Below, in pieces: positions 1 to 64,000 of a DNA stretch of 64,000 nt. The stretch lies in IMG/VR virus record IMGVR_UViG_3300027804_000038, positions 229,851 to 293,850 of that record. One strand, written 5' to 3'. Made by a program: the position numbers and the translations under genes. This stretch comes from a virus. Taxonomy: Duplodnaviria > Caudoviricetes. Position 1 is the stretch's first letter; the number at the start of each line of letters is the position of its first letter. The notes under the pieces were generated by a model, which did not search any database, had not been told where the DNA came from, and worked only from the letters and a program-made list of their open reading frames with translations.

Positions 1-1
1 T

Positions 2-883
<882 letters not shown>

Positions 884-889
884 TTAATT

Positions 890-917
890 AAAAACCCATC
901 TTCGGATGGGTTTTTTA
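890..917 (+). terminator. Intrinsic terminator
   Basis: AACCCATC-TTCG-GATGGGTT followed by a T run. Confidence 0.85.
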
Positions 918-940
918 TTTATATTTGTAAAAAAAATAAA

Positions 941-1510
941 ATGAAGGTAATATTTTTAGACCACGATGGGGTTATTTGCTTATCAAATAACTGGGGGTCA
1001 CGATTTAAGAAACAAAAGAAATATAGAAAAAAATTGAGTCAATCAGTAATGACAATGCCTCTTGATGCTCGTTTTGATAACTTTGATAAGAAAGCGATTA
1101 AGGTGTTAAATCAAATCTTGGAACAGACTGGTGCTGAAATCGTTGTTTCTTCCGATTGGAGGATTTGGTGTTCAGTTGAGGAAATGGGTGATTATTACGA
1201 AAGTCATGGAATTATCAAACGTCCAATTGATTTTACAGGTAATGTTATTGATGAATCAAAAGTTACATGGCACCGAAATTGGGATTTGGAAGGAACAAGG
1301 AGTTTGGAAATCCAAGGTTGGTTAAAAGAACACCCTGAGGTAACACAATGGGTAGCTATTGATGATTTGAATATGGGTAAAAAAGGTCTACACTACTCAA
1401 CGGAATTTGAACACGAATGGGGGTTAGATAATTTTGTACATACTCCTCTTAGAAATGAAGGTATAAAACAAGTTGGTATTAAAGAAAAAATTTTATCATT
1501 TTTAAAATAA
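941..1510 (+). CDS. HAD-family phosphatase (HAD_SAK_2 / RNA-repair type)
   Basis: IFLDHDGV, IVVSSDWR, WVAIDD motifs. Confidence 0.8.
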   Translation: MKVIFLDHDGVICLSNNWGSRFKKQKKYRKKLSQSVMTMPLDARFDNFDKKAIKVLNQILEQTGAEIVVSSDWRIWCSVEEMGDYYESHGIIKRPIDFTGNVIDESKVTWHRNWDLEGTRSLEIQGWLKEHPEVTQWVAIDDLNMGKKGLHYSTEFEHEWGLDNFVHTPLRNEGIKQVGIKEKILSFLK

Positions 1511-1523
1511 AAACTTAAAAATA

Positions 1524-1554
1524 TTGACAAATAAATAAAATTTTAATACTTTTG
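1524..1554 (+). promoter_or_regulatory. Promoter of the tRNA operon leader (TTGACA plus Bacteroidota-type TAnnTTTG)
   Basis: TTGACA 1524-1529, TACTTTTG 1547-1554. Confidence 0.6.
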
Positions 1555-1583
1555 TTAAACAGTTATATATTTAATTAAAAACA

Positions 1584-1697
1584 ATGAAACAGAACTCGAT
1601 ACATAACATAAGTAATCTCCCGATGAATGTGGGCCAAGCTTGGTTTGCGATTAAAGGGCAAGATTGCCGTTGTTTAAGGGTTCTTAATGAGATGTAA
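1584..1697 (+). CDS. 37-aa leader peptide (uORF) ahead of the tRNA operon
   Basis: ATG 1584 to TAA 1697, MKQNSIHNISNLPMNVGQAWFAIKGQDCRCLRVLNEM; lies between a promoter and a terminator. Confidence 0.55.
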   Translation: MKQNSIHNISNLPMNVGQAWFAIKGQDCRCLRVLNEM

Positions 1698-1720
1698 GCG
1701 TATCATCAAATATATAAAAA

Positions 1721-1759
1721 AAGAACCCTGAACAATTAAAAAGTTCGGGGTTTTTTTTT
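1721..1759 (+). terminator. Intrinsic terminator / attenuator
   Basis: AAGAACCCTGAAC-loop-GTTCGGGGTTTTT plus T9. Confidence 0.8.
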
Positions 1760-1797
1760 GATGTTACAAAACAGTTCTTTGACATATTGGTGAATTT

Positions 1798-1839
1798 CGG
1801 GATGTAGCTCAGTTGGCTTAGAGTACGTGCTTTGGGAGC
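1798..1839 (+). pseudogene. 5' part of an interrupted tRNA-Pro(TGG)
   Basis: CGGGATG-TA-D arm-CGTGC TTTGGGA GC, then the sequence breaks off. Confidence 0.85.
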
Positions 1840-1880
1840 TCAAAACATGTTTTTTCGACTTTCATGATATTTATTATTAA

Positions 1881-2438
1881 ATGAATATTATGGAAATAAC
1901 TAAATATGTTTTGATAGAAGTTGTAAACACTTCTAAAAGTAAATCAGAAATACTTAAAAAGCTTGAATTGAGTGATAATGGTAGAAATAGAAATCATTTA
2001 AATAAATTAATTTCTGAATTTGGTGTTAGTTTAGATATTTTGAAAAAAAATAAAAGAATTAATACTAAATTTATTGAAAAAGAATGCCCTGTTTGTGGTA
2101 AAATCTTTGAAACTAAAAAAACAGATAGAGAAAAAACAACTTGTTCTTATAGTTGTTCGAACAGTTATTTTAGAAGCGGAGAAAATAATCCAAATTGGAA
2201 AGATGATAGTTACAGAACAACATGTTTTTTATATCATGAGAAGAAATGCGTAGTGTGTGGTGAAGATAAAATAATTGACGTTCATCATTATGATGAAAAC
2301 AAAAAAAATAATAACAAAGAAAATTTAATTCCTCTTTGCCCAACTCATCACATGTATTGGCACTCAAGATATAAAAATTTAATTGAAAAAACTGTTAACA
2401 ACTATAGAGATGATTTCATTAAACGAGTAATGGGCTAA
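1881..2438 (+). CDS. HNH (homing) endonuclease with Zn-finger
   Basis: CPVC..CSYSC, CVVC, DVHH..N..N..NLIPLCPTHH. Confidence 0.85.
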   Translation: MNIMEITKYVLIEVVNTSKSKSEILKKLELSDNGRNRNHLNKLISEFGVSLDILKKNKRINTKFIEKECPVCGKIFETKKTDREKTTCSYSCSNSYFRSGENNPNWKDDSYRTTCFLYHEKKCVVCGEDKIIDVHHYDENKKNNNKENLIPLCPTHHMYWHSRYKNLIEKTVNNYRDDFIKRVMG

Positions 2439-2498
2439 TTGGTAAGCCGCCATATTTGGGATATGGACATCATGTGGGTTCGAGTCCCACTTATTCGA
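2424..2498 (+). tRNA. tRNA-Pro(TGG), complete divergent copy overlapping the HNH stop codon
   Basis: CGAGTAA/TTATTCG acceptor, CCATA-TTTGGGA-TATGG, GTGGG-TTCGAGT-CCCAC. Confidence 0.85.
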
Positions 2499-2501
2499 CA
2501 C

Positions 2502-2526
2502 GCAGGTTCGAGTCCTGTCATCCCGA
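2502..2526 (+). pseudogene. 3' part (T arm and acceptor strand) of the interrupted tRNA-Pro
   Basis: GCAGG-TTCGAGT-CCTGT-CATCCCG-A; CATCCCG pairs with CGGGATG at 1798. Confidence 0.85.
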
Positions 2527-2574
2527 CGATTAAAATTATTTTACATTTTAATCAAAATTGAATATATTTGTACT

Positions 2575-2991
2575 ATGAAACATAGTATGGAAAATGGCGA
2601 TAAGTCTAGAAATGGGAATCAATTAGAGTCCTATTTCATGGAAAAAACTGGATTAAAAAAAATTCAGAAGAAAGAAAAGCCTTTTTTTACTAATAGCCAT
2701 GGTAAAAAACAAATTATTGATTTTGATTTTTATGTTAAAATTAATGATGACGATGTTTACATTGATTTAACAACAACTTATAGAAGTGATAGGTTAAAAC
2801 AAAAAGCATATAATGCTTTAATGTATAAATCAAAGATTAACAAACCTTGTAAATTTTATATGGGTGTTGGTAAATTAGTTGAACATGGAAAGAAAAAAAA
2901 TCCTGTGTTAATTGAAGGTATTGATGGAGTATTAACAGTTGAGGATTTAGTACAAATGATTTCTAAAAGGTCAGATACTCAAGTGGTTTAA
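2575..2991 (+). CDS. Putative PD-(D/E)XK-like nuclease; 3' end overlaps tRNA-Cys
   Basis: IDFDFYV...YIDLTTT pattern; family assignment is tentative. Confidence 0.4.
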   Translation: MKHSMENGDKSRNGNQLESYFMEKTGLKKIQKKEKPFFTNSHGKKQIIDFDFYVKINDDDVYIDLTTTYRSDRLKQKAYNALMYKSKINKPCKFYMGVGKLVEHGKKKNPVLIEGIDGVLTVEDLVQMISKRSDTQVV

Positions 2992-3042
2992 GGGGCCTGT
3001 CTGCAAAATAGGTATTCGTCGGTTCGAATCCGACTCTGACCT
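2969..3042 (+). tRNA. tRNA-Cys(GCA)
   Basis: GGTCAGA/TCTGACC, CCTGT-CTGCAAA-ATAGG, U73. Confidence 0.9.
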
Positions 3043-3118
3043 CAAAAAAAAAATAAAAAATTTCTTTGAAATTAAAAAAATAGACGTATCTTTGTACTCA
3101 CAAATAAACAATAAAAAT

Positions 3119-3868
3119 ATGATTACACTCCAAGAACTCCAATCAGTAGTACCTTCAGTATTCAACACTCAAAAAGCTCAGAAGCTTTCTGACAAGTACA
3201 CAGTTGTTCCAACCATTGACGTAGTAAATCAATTTATGCAAGCAGGGTGGGAAGTGTCAAGTGCAAAACAAGTAGGGTCAGGTGTATACGGCAAACACTC
3301 AGTTCGTCTCCGTAACTCTGAACTCCCAAAGGTAGGTGATTCTCTACTTGAGGCTATCATCACTAACTCTCACGATGGTCGTACCAAACTCCAAGTAGGA
3401 GCAGGGTTGTACCGATTGGTGTGTTCTAATGGTCTTGTAGTACCAATGCAAGAAATGGTTAACATTAACCAGCGTCACATGAACATTCAGATGGATGAAG
3501 TGAATCAAATCACAGAGAAGTTCATTCAGATATCACCAATCATTGAACGTTCAGTTAATAAAATGATTGACGTTAAAATGGATACTGAAAAGAAAATTGA
3601 TTTTGTAACCAAGGCGGTTGGAATTCGTTGGAAAAATACCGAAGACATCTCAAGTATGACTCTTGAGACGATTATCGAACCTCTTCGTGGTGATGATAAC
3701 AACGATACACTTTGGCATACTTTCAATGTAGTACAGGAGAAGTTGATTAGAGGTGGATTTGTAAAATCACAAGGTAAAAATGTGAGAACAGTCAAAGGGA
3801 TTACTTCCCTAAATATGGACACAATGATTAATACAAAATTGTGGGAATTGGCTGAAACATACATTTAA
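3119..3868 (+). CDS. DUF932/DUF945-family phage protein
   Basis: IITNSHDGRT, GLYRLVCSNGLV, LWHTFNVVQE motifs. Confidence 0.85.
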   Translation: MITLQELQSVVPSVFNTQKAQKLSDKYTVVPTIDVVNQFMQAGWEVSSAKQVGSGVYGKHSVRLRNSELPKVGDSLLEAIITNSHDGRTKLQVGAGLYRLVCSNGLVVPMQEMVNINQRHMNIQMDEVNQITEKFIQISPIIERSVNKMIDVKMDTEKKIDFVTKAVGIRWKNTEDISSMTLETIIEPLRGDDNNDTLWHTFNVVQEKLIRGGFVKSQGKNVRTVKGITSLNMDTMINTKLWELAETYI

Positions 3869-3921
3869 TCTTTATGATTGATGTTTACAAATGGTACCTC
3901 AAAAAGGTACCATTTTTATTT

Positions 3922-3993
3922 GGTGATGTAGCTCAGAGGTGGAGCATCTGACTGTTAATCAGAGGGTCGGGATTTCGAAATTCCCCATCACCG
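3922..3993 (+). tRNA. tRNA-Asn(GTT)
   Basis: Cloverleaf, TCTGA-CTGTTAA-TCAGA. Confidence 0.9.
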
Positions 3994-4004
3994 CAAAATT
4001 TAAT

Positions 4005-4080
4005 GACTTCGTAGCTCAGCTGGTTTTAGAGCATCGCACTTTTAATGCGAGGGTCATGGGTTCGAGTCCCATCGGGGTCA
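4005..4080 (+). tRNA. tRNA-Lys(TTT)
   Basis: Cloverleaf, TCGCA-CTTTTAA-TGCGA. Confidence 0.92.
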
Positions 4081-4090
4081 CTTTTTATAC

Positions 4091-4174
4091 ACGTCAGTGG
4101 CTGAACGGCTTAGGCAACGGTCTCCAAAACCGTGAACATTATGTTCTACGTAGGTTCGAATCCTACCTGGCGTG
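4091..4174 (+). tRNA. tRNA with CCA (Trp) anticodon and a long variable arm
   Basis: ACGGT-CTCCAAA-ACCGT, V-arm GAACA-TTA-TGTTC, G73. Confidence 0.75.
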
Positions 4175-4181
4175 CTAATAT

Positions 4182-4256
4182 TCTCAGATAGCTCAGTTGG
4201 TTTAGAGCACTTGTCTGATACACAAGAGGTCGTGGGTTCGAGTCCCACTCTGAGAA
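4182..4256 (+). tRNA. tRNA-Ile(GAT)
   Basis: CTTGT-CTGATAC-ACAAG. Confidence 0.92.
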
Positions 4257-4265
4257 CTTAAAAAT

Positions 4266-4340
4266 GGGGGCGCATGTACCAAGGCTTGGCGAGAAACACT
4301 TGCAATGTTTCTGTGGAGGTTTCGATTATCTCCGTCTCCA
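4266..4340 (+). tRNA. tRNA-Ala(TGC), atypical D arm
   Basis: G3-U70, AAACA-CTTGCAA-TGTTT. Confidence 0.8.
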
Positions 4341-4348
4341 CTAAATTC

Positions 4349-4421
4349 GCTCCAGTAACTCAGTGGTGAGAGTGTCACTCTTATAAGGTGAAAGTCGTCA
4401 GTTCAATTCTGACCTGGAGTA
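4349..4421 (+). tRNA. tRNA-Ile(TAT)
   Basis: TCACT-CTTATAA-GGTGA. Confidence 0.85.
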
Positions 4422-4427
4422 CTATAT

Positions 4428-4501
4428 GGCCCCTTAGCTCAGTGGTAGAGAGCGATTGTATTACAAACAATAGGTCGTGTGTTCGATTCACACAGGGGCT
4501 A
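4428..4501 (+). tRNA. tRNA-Val(TAC)
   Basis: ATTGT-ATTACAA-ACAAT. Confidence 0.85.
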
Positions 4502-4507
4502 CTCTAA

Positions 4508-4579
4508 CCCGATGTAATTCAGTGGTAGAATACTTGATTCATATCCAAGCAGTCGGTGGTTCAATTCCACCCATCGGGA
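4508..4579 (+). tRNA. tRNA-CAT (elongator Met or Ile2)
   Basis: CCCGATG/CATCGGG, loop TTCATAT. Confidence 0.8.
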
Positions 4580-4634
4580 CAAAAAATATTTGGTGATACA
4601 ATAATCTAATTGTATATTTGTACTTAAATTATAT

Positions 4635-4710
4635 GGGGTGATAGCGCAGGTGGTCAGTTCGCGTCGGTCTGAAAAACCGAAGATGTGTGGTTCAACTCCC
4701 ACTCACCCCA
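4635..4710 (+). tRNA. tRNA-Phe(GAA)
   Basis: TCGGT-CTGAAAA-ACCGA. Confidence 0.9.
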
Positions 4711-4867
4711 CGAGGTCCTGAATTAACAGGACAACCCCCACCTCCGATATGGCAGTCGGTCCGTTAATCCGATGAAGATGGGGTTTTTGAAAAGTGTCTC
4801 GGTAAGCTCTGACGAAAGTCAACTACGAGGTCTCGGTGGACAGAAGGCCTCTGATTCCACCCAAAAT

Positions 4868-4939
4868 GCGGGTATAGTATAATGGTTATTATGATAGCCT
4901 TCCAAGCCTTAGATGTCAGTTCGATTCTGACTACCCGCT
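4868..4939 (+). tRNA. tRNA-Gly(TCC)
   Basis: GCGGGTA/TACCCGC, loop CTTCCAA, U73. Confidence 0.88.
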
Positions 4940-4946
4940 CTTTTTT

Positions 4947-5023
4947 GGGACATTAGTAGAGTTGGTCACAATGCCACCCTGTCACGGTGGAGGTCACGGG
5001 TTCGAATCCCGTATGTCCCGCCA
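4947..5023 (+). tRNA. tRNA-Asp(GTC), CCA encoded
   Basis: CCACC-CTGTCAC-GGTGG. Confidence 0.92.
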
Positions 5024-5082
5024 AAAGAGGAACGACTCAGTGTAGGAGCCTCAGGGGACTGCAGCCCCACTACACTCTATAT

Positions 5083-5153
5083 TGTCCTGTAGTGAAATGG
5101 CATCACTCGACTTTTTGGCAGTCGCATTTCTGGTTCGAGTCCAGACGGGATAA
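5083..5153 (+). tRNA. tRNA-Gln(TTG)
   Basis: CGACT-TTTTGGC-AGTCG, U1-A72. Confidence 0.85.
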
Positions 5154-5169
5154 CTAAAAAATTAAAACT

Positions 5170-5565
5170 ATGTTAAAAGAAAGAATCAATGCCGACTTTA
5201 TGTCCGCATTTAAAAACAAGGAAACTGAAAAGAAAAACTTTTTGGGTGTGGTTAAGGGTGAGATTCAGAATGAGGAAGGTCGCTCTGGTGTTGCTAACGA
5301 TGATGTGGTTGTTGCGATTTTGAGAAAGATGGAAAAATCTTTAACTCAAACTGGAACACCTGAAGCATTAAAGGAATTGGAATATATCAAACCATATCTT
5401 CCATCTCAAATGGGTTCAGATAAAATCCGTGAAATTATCTCAAACTATAAAACCAATGGTCTAACCAATGTCGGTCAGATTATGGGTGAGTTCAACAAGA
5501 ACTTCAAAGGTCAAGCAGATAACAAAATCGTATCAGAAATCGCAAAAGAAGTTTTGGCAGGTTAA
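5170..5565 (+). CDS. YqeY/GatB-domain protein
   Basis: MLKERINADFMSAFK..., IKPYLPSQM, GQIMGEFNKNFKGQAD. Confidence 0.8.
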   Translation: MLKERINADFMSAFKNKETEKKNFLGVVKGEIQNEEGRSGVANDDVVVAILRKMEKSLTQTGTPEALKELEYIKPYLPSQMGSDKIREIISNYKTNGLTNVGQIMGEFNKNFKGQADNKIVSEIAKEVLAG

Positions 5566-5588
5566 AAAATCTGCCATACTTTTGTATT

Positions 5589-6011
5589 ATGGAAAAAGAA
5601 TTTGTCACATATGAGATTGGTTTAGAACTCAAGAATCTTGGGTTTAACGAACGTTGTTATGGATGTTTCAGTCATTTGGACAACAAGGAGTTATGGACAA
5701 GTAGGGTATACACCAACGGAGTATCTGAAAATATTGCGGCACCAATCTTCTCACAGGTATTCGGATGGTTTGAAGATAATTATTCATATTTTGTGGATAT
5801 TAGAACTGACACCACACCAAATGAGATTTTGGGATTTGACTATACGATTAAGAGTTGGAAGTTTCCACCAATGTATTTTGATTTCTTCAATGATAAGAGA
5901 GAAGGAAACATTGAGGTCATCAAGAAGATGATTAAAATGGCGAATAAAGAAAAACAAAAGGAGGCTCTTATTGATTTAATTAATTTGGATAATGACGATA
6001 AAGATAAATAA
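5589..6011 (+). CDS. Hypothetical phage protein
   Basis: 140-aa ORF after a TAnnTTTG promoter. Confidence 0.6.
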   Translation: MEKEFVTYEIGLELKNLGFNERCYGCFSHLDNKELWTSRVYTNGVSENIAAPIFSQVFGWFEDNYSYFVDIRTDTTPNEILGFDYTIKSWKFPPMYFDFFNDKREGNIEVIKKMIKMANKEKQKEALIDLINLDNDDKDK

Positions 6012-6012
6012 T

Positions 6013-6315
6013 ATGACACAGAAACAACAAGACGCAATTGATAATATAATGGACAACTTCAAGTTTGAACAAGTCCGAAAAGTAATGGAACTATTGGATT
6101 GGGAATGGGCGGGAACTGAAGAAGGTGTTCCAACCATTCCTGAATTGAGACGAGAAGCAAGACGACTATTAAAAATGTCGTTTGAAGAAAAAACAAACGT
6201 ATCAACAGGTGGATTCCACGTAATGTACGAATCAAATGATGACGGAGAGTTTATTCAATTGATGTTTGCGGTTGAAGAATGGTATGAAGAAATAGAAGAA
6301 TATTTGGAAGAATAA
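6013..6315 (+). CDS. Hypothetical phage protein
   Basis: Acidic ORF in tandem with the previous gene. Confidence 0.6.
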   Translation: MTQKQQDAIDNIMDNFKFEQVRKVMELLDWEWAGTEEGVPTIPELRREARRLLKMSFEEKTNVSTGGFHVMYESNDDGEFIQLMFAVEEWYEEIEEYLEE

Positions 6316-6730
6316 GAAAGTTGTTATATCTTTGTTGAAGTTCTTTGAAATTAGGAAATTAAAGTGTTTAACGGCAGATTTTGATATAAGTGTTAGAGAG
6401 GATAAAAATCTATGAAACTTATAAGACAATTAGGAAGAGTTATCTTTACGTTGGGAGCTAAAAGTGGAGATAATAAAGTATCTATAACCGTTAAACCTTT
6501 TAAAATATTGATAGTGGTTTTCCCCACTCAACGGATGTCGACAATCTAGATTGGAATCGGAATTCATCACCATCAGCCGAGGCCTCGTAAAACTACGATT
6601 AAGCTGTTAAGATTGGGACGAGACGGGTATCCCAACACTGTCAACAATATTGTGTTGTTCCCTTGAGAAAGGAAGATTGCGGAGATGAACAGTAAGCTCA
6701 CAACACAGAGGACTTCTCATCCTCAAACAT

Positions 6731-6828
6731 AGTCAGGTGGCGGAATTGGCGCCAAAGTTAAGGTGTGTTAAGGCGTGACCCGTTGAGGACCATCCAATGA
6801 CTTACAGGTTCGAATCCTGTCCTGACTT
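6731..6828 (+). ncRNA. tRNA-Leu-scaffold mimic with no canonical anticodon arm
   Basis: AGTCAGG/CCTGACT, TGGCGGAATTGG, ACAGG-TTCGAAT-CCTGT. Confidence 0.6.
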
Positions 6829-6843
6829 CTAAATTTAAAAGAT

Positions 6844-7068
6844 ATGAATAGAACACTTGAAGAAATTGTGAAAACACCAGAATTAACTGACGGTACTGAA
6901 GTCACATTCAGAGTTGTAAATGAAACTTTCAATGGTAAAATTGTAGGTAAATCATCCGATGGATTGATGCCGTATTACATCGTTGAATGTACTGATGGGT
7001 CATTTCCAAATGAAATGTATAAGTATAAATTCTTATCTTTACCACTTAGTGAAATATTTGTTAAGTGA
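6844..7068 (+). CDS. Hypothetical protein
   Basis: 74-aa ORF between two tRNA-like elements. Confidence 0.6.
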   Translation: MNRTLEEIVKTPELTDGTEVTFRVVNETFNGKIVGKSSDGLMPYYIVECTDGSFPNEMYKYKFLSLPLSEIFVK

Positions 7069-7076
7069 TAAAAAAT

Positions 7077-7157
7077 AGTCAGGTGGCGGAAATAGTATCT
7101 CTATAATATACTTGATGAGGTATGAGGTTGACTCAGTATTAGTTCCTATCCTGACTA
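7077..7157 (+). ncRNA. Degenerate paralog of the 6731 tRNA-like element
   Basis: Same AGTCAGGTGGCGGAA 5' end and CCTGACT 3' strand; T loop degenerate. Confidence 0.5.
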
Positions 7158-7482
7158 CAATGAGTAAGAGGTACTCAGAGTCTTCGAATCAAGACTTAAA
7201 GAATGATTCCGCAGAATGTCTACGGCGTGAGTGGGACATCGTGGGATAAAGGGATAGACACATTCCCTCCCAGTAGTGTTGGATGTTTTTAACGGGGATG
7301 CCCAGCAGGTTTTTAAGAAATAGAAAACCGATATGACTACTCATTTGTAATCTCAGGATGGGGAAAGCAAGGGCTCCCTTAATAGCTGTGGCTGACCACG
7401 GGCGTTGCTTGTTCCGTTATATAGGGGGCGAAGACGGAACTTTTTAGTAATTATTTATAGGTATTTATAAATAAAATAGAAT

Positions 7483-7941
7483 ATGAAAATTACTAAAATT
7501 GGAAAAAAAGGTTTGGAATTAATTAAATCTTTTGAAGGTTTAAAATTAAAACCTTATTTGTGTGATGCGGGAGTGCCAACAATTGGTTTTGGAAATACTT
7601 TTTATGAAAATGGTAAAAAGGTCACATTAAATGACCAAGTGATTACTGAACAAAGAGCAGTTGAATTACTTGAATATTCATTATTAAAGTTTGAACAATA
7701 TGTTGATTCATATTGTCGTGATGATATAAACCAAAATCAATTCGATGCATTAGTTAGTTTTTGTTATAATTTAGGACCTGTTAATTTAAAAAATAGTACT
7801 TTATTGAAAAAAGTTAATAAAAACCCTAATGATATAACAATTAGAAATGAGTTTATGAAGTGGAATAAAGCAGGCGGAAGAGCTTTGAAAGGATTAACTA
7901 AAAGAAGAACCGCTGAAGCTGATTTATACTTCAGTAAATAG
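7483..7941 (+). CDS. Phage lysozyme (GH24 endolysin)
   Basis: SFEGLKLKPYLCDAGVPTIGFG, QFDALVSFCYNLG, GLTKRRTAE. Confidence 0.92.
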   Translation: MKITKIGKKGLELIKSFEGLKLKPYLCDAGVPTIGFGNTFYENGKKVTLNDQVITEQRAVELLEYSLLKFEQYVDSYCRDDINQNQFDALVSFCYNLGPVNLKNSTLLKKVNKNPNDITIRNEFMKWNKAGGRALKGLTKRRTAEADLYFSK

Positions 7942-8025
7942 AGGTGGTCCGAATGGACGAGGAGCTTGTCTTGAAAACAAGTAGGTCGGTAACACGATTT
8001 GGGGGTTCGATTCCCTTCGCCTCTG
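7940..8025 (+). tRNA. tRNA-Ser(TGA)
   Basis: CTTGT-CTTGAAA-ACAAG, long V arm, G73. Confidence 0.88.
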
Positions 8026-8037
8026 CTAAAATTAAAT

Positions 8038-8114
8038 ACCCCTTTGGCGGAACGGTAGACGCGCATCACTTAGGATGATGTCTTAGGGTGAGAGTTCGAG
8101 TCTCTCAGGGGGTA
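8038..8114 (+). tRNA. tRNA-Leu(TAG), short variable region
   Basis: TGGCGGAACGGTAGACGC, CATCA-CTTAGGA-TGATG. Confidence 0.85.
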
Positions 8115-8171
8115 CAAACTTCAATAGGAGTACCTGTTCTAGGGATGTCGCAATCCCCCTATTGATTAAAA

Positions 8172-8257
8172 ACCACTGTTGTAAGTTACGTTGGAACGGA
8201 CGAACAGGAGGGTGACCGATACGTAAGGTCTTTGGGGTTCAAATCCCACCAGTGGTC
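8172..8257 (+). ncRNA. tRNA-like element (acceptor stem and T arm only)
   Basis: ACCACTG/CAGTGGT, TGGG-GTTCAAAT-CCCA; centre non-canonical. Confidence 0.5.
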
Positions 8258-8358
8258 AAAACACATAAACTCAAGTACCCATACCGATGACTGTGGGATA
8301 AGTAAGATACAATTTCGTACTGCGGGAAGTAGAATGCTTGAGAGTGTGTTTATTATAT

Positions 8359-8436
8359 GGTGTCTATAGTGTTAGCGGTCTAGCACGAAGGGTTGTGGTT
8401 CCTTTAGCACCAGTTCGAATCTGGTTAGACACACCA
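8359..8436 (+). tRNA. tRNA-His(GTG), G-1, CCA encoded
   Basis: AAGGG-TTGTGGT-TCCTT. Confidence 0.88.
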
Positions 8437-8440
8437 TTAT

Positions 8441-8528
8441 GGAGAGTGAGAGAGGGAAATGGTTTCCCCGACTGTCTGCTAAACAGTAACCCATTAAGTT
8501 GGGTGTGGTTCGATTCCACCATTCTCCG
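8441..8528 (+). tRNA. tRNA-Ser(GCT)
   Basis: ACTGT-CTGCTAA-ACAGT, long V arm. Confidence 0.85.
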
Positions 8529-8533
8529 CTTTT

Positions 8534-8606
8534 ACCCTTATAGTTTAATGGATTAGAATATATCACTACGGATGATATGGTGGGAGTTCGAATCTCTCTG
8601 AGGGTA
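8534..8606 (+). tRNA. tRNA-Arg(ACG)
   Basis: TATCA-CTACGGA-TGATA. Confidence 0.9.
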
Positions 8607-8671
8607 CTTAATTTAACATTTGTTTAACTTTTAAACTGTTTACATTAATCTATTTATATGTAAACAAACTC

Positions 8672-9226
8672 ATGAAAAAGTTAATATTTTTATTTCTAAC
8701 ATTAATTCCGTTTTTATCTTTCTCACAATTGACAACATCAAATCCTGATACGGTATGTATAGGAGATAATTCATCAATATATCAAGTTACAGATATACCA
8801 GGATATACTTATACATGGAATGTATCGTCTCCTGGAGTTCTAACTTCAGGACAAGGTAGTAATCAAATAACTGTTGATTGGTCATCAGCACCTGGAGGTA
8901 TTATATCGAACGGAGTTAGTGTGTACGCAACAACTCCTGAAGGATGTGAAGGTCCCCCAATCCTAATCGATGTTTTTATTCTTGAAATAATTCCAGTAAT
9001 TACACCATTAATTTTTTGTGAAGGTGACCCATGTGAAGATTTAGTTGCAACACCAGTTGGAGGTATTTTTACAGGACCAAATATTGTAAACGGACAGTAT
9101 TGTCCAATAACTGATGGAGTAGAAACGGTAACATATACCATAACAGAAGCGGGATGTATATTTACAGCAACTGCTGATATGACGGTATACCCTATTCCTG
9201 TTTTAGATAATATTTCACATGATTAA
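8672..9226 (+). CDS. Secreted Ig/PKD-like protein
   Basis: Signal peptide, YTYTWNVS..GQGSNQITVDW, ends ISHD. Confidence 0.65.
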   Translation: MKKLIFLFLTLIPFLSFSQLTTSNPDTVCIGDNSSIYQVTDIPGYTYTWNVSSPGVLTSGQGSNQITVDWSSAPGGIISNGVSVYATTPEGCEGPPILIDVFILEIIPVITPLIFCEGDPCEDLVATPVGGIFTGPNIVNGQYCPITDGVETVTYTITEAGCIFTATADMTVYPIPVLDNISHD

Positions 9227-9801
9227 TGAAATTTGTAAAAACAATATTTTTATTTTTATTAATCATGACTGTATTTTCACAGTCTAATCAAAAATTAGAT
9301 ATTTGTGTTGAAGACTCAAGACATGAATATACGTATAGTGTTAATTCTGATACTCCGAATACTATATTTTATTGGTATGTTGATGGGGTATATCATTTCG
9401 GTCAAACACTAACAATAGATTGGTCAACGTACCAACCTGGAGAACACACTATAACCGTTTACGGAATCTCAAATGATTGTTCTTCACTACCTGTTACATA
9501 TAAAGTTTTTATAGACGAATGTTCAAGTATATACATACCTAATGCTTTTACACCTAATGATGATGGTATTAACGATGGTTGGTATCCTATTGGTGTTGGT
9601 TGGGAATGGATTGAAGTTCTAATTTTTGATAGATGGGGTATTTTAGTTTTTTCATCCACAAAAATAAAAGATTCTTGGATTGGTAATTTTAGAAATGGAG
9701 GGTATTATGTTCAAAATGACGTTTATGAGTATAAAGTTACTTGGAAAGGTGTTAACAAAGAACCTGAAATAATATTTGGCCATGTTACATTAATACGATA
9801 A
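9226..9801 (+). CDS. Gliding-motility-associated C-terminal (CHU_C, T9SS type B) domain protein
   Basis: IYIPNAFTPNDDGINDGW, IFDRWG, GHVTLIR. Confidence 0.88.
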   Translation: MKFVKTIFLFLLIMTVFSQSNQKLDICVEDSRHEYTYSVNSDTPNTIFYWYVDGVYHFGQTLTIDWSTYQPGEHTITVYGISNDCSSLPVTYKVFIDECSSIYIPNAFTPNDDGINDGWYPIGVGWEWIEVLIFDRWGILVFSSTKIKDSWIGNFRNGGYYVQNDVYEYKVTWKGVNKEPEIIFGHVTLIR

Positions 9802-9868
9802 AGAATGTTATTATTAGTTATTTGGTAATTATATAAATTTTACATATCTTTGTTAAAATTTATTTATT

Positions 9869-10078
9869 ATGTCTGCAAACGGAAATAATTGGTATGATGT
9901 TATGTTGTGGGTTGAAAATGTCATTAAATCTTGCGAAACTCCACTACAAGAAATTAGTGCCAAAAAACTAGTTAAACTATACCTTAAAAAATATAAATAC
10001 GAATTCAAAGAGTTGGATTTAAGCATTTATTATCGGCTTATGTCAAGATTGGACCAAATTCATTATTCAAAAAAATAA
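9869..10078 (+). CDS. Hypothetical protein
   Basis: ORF after a TAnnTTTG promoter. Confidence 0.55.
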   Translation: MSANGNNWYDVMLWVENVIKSCETPLQEISAKKLVKLYLKKYKYEFKELDLSIYYRLMSRLDQIHYSKK

Positions 10079-10397
10079 TATGTCCTGTTGTAAAGAATGT
10101 CCTTGGAAGGTGGAGAATAACCACAACCAAAAATTAAGAGAGTTCGTTAATAGAACTGGTAGGAAACATACCTGTCATATGGTTAATCCAAAACTTTGGG
10201 ACACTTCCAATGATAAACAAATCTGCAAAGGAATTTATGAAGAAAATTAATATTTACCCCGACAAAGTTATTAAGGTTAAACCCAAAATGATTAAAGAAG
10301 GAATTAACTTAAATCCTTTTACAAAAATTTATTGGTTCTTTTGGTGGGTGCGGAATTACCCTGAAATAGTTTGGTTGAAATTCAAATCATACTTTAA

Positions 10398-10784
10398 ATG
10401 AAGAAAGAATTAAGGGAGAGGGTATTCCACAAATGTAATGGACATTGTGCTTATTGTGGAAAGGAGATAACCTACAAGGAAACGCAGGTTGACCACATTG
10501 AACCCAAATGGCATACCTTCACCGAACAGGAAGCGGATAAACATAAGATTATTAAAGGTTCAGATGACTTTAAAAATCTAAATCCATCTTGCCCAAGGTG
10601 TAATAAATGGAAATCAACTTATTCACTGGAACATTTCCGTAAGGTGGTTCGAACATCACTTGTCAGATTGGAAAGGGATACTCCAAATTATAGGTTGGCA
10701 AAAGATTATGGATTGATTGTTGAAAATGATTCACCGATTGTTTTTTACTTTGAGAAAAATAATATATCTTTGTCTTATGAATGA
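10398..10784 (+). CDS. HNH endonuclease
   Basis: CAYCG, QVDHIEP, NLNPSCPRCNKWKS. Confidence 0.9.
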   Translation: MKKELRERVFHKCNGHCAYCGKEITYKETQVDHIEPKWHTFTEQEADKHKIIKGSDDFKNLNPSCPRCNKWKSTYSLEHFRKVVRTSLVRLERDTPNYRLAKDYGLIVENDSPIVFYFEKNNISLSYE

Positions 10785-11322
10785 TAATGATAAAATTAAC
10801 TGGGTATTAGACCAACACAAAAATACAAACCATTTTTACGACACATACTTACCGTATGAGTTCCATTTGAGAATGGTTGTTAATGTTGCTGACAAATTTA
10901 TGAATCTGTTGGTACCTAAGAACAAATTACATCCTGGTTATCCTGATGTAATTAATATTAGACGAGCGGCTTGGGGACACGACTTGATTGAGGACACTCG
11001 TGTATCTTACAACGATGTTAAAGAACGATTAGGTATAACCGCAGCTGACATCATCTATGCTCTTACCAATGAGAAAGGTAAGAACCGTAAGGAAAGAGCT
11101 AATGCTAATTACTATATGGGTATCAGAAATACTCACGGAGCAGTGTTTGTTAAGTTGTGTGACCGTATTGCTAATGTTCAATACTCAAAAATGACAGGTA
11201 GTCGTATGTTTGAGATGTATAAAAAAGAAAACGAAAATTTTGAACAAATGCTTGGCCGTCACACTGATTACAAACATTTAGAAGAAATGTTTAGTTATTT
11301 AGAAAACCTTTTTAATGATTAA
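10777..11322 (+). CDS. HD-domain hydrolase, small-alarmone-hydrolase/Mesh1-like
   Basis: PYEFHL, WGHDLIEDT, VKLCDRIANV. Confidence 0.75.
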   Translation: MNDNDKINWVLDQHKNTNHFYDTYLPYEFHLRMVVNVADKFMNLLVPKNKLHPGYPDVINIRRAAWGHDLIEDTRVSYNDVKERLGITAADIIYALTNEKGKNRKERANANYYMGIRNTHGAVFVKLCDRIANVQYSKMTGSRMFEMYKKENENFEQMLGRHTDYKHLEEMFSYLENLFND

Positions 11323-11536
11323 TAATATGATGAATAGTTTATTTGGCGGGGAAGCATTTTACCTTATGGGTATGAGTGAACTTTACAATTTTGAAAAACA
11401 ACAAGAGGATTGGAAAGAACGAATTAAAAAAGAATTCCGAGAGTCTTGTAATCTACCAAGAAAAAAGAAAAAACGAGTTAGAAAAAATCTACAACTTGAG
11501 TGGAGTATTGCTAACTGGAATCCGTTTAAATTTTAA
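11315..11536 (+). CDS. Hypothetical protein
   Basis: Basic 73-aa ORF, translationally coupled. Confidence 0.5.
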   Translation: MINNMMNSLFGGEAFYLMGMSELYNFEKQQEDWKERIKKEFRESCNLPRKKKKRVRKNLQLEWSIANWNPFKF

Positions 11537-11589
11537 CTTGTATATTCAAAAAATTAATACTACATTTGTCAAACATTTAAAAAAAAATA

Positions 11590-11844
11590 ATGGAAACTAA
11601 ACAACTAATAAAACTCTCCGCCATTGCATTTATGATGGTTGGAGTATTGATACTAACCGTGCCCCTAACCACGCAAATATTCACACTGATGAATACATCC
11701 AATACAGTTTTAAATTTTATTGGAGTTTTTATTTACCTAATTACGTGGTTTGTAGTGGTAATTACAGAGTACAGTTTATATAAGGAACTCAAAAAAAATC
11801 TTGGTACCGATGAATCAACCAAGGACGAAGAAACAAAACAATAA
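11590..11844 (+). CDS. Two-TM membrane protein upstream of SPFH gene
   Basis: Two hydrophobic segments. Confidence 0.6.
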   Translation: METKQLIKLSAIAFMMVGVLILTVPLTTQIFTLMNTSNTVLNFIGVFIYLITWFVVVITEYSLYKELKKNLGTDESTKDEETKQ

Positions 11845-11883
11845 AATAAATAATCAAATCAATAATTAATAAAAACAAAAAAA

Positions 11884-12720
11884 ATGAACATTTTTAAACT
11901 TGTGGTGGGAGTAATCCTTGGGATTGTGGTAATGTCAGTAATGTTTGCATCTTGTGAACGAATTGATGCGGGACACGTAGGTGTTAAAGTGAATATGTAT
12001 GGTGATGGTAAGGGTGTTGATGACATCACTGAAGTAACAGGTTGGGTATTTTATAACCCTATCGGAGCTAAGATTGTAGAGTTTCCTACCTTTATGCAAC
12101 ACAAAGAATACACAGGTGAGGAATCATTTGTTGTAAACTCTAAAGATGGTTCTGAATTCCATGTATCACCTTTGATTAACTATTCGGTCCAACGGGAAAA
12201 GGTACCTTACATCTATTCAAAGTATCGTGTCTCACTTGAGCAGATTCAATCAGGGTTTCTTAAAACTGCAGTATATGACGCATTTCGTTTGACCGCAAAT
12301 GCTTATACCGCCGAAGAACTCATATCTAATCGTGAAAAGTTTGAGGTTAAAGTAAGAGCTCAACTTGATTCAACACTTATTAGTGAAGGTTTCATGATTT
12401 CTCAAATGACATCAAATTTAGTTTATCCTGAGACGTTCAAAAACGCAATTGAGGCCAAGAATAATGCTGTTCAATCAGCACTTATGGCAGAAAATAAGGT
12501 TAAACAAGCCGAGGCTGAAGCTAAAATTAAAATCGCAACCGCTGAAGGTAACGCTCAAGCAATGTTGACATCGGCAAAAGCTGAAGCCGAATCTAACCGA
12601 TTGAGACAACAAACTTTAACTCCTCTTCTTCTACAACAAATGTGGATTGAGAAATGGGATGGAGCAGTTCCACAAACACAACTTGGTCAAGGTGCCAACG
12701 TTATGTACGGACTGAAATAA
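11884..12720 (+). CDS. SPFH/Band 7 (prohibitin) protein
   Basis: N-terminal TM, ERIDAGHVGV, coiled-coil AEAEAK, WIEKWDG. Confidence 0.9.
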   Translation: MNIFKLVVGVILGIVVMSVMFASCERIDAGHVGVKVNMYGDGKGVDDITEVTGWVFYNPIGAKIVEFPTFMQHKEYTGEESFVVNSKDGSEFHVSPLINYSVQREKVPYIYSKYRVSLEQIQSGFLKTAVYDAFRLTANAYTAEELISNREKFEVKVRAQLDSTLISEGFMISQMTSNLVYPETFKNAIEAKNNAVQSALMAENKVKQAEAEAKIKIATAEGNAQAMLTSAKAEAESNRLRQQTLTPLLLQQMWIEKWDGAVPQTQLGQGANVMYGLK

Positions 12721-12770
12721 TCAAAAAAATAAATTTGGTGGAGTGAAAACTCCACCTTATTTTTGCTTAT

Positions 12771-13091
12771 ATGAAACAGATATTCCATTCGTTATTTCCA
12801 ATGTTCAGAGTTTTCAATAAGAAAACTTTGTCTTTGTTAACACCACTGATTGATAGATTAGGTTTGTCATTAAAACTATATTCACTAACACTGGTAATTC
12901 CTATTTCGGTTAGTATTATTAATATCTTGTTTTGCGGTATTTTAGGGGTTGAATCCATCCACGGATTTTGGGGTAATTTTTACCATATTTGGATTGGATT
13001 TTATTTTACAGGTACATTCCTTGGCATAATTGCGTGGAAATGGCAACTTTTTTTGTTTTTATTTAGTTTTTTATTTACTTTTACAGAATGA
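12771..13091 (+). CDS. Hypothetical membrane protein
   Basis: Hydrophobic ORF. Confidence 0.4.
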   Translation: MKQIFHSLFPMFRVFNKKTLSLLTPLIDRLGLSLKLYSLTLVIPISVSIINILFCGILGVESIHGFWGNFYHIWIGFYFTGTFLGIIAWKWQLFLFLFSFLFTFTE

Positions 13092-13270
13092 AAGAACAAA
13101 TCATATACTGTGAAAGATGTGGTGAAAAACTTAACCCATCAAAAGCAGTATGGCTTGAGTTATCAATGACCGATGGAAAATACTATAACCAAATTCCTGA
13201 TGGTCACGATAGTCAAGGAGCGTTCAGTTTCGGTAAAGCATGTGCTAAATCACAATTAAAATATAAATAA
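13088..13270 (+). CDS. Small Cys-containing hypothetical protein
   Basis: CERC...FGKACAK. Confidence 0.6.
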   Translation: MKEQIIYCERCGEKLNPSKAVWLELSMTDGKYYNQIPDGHDSQGAFSFGKACAKSQLKYK

Positions 13271-13343
13271 TATTTGACAATCTATAGTTTAATGTATATG
13301 ATTGTCTTCCAATAAACAATAAATAATAAAAGACGTAGTAACT

Positions 13344-14969
13344 ATGGCTAAATTCAGAAACACAGGATTAAAAGAGAAGTTGGACTCTACAAAACCAAAG
13401 AAAAATCTCGTCGCAAAAATGTCGGTTCCTAAACCAAACACAACTAACCTACAAGGTTATGAAGCTTATGATATCGATAATTGGCTACGACTAATCTCAC
13501 TGTTAAACACATCAAAACTTCAACCACAATTTTATCGTTCAGAGAATGATACAATGCGTGAACTGAAGAAATTAATTGATGTATGTGGTAAAGAAGACCC
13601 ATACTTCGCGGCACAGTGTATTGTATACTCTCGTTGTGTCGGAGAAGGTATGCGTTCAATCAACCACTTGGCGGCCGTTTACTTGGCACCATATATGAGT
13701 GGTAAAGAATGGTCAAAACGTTTCTTCTCCGTATGGGATAAGAAAAACCAAAAAGGTGGAACGATTTTCCGTCCTGATGATATGGCAGAAATCGTTGCGG
13801 CATATACTGCGATGAATGATAAGAGTATCACAAACGCAATGAAAAAAGGTTTCCGTGAAGCACTTGAAAAAATGGATGCTTATAGTCTGTTAAAGTACAA
13901 ATCGGCAGTACTTGACATGATTAATTTGGTACATCCAGACCCAAATGAATCAAAAGCTCTTGTTGATTACATGGATAAAAAAGTACCAGCGTTCGAAGCA
14001 ATCATTAAAGGGTATAATGTATCTGCGGATACTTGGGAAGTTGCACAATCTGACGCAGGTCAAATTGTTGCACAAGCGGTTCGTGAAGGTAAACTCTCAG
14101 AATCAGAAGCTAAAGAAGTATTAACTGAACAAAAGTCAGAAAACTGGAAAGGGTTATTGACTGAAGGTAAGTTGGGTATTTTGGCCGCTATTCGAAATAT
14201 GAGAAACATTCTTACCAACAAACCTGAGGCGAAAACAATTGACACTCTGTGTGATTTGGTTTCAAATCCTGAATTGATTAAAAAAGGTAAGATTATGCCA
14301 TACCAACTTGACTTGGCAAATGAAGTAATGAACTCTGAGTTTAGTGATACTAACTCAAGAAAGTTGTCAAAAGCTTTATTGACAGGTTATGAGTTGGCGG
14401 TTCCGAACCTTAAAGAACTACTTACAGGTAACAACCTTGTAATCATTGATATGTCAGGTTCTATGGACACTGAAGTACTTGACCCTAACAGAAAAACAAA
14501 TTACAAGAGTACTTGTATGGATAAAGCAAGTCTAATCGGAATGACAATTGCTAAGGCGACAAATGCAGATGTTATCCGTTTCGGTTCAAGTGCTGAGTAT
14601 ATTACTTATAACCCTAACCAAGATGTGTTCAGTTTGGCAAAATCTATCCGTAAAGGAATGGGTGGTACAAACTTGTCACAAGCTTGGGCGAAGGCTCAAA
14701 GTTCAGGTAGAAAATACGACCGTGTTTTTATCTTGTCTGACAATGAGTGTAACATGGGTTCAACATACCGTAATTATACAAGTTATGTTGAAAAGGTTGG
14801 TGACCCATACGTATATTCAATTGACCTAGCATCTTACGGAACTACCGCAATTGCAGGACCTAAAGTAAGATACTACTACGGTTATGGATACTCAATGTTT
14901 GATGATATCGCTAAGAGTGAGTTCAACCCAAACTATCATATTGAAAAAATCCGTAAGATTGAAATTTAA
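13344..14969 (+). CDS. rsr: Ro60/Rsr ribonucleoprotein (TROVE plus vWA)
   Basis: 541 aa; TROVE-type N-terminus (LNTSKLQPQFY, G-M-R-S), vWA IDMSGSM, GGTNLS, VFILSDNE, YSIDLASYG. Confidence 0.85.
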   Translation: MAKFRNTGLKEKLDSTKPKKNLVAKMSVPKPNTTNLQGYEAYDIDNWLRLISLLNTSKLQPQFYRSENDTMRELKKLIDVCGKEDPYFAAQCIVYSRCVGEGMRSINHLAAVYLAPYMSGKEWSKRFFSVWDKKNQKGGTIFRPDDMAEIVAAYTAMNDKSITNAMKKGFREALEKMDAYSLLKYKSAVLDMINLVHPDPNESKALVDYMDKKVPAFEAIIKGYNVSADTWEVAQSDAGQIVAQAVREGKLSESEAKEVLTEQKSENWKGLLTEGKLGILAAIRNMRNILTNKPEAKTIDTLCDLVSNPELIKKGKIMPYQLDLANEVMNSEFSDTNSRKLSKALLTGYELAVPNLKELLTGNNLVIIDMSGSMDTEVLDPNRKTNYKSTCMDKASLIGMTIAKATNADVIRFGSSAEYITYNPNQDVFSLAKSIRKGMGGTNLSQAWAKAQSSGRKYDRVFILSDNECNMGSTYRNYTSYVEKVGDPYVYSIDLASYGTTAIAGPKVRYYYGYGYSMFDDIAKSEFNPNYHIEKIRKIEI

Positions 14970-14971
14970 TA

Positions 14972-14997
14972 AATTGGGAGGATAGCTCCTCCCAATT
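14972..14997 (+). terminator. Hairpin after Ro60 (terminator or processing site)
   Basis: AATTGGGAGGA-TAGC-TCCTCCCAATT. Confidence 0.6.
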
Positions 14998-15004
14998 ATT
15001 TAAC

Positions 15005-15153
15005 ACTCAGGTGGCGAAAGTGAGAACATTCTAGATAATGACTCCTGGTAGACGTAACATATGGTTATAGCAATGTGGGTTAAAAATCATCTGAACAAGA
15101 TGTGGTCACTATAATGGCAGCCCGTGGAGGTTCGAATCCTTCCCTGAGTACCA
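15005..15153 (+). ncRNA. 149-nt expanded tRNA mimic next to Ro60
   Basis: ACTCAGG/CCTGAGT-A-CCA, GGAGG-TTCGAAT-CCTTC, split D arm GGCGAAAG...GGTAGACG. Confidence 0.7.
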
Positions 15154-15305
15154 ATCGTTACTATTAAGTAACAACCCAACCAAGGGCAATGCGGGTTCAT
15201 ACCTGCGGAGCAAGGTGACGACCAGGAAAGACTGGTATATTTATGATTATGTATAATTTTATAAAAATAGATATTTTAATAATATTTATTATTATAACAA
15301 TTATT

Positions 15306-16097
15306 ATGGGTAAAAGATTTGTCATTACTGAAGAAGAAAGAAAAGAAATAAAAAAACAACACGGTATTGCAGAAGATTGGTGGGACGATACTGTTGAATT
15401 TCTTAAAGACACAGGTGAAAAAATAGGAGATTTTGTCTCTGATATTTTTACTGATAGTGATGAAGAGGAGAGTAAAGATGCAGAAGACCTTAAATCATCA
15501 GATTTTTCTTCAGAAGAGAAAAAAGAAATTGAGAAAAAATTAGAAGATACTAAGAAAGAATTATCTTCAAAAATAACAGACTCAAGTTTAAAAGGATTTA
15601 ACTTTGATAAGATACCTGATGGTAAAAATAACTACAGGTCGGCTCAAATAACTGCTGATTTGATTCCATTGGTTATTAAAAAGTATGGTATTAAGAGAAT
15701 TATAAGATTTAATGGTGATGACGGAGACGCTAAACATGCGGGTAAACAAGGTCCGAGCATTAGTGAAGAAAAACGTATTTGTGAGAGTAATGGATGTGAA
15801 TTTTATAAATTATCATCAACTAGAAACCAAGATAAAGTTAATTCTTTATTAAAACAAGGTAATACTCTAATACATTGTGCTCACGGTGCGGATAGAACAG
15901 GTGGTAATGTTGGTGGTTATCTATATGATATAGGATGGGGAGACACAAAAAAAATATGGGATTATACCACAAAATACAATTCATGGGAAAATATGGTAAT
16001 TAATAACCCATCTAAGTTTACAAATGGAGGTTATTTAAATCAAGCCAAAAAGTTTGGGGTCAAAGATATAGAACAAGCTAAAAAATTAAGTAAATAA
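15306..16097 (+). CDS. Tyrosine/dual-specificity phosphatase with acidic N-terminal leader
   Basis: YRSAQ, LIHCAHGADRTG active-site motif. Confidence 0.8.
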   Translation: MGKRFVITEEERKEIKKQHGIAEDWWDDTVEFLKDTGEKIGDFVSDIFTDSDEEESKDAEDLKSSDFSSEEKKEIEKKLEDTKKELSSKITDSSLKGFNFDKIPDGKNNYRSAQITADLIPLVIKKYGIKRIIRFNGDDGDAKHAGKQGPSISEEKRICESNGCEFYKLSSTRNQDKVNSLLKQGNTLIHCAHGADRTGGNVGGYLYDIGWGDTKKIWDYTTKYNSWENMVINNPSKFTNGGYLNQAKKFGVKDIEQAKKLSK

Positions 16098-16134
16098 ATT
16101 TTGTATCATAGTTATTTTACCATATCTTTGTGGT

Positions 16135-16617
16135 ATGAATAACGAAATCAAATACAAACCAACAAAAGAGGCGATTATTGGATATAGTGATTCTAAAATT
16201 GCCCAAAGCGAAACAAACGATTGTGTTGTTAGAGCAATTGCGTCGGCTTTTGAAATGCATTATGATGAGGCACACGACTTTGTTGCAAGTAATTGGTTTC
16301 GTAGAAATCGTGAGGGAACAAGAAACTTCATTGGAGGTATGCGTAGTATGGTCGACAAAGGAGTTTTAATTAACGGTAAATCATTTTCCAATTTGGGTGA
16401 CCAACATGGTCATATGAAATATGACGTTAAAGTTAAAGGTCAAATTGTTAAACGTAATATGACCACAGGAACTTTTATCAAAAAATTCCCAAAAGGTCGA
16501 TACGTTGTGGTTGTTCGTGGACATGCTTTCTCAATCATTGACGGAGTTGTTGTTGGTAATACAGGTGATGCTAAAATGAAGAAGCGTGTTATTTTGTATT
16601 CTTGGAGAGTTTTATAA
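16135..16617 (+). CDS. Conserved phage hypothetical protein
   Basis: NDCVVRAIA, VVRGHAFSIIDG. Confidence 0.65.
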   Translation: MNNEIKYKPTKEAIIGYSDSKIAQSETNDCVVRAIASAFEMHYDEAHDFVASNWFRRNREGTRNFIGGMRSMVDKGVLINGKSFSNLGDQHGHMKYDVKVKGQIVKRNMTTGTFIKKFPKGRYVVVVRGHAFSIIDGVVVGNTGDAKMKKRVILYSWRVL

Positions 16618-16714
16618 TAAAAATAAGATTTTACTTGACAAGAGTATATTTATAACTTACCTTTGTCAAACAATTCAGTAAAGACTGAAACGTTCTTTGA
16701 AAAATTAAAAAAAT

Positions 16715-16853
16715 TGACGTAGTAAGAATAGAGTTACTTCGCATATTGGTTCGAATCCAATATTTGCCGCAATTTTGGCAGATTAGACAAATGGATAAGT
16801 CGACGGTCTCATAAACTGTTATAGAAAAACAACCTCTACTCGTTTTCTCGTCA
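16715..16853 (+). ncRNA. Carrier RNA 1 enclosing a circularly permuted tRNA(CAT)
   Basis: Order is T arm, 3' acceptor, linker, 5' acceptor, D arm, anticodon arm, inside TGACG/CGTCA and TAGAG/CTCTA stems. Confidence 0.85.
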
Positions 16854-16860
16854 TAAAATA

Positions 16861-16994
16861 TTGATTGATAGTAATAGATAAGGTTACTTCGTAAAATAGC
16901 TCAATTGGATGAGCATTTGTATCAGGAACAAAAGGATACGGGTTCAACTCCCGTTTTTACAACCAAAAAAACCTTCCTAACTTTCTTCAATCAA
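16861..16994 (+). ncRNA. Carrier RNA 2 enclosing an unpermuted tRNA(CAG) with CCA
   Basis: TTGATTGA/TCAATCAA and AAGGTT/AACCTT stems; cloverleaf 16890-16965. Confidence 0.82.
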
Positions 16995-17001
16995 ACTTAT
17001 T

Positions 17002-17133
17002 ATCAGATAGTGAAGAGACAGTTACTTCAAATTTTTCTGGAACAAAAAAGGCTCGGGTTCGAATCCCGACTCCTCTTCGGGGGATGTGGTGTAGCGGTAG
17101 CACTAGATAACACTGTTTCTATTTTCTTCTGAT
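17002..17133 (+). ncRNA. Carrier RNA 3 enclosing a permuted tRNA(GGA) with UUCG-capped acceptor stem (YrlA-like topology)
   Basis: ATCAGA/TCTGAT and AGAGACAG/CTGTTTCT stems; order is anticodon arm, T arm, closed acceptor, D arm. Confidence 0.82.
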
Positions 17134-17138
17134 TAAAC

Positions 17139-17222
17139 GCCGAGGTGATGAAAAGGTAGACATGACAGACTTAAAATCTGTTGGGCAGTTCGCCCGTGCG
17201 GGTTCGAATCCCGCCCTCGGTA
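17139..17222 (+). tRNA. tRNA-Leu(TAA)
   Basis: ACAGA-CTTAAAA-TCTGT, long V arm. Confidence 0.92.
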
Positions 17223-17231
17223 CTAAAACAA

Positions 17232-17306
17232 GCCTCCATAGCTCAGCAGGTTTAGAGCGACTGATTTGTAATCAGTAGGTCGTTGGTTCGATTCCGACTG
17301 GAGGCT
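17232..17306 (+). tRNA. tRNA-Thr(TGT)
   Basis: ACTGA-TTTGTAA-TCAGT. Confidence 0.92.
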
Positions 17307-17317
17307 CTAATATATAT

Positions 17318-17392
17318 GCTCGGTTCGTCTAGACTGGTCTAGGACACTACCCTTTCACGGTATAAACACGGGTTCGAATCCCGTACCGAGTA
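17318..17392 (+). tRNA. tRNA-Glu(TTC)
   Basis: TCGTCTAGACTGGTCTAGGAC D arm, loop CTTTCAC. Confidence 0.9.
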
Positions 17393-17395
17393 CTA

Positions 17396-17481
17396 AATGA
17401 AGTAGTAAGGATAAGAGTTACTTCGCAAATTACTTTTAATGATTCAAGCAAAAACAAACTCTTTCCAACGTTCTCTTCATT
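17396..17481 (+). ncRNA. Carrier RNA 4 enclosing an isolated Lys(TTT) anticodon stem-loop
   Basis: AATGAAG/CTTCATT and AAGAGTT/AACTCTT stems; AATTA-CTTTTAA-TGATT. Confidence 0.78.
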
Positions 17482-17486
17482 AATTT

Positions 17487-17571
17487 GGGAGTGTCACCAT
17501 AGCGGCGATTGGCCCGCACTGTAAATGCGGTACCTAAGGTTCCATCGTAGGTTCGAGTCCTACCGCTCCCA
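17487..17571 (+). tRNA. tRNA-Tyr(GTA)
   Basis: CCGCA-CTGTAAA-TGCGG, long V arm. Confidence 0.9.
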
Positions 17572-17572
17572 C

Positions 17573-17787
17573 AAAACACGACGAAAATAGGATTAAAGCT
17601 CCTGTTATCACGACACCAAGATACGGTACGAGTGCGCGCTTAATGACTGTTGCGGTGAGGAGGGAATAAGTAGGGTTTAGCTAACCCAATTACGAAAACC
17701 TCATAACAAAAATAAAGGACCACCAATCTCAGGTGGTGTAATAAAATGTTTGGGTCGGATGTGGATAATGCTTCCACGCAGTGTTTT
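17573..17787 (+). ncRNA. Candidate structured ncRNA at end of RNA operon
   Basis: Terminal stem AAAACAC/GTGTTTT encloses several hairpins; GC-rich, no long ORF. Confidence 0.45.
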
Positions 17788-17862
17788 AAATTTAAAAAAA
17801 AAACAAACTTTAAAAAGGGCCCTTCCTGAAATATTGGCTTGTTGGGCCCGAGTTTGTTAAAT

Positions 17863-17890
17863 CCCCCACCTTTTGAGTGGGGTTTTTTAT
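17863..17890 (+). terminator. Intrinsic terminator
   Basis: CCCCAC..GTGGGG plus T run. Confidence 0.7.
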
Positions 17891-17924
17891 TGACATTATA
17901 ATTTTAATATTATATAATTGAATT

Positions 17925-18278
17925 ATGAAAAAATATCTAACACTTAAAAATTTAGGATGGTTATTAACAACCATTGTAGTCTTCATGCTCGGAATGAGAG
18001 GAGTATCAAAAATCATGGGTACGGATGAAATGGTAGCAAATTTTACTGCTATGAATATGTTACCGTATATGGCTTTAGTTGGTGTAATGGAAATTGCAGG
18101 AGTACTTGCATTGTCAATTCCAAGAACATCAATTTATGGTGCATTACTAATTTCTTCTGTAATGTCTGGAGCGGTTGCAGTACACGTATCATTAATGGGT
18201 GGTGCAGGTATGTTAGTACCATTGTTTTTAGGAGCTTTGTCGTGGACTGCTCATTGTCTTAGAACTTATACTAAATAA
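17925..18278 (+). CDS. DoxX-like membrane protein
   Basis: Four TM segments, VGVMEIAGVLAL, AVAVH. Confidence 0.8.
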   Translation: MKKYLTLKNLGWLLTTIVVFMLGMRGVSKIMGTDEMVANFTAMNMLPYMALVGVMEIAGVLALSIPRTSIYGALLISSVMSGAVAVHVSLMGGAGMLVPLFLGALSWTAHCLRTYTK

Positions 18279-18360
18279 TCTAAGATAATTAATCTATTTT
18301 AACCCCCATCTTGATAGTTGGGGGTTTTTTATTATATTTATTTAAACAAATATTTTACAT

Positions 18361-19320
18361 ATGAAAAGATTTTTTTTACTTTTTTTAGTCCTTATTTCAA
18401 CAGATTTATTCTCACAATGTGATAGTGATACAATAAATCCTTGGTTTACTTATTTTGAACATGAACCAACAATTAGTTGTGATGGGGATATAAGTTTATT
18501 GTTCCCTGTTGCTGAAGATAATTGTGATGACAGTGTTGAAATTGCTTTTTATGAAGAAGTAATACCTGGAATCTGCCCAAACAACAGGGATATTTTTAGA
18601 GTTTACCGAGCATTTGATGAATTTGGTAATAGTTTCGTACAGACACAAATTATTCATGTTGTAGATGAAACACCTCCAACGTTCCTATACTTACAACCTG
18701 ATACTGTATTGGGATGTTTGAGTCAAATAGAATTTGAAGAACCTTTAGTTGAAGATAATTGTGGGAATCATACTTTGACTTCAAGTACAATCTTGGACCC
18801 AACCTCAACAAACTGCGAATATAATATTACTAAAATATGGACTGCGGTTGACGAGTGTGGTAATAGCGATAGTAGAATACAATTGATAACTTTATTAGAT
18901 ACAGTACCTCCTAATATTATTGGAGATACTTTAATTAATATTGAACAAGGACAACCAATTAATACGTTATTTGTTACAGTTTTAGATAATTGTAATAGTT
19001 TTGAAATTTATTTCATTGACGAAACTTTATCAGGTGATAACATATTAAGAACTTATACTGCCACAGATGAATGTGGTAATGAATCAACTTTTATACAAAT
19101 AATCCACGTAAATACTTCAAATAATGTTGCAATTTGTCATAGATTAGGTAATGGTAACTGGATGACTATGTATGTCCCACAATCATCTGTTTCCGCTCAT
19201 TTAGCTCATGGAGATTATTTGGGTCCATGTAATGAAATGAGTAATAACTTTTTTCCATATAACTTTGAGTTAGTGAAAGATGAAGACGGGAAAGTGAGAA
19301 AATACGTCAGAGTTAAATAA
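18361..19320 (+). CDS. Secreted Cys-rich repeat protein (HYR-like D..PP repeats)
   Basis: Signal peptide, repeated (V/L)D(E/T)(T/V)PP, DNC, DECGN; CH..G...HLAHGDYLGPC. Confidence 0.65.
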   Translation: MKRFFLLFLVLISTDLFSQCDSDTINPWFTYFEHEPTISCDGDISLLFPVAEDNCDDSVEIAFYEEVIPGICPNNRDIFRVYRAFDEFGNSFVQTQIIHVVDETPPTFLYLQPDTVLGCLSQIEFEEPLVEDNCGNHTLTSSTILDPTSTNCEYNITKIWTAVDECGNSDSRIQLITLLDTVPPNIIGDTLINIEQGQPINTLFVTVLDNCNSFEIYFIDETLSGDNILRTYTATDECGNESTFIQIIHVNTSNNVAICHRLGNGNWMTMYVPQSSVSAHLAHGDYLGPCNEMSNNFFPYNFELVKDEDGKVRKYVRVK

Positions 19321-19411
19321 GTTTAATGTATATTTATTAGTACGTTCAAGATGAAAGATATTTTTAAAAATTTAACTGAAAAAGAAATTAGCGAACTTCT
19401 GAATAAAACAG

Positions 19412-20560
19412 ATGTTTCTAGAAATGAACGTATTAAAGAAATGCTATTCAAATATATACGTGAAAAAGATACAAAGGATAATAAATGAAGCATTAGGAGT
19501 ACCTAATGAAATTGATATGATTGTTGATATCTATACTGATTTAGTTATAGATAGATTAAAACAAGATATTGTTAATAAGTCATATAAAACACGTAAAGTA
19601 GATGCCACTAATTACGGAGAGTGGGATATGGTTTATGGTAAATTAAAAATATCCGCAAATGATTCATGGAGATATGTTGAATCATCTCCTAAGTTTAATA
19701 TAGATGAATGGAGAAAATTTCCACTATATCGAAATAAATTTGAAATAACCTACCAAGTCATACCTGAAAAAACATTTGAATTACAAGGTAAGAGTTCCCC
19801 ACAAATAGGTGGTACCCATGCATTTAAACCAGGTGAAATGAAGATTAAAAATTTAAAGTCTAGAGGGGATGTTTACGATGTTGGATATTTTGAGTTTGAT
19901 TTTCATATGAACGAAGAAAATTTTGAAAATCCTGATTCAATGAGAGACGTATTTAAATCAGTTATGGCTCATGAAATTTTTCATTCGTTTCAGTTGTATA
20001 CTAAATTTAAAAAAACAGGTAAAGTAGGGTATGGTAAAGAAAGTGTTTATAATTTTTTACAAAACATTTTAAAGAGTAATTTTAGCCAAGAGTGGAATGA
20101 TTTTACATATCTATTATATCTTTCATTAAGATTTGAACATCAGGCGAGAATACCACAAGTTTATAATGTTCTTAAAAATAAGAAAATTACAAACTATGAT
20201 GAATTTATGGATGAAATTAGAAAAACTGATGTTTGGGATGAAATTAAAAAGTTAAGGTCTTTCTCGGCTAAAAAAATAATTAACGATTTGTCTAAAATAA
20301 GTGGACTTGAAGATATAATCTTTGCACCTATGAAAAGACAAGAGTTACAGCAAAATATTGCAAATTGGAACGACTTTATTGAAATTGTAATGCAAAAGTT
20401 ATCTGAAAATGGTACAGATGTCGGTAAAATAAGAAAGTTAGGTAGTAATATACTAAGTAACCCAGAATCTTTTTTTACTTATTGGGAAAAAAGATTTCAT
20501 AACAGAGCCGAGGAATTGGTAAAGAAAATATCTAAATTATATCATTTAGTTAAAAAATAA
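19412..20560 (+). CDS. Hypothetical protein with HExxH zincin motif (likely GTG start near 19460)
   Basis: MAHEIFH, EHQAR. Confidence 0.55.
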   Translation: MFLEMNVLKKCYSNIYVKKIQRIINEALGVPNEIDMIVDIYTDLVIDRLKQDIVNKSYKTRKVDATNYGEWDMVYGKLKISANDSWRYVESSPKFNIDEWRKFPLYRNKFEITYQVIPEKTFELQGKSSPQIGGTHAFKPGEMKIKNLKSRGDVYDVGYFEFDFHMNEENFENPDSMRDVFKSVMAHEIFHSFQLYTKFKKTGKVGYGKESVYNFLQNILKSNFSQEWNDFTYLLYLSLRFEHQARIPQVYNVLKNKKITNYDEFMDEIRKTDVWDEIKKLRSFSAKKIINDLSKISGLEDIIFAPMKRQELQQNIANWNDFIEIVMQKLSENGTDVGKIRKLGSNILSNPESFFTYWEKRFHNRAEELVKKISKLYHLVKK

Positions 20561-20608
20561 TTTGGATATCCAAGAAATAAAACGTAGATTTGTCTAAAAT
20601 TAAAACAA

Positions 20609-20995
20609 ATGAAAAAAATAATTCTCTCACTTATCATTTCTTTATTTTCAATCGTGGCTTTTGCTCAGTCATTTGCAAAATCTAAAACGGTACAAATCGG
20701 AGTTAAGAATGAAACAACAGGTAAATTCGATTTCCAAGAACCCCAAGAAATACCAGCTGTATTGGTAAAAATGGGTGATATTGAGATTATTATTTATTCT
20801 AAAGTTGAACAAAAATATTTTATATATAGTGAAACATATGATTTTGATGATGGTAATGGTTCTTATTGGTACGCATATGATGCTGAAGGTAACAAAGTAA
20901 GAATCTATCTATATAAAAATCCAGTGTCAGAAATATTTTTGGGTATTGAATATGGAGATGTTTGTTGGGTATATACTTTGAATTCGATGAAATAA
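20609..20995 (+). CDS. Secreted hypothetical protein
   Basis: Signal peptide ending AFA-Q. Confidence 0.65.
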   Translation: MKKIILSLIISLFSIVAFAQSFAKSKTVQIGVKNETTGKFDFQEPQEIPAVLVKMGDIEIIIYSKVEQKYFIYSETYDFDDGNGSYWYAYDAEGNKVRIYLYKNPVSEIFLGIEYGDVCWVYTLNSMK

Positions 20996-21042
20996 CCATC
21001 GAATTTTTTTGCCAATTAAAAAAAAGATTGTATATTTGTCAT

Positions 21043-21636
21043 ATGAAAAATATCCTAATACTTTTAATTTCTTTATTTACATTTTCAGTAAATGCTCAAG
21101 TTATTGATTACAATAACTTTGACAACAAATTACTTGAACGTTTAGTTTTTGAAGAACTTAACAAATATCGAGATTCTTTAGGTGTTGTAGATTTGTTATG
21201 GTCAAAAGTAATGTATGAGCAAGTTAGCTGTAAACAAACTGAAATACTTGCTAAAGGTAGTACTTTATATCACCCTGACTTAGATACTTTGTTTACTGAT
21301 GAATTCAGAGTAGGGTTATCTAAAGAATCTCAAAAACTAACTGGTATCAAGAGTCAATTTAATTGTGGACCATCTTCTGTAACTACTTTAAGTGAAAACG
21401 GGTTTTCATGGGAATTAAATAAGGTTACTTACCAAGAAATGGCAAAGATTGCAATAATTGCTTGGGACAAATCATATATGCACAAGTGTAATCAAAAGTA
21501 CCCATATGTTGTTGATGGAGGAGGAAAAGGATTTGTGTCAATATCCGCAAGAGTAAATAAGTCAAAAACTAAAATATTTATAACTTGTAATTTTTCACAA
21601 GTTCACAAAGAAAAAAAAACCACTACTAGTCAGTAG
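21043..21636 (+). CDS. Secreted CAP/SCP-like protein
   Basis: Signal peptide, ELNKYRDSLG, SENG, AWDKSYMH. Confidence 0.6.
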   Translation: MKNILILLISLFTFSVNAQVIDYNNFDNKLLERLVFEELNKYRDSLGVVDLLWSKVMYEQVSCKQTEILAKGSTLYHPDLDTLFTDEFRVGLSKESQKLTGIKSQFNCGPSSVTTLSENGFSWELNKVTYQEMAKIAIIAWDKSYMHKCNQKYPYVVDGGGKGFVSISARVNKSKTKIFITCNFSQVHKEKKTTTSQ

Positions 21637-22933
21637 TGGTTTTTACTATATCTTTTTTCTCAAACTTAGGTAATTTAATATCTAAACGTCTATTGTTAAT
21701 TGTCTGATTAAAATCTTTAACTTCAGGCCATTTTTTACCCTTGTCAAATCTATCAGTTTCACCTAAAGGGTTTGCAACAAATGTTCCTGAAAGTTCTGGT
21801 AATGATTTATCTAATTCTTGAATTATTGCTTTAGCTCTTTCTTCAGATAAACATTTATTGTATTCATTTCTGGGTCTACCACCAGGTTTTCTACAAGCTG
21901 GTAAAGTAGTTGTTGTTTTACTATTTGAATCCGACATAATTCCCTTTGGGTCCTCATCAATAGAAGATGATGTGGTCACATAAGCTTTTTGAGACTTTAA
22001 AAAGTTAATATATTCACCATATATTTTATCGTCGTATTTAGTTTTAACATTTTTAATTTCTTTAATAAAGTTTTCTAATTCAAGTTTACCGTTATCTGTT
22101 AAATCTGTTTTATCAAATTTAAATGGGTCAGTCATTTCAGCCTTAATTTCAATAGAAACAACCATAGGAGGTTTTATCTCAGGAGCATTAATTACACCAG
22201 TTCCTTCAGGACCTTTCATGGCGTTAATACCAATTCCGTAATTATTTACGAATTCTTTATATTTCATATCTGAATAATTAGTACCTGTAGATACCGTACG
22301 ACTTCCAGTATTTCTAAAACTTATACTACTTCTAACCCAAGATGTGGAATTATAATCTTCTTTACTAGGTATAAATAATTCATTTAAACTAACATTAGGG
22401 TTATTAATTTTTTCATATGGTTTGTCTAAAGTTTGAATTATTGGATATATTTGAAATATTGTAGGAATTCCATTTTCTAACGCTAAAGCAAAACCAAGAT
22501 AATTTGGACGTAAGTCTTGCCCAAATTTTACATTTTGTAAAATCAATCCCAAAATTGCAGGATTACCCTCGGCCGCTCCACTTCTATACTGGTCTCTTGT
22601 AATAGTAATTACTTTATTATCAGTAAATTGTCCTGTAGTTAAATTAAAATCAACGTCTAAAATATTACCACTTAAAGTCTCCTCTTGGTGCATTTTTTCA
22701 TATTTTTGTTTTCCAGTTCTTCTACCATCTATTACTTCATCTACTACATCTAAAACTTCTAAATTTCCATTTGTAACATTAATGTAATATCCTCCTAACT
22801 TAAATAAAGTAGGTGTAGATTCTTCAGGTTTATCACCTGTAGTAAAATCCTGCTCAACCAAAATACCCTTGGTTAAATACATTGATAATATTTGTGATTT
22901 TTCTTGTTCCGTAACTAAAAATCTTTTACTCAT
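21626..22933 (-). CDS. Protein with MSKRF leader and C-terminal OmpA-like domain
   Basis: NKCLSEERAKAI...NRRLDI. Confidence 0.65.
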   Translation of the reverse strand: MSKRFLVTEQEKSQILSMYLTKGILVEQDFTTGDKPEESTPTLFKLGGYYINVTNGNLEVLDVVDEVIDGRRTGKQKYEKMHQEETLSGNILDVDFNLTTGQFTDNKVITITRDQYRSGAAEGNPAILGLILQNVKFGQDLRPNYLGFALALENGIPTIFQIYPIIQTLDKPYEKINNPNVSLNELFIPSKEDYNSTSWVRSSISFRNTGSRTVSTGTNYSDMKYKEFVNNYGIGINAMKGPEGTGVINAPEIKPPMVVSIEIKAEMTDPFKFDKTDLTDNGKLELENFIKEIKNVKTKYDDKIYGEYINFLKSQKAYVTTSSSIDEDPKGIMSDSNSKTTTTLPACRKPGGRPRNEYNKCLSEERAKAIIQELDKSLPELSGTFVANPLGETDRFDKGKKWPEVKDFNQTINNRRLDIKLPKFEKKDIVKTTTD

Positions 22934-23089
22934 AATTGTATTTTAAATATAAATATAAAAAAATAAAGAAATATCATTCATTATATTGTTATTTGATTTT
23001 TTTTAAATTATGATTGTAAAAGAATTTCAAAAAAATTTTAAAAGTTGAAAAAAAAGTATTACATTTGTATTCTAAATAAAATAATAAAC

Positions 23090-23479
23090 ATGGGAAAAAG
23101 TAAGTGTAAAAGTAAAGAAATGAAATCTCAAGTGGAACAACTTGAGGCTATGGTACAAAAGTTGAAAGGTGAGATGAAGAAAAATAGTAGTACTATTTAT
23201 AAATTCACTGAAGAACAGTTAGTTGAATTTGCAACTGAATTACACAATAAGTTTATGGATAATATGTCAAATCAACTTATTGATTGTGATTTTGATAGTG
23301 ATGGTATAGTGTCAATTGAAGTTGATGATTTGATGATTACCCCAATTGTTGATACTGATTACTTAGTTGATGAAATTACATCTAACGTAATTTGTCCTGA
23401 AGAGGATGAAATGATGGATATTGTTTATGAAGTACTAAGTGATTTGGGACTTGAGCAAACTGAAGAAGTTGAGGAATAA
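23090..23479 (+). CDS. Acidic hypothetical protein
   Basis: ORF after TACATTTG promoter. Confidence 0.55.
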   Translation: MGKSKCKSKEMKSQVEQLEAMVQKLKGEMKKNSSTIYKFTEEQLVEFATELHNKFMDNMSNQLIDCDFDSDGIVSIEVDDLMITPIVDTDYLVDEITSNVICPEEDEMMDIVYEVLSDLGLEQTEEVEE

Positions 23480-23500
23480 CAACTAAAACTAAAAAGAAGA

Positions 23501-23950
23501 CCCCACGAGTAACGGAGATATCCGACCGTTATGGAGTGTGAACATGGCTTAGAAGGCTCCAAGGCTATGGGGGAGGCTACACAAACTAATACGGATTCCC
23601 CATTATGGATTAAGGGGGTTAGGGGCCTTAAATGGTTGTAATACAATCCACAAGTTGTAGAAATACTGGACAATTCTACAATATACACTCTTCTTCCGAG
23701 TGAGACTCACCACGTAACTTTGGGGGTAGGGCGAAGATGTCCTGAGGGTAGCACTGAACGCTATATCTGAAAGGTTATGACACATTTGATTAACTGAGTA
23801 AATATGGACGGAGTGTAAGAGTAGAGGTCTTCGGTGGATGGTTACTACGGTCCCACTCTCTTGGGGCATATCCGAAGAAATACTAATAATGGGAAACTAC
23901 CAAACAAAGGTTAGCGCGTGAAATCCCACACGGACAGAGAAGCTGACCTT
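23501..23950 (+). ncRNA. Candidate large structured ncRNA upstream of a tRNA
   Basis: GC-rich relative to flanks; nested stems CCCCACGAG/CTCTTGGGG, TTGTAGAA/TTCTACAA, TACACTC/GAGTGTA, AAGGTTAGC/GCTGACCTT. Confidence 0.6.
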
Positions 23951-23958
23951 TATTTTAT

Positions 23959-24033
23959 GAAGAAGTAGCTCAGACGGTAGAGCATAGGGTTAGAAATCCC
24001 TTGTGCCGCGAGGTTCGATTCCCGCCTTCTTCA
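23959..24033 (+). tRNA. Atypical tRNA with 8-nt anticodon loop (TTAGAAAT)
   Basis: GAAGAAG/CTTCTTC, canonical D arm, bulged T stem. Confidence 0.65.
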
Positions 24034-24081
24034 CTTAACCCACTTATGTGGGTTTTTTCATTATAAAAGTATTTATTAATA

Positions 24082-24471
24082 ATGGAATATAAAATACCTG
24101 AAAAAAGACTGTATAATATAATTTATCAGTATATTGATAGTATATACGATGTTAATGAAATACATTGGACTCATCCATATGAGTATGATGAATTAAAAGG
24201 TGAAGAAGGTGAAGACCCATGTAGAATAACCTTTTACCGTGGTGATTATGACCAATATGACGAACCTTTATTCCGTTGGTATGATAAATGTTATTGGAAT
24301 ACAGATTCGTGGCAAGGAACTATACAATATGATAGGTCTCCTATTTTGTCTATTGAAGACGAAGAATTATCTAGAATGTATTCTCATTTTGGGGATTTTT
24401 GGAAAACCCCATTTTTAGATTGGTTTACCAATAACTTTAAAGACATTTCAGTTAAAAGCGTTTTAATCTAA
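24082..24471 (+). CDS. Hypothetical protein (MKYLITE-like family)
   Basis: MEYKIPEKRLYNIIYQYID. Confidence 0.6.
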   Translation: MEYKIPEKRLYNIIYQYIDSIYDVNEIHWTHPYEYDELKGEEGEDPCRITFYRGDYDQYDEPLFRWYDKCYWNTDSWQGTIQYDRSPILSIEDEELSRMYSHFGDFWKTPFLDWFTNNFKDISVKSVLI

Positions 24472-24550
24472 TATTTTATTTGACTTAATTTAAAATTATC
24501 CGTACCTTTTAAAGGTCACAAGGGTTCTTTGAAATAAAGGAGAAAATATT

Positions 24551-24937
24551 ATGGAAACAACTTATTTTGTTTTAGGTGTGCTCTCGGTTGTTGCTCTAAT
24601 TTTCATTGGGGTAATTGCTTGGGGTGTGTTTAAGATTAGTAAACAACAAATTCAAATTAAAAATTTACAGGAAGATATTCAGGGGTTATTAAGAACCATT
24701 TCAAATGAAAGTGAATATACCTCAAGAAGAATTGATAATGAAAGACAAAATATCCATTCTGATTTAAGAGAATACAATAATAGAATGGAAAGTCAGGTAA
24801 GTGATATATGGAGACAGATAGAAAGTACTAAAAAAGATACTATTTCTGAATCTAATTCATACGTGGACAAACGAATTGATAAACTAATTGATGCCTATTT
24901 TGACATCAAAAAAAATAAAGACCTTTTAAAAGGATAA
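24551..24937 (+). CDS. Membrane-anchored coiled-coil protein
   Basis: N-terminal TM helix then coiled coil. Confidence 0.65.
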   Translation: METTYFVLGVLSVVALIFIGVIAWGVFKISKQQIQIKNLQEDIQGLLRTISNESEYTSRRIDNERQNIHSDLREYNNRMESQVSDIWRQIESTKKDTISESNSYVDKRIDKLIDAYFDIKKNKDLLKG

Positions 24938-24971
24938 AATAATAATGAACCCTTGTGATTTTTTTTAGAAT

Positions 24972-25352
24972 ATGAATAATAAATTTAATATTGCGGTTAT
25001 TGCTCACGATAACAAGAAAGCGGATATGGTTGCATTTATTATGAAAAGATTAGAGTTTTTTAAAAATGTTAATATATTTGCAACAGGAACCACAGGTAAA
25101 CACATTGAATTTGCAGGATGTTACGTTAGTAAGATGAAGTCTGGACCAATGGGAGGAGATGCTCAAATTGCATCAATGATTGTTGACGGTAAAATTGATT
25201 ATGTTATATTTTTTATTGACCCATTATCTTCTCATCCACACGAAGTTGATGTGCAAATGTTATTAAGAATATGTAATGTTACAGATACTCCAATTGCAAC
25301 TAATTACTCAACTGCAAAAATGGTTGTTGAGTATTGTGAAAATAAAAAATAA
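24972..25352 (+). CDS. mgsA: Methylglyoxal synthase
   Basis: IAHDNKK, ATGTTG, SGPMGGDAQI, PHEVDV. Confidence 0.93.
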   Translation: MNNKFNIAVIAHDNKKADMVAFIMKRLEFFKNVNIFATGTTGKHIEFAGCYVSKMKSGPMGGDAQIASMIVDGKIDYVIFFIDPLSSHPHEVDVQMLLRICNVTDTPIATNYSTAKMVVEYCENKK

Positions 25353-25368
25353 TTTATATATTTGTAAA

Positions 25369-25824
25369 ATGAAATACAATATATACTTAGATGATGTTCG
25401 TACCCCAAAAGATAAAAATTGGGTAGTTGTACGAAATTATGATGAATTTGTTAATAGAGTTACTGAAATAGGTTTAAATAATATTGATACTATTTCTTTG
25501 GACCATGACCTTGGAGATACTGCAATGAATGAATATTTCAACAATGTAAGCCCAAACTACACTTTAAACTATGAGAATATTAAAGAAAAAACTGGTTTGG
25601 ATTGTGCTAAATGGTTGGTTAATTATTTCTATGATACTAATCCTGAGTGGATTGAAATGAATAGAATAGTTAAGAGAGCCGATAAAATAAACTTTCCTCA
25701 GGTTTATACTCATTCTGCAAATCCGATTGGTTCTGCAAATATTATGGGTTACATAAATAATTTTTTAATGAATGAAGCTCAAACTCAGACATGTGTTAGG
25801 GTTCAAATTCCACATAACGTATGA
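25369..25824 (+). CDS. Cyclic-phosphate-processing receiver-like domain protein
   Basis: YLDDVRTP, ISLDHDLG, TGLDCAKWL, HSANPIG. Confidence 0.8.
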   Translation: MKYNIYLDDVRTPKDKNWVVVRNYDEFVNRVTEIGLNNIDTISLDHDLGDTAMNEYFNNVSPNYTLNYENIKEKTGLDCAKWLVNYFYDTNPEWIEMNRIVKRADKINFPQVYTHSANPIGSANIMGYINNFLMNEAQTQTCVRVQIPHNV

Positions 25825-26047
25825 AAATGGAAAGTAGAGTTCAAGTTACAGTTAATCTAACTGTTGACCAAAGAATTGAAATTATTAAACAAATCGATAA
25901 ACATTTTGATATACTAGATTTTGGTATTAACAGTTTTCATGATGAAAAAAATCAGGAAGAAGATTTACATAAAGAAATAGATATTATGTACCCTGGATGT
26001 CCCAAAACAGTAAATTGTTTTTACGTTATTTAAAAATAAATTTTAAA

Positions 26048-26656
26048 ATGAAAACAAAATTTGCAGATACATTTTTTGATAGTTTCAAAAAAATGGTAAA
26101 CCGACAAAGATGGTATTGGAAAACATGGGACTTATTCAGATATGACCTGCCAAACTTTTTCCGTAATCTTTGGTTGTTCCGTAAGAACTTATGGAATCAC
26201 ACTTGGTATAATGGTGATGGTTCTATTTTACCTTGGGTGAAAACCGCAGTTGATGATATGACTTGGAGAATTGAAAAACATGGAAACGAAGTTGATGAAA
26301 GTCGTATGAAAAAAGTTGCGAAAATGAAACGACTATCATATCTCATTGATATTTGTGTTCACGATAAATTCATTGAGGAAGCCGAAAAGGAGTTGGGAAT
26401 TGAAATGATTTTACACGATTGGGAGTTTATTCCAGTTGAGGGACGAGAAGATTCATATGAGTTATTGGATAAAGATACACCTGAAGAAAAAGAGCATAAT
26501 AAAAAAATCATAAAAAGGTCTCACGAGATTCAAAAGGAATATTGGGAAGAACTTTGTTATATCATCAAAGGACCTGATTATGATTCAATCAGAGAATCTG
26601 GTGAAGATTTCTATGAAAAACTTGACGGTACTGATATTAGAAGTTGGTGGGATTAA
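26048..26656 (+). CDS. Conserved phage hypothetical protein
   Basis: W-rich ORF ending RSWWD. Confidence 0.6.
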   Translation: MKTKFADTFFDSFKKMVNRQRWYWKTWDLFRYDLPNFFRNLWLFRKNLWNHTWYNGDGSILPWVKTAVDDMTWRIEKHGNEVDESRMKKVAKMKRLSYLIDICVHDKFIEEAEKELGIEMILHDWEFIPVEGREDSYELLDKDTPEEKEHNKKIIKRSHEIQKEYWEELCYIIKGPDYDSIRESGEDFYEKLDGTDIRSWWD

Positions 26657-26945
26657 AATAATTAAATAAATTTATATAAAATGAATATTGACATTGAAGT
26701 GGATGACGTTCTATGGGCAATGAGTAGACGTGAAAAAAAAGAAATGTATGAAGCTTTGAAAGACGAAATTGATGACAGACCAGTCTTGACTGTACAAAAT
26801 TTTATACCATTATCTAGTGATGAAAGAAAAAAACTTTCATATTGCGAAACTGAACTTTTTGAGACTCTATTGAGAATTTGGCAAAATAGAAATTTTATCG
26901 AATTAAGTGATGTAGATGCATTAAAATACTATGTAAATAAATAAT

Positions 26946-27467
26946 ATGAATTGGTACATTGTTAGAAGTCAGGCTAATAGAGAAAGAAAAGTTAGCGAGA
27001 GACTAATCAAAGAAGGAGAGAACGGAGACCTAAAAGGTGTCTTAGGGAGAGTTATAGTCCCGACAGAAAAAGTATTTTCAATCAAAGAAGGTAAAAAAGT
27101 ACAAAGAGAAAAAGTAATATTTCCTGGGTATATTTTTGTTGAATGTTCGGCTATCGGAGAATTGAAACAAGTTGTTAAATCAATAAATGGTGCCACTGGT
27201 TTACTCACTGATAGAACAGGTGAAATCCAAATTGTTAAAGAACAAGAAGTAAATAGAATGATTGGGTTACATGAAGAAAATAAAAATAAAAATTTTGCAG
27301 ATATTTTCTCAGTTGGAGATGAAGTGACAATAACTGAAGGACCCTTTGCGTCATTTAAAGGAGCAATTGATTTTATTGATAAAGATAAAGGTAAGTTGAA
27401 AGTTAACGTATCAATCTTTGGAAGGATAACTGTGGTAGAATTAAACGAATTTCAAGTAAAAAAATGA
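26946..27467 (+). CDS. nusG: Transcription termination/antitermination factor NusG
   Basis: WYIVRSQANRE, FPGYIFVE, KOW GDEVTITEGPFASFKG, VSIFGR. Confidence 0.95.
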   Translation: MNWYIVRSQANRERKVSERLIKEGENGDLKGVLGRVIVPTEKVFSIKEGKKVQREKVIFPGYIFVECSAIGELKQVVKSINGATGLLTDRTGEIQIVKEQEVNRMIGLHEENKNKNFADIFSVGDEVTITEGPFASFKGAIDFIDKDKGKLKVNVSIFGRITVVELNEFQVKK

Positions 27468-27938
27468 TTAGTTTATCAGATTTAGTAGATATGGTTCAAA
27501 ATTCTGCACGTATGGATAGAGAATTAACGCCTAGATGGGTTTATTACATATCTTTGGTTGGAATGGCATTCTTATTAACAATCTCATTAATTTATTAATA
27601 ATGATTAAAATTAACGGTAAAATATTATCTGATAATCCATTTTTAAATCACGAAAAAATTCAAGATTTAGTATTTTATGACGCTCCATTAGCGGTATTAT
27701 ATAAATACGAAAATGAATACTATGTATGGTGGTGGTTGGATATGGATGGTGTGTGCAATCGACATGGTGTATTTAAAACAACGATAAAAAAATTAGAAAG
27801 TTGGAGAGAGTTTGATTATAGTTGGGATAAATTAAAAGATGCTATTGATAGTGATTTATCATACATTATTAATTTAGATACTAGTGGGGATTTTGTTGTT
27901 GGTTGGGAAGTAACATCTGACGTTATATTAGATTATGA

Positions 27939-28265
27939 ATGAATACACAAAAAGAAATAATCCTATGTGCCGCTATTTGGTATAAAGACATACCAATAAA
28001 AAAAGAAATTCCAAAAGACGCTGTATTACCAATCAATTGTGATAGAGGGTTAGTATTCTGCGGATATAGACATAATCATTGTATGTATACAATGGTTGCG
28101 GTTACGGGACTAAGAAGTGTTGAAACTGAAATAGGTGAGTATGTCCAAGGGTTCCTCACTAACAAAAATAGATTTGTAAATAGAGAAGAGGCGGCTAAAA
28201 TCCATATATCTAACGGACATAAAATTGATTTCGAAAATAGATTATTCAGTGAAGACCTCTATTAA
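27939..28265 (+). CDS. Conserved phage hypothetical protein
   Basis: ILCAAIW, CGYRHNHC, QGFLTNKNRFVNREEA, LFSEDLY. Confidence 0.65.
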   Translation: MNTQKEIILCAAIWYKDIPIKKEIPKDAVLPINCDRGLVFCGYRHNHCMYTMVAVTGLRSVETEIGEYVQGFLTNKNRFVNREEAAKIHISNGHKIDFENRLFSEDLY

Positions 28266-28526
28266 TAGTGAATTATGTAAAAAAATAGTTAAATCAGTTT
28301 ATCCTGATTTAGTTATAAACAACATTGAAATAATACCAAGAAATATATTAGTGGAAGGTAAATGGGTTGAGGACTTACCTGCAATTTTTGTTGGTATCGG
28401 AAGCACTGAACACACAGATATTAGTGAAACTTTAACTAAACTAAGTGGACTTGAGTTTAATGTTTTTATTTCGTAAAAAATTAGATAATTAAAAATTTTA
28501 GAGTATATTTGTAAAAAATATAAGAA

Positions 28527-29258
28527 ATGTTCAAGTTCTATGAGGTCGGAGGTAAAATAAGAGACGAAATCCTTGGTTTAAAATCAAAGGATGTTGATTA
28601 CGTTGCGGTACCAAGTGACGAGTTAATTAATGATATTAGCTCACCTCATTCTATGTTTGGAATACTCGAAGGATTTTTAAAAGAAGAAGGTTTTGAAATA
28701 TTTTTAATTACACCTGATTGTTTTACGATTAGAGCCAAGTTTCCCCAAGGGCATACATACGAAGGTGTTGCTGATTTTGTAATGGCGAGAAAGGAATTGG
28801 GATATATTCCTGGCACAAGAACTCCATTGGTTAAACCAGGAACTCTATACGATGATTTGGAAAGACGTGACTTTACATTAAACGCATTGGCTAAAGATTC
28901 AGATGGAAACATTATTGATTTCTTTGGTGGTGAGGATGATTTGAAACATGGTATGTTAAGAACACCACTAGATTGTAAAGTAACTTTTGATGATGACCCT
29001 TTACGTATTTTGAGAGCAATTAGGTTTTCAATTACTAAGGGATTTACTATGTCTAGAAAGATAGTTGAAGAAATATACATCTACGACTACGACAATAAAA
29101 TGTCTGTAGTATCTACAGAAAGAATCAGAGAAGAGCTCCTCAAGTGTTTTAAACATGACACGATTAAAACATTAAACACTTTGGAGGAGTTTTACAGATT
29201 AAGAGATTATATCTTTAAAAACAATATTTTGTGGTTAAAACCAACTTTAGAAAAATGA
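28527..29258 (+). CDS. cca: tRNA nucleotidyltransferase (CCA-adding / poly(A) polymerase family)
   Basis: VGGKIRDEILG..KDVDY, DLERRDFTLNALA, DDPLRILRAIRF. Confidence 0.9.
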   Translation: MFKFYEVGGKIRDEILGLKSKDVDYVAVPSDELINDISSPHSMFGILEGFLKEEGFEIFLITPDCFTIRAKFPQGHTYEGVADFVMARKELGYIPGTRTPLVKPGTLYDDLERRDFTLNALAKDSDGNIIDFFGGEDDLKHGMLRTPLDCKVTFDDDPLRILRAIRFSITKGFTMSRKIVEEIYIYDYDNKMSVVSTERIREELLKCFKHDTIKTLNTLEEFYRLRDYIFKNNILWLKPTLEK

Positions 29259-30440
29259 ATATGAAGAAAGCAAGTAATATAAAATTAATAATGTTTTTAA
29301 TTTTATTAATATTTTTATCGTTAGGTGTCTTTTATTTTTTTAAAACCGTAACAATTGGTGAAAAAATAACAATTGAATATCAAAAAACAACAGTGGTTTC
29401 TATTAAAAGAAAACCACCAAAAAACGTACATGAAGAAATTAATTTGTGGTATGAAATAGAACTATCTAATGGTAATAAGTTCGTATCATCACATAGATAT
29501 TTAGTTGGTGATACAGTATATTATGAAATCTATAAAATAAATAAGTGATGGAAGTAAGTATGGACGGACTAAGAAACCATTTGTTAAGAAGTTATAACTC
29601 TTTGGTTTCTAAATTAAATAAACGAATTGACGGTGACGACATTGTTGATTTGGAAATTTACGATATTGAAAGAGAACTTGAGGGTATTAGAAGTTGTATT
29701 GTTACACTAGCTTTTACATCACTTGAAGGTGAAGGAGGGTGGAAATCAATGGATGACAGTACTCACTTTGAGCAATTTAATCCTGAATAAGAGTTGGAAG
29801 ATTAAAAATTGTATCAGAAATTGCAAAAGAAGTTTTGGCGGGAGAGTAATCCCGCCGTATCTTTGTTAAATATAAAAAACACTCAAATGACTAGCAACGA
29901 ATTTAATAAGAAATATAAAGAATATCTTGGTGAAAGACACTATGGATTGGATATTGAGGTCCCCCAACTAACACTTTGGTTAGACGAAAAATTCCAAGAA
30001 TTCATCAAAATTCCTGAATTTAAATACTATCAAATCAAAACAAAATTTGGTTATGGTAGATTCTATTGTGATGGGGTACCTCAAGAACAAATAACTGAGG
30101 TTGAGGTAAAAATTAGAGAACTTTGTAAATAAAAAAGAGGTATATTATGTCAGGAGGACATTTTGATTATAATCAATACAAAATCGGATATATTGCCGAT
30201 GAAGTAGAGCAACTTATTGAAAGAAACGGTAAGGAAATACCAAAACAATATCGTGATGATTGGTCGGGTACCAATTACTACGAATATCCACCTGAAGTAA
30301 TTGAGAAATTCAAAGAAGGTGTTGAGATTCTTCGTAAAGCTCAAATTTACGCTCAAAGGATTGATTGGTTGGTTTCAGGTGATGATGGTAATGAATCTTT
30401 TTTGAGAAGACTGAAAGAAGATTTGGAAAAATTGAAATAG
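29231..30440 (+). CDS. Run of four small hypothetical genes (29231-29548, 29545-29790, 29809-30132, 30147-30440)
   Basis: Tightly coupled ORFs; YYQIKTKFG, MSGGHFDY motifs. Confidence 0.55.
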
Positions 30441-30458
30441 TTTTTGTATATTTGCAAT

Positions 30459-31157
30459 ATGATTCTAAAGATAGAAAAAGATATAAAAGGAATTTTCCCA
30501 AAAATTTGGATATGTTCTGACCCCCACTACAACCACAAAAATATTTGTAGAGGTGTTACGAATTGGAGAACCTTGGATGGAGAAGTTCCCGAAGAACAAA
30601 CTCGCGATTTCCCAACCATTGAGAAAATGAACGAGGCAATTCTGAATGGGATTAACTGGAATGTTGGACAAGATGACATTTTAATTTGTCTTGGAGACTG
30701 GTCTTTTGGTGGGTTTGAGTCTATTAAACAATTCAGAGATAGAATTGTTTGTAAAAATGTACACTTAGTACTTGGTAATCACGACCACCACATTGAACGT
30801 AACAGAGAGAACATTAAGGCTTTATTTAGTTCAGTTTCAGAATACCTGAGAGTTGTTGTGATGGAACCGATTAAAAAAGATGTTACTAAACGACATGAGT
30901 TTGTATGTATGCACTACCCAATACAAAGTTGGGACGGTTTAAATAAAGGAGTTTATCATCTACACGGACATGTACACTTACCAAATGAACGAAAGTTTGG
31001 TCGTGGTAAGAAAATGGACGTTGGTTTTGACGGACATCCTGAATTCAGACCGTACAATCTACTAAAAGAAGTTGTGCCGATGTTAAGTAAGAGAGAAATG
31101 TTGTCGGATATGTCAAATGACCATCACCTTGAAAGATTATTAAACAGTGATAAATAA
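30459..31157 (+). CDS. Calcineurin-like metallophosphoesterase
   Basis: SDPHYNH, LGDW, LGNHD, HGHVH. Confidence 0.92.
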   Translation: MILKIEKDIKGIFPKIWICSDPHYNHKNICRGVTNWRTLDGEVPEEQTRDFPTIEKMNEAILNGINWNVGQDDILICLGDWSFGGFESIKQFRDRIVCKNVHLVLGNHDHHIERNRENIKALFSSVSEYLRVVVMEPIKKDVTKRHEFVCMHYPIQSWDGLNKGVYHLHGHVHLPNERKFGRGKKMDVGFDGHPEFRPYNLLKEVVPMLSKREMLSDMSNDHHLERLLNSDK

Positions 31158-31746
31158 TTTTGAACACATAAAAAAATTTTTAATATTTGAATCTGAAGAC
31201 GATTACTATCTTCTTCAGATTCTTAGACGTAAAAAAGAAAATTCAGATGTTGGTAATAAACCTAACGTTGTTAAGACTTATTATATCGACTCTATTGATT
31301 TTTTTGATAGGGTTATTCCTGAAATAATTGCCATCTCTAATGAAAGAAATAGCCGAGCTTATATAAATCTAAATCGAAGGTCCTTCAGAAAAACTGCAAT
31401 TAGGACTTTACAAGAGATTGCGAATAATATTGAGTCAGGAAATTATAAATCCGCAAGAAAGGCTTACGAAAAAATATCAGGAAAATCTCCTAATGAGAAA
31501 GATAAAAAATGGGTAATTGATATAGATTGGAAGGATTTTCCTGATAAAAAAACTGAGATTGCTAATCTGGTTTTATATGCTATTGAGTTACAATCAGAGA
31601 CTGATAATGTACCGATGAGCGAACCAATCCCAACTAAAAACGGTATTCACTATATAACTAGACCATTTAATCTAAAGAAATTTAATGAAAGGTACCCAAA
31701 AATTGAGGTACATAAAGATAGATACACTTTATTATATATCCCTTAA
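31147..31746 (+). CDS. Conserved phage hypothetical protein
   Basis: RAYINLN, WVIDID, PTKNGIHYITRPF. Confidence 0.6.
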   Translation: MINNFEHIKKFLIFESEDDYYLLQILRRKKENSDVGNKPNVVKTYYIDSIDFFDRVIPEIIAISNERNSRAYINLNRRSFRKTAIRTLQEIANNIESGNYKSARKAYEKISGKSPNEKDKKWVIDIDWKDFPDKKTEIANLVLYAIELQSETDNVPMSEPIPTKNGIHYITRPFNLKKFNERYPKIEVHKDRYTLLYIP

Positions 31747-31747
31747 T

Positions 31748-32749
31748 ATGAAATTTGATTTTAAAGACATTGTTTTAGTACCTGAAGTTTTATCGTCAAT
31801 CTCGTCTAGGTCAGAAATAGATATTACTGATGAATTTGGTAAACTACCATTGATTGTTTCCCCTATGGATACTGTGATAAATGAAGGTAATTCTGAATTA
31901 TTTGAAAAATTAGGATTTACAGTTTGTTTACCTAGAGGAGAGAATGTTACCGAAAATCAATTTAGGTCTATTTCTTTGGACGACTTTGAAATTTTGACTG
32001 ATTATTTAGTAGTAACTAATGATTATTTATTAGTTGATATTGCAAATGGTCATATGGAAAAATTATATTCACTATGTGAAAAGTTTTTAGAAAAAAATAA
32101 TGGTGATAAATTAATGATTGGTAATATTGCCAATCCAAAAACCTACAAAAAATTTGCAGAGATTGGGGTTGGTTTTATTAGGGTCGGTATCGGAGGTGGT
32201 AGTGGTTGTCTAACCTCAGCAAATACTGGTGTTCATTATCCCATGGCTTCACTAATTAATGAGTGTTACCAATTTAAAAAGGATAATGGTTATACAACTA
32301 AAATAGTTGCTGATGGAGGTTTTAGAAACTATGATGATATTATTAAAGCCATTGCATTAGGTGCGGATTATGTTATGTTAGGAGGAATGTTAAATAAAAG
32401 TTTAGAATCGTGTTCTCCTGTTAAATTATTTGGTAAATTAAAAATTTCTACTAAATTTGCAAATAAATTGTGGGCAAATTATCCAAAACTCAGAAAGTTT
32501 TTTTACAAAGACTTCAGAGGTATGAGTACTAAAGAAGTTCAAAAAAAATGGGGTAGAAAGAATATTAAAACATCTGAAGGGGTACACAGGGTTAACAAAG
32601 TTGAGTACAAGTTAGATACGTGGGTTGATAACTTTAAAGACTATTTAAAATCTGCAATGTCATATACTAACTCAAAAAATTTAAATAGTTTTAGATACAG
32701 TGAGTTTGTAAAAATTACAGAAAACGCATATAAAAGATTTAATAAATAA
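31748..32749 (+). CDS. guaC: GMP reductase / IMPDH-family protein
   Basis: SPMDTV, DIANGH, RVGIGGGSGCLT, ADGG, GMS. Confidence 0.85.
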   Translation: MKFDFKDIVLVPEVLSSISSRSEIDITDEFGKLPLIVSPMDTVINEGNSELFEKLGFTVCLPRGENVTENQFRSISLDDFEILTDYLVVTNDYLLVDIANGHMEKLYSLCEKFLEKNNGDKLMIGNIANPKTYKKFAEIGVGFIRVGIGGGSGCLTSANTGVHYPMASLINECYQFKKDNGYTTKIVADGGFRNYDDIIKAIALGADYVMLGGMLNKSLESCSPVKLFGKLKISTKFANKLWANYPKLRKFFYKDFRGMSTKEVQKKWGRKNIKTSEGVHRVNKVEYKLDTWVDNFKDYLKSAMSYTNSKNLNSFRYSEFVKITENAYKRFNK

Positions 32750-32754
32750 TTTTT

Positions 32755-33171
32755 ATGATGAAAACACTTTTTATTGTTAGAGGAGTACCAGGTTCAGGTA
32801 AATCAACGTTTGCTCATGCTATTTGGAATAATTATGCTATTTGTGAAGCCGACCAGTACTTCATAGATAAAGAAACAGGTGAATATAAGTTTAATCCTGA
32901 TGAACTAAAAAACGCTCACCAATGGTGTAGAGATGAGGTTGAAACAAAAATGAAAGATAATCAAGCAAATCCTCAATACTACCCTGAAATTGTAGTTTCA
33001 AATACATTCACACAGGAGTGGGAAATGGAACCTTACTTTAAACTAGCTGAAAAGTATGGTTATAAAGTATTTTCTTTTATTGTTGAGAATCGACACGGGG
33101 GCGTGAATACTCATGGTGTTCCAGAAGATAAAATTCAAGTAATGAAAGATAGATTTCAAATCAAACTATGA
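32755..33171 (+). CDS. P-loop kinase (AAA_33, polynucleotide-kinase-like)
   Basis: RGVPGSGKST, EADQYF, VSNTF, HGVP. Confidence 0.85.
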   Translation: MMKTLFIVRGVPGSGKSTFAHAIWNNYAICEADQYFIDKETGEYKFNPDELKNAHQWCRDEVETKMKDNQANPQYYPEIVVSNTFTQEWEMEPYFKLAEKYGYKVFSFIVENRHGGVNTHGVPEDKIQVMKDRFQIKL

Positions 33172-33256
33172 AATACTTAAAAAAAATTTGGAAATATCTT
33201 ATTTTTGTACAAGAAGAAGTTGATAAGATTAGAGAAAAGTCTTCGTTTGGTAAATT

Positions 33257-34024
33257 TTAAACCCTAAGACTTTTTTTAATTTCATCTCCAGCATCAAACA
33301 TGTCAATGTTTGAAATCGCCCAAGAGTTTCTACTTCTTTTAGCTTCTTCACGGTTTTTAGGTCTTTCAACATTATCGACAATCCAATCAATCCATCCTTT
33401 AATTCCTTTATCACCTGAAGGTTTTTTACTTTGGACATGTTTTGCCATGAATTTGATTTGTTTATCGCAATCAGATAATACTTTCATCTTTTCTTCAGGA
33501 GACTCATCCTCAACCCCGTATTCCTTTAACAACGCAATGCCTAATCCACCACATATATTGTATTGCCATAACCCAAAAGAACAATAACCACCTATACTTG
33601 ATTCAGGGTGTTTTTTAGCATAGTCACCACCATCACCTCTCGATTTACATTTAAACCCAGATTCTTTAGCTGCATTAGCAACTAATGCGATTGATAATTT
33701 TTTGTTGTTTAAAATTGAATCTAATTTTCTGTACAAATCAACTGGTGATATTTTACCATCGCCTGACTCAAATTTAAATTTTTCTGACTTAACAATATTA
33801 ATCTCTTTATCTATTTTTTCTTTTTCGTCTTTACTAAAGTCCATGTCCTCAACCGACTCATCACTATCATCATCTAAATCTAACTTATCTTTAATAAAGT
33901 CGACCGCATCCTCCCCAACATCCTTTAAAAATTCTAATGTATCATCTAACCAATCCTCGTTTAAATTATACATTCCTCTTATTTGTTTTTTTTCGTCTTC
34001 TGAAATTATGAAACGTTTGGACAT
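33257..34024 (-). CDS. Phage tail-lysozyme-like protein with acidic MSKRF leader
   Basis: ALVANAAKESGF, SFGLWQY, VERP. Confidence 0.7.
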   Translation of the reverse strand: MSKRFIISEDEKKQIRGMYNLNEDWLDDTLEFLKDVGEDAVDFIKDKLDLDDDSDESVEDMDFSKDEKEKIDKEINIVKSEKFKFESGDGKISPVDLYRKLDSILNNKKLSIALVANAAKESGFKCKSRGDGGDYAKKHPESSIGGYCSFGLWQYNICGGLGIALLKEYGVEDESPEEKMKVLSDCDKQIKFMAKHVQSKKPSGDKGIKGWIDWIVDNVERPKNREEAKRSRNSWAISNIDMFDAGDEIKKSLRV

Positions 34025-34373
34025 AGTAATATTTTTTTTATAAATACATCCAAAAATAAATTTGTTACTGATTATATTTTTACTATCTTTGTTTAAAATT
34101 AGTTTATGACAAAAAAAGAAAAATTCTTTCATAATTTACTTATTGATTTACATACCGCTCGTTGGACACTTAATGGTGACATGGTAAATGCAATTCTTGA
34201 CAATATTGGAGGTTATTCATATGCACATACAAATGGTAATGTTTGGGATGAAGATGACAAGTACGATAAAGCTTATGAAAGATTTGTTGAGAAACATAAT
34301 GATATTATGAGTGGTAACTATAGTAAAACAACTAAGGTATATGAAACACCTAAAGATTCTAAATGGTTAAAAA

Positions 34374-35528
34374 ATGAAAATGATGGAAAATAATAATTCA
34401 GTGTGCTATGTAGCACGTATTGACGAAATTAAAGAAATACCTGGCGCTGATAACATTGTACAAGGTGTTATTGGAGGATGGAATTGTATTATTCAAAAAG
34501 AACAATACCAAGCTGGCGACTTAGTAGTTGTTGCAACTACAGATGCGGTTATTCCTTTAGATTTATCTGATGCGATGAACGTGACTAATTATTTACGTAA
34601 AGGTCAACGTGTACGTACTGTTAAGTTGAGAGGTGTTTATTCTGAATGTTTAATCATTCCTTTAAAATACGCTCGTGAAGTAGCTAAACATGCTAACACA
34701 AAATGGGATGAAGGTGAAGACATGATGGATGTATTAAAGATATTTAAATACGAACCACCTGCAGTACAAATACAATTATCTTCAGGTAAAAAGGTAAGAT
34801 ATCACCAAAACCCGAACTTCCATGTTTACTATAAGTTCCCAAACTTGAAGAATGTTGCAGGAATGTTTACCGAAGAAGATACTGTTGAAATTACTCGTAA
34901 AATTCACGGTACAAATGCTCGTTATGGGATTGTTAAGAAAACTAAATTAACATTATGGGATAAGTTTAAGAAGTTTATTGGATTGGCGGATAAATGGATT
35001 GAGTATGAGTATGTGTATGGTTCTCATAATGTTGAAAAGGGGTCCGACTCACAAGGGTTTTATTCAACTGATGTGTGGAGAGAGGTTGCTGACAAATACC
35101 AAATCAAAAAGAAGTTATGGGATTATGTTAAAAACAACGCTATGGAACCAGAAATTGGAGATGGGATTACAATATACGGTGAAATCTATGGTGCGGGTAT
35201 CCAAAAGAACTATGAATACGGTTTAAATGATATTAAATTTGTGGGGTTCGATGTTAAAGAAAACGGAGAGTATTTAAGTCCTATTAATGCTAAACTACAG
35301 ATTAAATATCTTTTAGAATTGCCATATGTCGAAATCTTACATTTCGGAAAATGGTCTCAAGAGGTACAAGACAAATATACATTTAATAACTTTATTGAAG
35401 GTACAAAAGTACCACATGAAGGTATTGTGATTAAATATGAGTCGGGTGGACGTAATAAAGTGGCAAAAGTAATCAACCCAGATTATTTAATTTATGCTGA
35501 AAAAAAGGATGTTGGGGACTCTCACTAA
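34374..35528 (+). CDS. RNA ligase, DRB0094-like with N-terminal OB domain
   Basis: EIPGADNI, motif I KIHGTN, YGEIYG, FDV, EGIVIK, KVIN. Confidence 0.88.
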   Translation: MKMMENNNSVCYVARIDEIKEIPGADNIVQGVIGGWNCIIQKEQYQAGDLVVVATTDAVIPLDLSDAMNVTNYLRKGQRVRTVKLRGVYSECLIIPLKYAREVAKHANTKWDEGEDMMDVLKIFKYEPPAVQIQLSSGKKVRYHQNPNFHVYYKFPNLKNVAGMFTEEDTVEITRKIHGTNARYGIVKKTKLTLWDKFKKFIGLADKWIEYEYVYGSHNVEKGSDSQGFYSTDVWREVADKYQIKKKLWDYVKNNAMEPEIGDGITIYGEIYGAGIQKNYEYGLNDIKFVGFDVKENGEYLSPINAKLQIKYLLELPYVEILHFGKWSQEVQDKYTFNNFIEGTKVPHEGIVIKYESGGRNKVAKVINPDYLIYAEKKDVGDSH

Positions 35529-35560
35529 CATCCTTTTTAAAAACTTAGAAAAAAAATAAA

Positions 35561-35998
35561 ATGATAGAAAAAGAAAGGAAATTTATTTTAAAGTACCTCC
35601 CATCAGGACTTAAAAAACAAAAAATTAAACAAGGATACATCTCAAATAACAGTAAAACTCAAGTTAGAGTTAGAATTATTGATGATTCATCTGCCTTTAT
35701 AACTGTTAAGTTTAAAATTGATAATGAGACTAGACAAGAGTTTGAATATAAAATACCAATCGATGAAGGTTTTGAAATATATCATTCATGTAGTTTAAAA
35801 TTAGAAAAAATTAGATACAAAACAAAATATGAAAATAACCAAATTGATATTGATGTTTATCAAAATGGAAAGTCTGTTGTTGAAATTGAATATGAAGATG
35901 TTTTAACAAAATTACCTGATTATTGTGGTGAAGAGGTTACTGGAGTTAAAGAATGGTCTAACTCATCAATAGCAAAATCAATAATGGAAAATTATTAA
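35561..35998 (+). CDS. CYTH-domain protein
   Basis: IEKERKF, RVRI, RQEFEY, EIE. Confidence 0.88.
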   Translation: MIEKERKFILKYLPSGLKKQKIKQGYISNNSKTQVRVRIIDDSSAFITVKFKIDNETRQEFEYKIPIDEGFEIYHSCSLKLEKIRYKTKYENNQIDIDVYQNGKSVVEIEYEDVLTKLPDYCGEEVTGVKEWSNSSIAKSIMENY

Positions 35999-36033
35999 AC
36001 ATAAAATTAACTAAGAATAAAAAATAATTAAAT

Positions 36034-36285
36034 ATGAAAAAAATTTTTTTAAGTGTTATTACAATCTCTATAGTGATGGTGTCATGTACTGACGCAACAA
36101 TGAGTAAAATGGGTGGATACGGGGATACCTTTACAGTTAAAGTACTTGGACCTGATACCATAATCACCTATCACTCAACAGGAAAGGTAATTAGTGAAGA
36201 ACATTCTGACGGATATTATTTTACAAATCGTGAGACTGGGAAGTTGATTGAAGTTAGTGGAAATGTTATAATTGAACAAGAGTAA
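36034..36285 (+). CDS. Lipoprotein
   Basis: Lipobox VMVS-C. Confidence 0.65.
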   Translation: MKKIFLSVITISIVMVSCTDATMSKMGGYGDTFTVKVLGPDTIITYHSTGKVISEEHSDGYYFTNRETGKLIEVSGNVIIEQE

Positions 36286-36321
36286 TGATGTTACTTATAT
36301 GTACCCTATGCGGGATATGGG

Positions 36322-37980
36322 TTGGAATGTTTATTGGATATCTTGCAACTAAACACATGTTTGAAAAAGAAAATGATTGAAAAATTAATTAAAAATAGAA
36401 CTCCATATCTAGGTAAGATGATATTGAAGTTTGAGAAATACCCTCACTATACAAGTAGTCAGGATGGTAAATTAAATAAAGTTCACCTTAATTTATGGTT
36501 TACCAAATTGGTTTCTAGATTCATACCAAGACAGGTAATGGAAGGTCAGACCAATGTTGACCCTGAAAAAGTTAAGTTAATTGAAAAATATACTGATGGA
36601 GTTATTGGAACTCACAAGTGGGGAAATAATGATGAGTATGTTTTGGAGGATTCATTCCTAACTAAAGACGGAAAATATATAGGTAATATTGATACTGCTT
36701 GGTGGTATTTTAAAAACGGAATGACCGTTTGTGAAGAGTATCCACACGGAGTTGCTATTGTTTGGAATACCGCGAACTCTGATAAAACATTGATGAGTGG
36801 ACAAGATGGGATTAAAGGTTATTATGGTTATTCACATCGTGGAGGAGCTTTATTAACAATCGGGGATAGAATTTTTGATAAGGAGTATAATCCTGTTGTT
36901 GAAGATTACGATAATAAGGAGTTTAAAAAGTGGTGGAAAAAATACGCCAAGTCATATAAAAAGGGTGACGATTTTGATAGAAAACACATTTATAATGATG
37001 GAATTAAATCAGTAATACCATTTAATAAACGAGGAAAACATATTATTAAAAATTGGTCAGACGCAATGAATTCGGCAATAAACGTGTCAAAATATTTAGG
37101 ATAACATGAAAATAATACCATTCTTTAACTTAACTTGGACTGAGGACTTTAAACAAATTGCCATAGTCCCAACAATATTCCTAACTAAGAGTTATGGAAA
37201 TAGATACAATTTTGGAATTAATTTTTTATGTTTTGATTTTGGACTATGGATACTAATAAGAAAATAAACATTATTGAAGATTTAAGTAGGTATGAAGATT
37301 ATCTTACTGTTGGAAAATTAAAGAAGTTTTTGGAAGAACATCCTGAACTACCTGACGACGCAAATGTTTTAATCCAAAGGGTCGAAGATAGGTATTATGA
37401 AGAACATGGATGGGGTGTTGTTTTGAAGGAAGGTGACCATTATCACATGTATAAAGAACAGAACTATCGGATGAATGAGGAGATTAAAAGAAGAAAGAAC
37501 GGAGAACACCCAAAGTATGAAATGGAAGACCCATCAAAATTCATAGTTGAATTGGATGACTCAATGAAAGACCAATACCATCCAGGATGGTGTTGTTTAA
37601 AATATAAAGATGATAACAATTTATATATTGATTTACATTATTAGACAATGGCAACACTAGAAACACAATACTGGAACTTTCTAGAAAAGAATCCTAAATC
37701 TACGTTCACATTTGAGGAGTGGAAACAAAAATGGGCGGATGATATGAAACCATCATTTGATAAATTAAACAATCCATCAGTTGAATGGAAATTATATCAG
37801 AACTACGTAAATACTTTCATAGGACACGAAGATATCCCAAGTTTTGAATGGTTCAAACACGAATTGGAAAATAACAAAGAGTTCAGTGAGAGGTATGGTG
37901 AAACAGATTCCATATATTGTCCTGTATGTTCGGGATGTGTGATAATTGAAACTGAATCGGAGATTAAGATTATAAGATGA
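36322..37980 (+). CDS. Three hypothetical genes (36322-37104, 37246-37644, 37648-37980)
   Basis: Long ORFs with typical codon usage. Confidence 0.55.
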
Positions 37981-38339
37981 ATAGAGTTTTTTTAATTGAT
38001 ATTGACGGGACAATATGTGATGATATAAAAAATGAGGAGTCACATTTATACCCAACGGCAAAGTGTTATCCTGACGCATTACGGATAATCAATAAGTGGT
38101 ATGATGAAGGAAACGTCATAACATTTTTCACCGCACGTGAGAGTAAAGATAGGGATGTTACTGAAACTTGGTTGGGTGATAATGGATTTAAATATCACGG
38201 ATTGGTTATGGATAAACCAAGAATTAAAGATGGTCAGGAATATATTTGGATTGACAATCGTAAGGTGAGAGCGGTTACTTATTTGGGTAACTGGACGGAA
38301 CTAAAAGAAATTGAAACTAAAATACAAGTTTTTGAATAA
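37977..38339 (+). CDS. Small HAD phosphatase
   Basis: LIDIDGT, FFTAR, MDKP, WIDN. Confidence 0.8.
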   Translation: MNRVFLIDIDGTICDDIKNEESHLYPTAKCYPDALRIINKWYDEGNVITFFTARESKDRDVTETWLGDNGFKYHGLVMDKPRIKDGQEYIWIDNRKVRAVTYLGNWTELKEIETKIQVFE

Positions 38340-38340
38340 T

Positions 38341-38682
38341 ATGGCAACACTTGAATCACAGTATTGGAAGTTTTTGGAAGACAACCCTGGCTCAACTCTT
38401 ACCTTTGAAGAGTGGAATGTTGAATTGGCTAAACGAATTAAAATGGGTTTTGAAAACAGGAAAAATAATTTAGATGAACAACTTGAAGAGTTTGAAATGG
38501 TTCGTTATAGAATGGAGAATGAAGGTTTCCACTATTGTTTTAAACATTACTCATCATTCAAAGAAGTTGAGGATGAAAAGTTCCACGAACTGAGGAGAAA
38601 GTATTTGGAGATATCTCACGAGCTTGAGGAGTATGTCCATTCAAAGATTAATACATTGAGAGATGAAATAGAAGAATTATGA
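38341..38682 (+). CDS. Hypothetical protein (N-terminus paralogous to 37648)
   Basis: MATLESQYWKFLE vs MATLETQYWNFLE. Confidence 0.6.
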   Translation: MATLESQYWKFLEDNPGSTLTFEEWNVELAKRIKMGFENRKNNLDEQLEEFEMVRYRMENEGFHYCFKHYSSFKEVEDEKFHELRRKYLEISHELEEYVHSKINTLRDEIEEL

Positions 38683-39144
38683 TAAAACAAGATTATGAAT
38701 AAGGAAATCAAAAAAGGCAATCTTAACTACGACCAATCAGGTAGAGCATATCCTGATAACCCAAGAATAAAAGAAAATTGGGATTGTATTTGGGAAAATG
38801 ATGGTAAATACTACAAGTTAGTTGGTGATAATGAGCATAAAGAATGGGAAGAAATAGAAAACCAATAAAAAGTTATGAATAAAGAAAAAATTATTTTAAT
38901 TCATTATATCAATGTAAGTAATATTGATAGTAATGATGTGTCAAAAATGATAGAAGAAGTTATTAACAAATTCTCTCCAAAGGAAGAAGATAATATAATT
39001 TCATATTGGATACCAGTTAGAGAAGGTGAAACAAGAGTAGAATGTATAAATCCTAAACTTGTATCAGAAGAAGATTTCACGGAAGCGAAACGAGTATTAG
39101 ATAGAAATCAGGAAATTGTAAATGATATTATTAATTGGAAAAAC

Positions 39145-39273
39145 AAAACAATAGAAAGTTATGAGTAAAAGAAATATAATCCAAATAGATTTAAGTGGTT
39201 GTAAAAACTGGAAAGAGTGTGAAAGAACAATTGCACTAATTACAACGATAAAACAATAGAAAGTTATGAGTAA
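39145..39273 (+). repeat. 24-bp direct repeat flanking a 105-bp unit
   Basis: AAAACAATAGAAAGTTATGAGTAA at 39145 and 39250. Confidence 0.85.
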
Positions 39274-40402
39274 CACATTAGATAAAACATACACAGACCT
39301 ACTTCAAGACATTCTTGATAACGGAGTAGAAAAGAAAGACAGAACAGGTACTGGTACCTTATCAGTATTCGGAAGACAAATCAGACATAAGATGTCAGAA
39401 GGGTTTCCACTTCTAACAACCAAAAAGATGCCATTCAAAACAATCACTACAGAATTGTTATGGTTCCTAAGAGGTGATACCAACATCAAATATCTTGTTG
39501 ACAATAATTGCCATATTTGGGATGGTGATGCTTATAAGAATTATTGTAAAAATGTGATAGTAGATGAAGATGTTTTAAGTGTTTATTCAACTAAAGATGG
39601 AAATGTTTCACATTTATTTACTGATAAAGTTTTAACGCAAGAAGAATTCATCAACAAAATCAAAACAGATGATGAGTTTGCTAAGAAGTGGGGTGAATTA
39701 GGTCCCGTGTATGGTAAGCAATGGAGAAGTTGGGGAGGTGAATTTTCATTACATATTGGATTAGAACGGGATGGAAGTCAAGATAAAATAAATTTTAAAC
39801 CAGGTATAGACCAAATCGCAAACTCAATCAATCTACTTAAAACAGACCCAGACTCAAGACGTAATAAAGTTAATGCTTGGAATGTAGGTGAGTTGGATTC
39901 TATGGTCTTGCCACCTTGTCATACAGATTTTCAATTTTATACAAGAGAGTTGAGTTTAGAAGAGAGGTTATCTTTATGGGATAAAAGATTTGGGTTTGCA
40001 AATGAAGAACAACAAAATCAATTCAATCCCGATGTACATTTAGATACACATGGAATACCTAAACGAGCAATCTCTTTAATGTGGAATCAACGTTCAGTAG
40101 ATACATTCTTAGGTTTACCATTCAACATTGCTAGTTATGGGTTGTTATTAGAAATCATTGCCAAAGAAGTTAATATGGTTCCTGATGAGTTGATTGGTAA
40201 TTTGGGTGATACTCACTTATATCTTAATCATATTGAACAGGCAAAAGAACAAATTGGAAGAGAACCTTATGATTTGCCTAAATTAGGTGTGGATTATAGA
40301 GAGGGTGAATATAATAAAAATTTAAAAGACTTTGTACCTGATGATTTTTATTTAATAGATTACCAATCACACCCAACTATTAAGGCCCCACTATCCAATT
40401 AA
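39266..40402 (+). CDS. thyA: Thymidylate synthase
   Basis: DRTGTGT, ELLWFLRG, LPPCH, QRSVD, PFNIASY, DTHLY. Confidence 0.97.
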   Translation: MSNTLDKTYTDLLQDILDNGVEKKDRTGTGTLSVFGRQIRHKMSEGFPLLTTKKMPFKTITTELLWFLRGDTNIKYLVDNNCHIWDGDAYKNYCKNVIVDEDVLSVYSTKDGNVSHLFTDKVLTQEEFINKIKTDDEFAKKWGELGPVYGKQWRSWGGEFSLHIGLERDGSQDKINFKPGIDQIANSINLLKTDPDSRRNKVNAWNVGELDSMVLPPCHTDFQFYTRELSLEERLSLWDKRFGFANEEQQNQFNPDVHLDTHGIPKRAISLMWNQRSVDTFLGLPFNIASYGLLLEIIAKEVNMVPDELIGNLGDTHLYLNHIEQAKEQIGREPYDLPKLGVDYREGEYNKNLKDFVPDDFYLIDYQSHPTIKAPLSN

Positions 40403-40408
40403 TCCACT

Positions 40409-40867
40409 ATGATGGAAGATGACCTGTGGTGTAATTATTCTGACCTACCAAGTGTAATGAGTTACGAACAACCAAAAAAGAAATATCCCGACAATGTTGT
40501 ATGGAGTGAAGAGCGTGGTTATTATGCTCATCTTCTTCCATATGCAACAAACATTGGGGCACCAGTTATAATACCTGACAATGTATCAACTTGGAAGAAT
40601 GAAAAGATTTTAAAAACCAATCATTACTTCAATAAAAAATACGAGGAGATAAAAGAACAATATGAAAAACTACTTCAGGAATTTGAGTGGAATAGTATTG
40701 TATATAATGCGACATATAATTTTCAACCAGTTATTGGACAAGAATATTATTTGTATCGTAGAAAAAGTGGAGAGTATTTCTTATCATTAATCAAACCAAC
40801 CGAGTGGAAAGAAAACCACATTGGAACATTTGAATTGGATTCAGATAATAAGTGGAAAAAAATATAG
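40409..40867 (+). CDS. DUF2452-like protein
   Basis: YNFQPVIGQEYYLY, LSLIKPTEW. Confidence 0.7.
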   Translation: MMEDDLWCNYSDLPSVMSYEQPKKKYPDNVVWSEERGYYAHLLPYATNIGAPVIIPDNVSTWKNEKILKTNHYFNKKYEEIKEQYEKLLQEFEWNSIVYNATYNFQPVIGQEYYLYRRKSGEYFLSLIKPTEWKENHIGTFELDSDNKWKKI

Positions 40868-41062
40868 AATTATGGAGAAATTAATAGGTAGTTATGATTA
40901 CTTGAAAGTTAGAGAGTCTATAAAAAATATTGAATTACTAACTAAACAATTCAAAAAAAATAGAATAAAGACTGACGAGTATATTATTAAAGTAAACGAA
41001 AATTTATATAATCTAACCAATCAGAGAGACTACATTGGTTATTTAAAAAATATAGGACAATT

Positions 41063-41398
41063 ATGAAAAGAATTATATTTTTATTATTTTTTATAGTACC
41101 ATTTAAATTATTATCTCAGTCAGATTCGTTATATATACCTAACGCATTTTCGCCAAATAATGATGGGGATAACGACTATGTTAAAGTTTATAGTGATGAG
41201 GTTTTTTCAAAATTTAATTTTGAGATATATTCAAATTATGGTGAATTAGTATTTAAAACTAATAATCAGTATGAAGTTTGGATGGGAGGTGATTTTTATT
41301 ATTCTGGTCCTACAGTATTCCAATATAAAATTGAATATACTATAGAAAATAAATTTGATAGTCAAGTTAAATTTGGTCATATAGTTTTAATAAGATAA
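41063..41398 (+). CDS. CHU_C (gliding-motility C-terminal) domain protein
   Basis: YIPNAFSPNNDGDND, GHIVLIR. Confidence 0.85.
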   Translation: MKRIIFLLFFIVPFKLLSQSDSLYIPNAFSPNNDGDNDYVKVYSDEVFSKFNFEIYSNYGELVFKTNNQYEVWMGGDFYYSGPTVFQYKIEYTIENKFDSQVKFGHIVLIR

Positions 41399-41582
41399 AT
41401 TATGAATGAATTTGAAAAAATGATAGTTGAGATTGAATTTGCGGTCGGACAAATTGATTATGACAATGGGGACATATCCGATATAGGAAATGAGATTGGG
41501 TATGCTATTGGTAGATTTATTAAAAATGATGAAGACATTAATGATTTTATTACGGGTTTAAAACATGGGGTTTCGTTAAGAA

Positions 41583-42734
41583 ATGGCACACATTAAAAAA
41601 ATCATAATTTTACTCTTATTAATTTTTCCTAATTTAACGTTTTCACAATGTTTGAACTCTAATTTTGAACTTGGAAACTTTACAAATTGGTCAGGTAGAC
41701 GAGGTACATGTTGTCCTATAAATTTACCAACAAATGGTATTTTGAACGGAAGACAAACCATTATGACACAAGGAATTGACCCACACAGTTGTGGTGGATT
41801 AAATATGGTGTACCAGGGTAATTTCTCCGCTAGACTTGGTAACGATGCGGTTGGAGCAAGAGCTGAAGGTCTTTATTATCAGTTTACAGTTAGCCCAAAT
41901 TCTACGTTAATTCAATATGCTTATGCTGTTGTATTACAAGACCCAGGTCATAATGATGGAGACCAACCAAGGTTTCAATCTAGAGTTAGATTACAAAATG
42001 GAAATGTAATTCCGTGTACCGAATACATGGTTACCGCAGGACCCAACTTAAGCGGGTATAATTATTGTACTGAGATTGATTCCCAAGGAAACTTAGTACA
42101 AGTTGCTTGGAGTGATTGGAGAGTTATTACATTAGATTTATCAGGTTATATCGGACAAGTTGTAACACTAGAGTTTGAAACAGGTGATTGTGAATTAGGT
42201 GCTCACTATGGTTACGCATATATTGACGCAATTTCTTGCGGACCAATTGAAACACAAGTTAGTTATTGTTTAGATAGTGATTCTATTCTTGTTGAAGGTC
42301 CTGAAGGATTTGCAACATATGAATGGGTACCAACTGGTGACACAACAAGAGTAATTACTATAGGACCACAGGATTATGATACCCTTTGGTGTAATGTGAC
42401 CACAGTAACAGGATGTGAATTACAATTAGAAGTTTTATTAAATCCTGTTGGAGTTTTAGCTGAAATAATATGTGATAATACCTGTATTGGTGATACTGTG
42501 TATTTTACTAATTTAACTCCATTAATTAATGGATATAATTTATTATTTTATTGGGATTTTGGTGATGGGCAAAATTCTATTGAATATTCACCATCACATT
42601 TTTATGAATTACCTGGTGCATATATTGTTACATTAACTGTTGAGGTTGAAGGTACTAATTGTACTGATATAACATATTGTGAAGTTATTATTTATGAGGA
42701 ACCAATTCCTATTAATGAAATAGAACACGACTAA
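41583..42734 (+). CDS. Secreted protein with C-terminal PKD domain
   Basis: Signal peptide, NSNFELGNFTNW, YWDFGDG...H.Y..PGAY.VTL, ends IEHD. Confidence 0.75.
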   Translation: MAHIKKIIILLLLIFPNLTFSQCLNSNFELGNFTNWSGRRGTCCPINLPTNGILNGRQTIMTQGIDPHSCGGLNMVYQGNFSARLGNDAVGARAEGLYYQFTVSPNSTLIQYAYAVVLQDPGHNDGDQPRFQSRVRLQNGNVIPCTEYMVTAGPNLSGYNYCTEIDSQGNLVQVAWSDWRVITLDLSGYIGQVVTLEFETGDCELGAHYGYAYIDAISCGPIETQVSYCLDSDSILVEGPEGFATYEWVPTGDTTRVITIGPQDYDTLWCNVTTVTGCELQLEVLLNPVGVLAEIICDNTCIGDTVYFTNLTPLINGYNLLFYWDFGDGQNSIEYSPSHFYELPGAYIVTLTVEVEGTNCTDITYCEVIIYEEPIPINEIEHD

Positions 42735-42820
42735 CATGTAAATTACGTAGACATAAATAAAAATATTAATTTGAAATATTATAAAATTACTGGTATTTAT
42801 GAATGTAAGTTGAGAATGTT

Positions 42821-43402
42821 ATGAGGTTAGTTTTAATATTTTATTTCATATTTTTACATTTAACATCCCTCGGACAACTGAGGGATTCTGTTTATATAAG
42901 GACTTCTATTTTTGATGTTGTTTATTCTGAAATATTACAACAACCAAAGTGGATAGAATATAATATAAGGTGTAGTGAAGGACAAATATCCAGAAAAGGT
43001 CTTGATTTTTATACTTGCGACAGTATAGTAACCTCAGATTCAAAAGACTATGAAAATAATGAATGGGATAAAGGACATTTAGCCCCTGCCGCAGACTTTA
43101 ACTGCGATAAAGATTTATTAAAAATAACTTTTTCTTATTTAAATTGTGTTTTACAACATGAAAAATTAAACAGAGGTGTATGGAAAAACTTAGAATTTTA
43201 CGAACGAGAAATATCTAAAAAATACTCAGTTTATGTTGAGATAAGAGTTATATATAGTAAAAAATCAAAAAAATTACCCTCAGGGGCTACAGTACCTGAC
43301 GGATTTTATAAAATAATATATTATAATAATAGTAAAGAAAAATATTATTTTCCAAACAGTATACCAATACATTCAGATTATACAAAATACAGAGTGAACT
43401 GA
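42821..43402 (+). CDS. DNA/RNA non-specific endonuclease
   Basis: DKGHLAPAADF, LNRGVWKNLE, ATVPDGFYK. Confidence 0.92.
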   Translation: MRLVLIFYFIFLHLTSLGQLRDSVYIRTSIFDVVYSEILQQPKWIEYNIRCSEGQISRKGLDFYTCDSIVTSDSKDYENNEWDKGHLAPAADFNCDKDLLKITFSYLNCVLQHEKLNRGVWKNLEFYEREISKKYSVYVEIRVIYSKKSKKLPSGATVPDGFYKIIYYNNSKEKYYFPNSIPIHSDYTKYRVN

Positions 43403-43450
43403 CCTATGCTCTCTGTTATTAATAAACATATTTATATTTTTTAAAAAAAA

Positions 43451-45733
43451 ATGAAAAAATTATTTTTTCTATTAACTTTTTGTTTCTCTTTCATTTTTGG
43501 ATATGGCCAATATGATTTATCCAAAAATGTAGACAAACAAGTCATAGTGGTTCCAAAAAAAGGAATGGAGTCACTAACAGAATCATTTATTGAAGGTAAC
43601 TTTGCTAAAATAGTTGCCGAATTTGACCAACTAGGTTGGTATGTAGTTTTATTACCTGATAATTTAACTCAGGATAGATTTTTAGAAATCTGTAAAGATT
43701 TCAGTTTTATTAAAAATGTGTGGAAAGATGAGGAAATGGAGATGAAATTGGATTACATCCCAAACGACACTGAATTTTCATCTTGCTGGCATTTAAAACA
43801 ATCAACTGATAAAGACATTGATGCTGACGAAGCTTGGGATTTAGTTCCTTCAGATAATCCATATGTAAGTGTTGCAATGTTTGATGGGGGACTTGATTTA
43901 ACTATACCTGATTTAGGTCAAAACGTTGTAAATCCATTTAATGCGGTTAACAGTACCACATCAATCCCATATGTGAATGCTGAAGATAAACACGGTACAA
44001 CATGTAGTGGAACAATCGCCGCAATCACTAACAACGGATTAGGTGTTAGTAGTGTTGGTAACAACAAAGTTAAAGTAATGCCTGTAAATATTATGTCTAA
44101 TGTTTACGCTGGAGGTAGTTTTGCGACAACTGCGGTAATCCAAATAAACGCAGTAAACGCGGCTATGGCTAACCCAAATTGTGTGGCAATTGCGATGTCA
44201 TATGGAGGTTCATCATATTCAGCAGCTCTTGAAGCGGCGTTTGAATCTGCAAGAACGACAGCAAGAGAAGGTAAAGGTATGGTTGTTGTCGCATCATCGG
44301 GAAATGGATATTCAGGGACCGCAAATCAATATCCTGCAAATTACAATAATGTATGGGGTATAGGAGCAACATCACAAAGTGATGTAAGGGCAAGTTTTTC
44401 TAATTATGGTCAGATTTGTGATATATCTGCACCTGGTGTTTCAATTAGAACTGTAGACAGACCAGGAACTGCGGGATATAATACAGGTGATTATACATCA
44501 ATCAGTGGAACATCATTTTCATGTCCAATATTTGCGGCTTCTGCGGCATTTTGTTTTTATAAAAATTGGGAACTAACTGATGACCAAATATTACAAATAC
44601 TTTCATCTACCGCTGAAAAAGTAGGTGGATATATCTATTCTAATAACTCCAACTGGCCTTACTCAACTAGAAGTAACGAACTTGGTTATGGTAGAATTAA
44701 TTTAAGAGATGCTATTATTGCAACTCCAAATCCTGGAGGAACACCACCTCCACCACCTCCTCCTCCATCCTTGGTACATAATTTCTTAATTAGTTCAATA
44801 AGTGTTATACCAAATTCAGTTAATACAAACTCAAATATTACGATAAATTGTAATATTGGAACACAAAACCCAACATATCCTGAAGTAACGGTTATGACTC
44901 AATATAGAATATCAAACAATGCAATTTGGGGTGATTCTGATGATATTGTAATAGGGACTACTTCAAATAATTTAGGAGGAGGAACATCTAATCAAAATGA
45001 TACGCTAACTTATAATGTTGGTTCATTACCTGGCAATAGATATGTGTTAGCAAAGGTTAATTATATGGGTAGTGTTACTGAAACAAATCAGAATGATAAT
45101 AATGCTCAATCTCAGTTTACAATTATACAAACTGTAGAACCTGGAACTGATGCTTTGGCATTCTTCGTAACACCAACTACCCCTACATTAACAACTAGTA
45201 GTCAATCTGTAAGTTTTAGATGGGGAATTAAAAATAATGGAACAACAAATATAACATCTCTAACATATAGAAGAGGATGGGTTAATTGCCCACCACCACC
45301 ATTTCCATGGTCACAACCATGTGTACAAGTATATACTTGGAGTGGAACTTTGTTACCTGGACAAACAGTTTACTTCCCATCAAGTACTGGGTATATATCA
45401 ACAAACCTGTGCTTCAGTTCAACAAGTTGTGCGATACCTGCTGGTGGTAGTAACACTTATTTTTTTGAAGTAATTTCTATTAATGGTTCTAATACTGATA
45501 ACGTTATGGATAATAACTATTCACAGTGTGTTATAACAAGAACTGCAACCGCCGTTAATAATGGAAATGTATCTGATATTGATTTTGTTGAAATTAGGTC
45601 ATACAATAAATTGTATGAAAATCCTATTAAGTATAATACCATTGAAGATGCTTTGATGGAAAAAGGGCTTAACTTTATATACATACATTACTCTGATGGA
45701 ACAATCGAGGTTAAAAAAATATGGCAAGACTAA
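43451..45733 (+). CDS. Secreted S8 subtilase with CARDB-like domains
   Basis: Triad DGG / HGT / GTSFS, ETNQNDN, CTD-like C-terminus. Confidence 0.9.
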   Translation: MKKLFFLLTFCFSFIFGYGQYDLSKNVDKQVIVVPKKGMESLTESFIEGNFAKIVAEFDQLGWYVVLLPDNLTQDRFLEICKDFSFIKNVWKDEEMEMKLDYIPNDTEFSSCWHLKQSTDKDIDADEAWDLVPSDNPYVSVAMFDGGLDLTIPDLGQNVVNPFNAVNSTTSIPYVNAEDKHGTTCSGTIAAITNNGLGVSSVGNNKVKVMPVNIMSNVYAGGSFATTAVIQINAVNAAMANPNCVAIAMSYGGSSYSAALEAAFESARTTAREGKGMVVVASSGNGYSGTANQYPANYNNVWGIGATSQSDVRASFSNYGQICDISAPGVSIRTVDRPGTAGYNTGDYTSISGTSFSCPIFAASAAFCFYKNWELTDDQILQILSSTAEKVGGYIYSNNSNWPYSTRSNELGYGRINLRDAIIATPNPGGTPPPPPPPPSLVHNFLISSISVIPNSVNTNSNITINCNIGTQNPTYPEVTVMTQYRISNNAIWGDSDDIVIGTTSNNLGGGTSNQNDTLTYNVGSLPGNRYVLAKVNYMGSVTETNQNDNNAQSQFTIIQTVEPGTDALAFFVTPTTPTLTTSSQSVSFRWGIKNNGTTNITSLTYRRGWVNCPPPPFPWSQPCVQVYTWSGTLLPGQTVYFPSSTGYISTNLCFSSTSCAIPAGGSNTYFFEVISINGSNTDNVMDNNYSQCVITRTATAVNNGNVSDIDFVEIRSYNKLYENPIKYNTIEDALMEKGLNFIYIHYSDGTIEVKKIWQD

Positions 45734-45815
45734 AGTAATTTAATTATAAGTTTAAAAAGGTAGGGTAACCTACCTTTTTTATTTTAAAAAAGTATTTATA
45801 AAATAAATTAAGGTT

Positions 45816-46361
45816 ATGAAAAAATATTCAGTAGAAGAACTAAAGAAAAAATTTGAAGAATTAGGATATAAATGGTATCCATTTATGTTAATTGGTATCC
45901 GCTCAAAAGAAAATAAACCTAATGTATTTGATGATTTGATTGGGGTAGTTGAAAATGATAAAATAAATTGGTATACTGCAACAACAAATCCTGGAACACA
46001 TTGGTTAAAAAATCTTTTAAATCCTAAAGGAGCCGCACTTTTAAAACATGGACAATGGGTCGATTCATGGAAAATCGGGTTACACCAAGGAAAGTACGAG
46101 GCTTTAACCCAAATTAAACCAATTACAGTTTATAGAGATGGTGATAAAGATATTATTGCGGAAGAAACTAAAATAACAGATACTGGTTTATTTGGAATTA
46201 ATATTCACAGAGCTAACTCTAGTGCTATCTCAAAACTAATTGATAAATGGTCTGCGGGATGTCAAGTTTTAAATAATCCTAAAGAATTTGCGGAATTATT
46301 GTCAAAATGTAAATCGTCAGGTCTTAAAACTTTTACATATACGTTATTGAACGAATTTTAA
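45816..46361 (+). CDS. Putative cell-wall hydrolase-like phage protein
   Basis: GINIHRA, WSAGCQV (His...Cys motif). Confidence 0.5.
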   Translation: MKKYSVEELKKKFEELGYKWYPFMLIGIRSKENKPNVFDDLIGVVENDKINWYTATTNPGTHWLKNLLNPKGAALLKHGQWVDSWKIGLHQGKYEALTQIKPITVYRDGDKDIIAEETKITDTGLFGINIHRANSSAISKLIDKWSAGCQVLNNPKEFAELLSKCKSSGLKTFTYTLLNEF

Positions 46362-46630
46362 AAAAAATAATTTTAAAAAAAATATAAGGGTCTATTGACC
46401 CTTTTTTTATTTATAAAAATTGACTAATAAAACTAACCTAATTATAATTGTGACATGAGTTATTCTAATGAAGATTATATTGAAGAACTTATGTGGTTAG
46501 CACATAATGAAAACATCGGAGATGAACTTATTAAATTAGTTGATAAGTACACAAATATTAATAAATTAAGTAGAGTTGACGCATTCACTTTGGCTAGTAA
46601 AGAACTTGGTCTAAAAATACCTGATTAATA

Positions 46631-47650
46631 ATGATATATAAATTTGAATACATTTGGTTAGATGGATATACTCCCGAACCAAACCTTAGAAGTAAAACAA
46701 AGGTAATTAACTTCACAAAAGAAGATTTTACAATAACAGACCTACCAATATGGAGTTTTGATGGCTCATCAACAAAACAAGCTGAAGGTATTGACTCAGA
46801 TTGTCTTTTGAAACCTGTTAAAATGATTAAAGACCCACAAAGAAAGAATGGGTATCTTGTATTGTGTGAAGTCTTAAATGTTGATGAAACTCCACATGAG
46901 TCAAATATGAGAGCAAAGGTTGCGGATGACCCAAATCTTTGGCTTGGTTTTGAGCAAGAGTTCTTCATTTATAAAGATGGATTACCATTAGGGCATAATG
47001 GTATAACACCAAAACCACAAGGAGAATACTATTGTGGAATTGGTTCGGAAAACATTTCAGGACGAGATATTATTGAACATCATTTGGACCTATGTTTGGC
47101 CGCAGGACTTAATATGACAGGAATCAATGCTGAAGTGGCACTCGGTCAATGGGAATTCCAAGTTATGGGTAAAGGAGCTCTTGATGCTTGCGACCAACTA
47201 ACACTTGCAAGATACATTCTTAATAGGCTTTCAGAGTCTTACAAAGTGTCAATTGAATATCACCCAAAACCACTTGGTGATACAGATTGGAATGGGTCAG
47301 GAATGCACACAAATTTCTCAACCAAACAAATGAGAGAAGAAGGCGGAAAGGAACTATTTGATGAAATCTTCCGTGTATTTAAAACAAACCACGACAAACA
47401 TATTTCGGTTTATGGTTCAGATAATGAACAAAGACTTACAGGTAAACATGAAACTCAGTCTATTGATAAGTTTAGTTGGGGTGTGAGTGACAGAGGTGCA
47501 TCAATTCGTATTCCACAAACCACAGTTAAAAACGGATGGAGAGGTTATTTGGAAGATAGAAGACCAGCATCAAATGCTTGTCCTTATATGATTACAAAAC
47601 AAATTTCAGAATCATTAAAATTGGCTCAAAATAATTTTAGTTTTGTTTAA
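46631..47650 (+). CDS. glnII: Glutamine synthetase type II
   Basis: EYIWLDG, FDGSST, GFEQE, NAEVALGQWE, WNGSGMH, DRRPASN. Confidence 0.95.
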   Translation: MIYKFEYIWLDGYTPEPNLRSKTKVINFTKEDFTITDLPIWSFDGSSTKQAEGIDSDCLLKPVKMIKDPQRKNGYLVLCEVLNVDETPHESNMRAKVADDPNLWLGFEQEFFIYKDGLPLGHNGITPKPQGEYYCGIGSENISGRDIIEHHLDLCLAAGLNMTGINAEVALGQWEFQVMGKGALDACDQLTLARYILNRLSESYKVSIEYHPKPLGDTDWNGSGMHTNFSTKQMREEGGKELFDEIFRVFKTNHDKHISVYGSDNEQRLTGKHETQSIDKFSWGVSDRGASIRIPQTTVKNGWRGYLEDRRPASNACPYMITKQISESLKLAQNNFSFV

Positions 47651-48102
47651 TGGAGTTAATTACCACATATATATGTAAAAAAGGTGACATCGGGATTCAC
47701 GATAATATGTTCGGAGGTTTATTACTTGGACTTATTGATGATGCCGCTGCTTCATACGCTTCACAAATTTGTGATACACAAAAAATAGTTACTCTTAAAA
47801 TAGATGAACTATTATTTAAAAGACCAGTAAAAGTTGGAAGTATTTTAAAAGTTTATGGTGATGTGGTTTCTTTTGGTAATACATCCGTAACACTTTACAT
47901 TGAAGTAAGGAAACATAATGTCTATACTGGCGAACAAGATATAGTCACTCAAACCAAAATAGTATTTGTTAGAATTGATGAAGACGGAAAACCAAGACCG
48001 ATTCATCAACACGTTAAAGAGAGATATTGGGATAGAAAAGAAAAATTCGGAAAAGGATTACTCACACCTGAAGAAAAAATAAATAATGAATCCACAAGAT
48101 AA
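47650..48102 (+). CDS. Acyl-CoA thioesterase (hotdog fold)
   Basis: NMFGGLLL..IDDAA, GNTS, FVRID. Confidence 0.85.
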   Translation: MELITTYICKKGDIGIHDNMFGGLLLGLIDDAAASYASQICDTQKIVTLKIDELLFKRPVKVGSILKVYGDVVSFGNTSVTLYIEVRKHNVYTGEQDIVTQTKIVFVRIDEDGKPRPIHQHVKERYWDRKEKFGKGLLTPEEKINNESTR

Positions 48103-48744
48103 ATTATATTTAAAACTAATCAAAGAAAGGTTAATACCTAAATATGGATTAGATTTTAATAAAGTTTCATTTCAATACAGAGATAATCTATTATCTGTTT
48201 ATTATTTAGTTAGTCATGTTGAGCAAGATAAAGTTTATGAATATTATAAAGTTATAGAAAAATTTTATGAAGAGGCTAACCTATTGTGTAGAGTCGTGAC
48301 TCAAAATAATTTAAACACTTTTAGAGTTTTTTGTGACGTATTTAATAATGAAAAACATAATTTATTACTATCTGTATGACTGAGATTTATCCATATTACG
48401 AAATTAAAAACTTTGTAAATCAATTTTGTTTGTCCAAAGAAGAATTAATGGAATCACAAGGATGGACTATTGAGTCCAGACCATGTGAAAAAACAGATAA
48501 AAAGTATGATACTTCAGTAAGAGAAATTGACGATAGATATTTTTATCTTACAACAAATGGTAAAAAAATAATTAATAAGGATTATCTTTTTGTTACTAAA
48601 CTTAATAATTCTAAAACTATGAGAGTTATTAATAAAACTTTAAACAAGTATGGTTTTATAGTTAATAAAGATGGATTAATTTTAAACGTTAAAGAAAATG
48701 CTACACAGTTACTTGTTGATGAATCTTTTTTTGGTAATGATTAG
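48086..48744 (+). CDS. Two hypothetical genes (48086-48379, 48376-48744)
   Basis: Coupled ORFs. Confidence 0.5.
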
Positions 48745-48866
48745 AATGTATTTATATTCATTTAAAGTACCAAAACCTTTATTTAAAGAAGAGTTAAATG
48801 AATATTTGAGACATATATTAAACGCAACAATTATTTGGTTAATTTTAATATTTTTATTTTTTTGAT

Positions 48867-49550
48867 ATGAATGTTATAGTTTTAGGTGGAACAGGGCTCT
48901 TAGGCTCCGAGTTCAAAAAAAATAGTGATTTTATACTTTGTGGTAGTGAAGTTGACATTAGAAGTGAAAATGAACTTTTTTTAAAGTTAGATTCATTAAG
49001 ACCAAAAATAATTCTATTAGCGGCTGCGAAAACTAATTCAGTTGAGATTGATAATAATCCTATTGATGCTATTGAAACTAATATAAAAGGTACTGCTAAT
49101 GTTGTTAAATACTGTATTAAAAATAATATTAGACTTGTATATATTTCTACTGACTATGTCTATAACCCAAAGGGAACGGAACATAGAGAAAACGATTCTT
49201 TAAATCCTTTTAATTATTATGCTTGGACAAAATTAGGTGGAGAATGTTCAGTTAGAGGACATAAAAATTCCCTAATAATAAGGACTTCTTTTGGTTCCCA
49301 AGAGTATCCATATGAATTTGCATATACAAATAGATTGGTCAATAAAGACTATGTTGATGTGATAGCACCAATGATAAGAGATTTGACTTTATCTAATGAA
49401 ACAGGTATAATAAACGTTGGAACCGATGTAAAAACACTGTTTCAGTATGCTACTCAGAGGAATCCAAATGTTAAACCATTAAGACAATTAATTCCCAATG
49501 ATTTTACAATGGACTTAAATAAACTAAGAAGATTAAAATATATTAAATGA
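48867..49550 (+). CDS. RmlD-like NAD(P)-dependent sugar-nucleotide reductase
   Basis: GGTGLLG, ISTDYVY, YAWTK, IRTS. Confidence 0.85.
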   Translation: MNVIVLGGTGLLGSEFKKNSDFILCGSEVDIRSENELFLKLDSLRPKIILLAAAKTNSVEIDNNPIDAIETNIKGTANVVKYCIKNNIRLVYISTDYVYNPKGTEHRENDSLNPFNYYAWTKLGGECSVRGHKNSLIIRTSFGSQEYPYEFAYTNRLVNKDYVDVIAPMIRDLTLSNETGIINVGTDVKTLFQYATQRNPNVKPLRQLIPNDFTMDLNKLRRLKYIK

Positions 49551-50557
49551 TTAAATATGCAGATGTAATTGTAGACCTACAAGCTGGGGATACTGGAAAA
49601 GGGAAAGTATGTAATACCTTATCAAAGATTGATAATGAATATACTCATGTTATCCGATATAATGGAGGTGGTAATGCGGGTCACACAATTTATAAAGACG
49701 GTAAAAAAATGGTAACGCATTTTATACCATCAGGAATTGTTAATGGTATAAAATCAATAATAGGTCCTGGATGTGTATTAAATGTAGAATCTTTAATGAA
49801 AGAAATTGAAACACTTGAAAAAGAAGGTGTTGAAATTAAAGGAAAACTTTTTATAGATAAAAGAGTTAATTTAATAACTGATGAACATCTTATAGAAGAA
49901 TTTAATGAAAGTAAAATAGGGACAACGAAAACAGGTAATGGTCCCGCATATAGGGACAAATATTTTAGAAAGGGAAAACGAGTTGAAGATAATAGCGAGT
50001 TATTAAAAGATTATATAATTGACATCTATCAGGAATTACACGGTAACTCAGATAGTAAAATATTATTTGAAGGGGCACAAGGATTTGAACTTGATATTGA
50101 TTGGGGTGATTACCCTTATGTGACATCATCACATTGTACTGTTGGAAGTGCTATTTTAAACGGAGTTCCACCACAAAAAATAAGAAAAGTTTATGGAGTT
50201 GCAAAGGCTTATAATACTTATGTTGGCTCTAAAAAATTTGAAGATAATAGTGATATATTTGATAAAATTAGAGAATTAGGTAATGAGTACGGCTCAACTA
50301 CTGGTAGAGCTAGACAAATTAAATGGACAAATATTGATGACCTAGTAAAGGCATCAAATATAAATGGAGTAACTCATTTAATTATTAATAAAATAGACAT
50401 ACTTGAAAGTATTGGGCAATTTACAATAGTGGTTAATGGATTCCCAAGAACGTTTAATAACAAAGATTTCTTTCAAAATTTTATTGAGGACACAATGAAA
50501 AGATATTGTCCATTAATACAAGAAGTTATTTTTAGTTCTTATGCGGACGTAATATAA
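49547..50557 (+). CDS. purA: Adenylosuccinate synthetase (short form)
   Basis: GDTGKGK, NAGHT, GTTKTGNGP, EGAQG, GDYPYVTSS, TTGRAR. Confidence 0.93.
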   Translation: MIKYADVIVDLQAGDTGKGKVCNTLSKIDNEYTHVIRYNGGGNAGHTIYKDGKKMVTHFIPSGIVNGIKSIIGPGCVLNVESLMKEIETLEKEGVEIKGKLFIDKRVNLITDEHLIEEFNESKIGTTKTGNGPAYRDKYFRKGKRVEDNSELLKDYIIDIYQELHGNSDSKILFEGAQGFELDIDWGDYPYVTSSHCTVGSAILNGVPPQKIRKVYGVAKAYNTYVGSKKFEDNSDIFDKIRELGNEYGSTTGRARQIKWTNIDDLVKASNINGVTHLIINKIDILESIGQFTIVVNGFPRTFNNKDFFQNFIEDTMKRYCPLIQEVIFSSYADVI

Positions 50558-51134
50558 TCCTAATATATTTAGATTTTTTTTCAATAAAGGACACTAAAAA
50601 TTGAATTTCAGGTATATCAGTTGGGTCTATTAAAGTATAGTTAGACATAATATTGTCCCAAGATTCATTGTCAACATAAAAATTTAAATCAAAATTTGTA
50701 TATAAAACGTTGGCAGTTTTAGGTATTGATAAATTTAAATTAGAAACATTATATTTAACACCATCAATTGTTAGAGTATGTATTGATGAAAGTTTTTTAT
50801 CAATCTTTTCTAAAATATTATTTGAAGCGTAAAAATAAAATAAACCCATACTATTTTCATTATCTTCTAAATCTATTAAACTGACATAAATTTTTTCAGG
50901 TACTGTGGAAATCCTAAAAAAAGTCCCAACTCTTTCACTAATATATGAAATTAGTTCATCACCGCTGATAAAGTAAGATGATGGCATTTTTACTATTTTA
51001 TAGTATAAAGTTATTGAATTGAAAAAGGTTGATATAAACAAATCTGAAAATTCAAATTTATATCCATTAACTTCAATTTCGTTTAAAGATGATACCGATA
51101 ATAGTTTTATTATGTTTTGTTTTGTTAATTTCAT
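50532..51134 (-). CDS. Hypothetical protein (similar to 61821-62528)
   Basis: IEVNGYK vs IDVNGLK. Confidence 0.5.
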   Translation of the reverse strand: MKLTKQNIIKLLSVSSLNEIEVNGYKFEFSDLFISTFFNSITLYYKIVKMPSSYFISGDELISYISERVGTFFRISTVPEKIYVSLIDLEDNENSMGLFYFYASNNILEKIDKKLSSIHTLTIDGVKYNVSNLNLSIPKTANVLYTNFDLNFYVDNESWDNIMSNYTLIDPTDIPEIQFLVSFIEKKSKYIRIILRPHKN

Positions 51135-51231
51135 TGAATTATAATTGAATAAAATATGAGTTACAAAATTATCTTATTTAAAGTATTTTTATTCATTTTC
51201 TATAAATACCGCTTTATTTATATTTATTGAT

Positions 51232-52122
51232 ATGAGATTACTACAGGAAGAAATTAATAGAGTTAAAGAAATTATAAAAGTGATTTCTATTAATGAAAAT
51301 AGTGAGAAATATTTACCATGTCAAAGATTCGGAGAACCAAAAAAAACTGTATGTAAGGCATTTAATAACTTAGGACCTTGGATTGTTGATTATAATGGAT
51401 TAGGTATGAGGAAATTAATTGATGAAAAAATTAAAAACATCCAAACAAACATACCTGAGAAAATTATTGAAAATTTTAGAGAAGGAATTGAGTTAATTAG
51501 AAAAACTGGTAAATACTCAGATTCATATATTGAGGAAAAACTCAACGACATCTCCAATAAAACACAAGTATATATAAACGGAGAGTGGAATTATATTAAT
51601 AAATTAAATACTAATTATAGAGATTTATCAGAGTTACTAACTGATGTTATTGAAAAAATTGATAAGATAGATAATGTTAGTCAGTGGTTAAACTCAAAAA
51701 AAAGAACTGATGAAGAGGTAAAAAATTTTCTAACTAAAAGTGTTAAACCAAAATTAAAATATTGGATTAATGAGTTTTTTAAAACTTCCGAAGAGTTATT
51801 TGATTATACATATAATATAAAATATAATTCTAGCTTAGGTGAGGAAAGTGAGAATAGAATAGTTGATTTCCTTAAAGGAAATGGATTTGAAATTTTATAC
51901 CAAGGGGGTAACGGAGATTTTATCGATATGTTATTTGGGGTTGACTTGATTGTTAAAAGAGATGATTATGGTATTATCTTAATACAAGTCAAAAATAATG
52001 GACCAAAATGGGAACAACTAGGAAGATATAATGTAGATTGGGTTGCGATAGGTGACAGTAAAAAAATATACGATAAGAAAACTAAACAATTAATTGATAT
52101 TACTCAATTTTATACAAAATAA
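51232..52122 (+). CDS. Hypothetical protein with PD-(D/E)XK-like C-terminus
   Basis: GEESE...DMLFGVDLIV...IQVK. Confidence 0.5.
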   Translation: MRLLQEEINRVKEIIKVISINENSEKYLPCQRFGEPKKTVCKAFNNLGPWIVDYNGLGMRKLIDEKIKNIQTNIPEKIIENFREGIELIRKTGKYSDSYIEEKLNDISNKTQVYINGEWNYINKLNTNYRDLSELLTDVIEKIDKIDNVSQWLNSKKRTDEEVKNFLTKSVKPKLKYWINEFFKTSEELFDYTYNIKYNSSLGEESENRIVDFLKGNGFEILYQGGNGDFIDMLFGVDLIVKRDDYGIILIQVKNNGPKWEQLGRYNVDWVAIGDSKKIYDKKTKQLIDITQFYTK

Positions 52123-52124
52123 AT

Positions 52125-52304
52125 ATGAAAAAAATATTACTAATATTATCTTTTAGTGTTATGATTATGTCTTGTGACCAATCAACACATAACTATAACT
52201 GTAAATGTGATAAAAACTGTTGTGATATTGAAAAAGACAGCATCAATACCGACCTAATGTTAGAAAGTGAATTTGAAGATGATACAATAGGGGTTAACAA
52301 CTAA
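52125..52304 (+). CDS. Small Cys-rich lipoprotein (not in ORF track)
   Basis: MKKILLILSFSVMIMS-C, CKCDKNCC. Confidence 0.55.
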   Translation: MKKILLILSFSVMIMSCDQSTHNYNCKCDKNCCDIEKDSINTDLMLESEFEDDTIGVNN

Positions 52305-52489
52305 CAAACAACATTAAAGATATTGTGATTAATGCTAAAATTTGAAATATATTTTCAATTAACCTTTCTTTATTTTTCATTTTATATTGTTATTAGTATG
52401 TGTAATCTAACTTTATTATAATGAAAAATATTTTTGAAATCAATACCAAGGGATGATAAAAAATCTTTTAATTTGTTATATTTATTATT

Positions 52490-53575
52490 ATGTCAAAAAA
52501 ATTTATATTAACTGAGTCTGAAAAAAATGAAATTAAAAAACTTTATGGTTTATTAACCGAAGTTGCAAAATCGATAGTGGCCTCAACAAGTCCCGAAAGA
52601 ATGCCAAATTTTATTGGTAAAGGTAATAAAAATTCAACATTTGGATTGAAAGGAGACGCTAAACAAGAAAATTTTTATTTTAAAAGTACTATAGGAGACT
52701 TGGTTTCAAAAAGTACAGGTGATACCAAATTGTTTTTATCAGGATTTCAGCCAGCATCAGATGCTGGACAGTATGTTGACTATGTGAAGGTCGGAACATC
52801 AGAACTAACTAATAAAGGTAGTATTAGTTTTGATTTAGGTAAATTACCAGTGGAAACTGAAGTTATTGCAACACATAATGGTTTATTAGTGTTAAGAAGA
52901 ATGATGGACCAACTAAACGGGTCGAAAAATGGAAAAGTAACCTTATCAATGTCCGCAGAACAAAGAGCTTCAGGACAAAAAACGTTTGACTTGAATAATA
53001 TTTCTTCAAGAATTCCCCCAAATTTAGCAACAATCGCAAGTGCGTTGTCTGTATTATTAATACCTGAAGCACAAAGAGCGAATATTAAAGATGGTTATGC
53101 TATAGACAATTTTGTTGGTAAAACGAATGAACAAATTATACAAGCAATTAATACAACATTAAAAAGAGGTTTAGTTGGTGTGTTTCTAACACCTGAGGAT
53201 AGTGCAAATATTGATAAAATAATAAGTGATAAGAAATTAGTTACAACATTAGATTTATCAGTTTTTGAATCGATGTATGGTAAAGGGACTTTAGATAAAA
53301 CAGGAGGTTCCATCACTGAAGCACAAATTAATTCCGTTTGGAACTCATTTAAAAAATCATATAAAGATACTTTAATAAGTAATTTTACAGCTTATCTCGA
53401 CAACGAATTTAAATACTTGGCAAACAATCTTAGTAAAATTATGGAAGGATTGAGCATTTCAACTCTATGGTATATGTATACAAAACTAAGAGACACTAGT
53501 ACTTTAGGACCTAAATCAGGAGTCCAAACAAGTACCAAAACTCAAACTAGCCAGACGTATCAGATGGGTAAGTAA
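52490..53575 (+). CDS. Hypothetical protein with MSKKFILTE leader
   Basis: 361-aa ORF after TATTTAT motif. Confidence 0.65.
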   Translation: MSKKFILTESEKNEIKKLYGLLTEVAKSIVASTSPERMPNFIGKGNKNSTFGLKGDAKQENFYFKSTIGDLVSKSTGDTKLFLSGFQPASDAGQYVDYVKVGTSELTNKGSISFDLGKLPVETEVIATHNGLLVLRRMMDQLNGSKNGKVTLSMSAEQRASGQKTFDLNNISSRIPPNLATIASALSVLLIPEAQRANIKDGYAIDNFVGKTNEQIIQAINTTLKRGLVGVFLTPEDSANIDKIISDKKLVTTLDLSVFESMYGKGTLDKTGGSITEAQINSVWNSFKKSYKDTLISNFTAYLDNEFKYLANNLSKIMEGLSISTLWYMYTKLRDTSTLGPKSGVQTSTKTQTSQTYQMGK

Positions 53576-53983
53576 TTATTCGTAAATTTCAACAATTTTG
53601 TAGTCAACCCAAATATGTTCTTCAAAACTAACATATTTGACACCATCAACAATAATTAAGTCATCCATATAAGTGATAGATGTATCACCAACAGACGGAA
53701 TGAGTTCCTTGTAGATAATTAAAGAAGGCTCAACAACATAAGATGTGTCGATGTATACATCAATCACTCGCTCAGAAGTTTCAACTGAGGAAGTGTCAAC
53801 CTGAAAATTAACACCCTCAAACAGATGAACTTCTTCTTCGGTCATCTGACCAAAGGTATCGTTGAATACCTTTTCATAAATCTTTCTTTCTTGTCGTTTT
53901 GTAATACGAGTTCCATCTGTAAGCTCAACAGTTTTACAAGAGTAAACCAAAAAAGACAATAAGATTAAAGAAATGTATTTCAT
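53576..53983 (-). CDS. Lipoprotein
   Basis: Lipobox LVYS-C. Confidence 0.65.
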   Translation of the reverse strand: MKYISLILLSFLVYSCKTVELTDGTRITKRQERKIYEKVFNDTFGQMTEEEVHLFEGVNFQVDTSSVETSERVIDVYIDTSYVVEPSLIIYKELIPSVGDTSITYMDDLIIVDGVKYVSFEEHIWVDYKIVEIYE

Positions 53984-54181
53984 GTTTTTAATATTTACAA
54001 CAAATTTACGGAAACTTATTCATTCCCACAAGCATTTTCAAAAATTTTTTTCATACTATTTATAGATAACAAAAATATTAAAAATACGGGCTTAGGACCG
54101 TTGTGGTTATGCCACATTTAACCTCGGTGAATTCGCTACTCACTGAGGTTTTTATTTATAAAAAAGACTATTTATTATGAA

Positions 54182-55766
54182 ATGATGTTAAAAGAAAAAA
54201 TAATAAAGATACTGAAAGAAAGTTTTAGATTAAAGGATAGTTTAATTAAAGAAATGGAAAAATACGGACTATTCAATACTTTAAAATTTACAACTATGAC
54301 TTATACTAAACTATGGAGTATTGTTGGTGATGAGTATTTAAATAGGAATATAAAACAAGAATTCATACAAACTTTTTTTAAAGAATTAGGTTATGGATTC
54401 AGTTTGGGTGAAATTGACAAGGAACCAATTTTTTATGGTGAAAATGAATCAACATATAAAGAAATAGTTTATTTAGGCCCATCTAAAGTTGCAGTAATTG
54501 TTTGGGATAAAGATATATGGCAAGCAGATAACGAGTTTGGTGTAATTTATCATAATTTAAGTGATAATATTATTGATGAAATTTTTGACATCGTTACCGA
54601 ACTTTATGATAATAATAGGTATATAAAAAAATAATTTAAAAAAAAAATATCATGGAAAAATTAGCGGATAAAATATTTGGAATGATTGATAAGAATAATG
54701 ATATTTTACACATAGCCAAATTTTTTGGGGGTATTAATGAATTATTAAACATAACAAAAAAATATCCATATCTAAATGCAATAATACAAACCAAACTTGG
54801 AGGATATCTTTATTGTTCCGCCGCGGATGAGGTAGAGAATATGGTTCCTTTTGAATTACCATTTATAATGACTGAACTTGAAGATGCTGATATAGATGAT
54901 GTTGAACATTATAATGCGAATGTTAATTTAATTATACCTGAATTGGATAAAGTTAAAGATATGCAGGTTCTATACTCTTGGCTTGAGGACTATCTTATGG
55001 ATATGGGAGCAGAAGTTGGAAGTTTTAATGATGGTAACTTAAATAAAAAAATGATTTGGATTTATGTGACAGAAATAAATGGAGTTAAGCTCGATTCAAT
55101 CGCACAAATGTCCGTTAGTGACCAAGAAGTATTATCAATAATACCCGATAATTATATAAAGGATTAAAATGGGATTAAAAAAAATTATAACTAGAATAAT
55201 TAGAGAAAATATTAATATCTGTAATATTTTAAATGTTAATACTTCTGAAGAACTATTAGATTTATTAAATTCTATTGATATACACAAAGATGACGTTGAG
55301 AAGGTAGATAAGATTGTTGAAAAAATGAAAAAAGATATGAAAAATTTAAGTTCTAAATACGATATTTTAGACACATATCTTCATGACATACAAGACATTA
55401 TATGTAAAAGAAAATATCCCGATTTTTAAATACATGATACTTAACGACAAAATAGTAAATAAAATTGTAAACTCAGATTATATTAAAGAAATATATCCGA
55501 TGCTTGACCATATTGAAACAAAAATGGATTGGGATGGAGACGAAGAATTCCCATTCTATGATTTGGAATTAAATATGTATTTAAATGACCCTAAAATCAA
55601 TGAAAATAATATGTATATGAAAGGGTTTGACCCACATTATTTAGTTGATAAACATTTGATGTTTATATTTAAAATGGCAGGTCTTGATAGACCATCGGCA
55701 TACATACATCAAATTTATATTAAAGTAATAGCAAAAAATGGTGATTTGATATATCCTAGACGTTAA
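54182..55766 (+). CDS. Four hypothetical genes (54182-54634, 54652-55167, 55169-55429, 55383-55766)
   Basis: Coupled ORFs, IIKILKES / IITRIIREN leaders. Confidence 0.55.
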
Positions 55767-55864
55767 TATAAAATATGGGGTTTTATTTTAGGATAAATTG
55801 ATATCTCACTAAATTAATCTGTAATAATATTAAGTTGTGTTTTTTGAGCATACTGCTCATGTTT

Positions 55865-56513
55865 TTAAAAATAATATACGACTATATCTGATTGAACGTC
55901 AACTGCTCTATAATGAGTACCAGTTTTATCCTCAACCCACTTAGCGATTGACGAAATGGAATCTATATTTTTCAAAGAAAAGAAAGAAGCAATTTCTTCC
56001 ATTAATTTCCTATCAATTGTACACCAATGACTCTTATTATTAAATTTAATCTGAGCATATTCATCTTTATTTGAATTAAGGAAATAACCGTTTATTCCAT
56101 ACTCCATATAAACAAAATCCTGATTGTCAAGATACTTAAATATTACATTTTCAATTCGAGATTCGGAGATTAGATATTTCATTGTATTAATAAATACTTA
56201 ATACGAAAAATTCAACATCCCACTCTGAACCATATTCTTCCATATTCAAACCAAACATGGAATCAATTGTTCTCCAAATTTCTCTTTTTAAATCATGACC
56301 AATTAAGACTCCCTTATTTGGTTTAAAGTTGCCCTTTAATATTCCTTCGGGGTCAATTAGTATTTGAATGTTGGTTCTTTCAATACGTCTATCCTCTGAT
56401 GCCAACCATACCCCAACCTTTTTGAATTTAACATCAACAACATCATTAAAAGTACTTTTAAGAAATCTTTCAATCGACGAATTGATTTTACTTTCAGTAA
56501 TAAGATATTTCAT
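55865..56513 (-). CDS. Two MKYLI(S/T)ES-family genes (55865-56182, 56187-56513)
   Basis: Shared N-terminal motif. Confidence 0.6.
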
Positions 56514-56575
56514 ATAGGATAAATATTTATAGTTATTAAACTTGTGTGTAAAATTAAGAACATAAAAATAAATAT

Positions 56576-58526
56576 TTGATAATGAAAGATAATATAACAT
56601 CAAATTATATTGAGTTAAATATATTAAACAAGATTTTGAATAAAAAATTATCAAATAAATTTGACTGGTTTAAAGGTATTGAATTAACACAAGTTGGGGT
56701 TAATAACAATCAAAATTATCTGTATATGAATGGTGATATCTATCTTGATGAAGATTGGGTAGGTAATCAGTGGAGAAAATATTATGATTATAAAGAATTA
56801 CCTTTTTTTGGTGATAATAGTGATTATACATTTGGTGATTTGATAGGTTCAAGGGATGAATGGATTGATAAATTAAAAGAAATATTTATTTCAACATTTA
56901 ATACCATACATGGAGGTAAACCTCCTAAATATTTATCATTTAGTTGGATTAATGTTCATCCTGTTGAAATAGACAAGGATGATTATAATTTTTTGGAAGA
57001 AAACTTTACTAAAATTTTAAAAGAAAATACAAATATTAACTCAAGAGTCAGAAGAAGAATTAATTTACTTGATGATGAGTTATTATATAGAATGAGTGCG
57101 ATTTATAGACCTGATAATATATGTAGATATGTAAGTGGTGAAGAATTATTAGAAGTAATTATAGAGGCGGTAATTGATGCTATGTATTGGACTTATTTTA
57201 GTGATATGGATGATAATTCAGGAGAGTGGAATGAATCTTATTATTTTATGTATGATTATATGAAAGACAAATATGGTGAAAAAATAAAAGAATATTACCA
57301 CATTAATTGCGGAAATTAAAATGACAGAAAAATTTAAAAATAAAATAAAAAATATCGTAAATGAGTTAGGGTACTACGAAGCCAAAAAAATTATTGGTGT
57401 CTCTTTTACTGAATTGGCTGAATTAATTGATGAAAGAATACCTTACGATTTTGCACATGAAATATTAATAGAGAATATTAATAATAAAAATATACCTACA
57501 GAATATAAAGAATTTAAAATTCATACTAGTTTTGATGGGGTTCTTTATTGGAGTACAAAAATAAAAACAGGACATTTTTTATCTAATATTATAGAACATA
57601 TTCATTTAGTTGCAACTCCGTTTTGGGACGGAAACGAATATACTCCAGTCGAACTTGATTGGTATGCGCTGTATAATGACGATACAAATAAAAAAATTGT
57701 TGATTTTGGTAGTGACGGTAGTTTCTTTAGAAGAATTGAAGATAGAACGTCATTTAAAAATCTTGATGATTTATTCCAATGGTATAAAGAATTCTATTTA
57801 CCTACAATATATAATATAACAATGAATGACTTCTTACCAAATATCCAACAAGTTGCCGACGATGAGTTAGATGAAAGATTCGGCCCAACTAATTTAGAGG
57901 AACAAATAAGAAGAATACTAAAAGAAGAAGTTAATAAAAAATTCTTGAAACCAAATGAAAAAACTGAAAAACTTATTTTAGATAGGTTAAATAATATTTT
58001 TTCAGATATGAATATATATCACGTTGAAAGTTATAAAACAAGACACGATTTTGAGTTTTGTAAAAATGGTAAGGAAATAATGAATTTAGTATTGTTTTTT
58101 GAAGAAACTAATGACCGAAGACCAACATCTGAAAGAACATTCATAGAGTCAACTTTATTTATACCCAAAGAGTTAGTTAACGATATGTTAACCTTTATGC
58201 CTATTAGAAAAAATTATCTTCATTACGTAATTGAAGAATGGTTCGAGGATAATTTTTTAAGTAAAATCTCAAATATGATGGGTAGAAATGATATATCTGT
58301 GGATGAATTATCATTTAGAGATAGTGTTGATGTATGTGTACCACCAATTACTGAAAAACCTGAAGATGTTACCCAAGAGGAGATGATTAAGGTTATTATG
58401 AATAATACACTATGGCGTAAAAAAGATTTAGTTGCGTTAGAAGAAAGAGAACCTGGGTCTATAGAACGGATGTATTTACAAAAACTTCGTAATATTGAAA
58501 TGGATAGATTAAGAAGTAATAGATAA
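56576..58526 (+). CDS. Two hypothetical genes (56576-57319, 57321-58526) with internal leader-like motifs
   Basis: Internal ENFTKILKE and NLEEQIRRILKEE. Confidence 0.55.
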
Positions 58527-58527
58527 T

Positions 58528-61500
58528 ATGAACCTACAAGAACATATAAGAAAAGTATTAAGGGAAGAACTTAATGAAGTTAGAGTTCCAAGAAGTGAAA
58601 GAGTGGAAGTATATAAAGATGATAATATAATTGTTGTTGTTCCATTAACACATAGAGCATTACAAAAATATGCTCACCAATGCCAGTGGTGTATTAATGA
58701 TGATATTCATGAGTGGGAAGATTACCATAAAGGTAAACATGCGGTAATAATTCAAAGAAACCCAAAGAAACTAAAAATAGGTATAACAGGAAATCCAACG
58801 GCATCGGAAATATTTTTATTAGCCAAATGGGATAACAATCAATCAAGTTTTGAGGATGTATGCCAGATGTTAGATTATGAATTTAGGAATGATAGAACAA
58901 TGTCTGATTATTATGTAACGATTTCAAACGATATAAATAACTTCGCCACCAACATAGTCTATTATTCACCTGAAACAGGTATCTACGACCAAGAAGATAA
59001 TTTCTTATGGAATTTTAATATAGAGATAAATGACATCCCGAATGTAAAACCTAAAGTCATTGAGATAATGGATGATTATTTAACTGAAGAAGAATGAACC
59101 TACAAGAACAAATATCAAGAATGCAATCAATGATGGAGGACAATAATACTAGAAGAACTGGTGTTGGGAGAACTATGGATACATTCACATTTGATGATTT
59201 ATATGATGAACTTTTAGGGTCAACTTATTTTAAATTTCAAAACTATGATATTTGGTTTGGTGTTAATGGTGAAGAAATAACAGACGAATTAACCAATAAA
59301 ATATTAGATTCACTTATACCTCAAGATAGTTACAGTTCATATGAGAAGTGGAAAAATTCAAAATGGTATAACATAACAGGATTCCCATTTTCAAGTAAAG
59401 ATTGGTCAATGGTTAAGAATGGAGATGAACAATTCAAATGGCACTCCACAGGACATAAAAACATGGAAGAACGAATATTCAATTCGTATTTAGAAAAATA
59501 TGGGCAATTCATAGTTGTTAATTTAACTGATAATTAATATGAACCTACAAGAAACAATAAGAAAAGTATTAAAGGAAGAAACCAAAAGAATTGATGATTT
59601 TTTGGACACAATAACAGATGTACACGAAATGTCCGATGAATTAAAAGAATTTGTTAAAAAATTTATTGAAGAATCTGATTGTAAAAGGATAGATTTCTCA
59701 AATTTTAAAATGCCTGTAATGGGAGTGGCGTTAGAAAGTGGGGTTTTAATTAATTCTGAAGTTATTGATTATGATTTAGAATTTTTGTTATTTTTAATAT
59801 TTCATGAAATCGCTCACCAATATCAATTTAAAAAATACGGGGCTGATATTATGTATGATTGTTATATTGGTGACATAACAGAAATAAAAGCTGCTGAGTT
59901 TATGAAAAAAACGGAAGAAGTTGCTGATGAATTCGCGGCAAGGAAAATTAGAGAACTCCAAAAAATAGGTTTGATGGGAGAATATAATCCTCCACAAATG
60001 TACAAAAGTGTCCCAATACAAAAAATAACGAAGATGATTCGTAATTACAGAAATGATATGAAAATAAAAAATATCAATTCACCAATAAAGGTTAGTGAGT
60101 ATTTTTATAATGCAGTTAAAAGTGAATTATAATATGAACCTACAAGAACAAATATCAAGAATGCAATCAATGATGGGATTAAACGAGGTATCAAACCCGT
60201 ATTCAATCACTTGGTTAGAACCTACAAAGGAATATTTTACACAAGAGTTAGAAGAGTTACTTGGAAATCCAATGAGGTTCAGCAAAGATGAATTCTTTCA
60301 CCCACAAAATTATGATTTAATGTATTCCATATTTCCACACACATTCAAAATAATTGCGGAACATGCAAAAGGAAGTGAAGTGGATAATGAACAAGAAATT
60401 AAAGACATTCTATTAGATAAAGAAATATCTGATTTAATGAATGATTGGGACGATTTTAAACTAGTTCTATTAAAAGATGAACAATCACAAATGGAAGGGT
60501 TTAATTTGTTTAATAAAGGAAGAATGGAAGAATGGGGAGATGAGAAAATAAACAGTACATTTTATATGGGAAGATTCTCAAAAGTGTTTCCAAGAATGTT
60601 TAAAGATACAACATCATCAGGATTAATTAAACAAATGAAAAATGATGATGGAGAAGTTAACCCGTACCACAAAGGCTATTTTGATAATATAGAAAATTTA
60701 AGAAACAAAAAACATAGAGAACTTCCAGCACCATTTGTAATGAAACTACCAACAGGTGGAAGAGAAGGGAATGAATATACGTTAATTGGTGGACATAAAC
60801 GTTCAACAATCGCTAACCAACTAAACGTACCAATATCAGTTTGGTTTATAGAATTATCGTAGATGAACCTACAAAAGACAATAAGAAGAGTATTGAAAGA
60901 AACCCTTGAATCTAGATGGAATAAAGGTAATTACAACTACCAACACGGGTTCTGTCATTATTTCGCATATAACATAATTGATAAAATTAGAGAAAGATTC
61001 CCCAACAAGAAAGTTAATTACTATCTGTTGTTAGCGAACGAAGTTGATACCGAATTTAATAATGATGTTGTACAAGAATATCTAATCCATGCTTATATTC
61101 AAATAGATGATATGTTACTTGATTCAAATGGATTCACAACAGAAGATGCTGCTTGGGAAAGATTGGAAGAATGGGAAAGAGTTCAAAGACGAATGACACC
61201 TGATGAGTATGAGATTAATATATGGGATGAAGAAACAGATGAAATACCTGAATGGTTCTTCAATAATAGTTTTTGTAACACAGGAAGAGTTAAGAAAGAT
61301 ATGGAAGAATTCCTAAATAACCCAATAGTTCAAAGAATATTAAGAGACAAATGAATCTACAAGAACATATAAAGAAAGCACTAAGAGAAAATACTAGTGA
61401 TAAATTTTTATCTACAATAAAGAAACATGGTTTATTTCATTTTCTTATGGTGAGTCAAATAAACCCCATGATTCTTGGAAAATATGTAAAATATGAAGAA

Positions 61501-61809
61501 CTACCAAAAGAAATTATATATAGATTCTTGGATGATTTAGGTAATTCAAATAAGATAAGTGAATGGATAACAGATTATTATGATAGTCCATTATATTTTA
61601 AAAGAGGTCAAGATGGTAGGATATATGAAATACAAACCTTTGGATATAACGGTTCCGTAACAGGGGAGTTTTTTATAGATAAAACGTATATTAATAATTT
61701 TACATTGGATTATGATTTATTACCTGATTATACTTTAGATAAATTATTTGAAATGGCTTTACTCGGACCATTTTATCAATCAATTTATAAGGATAATGTT
61801 AAAGATTAA
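58528..61809 (+). repeat. Tandem array of six genes starting MNLQ(E/K) (58528, 59094, 59539, 60134, 60863, 61351)
   Basis: ATGAA(C/T)CTACAA at every start; 43-nt identity between 59094 and 60134; bodies unrelated. Confidence 0.85.
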
Positions 61810-61820
61810 TACGGGACTGA

Positions 61821-62528
61821 TTAATCAATTAATTTAGGGATAATATTAACACTTACAAATTGCCAATTACGGTCAATAAAAGAGGGATACTTAAATAAAT
61901 AATCAGACAAACAACCCCAAATCGGGTCTTCGAAATATTCAGAATAATCATATTTAAGGTCATAAATATTATGAATTATTTCCTCAGCGTCCGTAATTAA
62001 TTTTGATTCACTACTATTAATCCCTTTAAATCTAAATTCATCAATAACAAGACTTATATCTAAATGAAAGGATTCAGAATCATCCCAGTACATATCAAAA
62101 TCATTATCGACTACATACATACCTTTTATTTGATAATATCCTTTTATATTACTTATTGATTCTTTTAAATCGGTTTTATTTATACATTTCAAAAATTCAT
62201 TTTCTAAAACATTTGGAATGTAAAATTGGTGTCTTTCAAAGTCATCAAATTTAACTAAGGATTCAATTTCTCGCATTGTTAAATTAGTACTTAGTAGTTT
62301 ATCTAAAACAACTAATTCATCCGCAACTAAAGTAACCAAAGAGTTATAAGAGAATGGTAGATTCTTAGGGTTAGATATTTTTAAAGTTGGTACATAAAAA
62401 TCGTAAGAACGTGTGGTTAGTCTATCAAACTCACCTGACATATATAATTTCAAACCGTTAACATCAATGTCTTTAATGTATTTAGGTAAAAATTTAATAA
62501 ATCTATTTATATTATCTATTTTGGACAT
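61821..62528 (-). CDS. Hypothetical protein
   Basis: 235-aa ORF. Confidence 0.55.
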   Translation of the reverse strand: MSKIDNINRFIKFLPKYIKDIDVNGLKLYMSGEFDRLTTRSYDFYVPTLKISNPKNLPFSYNSLVTLVADELVVLDKLLSTNLTMREIESLVKFDDFERHQFYIPNVLENEFLKCINKTDLKESISNIKGYYQIKGMYVVDNDFDMYWDDSESFHLDISLVIDEFRFKGINSSESKLITDAEEIIHNIYDLKYDYSEYFEDPIWGCLSDYLFKYPSFIDRNWQFVSVNIIPKLID

Positions 62529-62544
62529 TTTTTATATATAAATA

Positions 62545-63230
62545 TTAACCCGCACCACAATCGGAGTAAGGTTCACCAACAGTAATATCAAATTTATTTT
62601 CAACCCAACTGGCTACCAAATATAAACATTCATCCAAAGATATTGAAAAGAAATTTGAAATCTCTTCCAATAAAGAACAACTAATATAACAATCATTAGA
62701 TTTACGATGAGTGGAAATAATTGCGTAAGATAAACGTTCCCTCCAATGAATCTCAGATGGCCAAAAAAGAATATCACCTTCATCCTCAAGATGAAAAAAG
62801 TTTTGCATATCAAGATACTTAAATACTAATCTATCAAACTGTGATTCGTCTATTAGGTATTTCATGATATATGAGCACTCCTTACTTCTGTAACTTTATA
62901 TTCAGGGAATAAACTAACAAACACGTCTGCTAATAGGTATCTGGCATTAACCGACCAAAAAGGGTGAGGAAGCATCTCATCATATCTATCCAAAGACCTA
63001 TCATAATATAATTCACCACTATGTTTATTAAATACCATTAATTTAACACCATCAGAATCGTATAATGTAATGTGAGAATCTCTTTCACTATATTCATCAA
63101 TTAAGTTCTCAAAATGAGGAATAAGTTTATGTTTTAGTTTCTCATATATTTCAACATATTTAACATCTCTCCAAGTCCTTTCAAGCTCGGAAATAAGTTT
63201 AAGTTGTGATTCGGTGATAAGGTATTTCAT
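62545..63230 (-). CDS. Two MKYLI-family genes (62545-62865, 62862-63230)
   Basis: MKYLIDESQ, MKYLITESQ. Confidence 0.6.
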
Positions 63231-63316
63231 ATGATATAAATACAAACATAAGTCAAAATGGTCCCCTTAACAATTCCATAATATGTTTAACCATTTACCT
63301 TTAATATTTATATGTA

Positions 63317-64000
63317 ATGGAACTATCAAGATTTCTTACAATAGTCATTCCCTGTAAGAACGAATCAAAAATTATTGATACGACTCTTTCTTTACTTAAT
63401 TCCCAAAAAAATATTAATGGTGTTAAAGTTATTATTTCAGATTCTTCTGATGATGGAACGACATATAATCTTGAAACAAGAAACAGAGACCATTTTGATT
63501 TATTAATAATCCAAGGAGGACTTCCAGGTTATGCAAGAAACAAAGGGGCTGAAAGAGTTGAAACCCCATATGTTTTATTTATGGATGCCGATATCTTTAT
63601 TCTTGACCCAGATTTATTAACTGAAGCGATTAAGTTAATGAGAAGAAATGAGTATGACTTACTAACAACAAAGGTAAGAACAACCAATGGGAAATATAAC
63701 TACGTATTCAGGTTCTTTGATGTGGTACAAAAGTCAATTAAAGTATTCACACCATTCTGTCTTGGTGGGTTTATGTTATTTAAAACTGAGACATTTAATA
63801 GACTTGGTGGATTTGATGAAGAAGCAAAAGTTGCTGAAGATTACCTGTTATCAAAACAAGTATTCAGTGATAAGTTCAAGATAATAAATACAACGGTATT
63901 CACACCACCAAGAAGATTTGAGAATAAGGGACTATGGTATATGACAAAACTAATGGTTAAATCATTCTTCAATAGGAACAACAAGAAGTTCTTTTCAAAC
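63317..64000 (+). CDS. Glycosyltransferase family 2 (runs off window)
   Basis: TIVIPCKNE, SDSSDDGT, ARNKGA, LFMDAD. Confidence 0.9.
   Translation, partial: MELSRFLTIVIPCKNESKIIDTTLSLLNSQKNINGVKVIISDSSDDGTTYNLETRNRDHFDLLIIQGGLPGYARNKGAERVETPYVLFMDADIFILDPDLLTEAIKLMRRNEYDLLTTKVRTTNGKYNYVFRFFDVVQKSIKVFTPFCLGGFMLFKTETFNRLGGFDEEAKVAEDYLLSKQVFSDKFKIINTTVFTPPRRFENKGLWYMTKLMVKSFFNRNNKKFFSN

What the first reader, a model, noticed from the sequence alone, without database searches (positions are those of the whole stretch)
17396..17481. Carrier presenting a bare tRNA-Lys(UUU) anticodon stem-loop: possible anticodon-nuclease decoy
Seen: the only cargo is a 5-bp hairpin AATTA-CTTTTAA-TGATT (17428-17444). 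Its loop is identical to that of the real tRNA-Lys at 4005. Established: tRNA-Lys(UUU) is the target of PrrC and is cleaved by PARIS AriB. Inference: this RNA is a minimal decoy or sacrificial substrate for anti-phage anticodon nucleases.
Basis: partly seen in the sequence, partly recalled or inferred. Interest (0 to 1): 0.72.

Follow-up and report, generated by a model that had tools for sequence, protein, structure and literature searches.

The report
Minimal phage Y-RNA with Lys-anticodon tip
This 86-base stretch between two tRNA genes of a giant freshwater phage is the smallest of four likely partner RNAs of the phage's own Ro60 protein; its tip copies the anticodon loop of lysine tRNA, but nothing shows that it is a decoy for tRNA-cutting defences.

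Summary
At 17428-17444 a 5-bp hairpin carries the loop CUUUUAA, and it shares 10 consecutive bases with the phage's own tRNA-Lys(UUU). In the 294-kb genome only these two sites put that loop on a stem on the + strand.

The hairpin sits at the tip of a stem / internal loop / stem "handle". The genome has four such handles, all 1.7-2.5 kb downstream of a Ro60 (TROVE+vWA) gene. I found the same handle about 340 times beside Ro60 genes in some 140 phage and metagenome loci, almost always on the Ro60 strand, with strong compensatory changes in both helices.

So this is most likely a Y RNA of a variant family that gave no match to Rfam's YrlA model or any other Rfam family here. [quoted passage not shown]

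The decoy reading stays speculative:
- None of 30 other short-tip units has this hairpin.
- The unit is missing at the same site in the closest non-identical relatives.
- Lys is only one of more than 25 anticodon-like loops shown by the family.
- One roughly 93%-identical variant keeps the hairpin.

Other reports of this scan describe similar anticodon-tipped Ro60-linked RNAs in other phages. I did not check them.

The parts
13344..14969 (+). Ro60 orthologue (541 aa, TROVE + Ro60-type vWA), the presumed protein partner
   Evidence: Pfam TROVE 25.9 bits (cut-off 23); vWA_Ro60 24.4 bits, below its cut-off of 27.7. More than 2000 homologues at E<=1e-10, several named '60 kDa SS-A/Ro ribonucleoprotein' by their source.
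17318..17393 (+). tRNA-Glu(UUC). Its 3' processing would set the 5' end of the unit.
   Evidence: ARAGORN; Rfam tRNA 56.2 bits. Only 2 nt lie between it and the outer stem.
17396..17402 (+). Outer stem, 5' strand (AAUGAAG)
   Evidence: Pairs with 17475-17481, pair probabilities 0.84-1.00. The equivalent helix covaries in the family: 6 of 6 pairs have changes on both sides.
17403..17408 (+). Conserved 5' internal-loop motif UAGUAA (family: UAG[U/C]AA), the candidate Ro60 contact
   Evidence: TAG and the sixth base (A) are invariant in alignment A2. TAGTAA occurs in 97 and TAGCAA in 71 of 208 distinct units.
17409..17419 (+). Inner helix, 5' strand (GGA-U-AAGAGUU, U17412 bulged)
   Evidence: Pairs with 17457-17466, probabilities 0.84-1.00. 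The X18 variant changes A17413>U together with U17463>G and still predicts the helix with one bulged U.
17417..17425 (+). Invariant motif GUUACUUCG at the top of the inner helix
   Evidence: GTTACTTC is invariant in all 18 aligned short units. It was part of the search pattern, so its presence is by construction. The strand bias is not: 157 forward against 10 reverse hits, and 182 against 9.
17425..17449 (+). Apical module: 2-bp GC clamp (G17425-C17449, C17426-G17448) enclosing the hairpin
   Evidence: MFE structure.
17428..17444 (+). Hairpin AAUUA-CUUUUAA-UGAUU, the look-alike of the tRNA-Lys(UUU) anticodon arm
   Evidence: Not conserved in the other short units. Unchanged in the ~93%-identical variant.
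17450..17458 (+). A-rich linker (AAAAACAAA) before the 3' strand of the inner helix; A17457 and A17458 are also the last two pairs of that helix
   Evidence: The last 12 insert positions are 42-71% A at most positions across 208 units. In the X18 variant three substitutions fall here.
17457..17466 (+). Inner helix, 3' strand (AACUCUUUCC)
17467..17474 (+). Conserved 3' internal-loop motif AACGUUCU (family: AAYNUUCU / AYUUUCU)
17475..17481 (+). Outer stem, 3' strand (CUUCAUU), followed by a 5-nt tail AAUUU
17487..17572 (+). tRNA-Tyr(GUA). RNase P cleavage at its 5' end would set the 3' end of the unit.
   Evidence: ARAGORN; Rfam tRNA 45.8 bits.
16713..17134 (+). Sister units 1-3 with the same handle and tRNA-like inserts of 80-92 nt (about 16713-16853, 16861-16994, 17002-17133)
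   Evidence: The pattern TAGTRA-N6-12-TTACTTC occurs exactly 4 times in the genome, all on the + strand and all here; the backwards control gives 0. Pairing partners.
4005..4081 (+). The phage's genuine tRNA-Lys(UUU), source of the comparison
   Evidence: ARAGORN; Rfam tRNA 67.2 bits; sequence.

Best explanation
Unit 17396-17481 is a real small non-coding RNA gene. It is the minimal member of a family of Y-RNA-like partner RNAs of phage Ro60 that matches nothing in Rfam 15 here.

Shown by comparison: the handle is an outer stem, an internal loop (UAGUAA opposite AACGUUCU), an inner helix with one bulged U, and the invariant GUUACUUCG. It recurs beside Ro60 genes, on the Ro60 strand, with compensatory changes in both helices.

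Inferred:
1. The RNA is made as part of one tRNA / Y-RNA transcript running from about 16640 to the terminator-like hairpin at 17864-17882.
2. It is released by 3' processing of tRNA-Glu and by RNase P cleavage at tRNA-Tyr.
3. It docks on the phage Ro60 through the internal loop and flanking helices.
4. It acts like the short Y RNAs of bacteria (YrlB, Yrn2), as a gate or tether that modulates what Ro60 and a host exoribonuclease such as PNPase act on during infection.

Its tip is best read as what is left of a tRNA-derived insert: a Lys-type anticodon arm that has lost the D arm, T arm and most of the acceptor stem. Whether the Lys-like loop is itself used is open.
For: Family and Ro60 linkage:
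- Ro60 gene lies 2.4 kb upstream on the same strand.
- Exactly four handles in 294 kb, all here.
- Motif hits beside Ro60 homologues: 157 forward against 10 reverse in 59 sources (window plus IMG/VR loci), and 182 against 9 in 80 metagenome loci.

Structure of the handle:
- In 18 short units, 84.6% of cells are paired against 58.8% in shuffles (0 of 500 shuffles reach this).
- Covariation score is 0.757 against 0.296 in shuffles and at most 0.26 when partners are slid.
- 12 of 13 pairs change on both sides.
- Swapping 3' halves between units raises duplex energy from -14.5 to -6.4 kcal/mol.

Short units as a class: 31 of 208 distinct units have short inserts, and they occur in 16 of 49 loci with 3 or more units.

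Known precedent:
- Chen et al. [quoted passage not shown] Here the loop has 5 pyrimidines of 7.
- A phage Ro60 binding two phage-encoded Y-like RNAs of stem-bulge-stem shape, and acting on host PNPase, is published for Thermus phage phiLo (PMC12135203).

Processing and expression:
- Only 2 nt and 5 nt separate the unit from the flanking tRNAs.
- No promoter-like or terminator-like site lies between them.
- RNA-library contigs span the unit joined to its tRNA neighbours: X17 17410-17582 exact, X20 17336-17536.

tRNA origin of the tip:
- 10-nt identity with tRNA-Lys.
- Other units carry full Lys-type inserts starting right after GUUACUUCG (L161, L162, L133, L222).
- A deletion intermediate exists in another class (L207:2734).
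Against: - No binding or expression experiment exists. RNA-library contigs can contain DNA and cannot show ends.
- The published Ro60-binding motif of bacterial Y RNAs (GNCGAAN0-1G, or CGAA) is absent.
- Rfam YrlA gives no match on the unit.
- With a fairer control, the reversed downstream window, the duplex-energy gap is small: -14.2 against -12.4, with the true window better in 78 of 111 units. The structural case therefore rests on the alignment statistics and the conserved loop motifs.
- The unit is confined to one lineage. It is absent at the same site in relatives with Ro60 97% and 85% identical and was not found in IMG/VR. It could be a recent, possibly decaying copy.
- The hairpin is thermodynamically marginal.
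Confidence: 0.65

Rival explanations
1. Decoy. The Ro60-bound RNA presents a bare tRNA-Lys(UUU) anticodon arm that is bound or cut by host anticodon nucleases (PrrC, RloC, PARIS AriB) in place of tRNA-Lys. This would spare translation or titrate the nuclease.
For: - Exact CUUUUAA loop and 10-nt identity with the phage tRNA-Lys on a 5-bp stem, improbable by chance.
- Anticodon stem-loop analogues are used as PrrC substrates (Jiang et al. 2002, listed in the references of PMC2610378).
- The hairpin and GUUACUUCG (40 nt) carry none of the 26 substitutions of a ~93%-identical variant. My calculation gives P about 0.04 for 40 nt and about 0.24 for the 17-nt hairpin alone.
- Lys-type arms arose in at least four other unit classes.
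- The phage encodes 25 tRNAs and an RNA ligase, an AAA_33 kinase-like protein and a metallophosphoesterase. This is the enzyme set expected for healing and sealing cut tRNA.
Against: - The loop is not conserved among the 30 other short units.
- The unit is absent from the nearest relatives and from five related whole phage records.
- Lys loops are 7 of about 115 canonical anticodon-like hairpins, behind GUU (15), CAU (13) and UGG (8).
- The all-A/U stem with one U.G pair is unlike the G-C-rich stem of real tRNA-Lys and is marginally stable.
- From my own knowledge: PrrC favours the modified wobble base mnm5s2U34 and t6A37. Whether a bare arm gets these modifications is unknown.
- No anticodon nuclease of the unknown host is known.
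Confidence: 0.1
2. Decaying copy. The unit is a handle whose tRNA-like insert was mostly deleted. It may still bind Ro60 or be inert, and the Lys-like hairpin is a leftover with no role.
For: - Lineage-restricted and absent at the syntenic site in close relatives.
- Short inserts across the family are heterogeneous. About half carry a D-loop-like UGG motif instead.
- The L207:2734 deletion intermediate.
- Weak hairpin.
Against: - The handle is intact: all helices and both loop motifs are present.
- It is maintained by a paired change (A17413>U with U17463>G) in the diverged variant.
- It is identical in three further assemblies from other samples.
- Short units recur in a third of well-sampled loci.
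- The hairpin is unchanged in the variant.
Confidence: 0.15
3. Bait for other readers of the tRNA-Lys anticodon. The Ro60 particle would use the arm to recruit or titrate proteins such as lysyl-tRNA synthetase or the U34/A37 modification enzymes, not nucleases.
For: - YrlA modules are substrates of tRNA-modifying and tRNA-processing enzymes (PMC4201824).
- The family displays many anticodon-like arms.
Against: Same lack of conservation as for the decoy reading. There is no protein evidence at all.
Confidence: 0.05
4. Plain tRNA-operon spacer or processing signal unrelated to Ro60.
For: It lies between two tRNAs with very short gaps.
Against: - It has the full handle found only beside Ro60 genes, with covariation.
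- Other spacers in the tRNA arrays lack it.
Confidence: 0.03

Closest known systems
Short bacterial Y RNAs: S. Typhimurium YrlB, M. smegmatis YrlB, D. radiodurans Yrn2 (Chen et al. 2014, PMC4201824)
   Same: - Encoded next to Ro60 together with a tRNA-like Y RNA.
- The ends pair into a long hairpin interrupted by an internal loop.
- Small pyrimidine-rich apical loop.
- Processed from a common precursor with its neighbours (in M. smegmatis).
   Different: - The internal-loop motif is UAGUAA / AAYNUUCU, not GNCGAAN0-1G.
- There is an invariant GUUACUUCG and an A-rich linker.
- The tip is an exact copy of a tRNA anticodon loop.
- It sits inside a phage tRNA array.
- Ro60 binding is untested.
YrlA (Rfam RF02553), the tRNA-like Y RNA of bacteria and mycobacteriophages
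   Same: - Partner of Ro60, with a module derived from tRNA.
- The sister units 1-3 of this locus have such modules.
   Different: - No match of the YrlA covariance model to this unit.
- From my own knowledge of Wang et al. 2018: YrlA has T and D arms and an acceptor-like stem but no anticodon arm. This unit has only an anticodon-arm look-alike.
Thermus phage phiLo Ro60 with Yrl1 and Yrl2 (PMC12135203)
   Same: - A phage-encoded Ro60 with phage-encoded Y-like RNAs of stem-bulge-stem shape close to the gene.
- The proposed role is to interfere with host RNA decay or defence.
   Different: - The phiLo RNAs carry the CGAA motif.
- In the passages I read they are not described as bearing anticodon-like tips or as sitting in tRNA arrays.
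- The phiLo complex is shown experimentally; this one is not.
tRNA-Lys(UUU) anticodon stem-loop as substrate of PrrC and RloC (PMC2610378 and the papers it cites); phage tRNAs that escape tRNA-targeting defences, such as T5 tRNA-Lys against PARIS (my own knowledge, not checked here)
   Same: Loop CUUUUAA on a 5-bp stem, in a phage that also carries its own tRNA-Lys.
   Different: - Known counter-measures are repair enzymes or replacement tRNAs, not decoy hairpins.
- The stem is A/U-only.
- Modification state is unknown.
- No nuclease is known for the host.

Membership tests
Y RNA (Ro60 partner RNA), functional class | Encoded within a few kb of a Ro60/Rsr gene | tested here: met
   Ro60 lies at 13344-14969 and the unit 2.4 kb downstream on the same strand. 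The handle co-occurs with Ro60 homologues in about 94 of some 140 loci.
Y RNA (Ro60 partner RNA), functional class | The 5' and 3' ends pair into a stem interrupted by a conserved bulge or internal loop | tested here: met
   MFE and pair probabilities. Covariation on 18 homologues is 0.757 against 0.296 in shuffles, 0 of 500.
Y RNA (Ro60 partner RNA), functional class | Conserved Ro60-contact motif (GGUCCGA in animals, GNCGAAN0-1G or CGAA in bacteria and phage phiLo) | tested here: not met
   The motif is absent from the unit. The conserved loop here is UAG[U/C]AA.
Y RNA (Ro60 partner RNA), functional class | Physically bound and stabilised by Ro60 | not testable with these tools
   Needs RIP, EMSA or a structure.
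YrlA, Rfam RF02553 (and other Rfam families) | Match to the covariance model at or above the gathering score | tested here: not met
   No family at gathering score other than tRNA. At E<=10 the only YrlA match (16.3 bits, gathering score 69) lies on the true tRNAs at 17167-17292, not on this unit.
YrlB/Yrn2-type short Y RNA | [quoted passage not shown] | tested here: met
   The 7-nt loop CUUUUAA has 5 pyrimidines. Sister units 1-3 are tRNA-like. The definition comes from PMC4201824.
tRNA gene | Cloverleaf recognised by ARAGORN or the Rfam tRNA model | tested here: not met
   No call at 17394-17486.
tRNA-Lys(UUU) anticodon-arm mimic | 7-nt loop C32-U33-UUU-A37-A38 closed by a 5-bp stem | tested here: met
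   Kept in the one ~93%-identical variant. Absent from all 30 other short units, from the nearest relatives and from five related phage records.
Anticodon-nuclease substrate or decoy | Cleaved or bound by PrrC, RloC or AriB, and protects tRNA-Lys | not testable with these tools
   Biochemical and genetic assays are required.
Anticodon-nuclease substrate or decoy | Wobble and position-37 modifications (mnm5s2U34, t6A37) that PrrC favours | not testable with these tools
   Needs mass spectrometry or primer extension on the native RNA.

The most novel reading that the evidence does not exclude
Phage Ro60 particles may be display platforms for tRNA anticodon arms. Here the display would be reduced to a bare tRNA-Lys(UUU) arm that baits host enzymes which read or cut anticodon loops (PrrC, RloC, PARIS-type nucleases). 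It could soak them up, or hand them or their products to a Ro60-tethered exonuclease. That would be an RNA-decoy counter-defence. The many different 'anticodons' seen across the family would then reflect an arms race with different tRNA-targeting defences.
Probability: 0.1. Interest if true: 0.85.

Novelty: new variant of a known kind. Interest (0 to 1): 0.5.

Why it matters
Ro60 and Y RNAs are known in animals, bacteria and a few phages, but what the RNA tips do is largely open. This family is large: over 2000 Ro60 homologues and hundreds of handles in freshwater and other phages. It matches no Rfam family searched, and its tips are recognisable tRNA parts.

The unit studied here is the simplest member, a handle plus one anticodon-like hairpin. 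That makes it the cleanest construct for two questions:
- Does the handle bind the phage Ro60?
- Does a displayed anticodon arm matter?

If it does matter, it would link Ro60 particles to the conflict over tRNAs between phages and bacterial defences, a link already hinted at by the bacterial rsr-yrlBA-rtcBA operon that responds to damaged tRNAs (PMC7790460). If it does not, the unit is simply a reduced Y RNA, useful for defining the minimal handle.

Tried and rejected
- Phage GenBank collection: blastn of 16800-17700 gave only tRNA matches and no relative of the unit.
- IMG/VR scan for the inner-helix sequences of this unit: 0 hits.
- IMG/VR scan with TAGTAA-N6-12-TTACTTCG: about 119 loci, nearly all single chance hits, so the pattern is too loose.
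- IMG/VR scan with TTACTTCG-N3-9-ACTTTTAATG: 30 loci. Only two are real handles (the L161 and L162 contigs, long Lys-type inserts). The rest are coding sequence.
- IMG/VR scan with GTTACTTCGC-N18-30-AGCAAAA, meant to find orthologues whatever their loop: 58 loci. Two contigs carry one real handle, a tRNA-like unit (a third motif match looks like coding sequence), and none is an orthologue of this unit.
- Near-identical strains L191-L193 are 99.8-100% identical over the array and so uninformative.
- Duplex energy as evidence of pairing: the swap control is strong, but the reversed-window control is weak at -14.2 against -12.4. I do not rest the case on energies.
- Short inserts generally presenting anticodon-like hairpins: 4 of 31 against 1.6 expected, P about 0.05. 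Not convincing.
- RNA evidence: metatranscriptome contigs cover the unit, but such libraries can hold DNA and contigs show no ends. Parts without cover mean nothing. One contig (X18 record 23) seems to join a tRNA 3' end to tRNA-Tyr with 20 other letters in place of the unit, but its short side is only 20 nt and it may come from another organism.
- RtcB: none in the genome.
- Rnl1 family PF09511: the search rang in no control genome, so it says nothing.
- A Bacteroidota-type -7 box (TAnnTTTG) upstream of unit 1 is present but no more frequent than chance.
- A small ORF on the - strand (17436-17579, 47 aa) overlaps tRNA-Tyr. I dismissed it.
- A loop-to-linker pseudoknot (UUUU with AAAAA) is possible on paper, but the other short units have no such U-rich loop. 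I dropped it.

Full report
**What is there.** The window is the last 64 kb of a 293,850-bp virus record with about 30% G+C and 25 tRNA genes. The finding lies in the 93-nt gap between tRNA-Glu (17318-17393) and tRNA-Tyr (17487-17572). The phage's genuine tRNA-Lys(UUU) has UCGCA-CUUUUAA-UGCGA at 4034-4050. The two share the 10-mer ACUUUUAAUG.

Genome-wide, 84 (+) and 126 (-) copies of CTTTTAA exist. On the + strand only tRNA-Lys and this site carry a stem of 4 bp or more. On the - strand one copy has a 5-bp stem. The resemblance is therefore not a chance product of an A+T-rich genome.

The hairpin is weak, however. It has four A-U pairs and one U.G pair, and it does not fold as an isolated 17-mer. 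In the whole RNA its pairs have probability 0.70-0.81.

**The carrier.** The hairpin is the tip of a longer fold:
- outer stem 17396-17402 with 17475-17481;
- internal loop UAGUAA (17403-17408) opposite AACGUUCU (17467-17474);
- inner helix 17409-17419 with 17457-17466, U17412 bulged;
- the motif GUUACUUCG (17417-17425);
- a 2-bp GC clamp, the hairpin and an A-rich linker.

The 5' half recurs three more times just upstream. The pattern TAGTRA-N6-12-TTACTTC occurs exactly four times in the genome, all on the + strand between 16720 and 17424, with no hit for the backwards control. A 541-aa Ro60 orthologue (TROVE plus Ro60-type vWA) is encoded at 13344-14969 on the same strand.

**Is the carrier a real, Ro60-linked RNA family?** The Ro60 protein has more than 2000 homologues at E<=1e-10, most of them 541 aa long. 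I fetched 57 IMG/VR loci and 80 metagenome loci around such genes. A relaxed 5' motif hits the Ro60 strand 157 and 182 times, against 10 and 9 on the other strand.

For most units a 3' partner can be found that pairs with both helices and carries the loop AAYNUUCU or AYUUUCU. This gives 208 distinct well-defined units.

An alignment of 18 whole short units (A2) gives an RNAalifold consensus of 13 pairs, 12 of them with compensatory changes. On that structure:
- 84.6% of cells pair, against 58.8% in shuffles (0 of 500);
- the covariation score is 0.757, against 0.296 in shuffles;
- the score is at most 0.26 when the partners are slid.

Swapping 3' halves between units raises the duplex energy from -14.5 to -6.4 kcal/mol. 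A stricter control with reversed downstream windows is much less discriminating (-14.2 against -12.4), so I rely on the alignment statistics.

Rfam 15 has no family for the unit. YrlA gives only a 16-bit match on the neighbouring true tRNAs.

**What kind of member is unit 4?** Insert lengths are bimodal: about 66-125 nt for tRNA-like inserts, several of them circularly permuted, and about 16-36 nt (44 at most) for short ones. Short units are 31 of 208 distinct units. They occur in 16 of 49 loci with three or more units.

Chen et al. [quoted passage not shown] They also report that M. smegmatis YrlA and YrlB are cut from one precursor (PMC4201824). Unit 4 fits that description.

It differs in the internal-loop motif. 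The published GNCGAAN0-1G / CGAA motif is absent and UAG[U/C]AA takes its place.

A phage Ro60 that binds two phage-encoded Y-like RNAs and affects host PNPase is published for Thermus phage phiLo (PMC12135203). A survey of jumbo phages lists TROVE proteins under RNA repair (PMC7824862).

**Expression and processing.** Between the array's start and a terminator-like hairpin at 17864-17882 there is no promoter-like or terminator-like site that would separate the unit from its tRNA neighbours. The gaps to the tRNAs are 2 nt and 5 nt. tRNA 3' processing and RNase P would therefore release an RNA of about 90 nt with a 5-nt AAUUU tail. This is inferred.

Contigs of metatranscriptome libraries cover the unit together with its neighbours (X17 17410-17582 exact; X20 17336-17536). 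Such libraries may contain DNA, and contigs show no ends.

**Is the Lys-like tip conserved?**

*Close strains.* Three further assemblies are 99.8-100% identical over the array and so carry no information.

*The one informative variant.* A 437-nt contig about 93% identical (X18) carries the unit. Its six changes within or next to the unit are:
- A17413>U together with U17463>G, which keeps the inner helix with one bulged U;
- three changes in the A-rich linker;
- one change just past the outer stem.

No change falls in 17414-17453, which holds GUUACUUCG and the hairpin. Against 26 substitutions over the remaining ~327 aligned nt, I calculate P about 0.04 for the 40 nt and only about 0.24 for the 17-nt hairpin.

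*Further out.*
- The relatives with Ro60 97% identical (L201, L251) and 85% identical (L185) share units 1 and 3. Their homology ends at window position 17134, and they lack the tRNA-Leu/Thr/Glu/unit 4/Tyr block there.
- None of the other 30 distinct short inserts has the hairpin.
- The hairpin columns of A2 behave like shuffles.
- Two IMG/VR scans designed to catch orthologues found none.
- Five related phage records, two of them complete, have no GUUACUUC followed by CUUUUAA.

*Recurrence elsewhere in the family.* Lys-type arms do recur in other classes with long inserts:
- L161 and L162: GCAACA-CUUUUAA-UGUU, followed by a tRNA-Lys-like variable loop and T arm;
- L133 and L222;
- L159;
- L183.

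But over all 208 units the canonical anticodon-like hairpins span 28 triplets: GUU 15, CAU 13, UGG 8, UUU 7, and so on. Orthologous units differ in their triplet.

**Reading.** The tip is most simply a remnant of a tRNA-derived insert that kept only the anticodon arm.
- A comparable deletion intermediate exists in another class (L207:2734 keeps a D arm and a CAU arm).
- About half of the short inserts keep a D-loop-like UGG motif instead: 15 of 31, against 3.4 expected.

The unit as a whole looks functional. The handle is intact and is maintained by a paired change in the variant. I therefore favour a YrlB-like short Y RNA whose Lys-like loop may or may not be used (0.65).

The decoy idea (0.10) is not excluded:
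- anticodon stem-loops are accepted PrrC substrates (reference list of PMC2610378);
- the phage carries an RNA ligase (34374-35528), an AAA_33 kinase-like protein (32755-33171) and a metallophosphoesterase (30444-31157). Together these resemble a heal-and-seal tRNA repair set.

Against it stand the comparative pattern, the A/U-only stem and the unknown modification state.

A decaying copy (0.15), bait for other tRNA-Lys readers (0.05) and a plain spacer (0.03) are the other options.

**Relation to the rest of the scan.** Other reports of this scan on the sister units of this locus reach the same Y-RNA reading (e1-5364019, e1-5364034, e1-5364035). Notes on other phage genomes describe Ro60-linked small RNAs with anticodon-like tips, including tRNA-Lys(UUU) (e1-5402594, e1-5402197). 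I did not verify those. If they hold, anticodon display is a recurrent theme beyond this family.

**Verdict.** This is a new variant of a known kind: a Y RNA with a new handle and an anticodon-arm tip. The decoy function is unproven and comparatively weak. Interest is moderate (0.5).

Noticed in passing
window 17573-17863 (+), with 17864-17882 and 17890-17918: The 291 nt between tRNA-Tyr and a terminator-like hairpin fold far better than shuffles: -79.1 kcal/mol, z = -3.27, 0 of 200 shuffles as good. An exact RNA-library contig covers 17587-17838. No Rfam family matches. This may be another structured RNA of the same operon. A perfect TTGACA-17-TATAAT follows at 17890-17918.
   Followed up: partly
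window 30444-31157, 32755-33171, 34374-35528, 35561-35998, 36322-37104: A cluster of RNA-repair-type genes: metallophosphoesterase, AAA_33 kinase-like protein, and an RNA ligase with a PHA02142 OB fold. A CYTH protein and a Tad6-like Thoeris inhibitor lie alongside. No RtcB anywhere in the genome.
   Followed up: partly
short-insert units, e.g. L129:7886, L135:2695, L157:2192, L159:12024, L183:9507, L008:3487: 15 of 31 distinct short inserts carry a UAUGGA / UUUGGU / UAAGGA-type motif 1-8 nt (one at 21 nt) after GUUACUUCG, against 3.4 +/- 1.7 in shuffles. It may be a D-loop (G18 G19) relic. Unit 4 lacks it. Several of these units are close relatives, so the count is inflated.
   Followed up: partly
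tRNA-like units, e.g. L134:7935, L136:5182, L141:7710, L168:7899; window 17008 class: Orthologous units keep the anticodon-like stem but change the triplet. The class of window unit 3 shows GGA, UGA, GAA and UUU. Another class shows UCA, UUA and UAA, i.e. triplets that would read stop codons.
   Followed up: no
L207:2734: A class-1 unit (T-arm-first permuted tRNA-like) that has lost the T arm and the closed acceptor stem. It keeps only a D arm and a CAU anticodon arm, so it is a deletion intermediate between long and short inserts.
   Followed up: no
L201:3056-3130 and L251:1697-1771 against window 16890-16965: The homologue (90% identical) of window unit 2's embedded 'tRNA-Leu(CAG)' is called tRNA-Leu(TAG) in the relatives with Ro60 97% identical. 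My 5' motif search did not detect a handle around it there.
   Followed up: no
G000:C1:49741-50133 (-), outside the window: ARAGORN calls a tmRNA with an unusual tag peptide, GNVINKLQTIGLIRTEEVSVA. Not examined further.
   Followed up: no
L191:1-458 (upstream of the window's Ro60 region in a near-identical strain); window 16658-16665: Two weak hints of a Bacteroidota host. One is a CHU_C (type IX secretion sorting) domain gene. The other is a TACCTTTG box upstream of unit 1, although that box is no more frequent than chance. All holders of the DNA are freshwater, lake or estuary metagenomes.
   Followed up: partly
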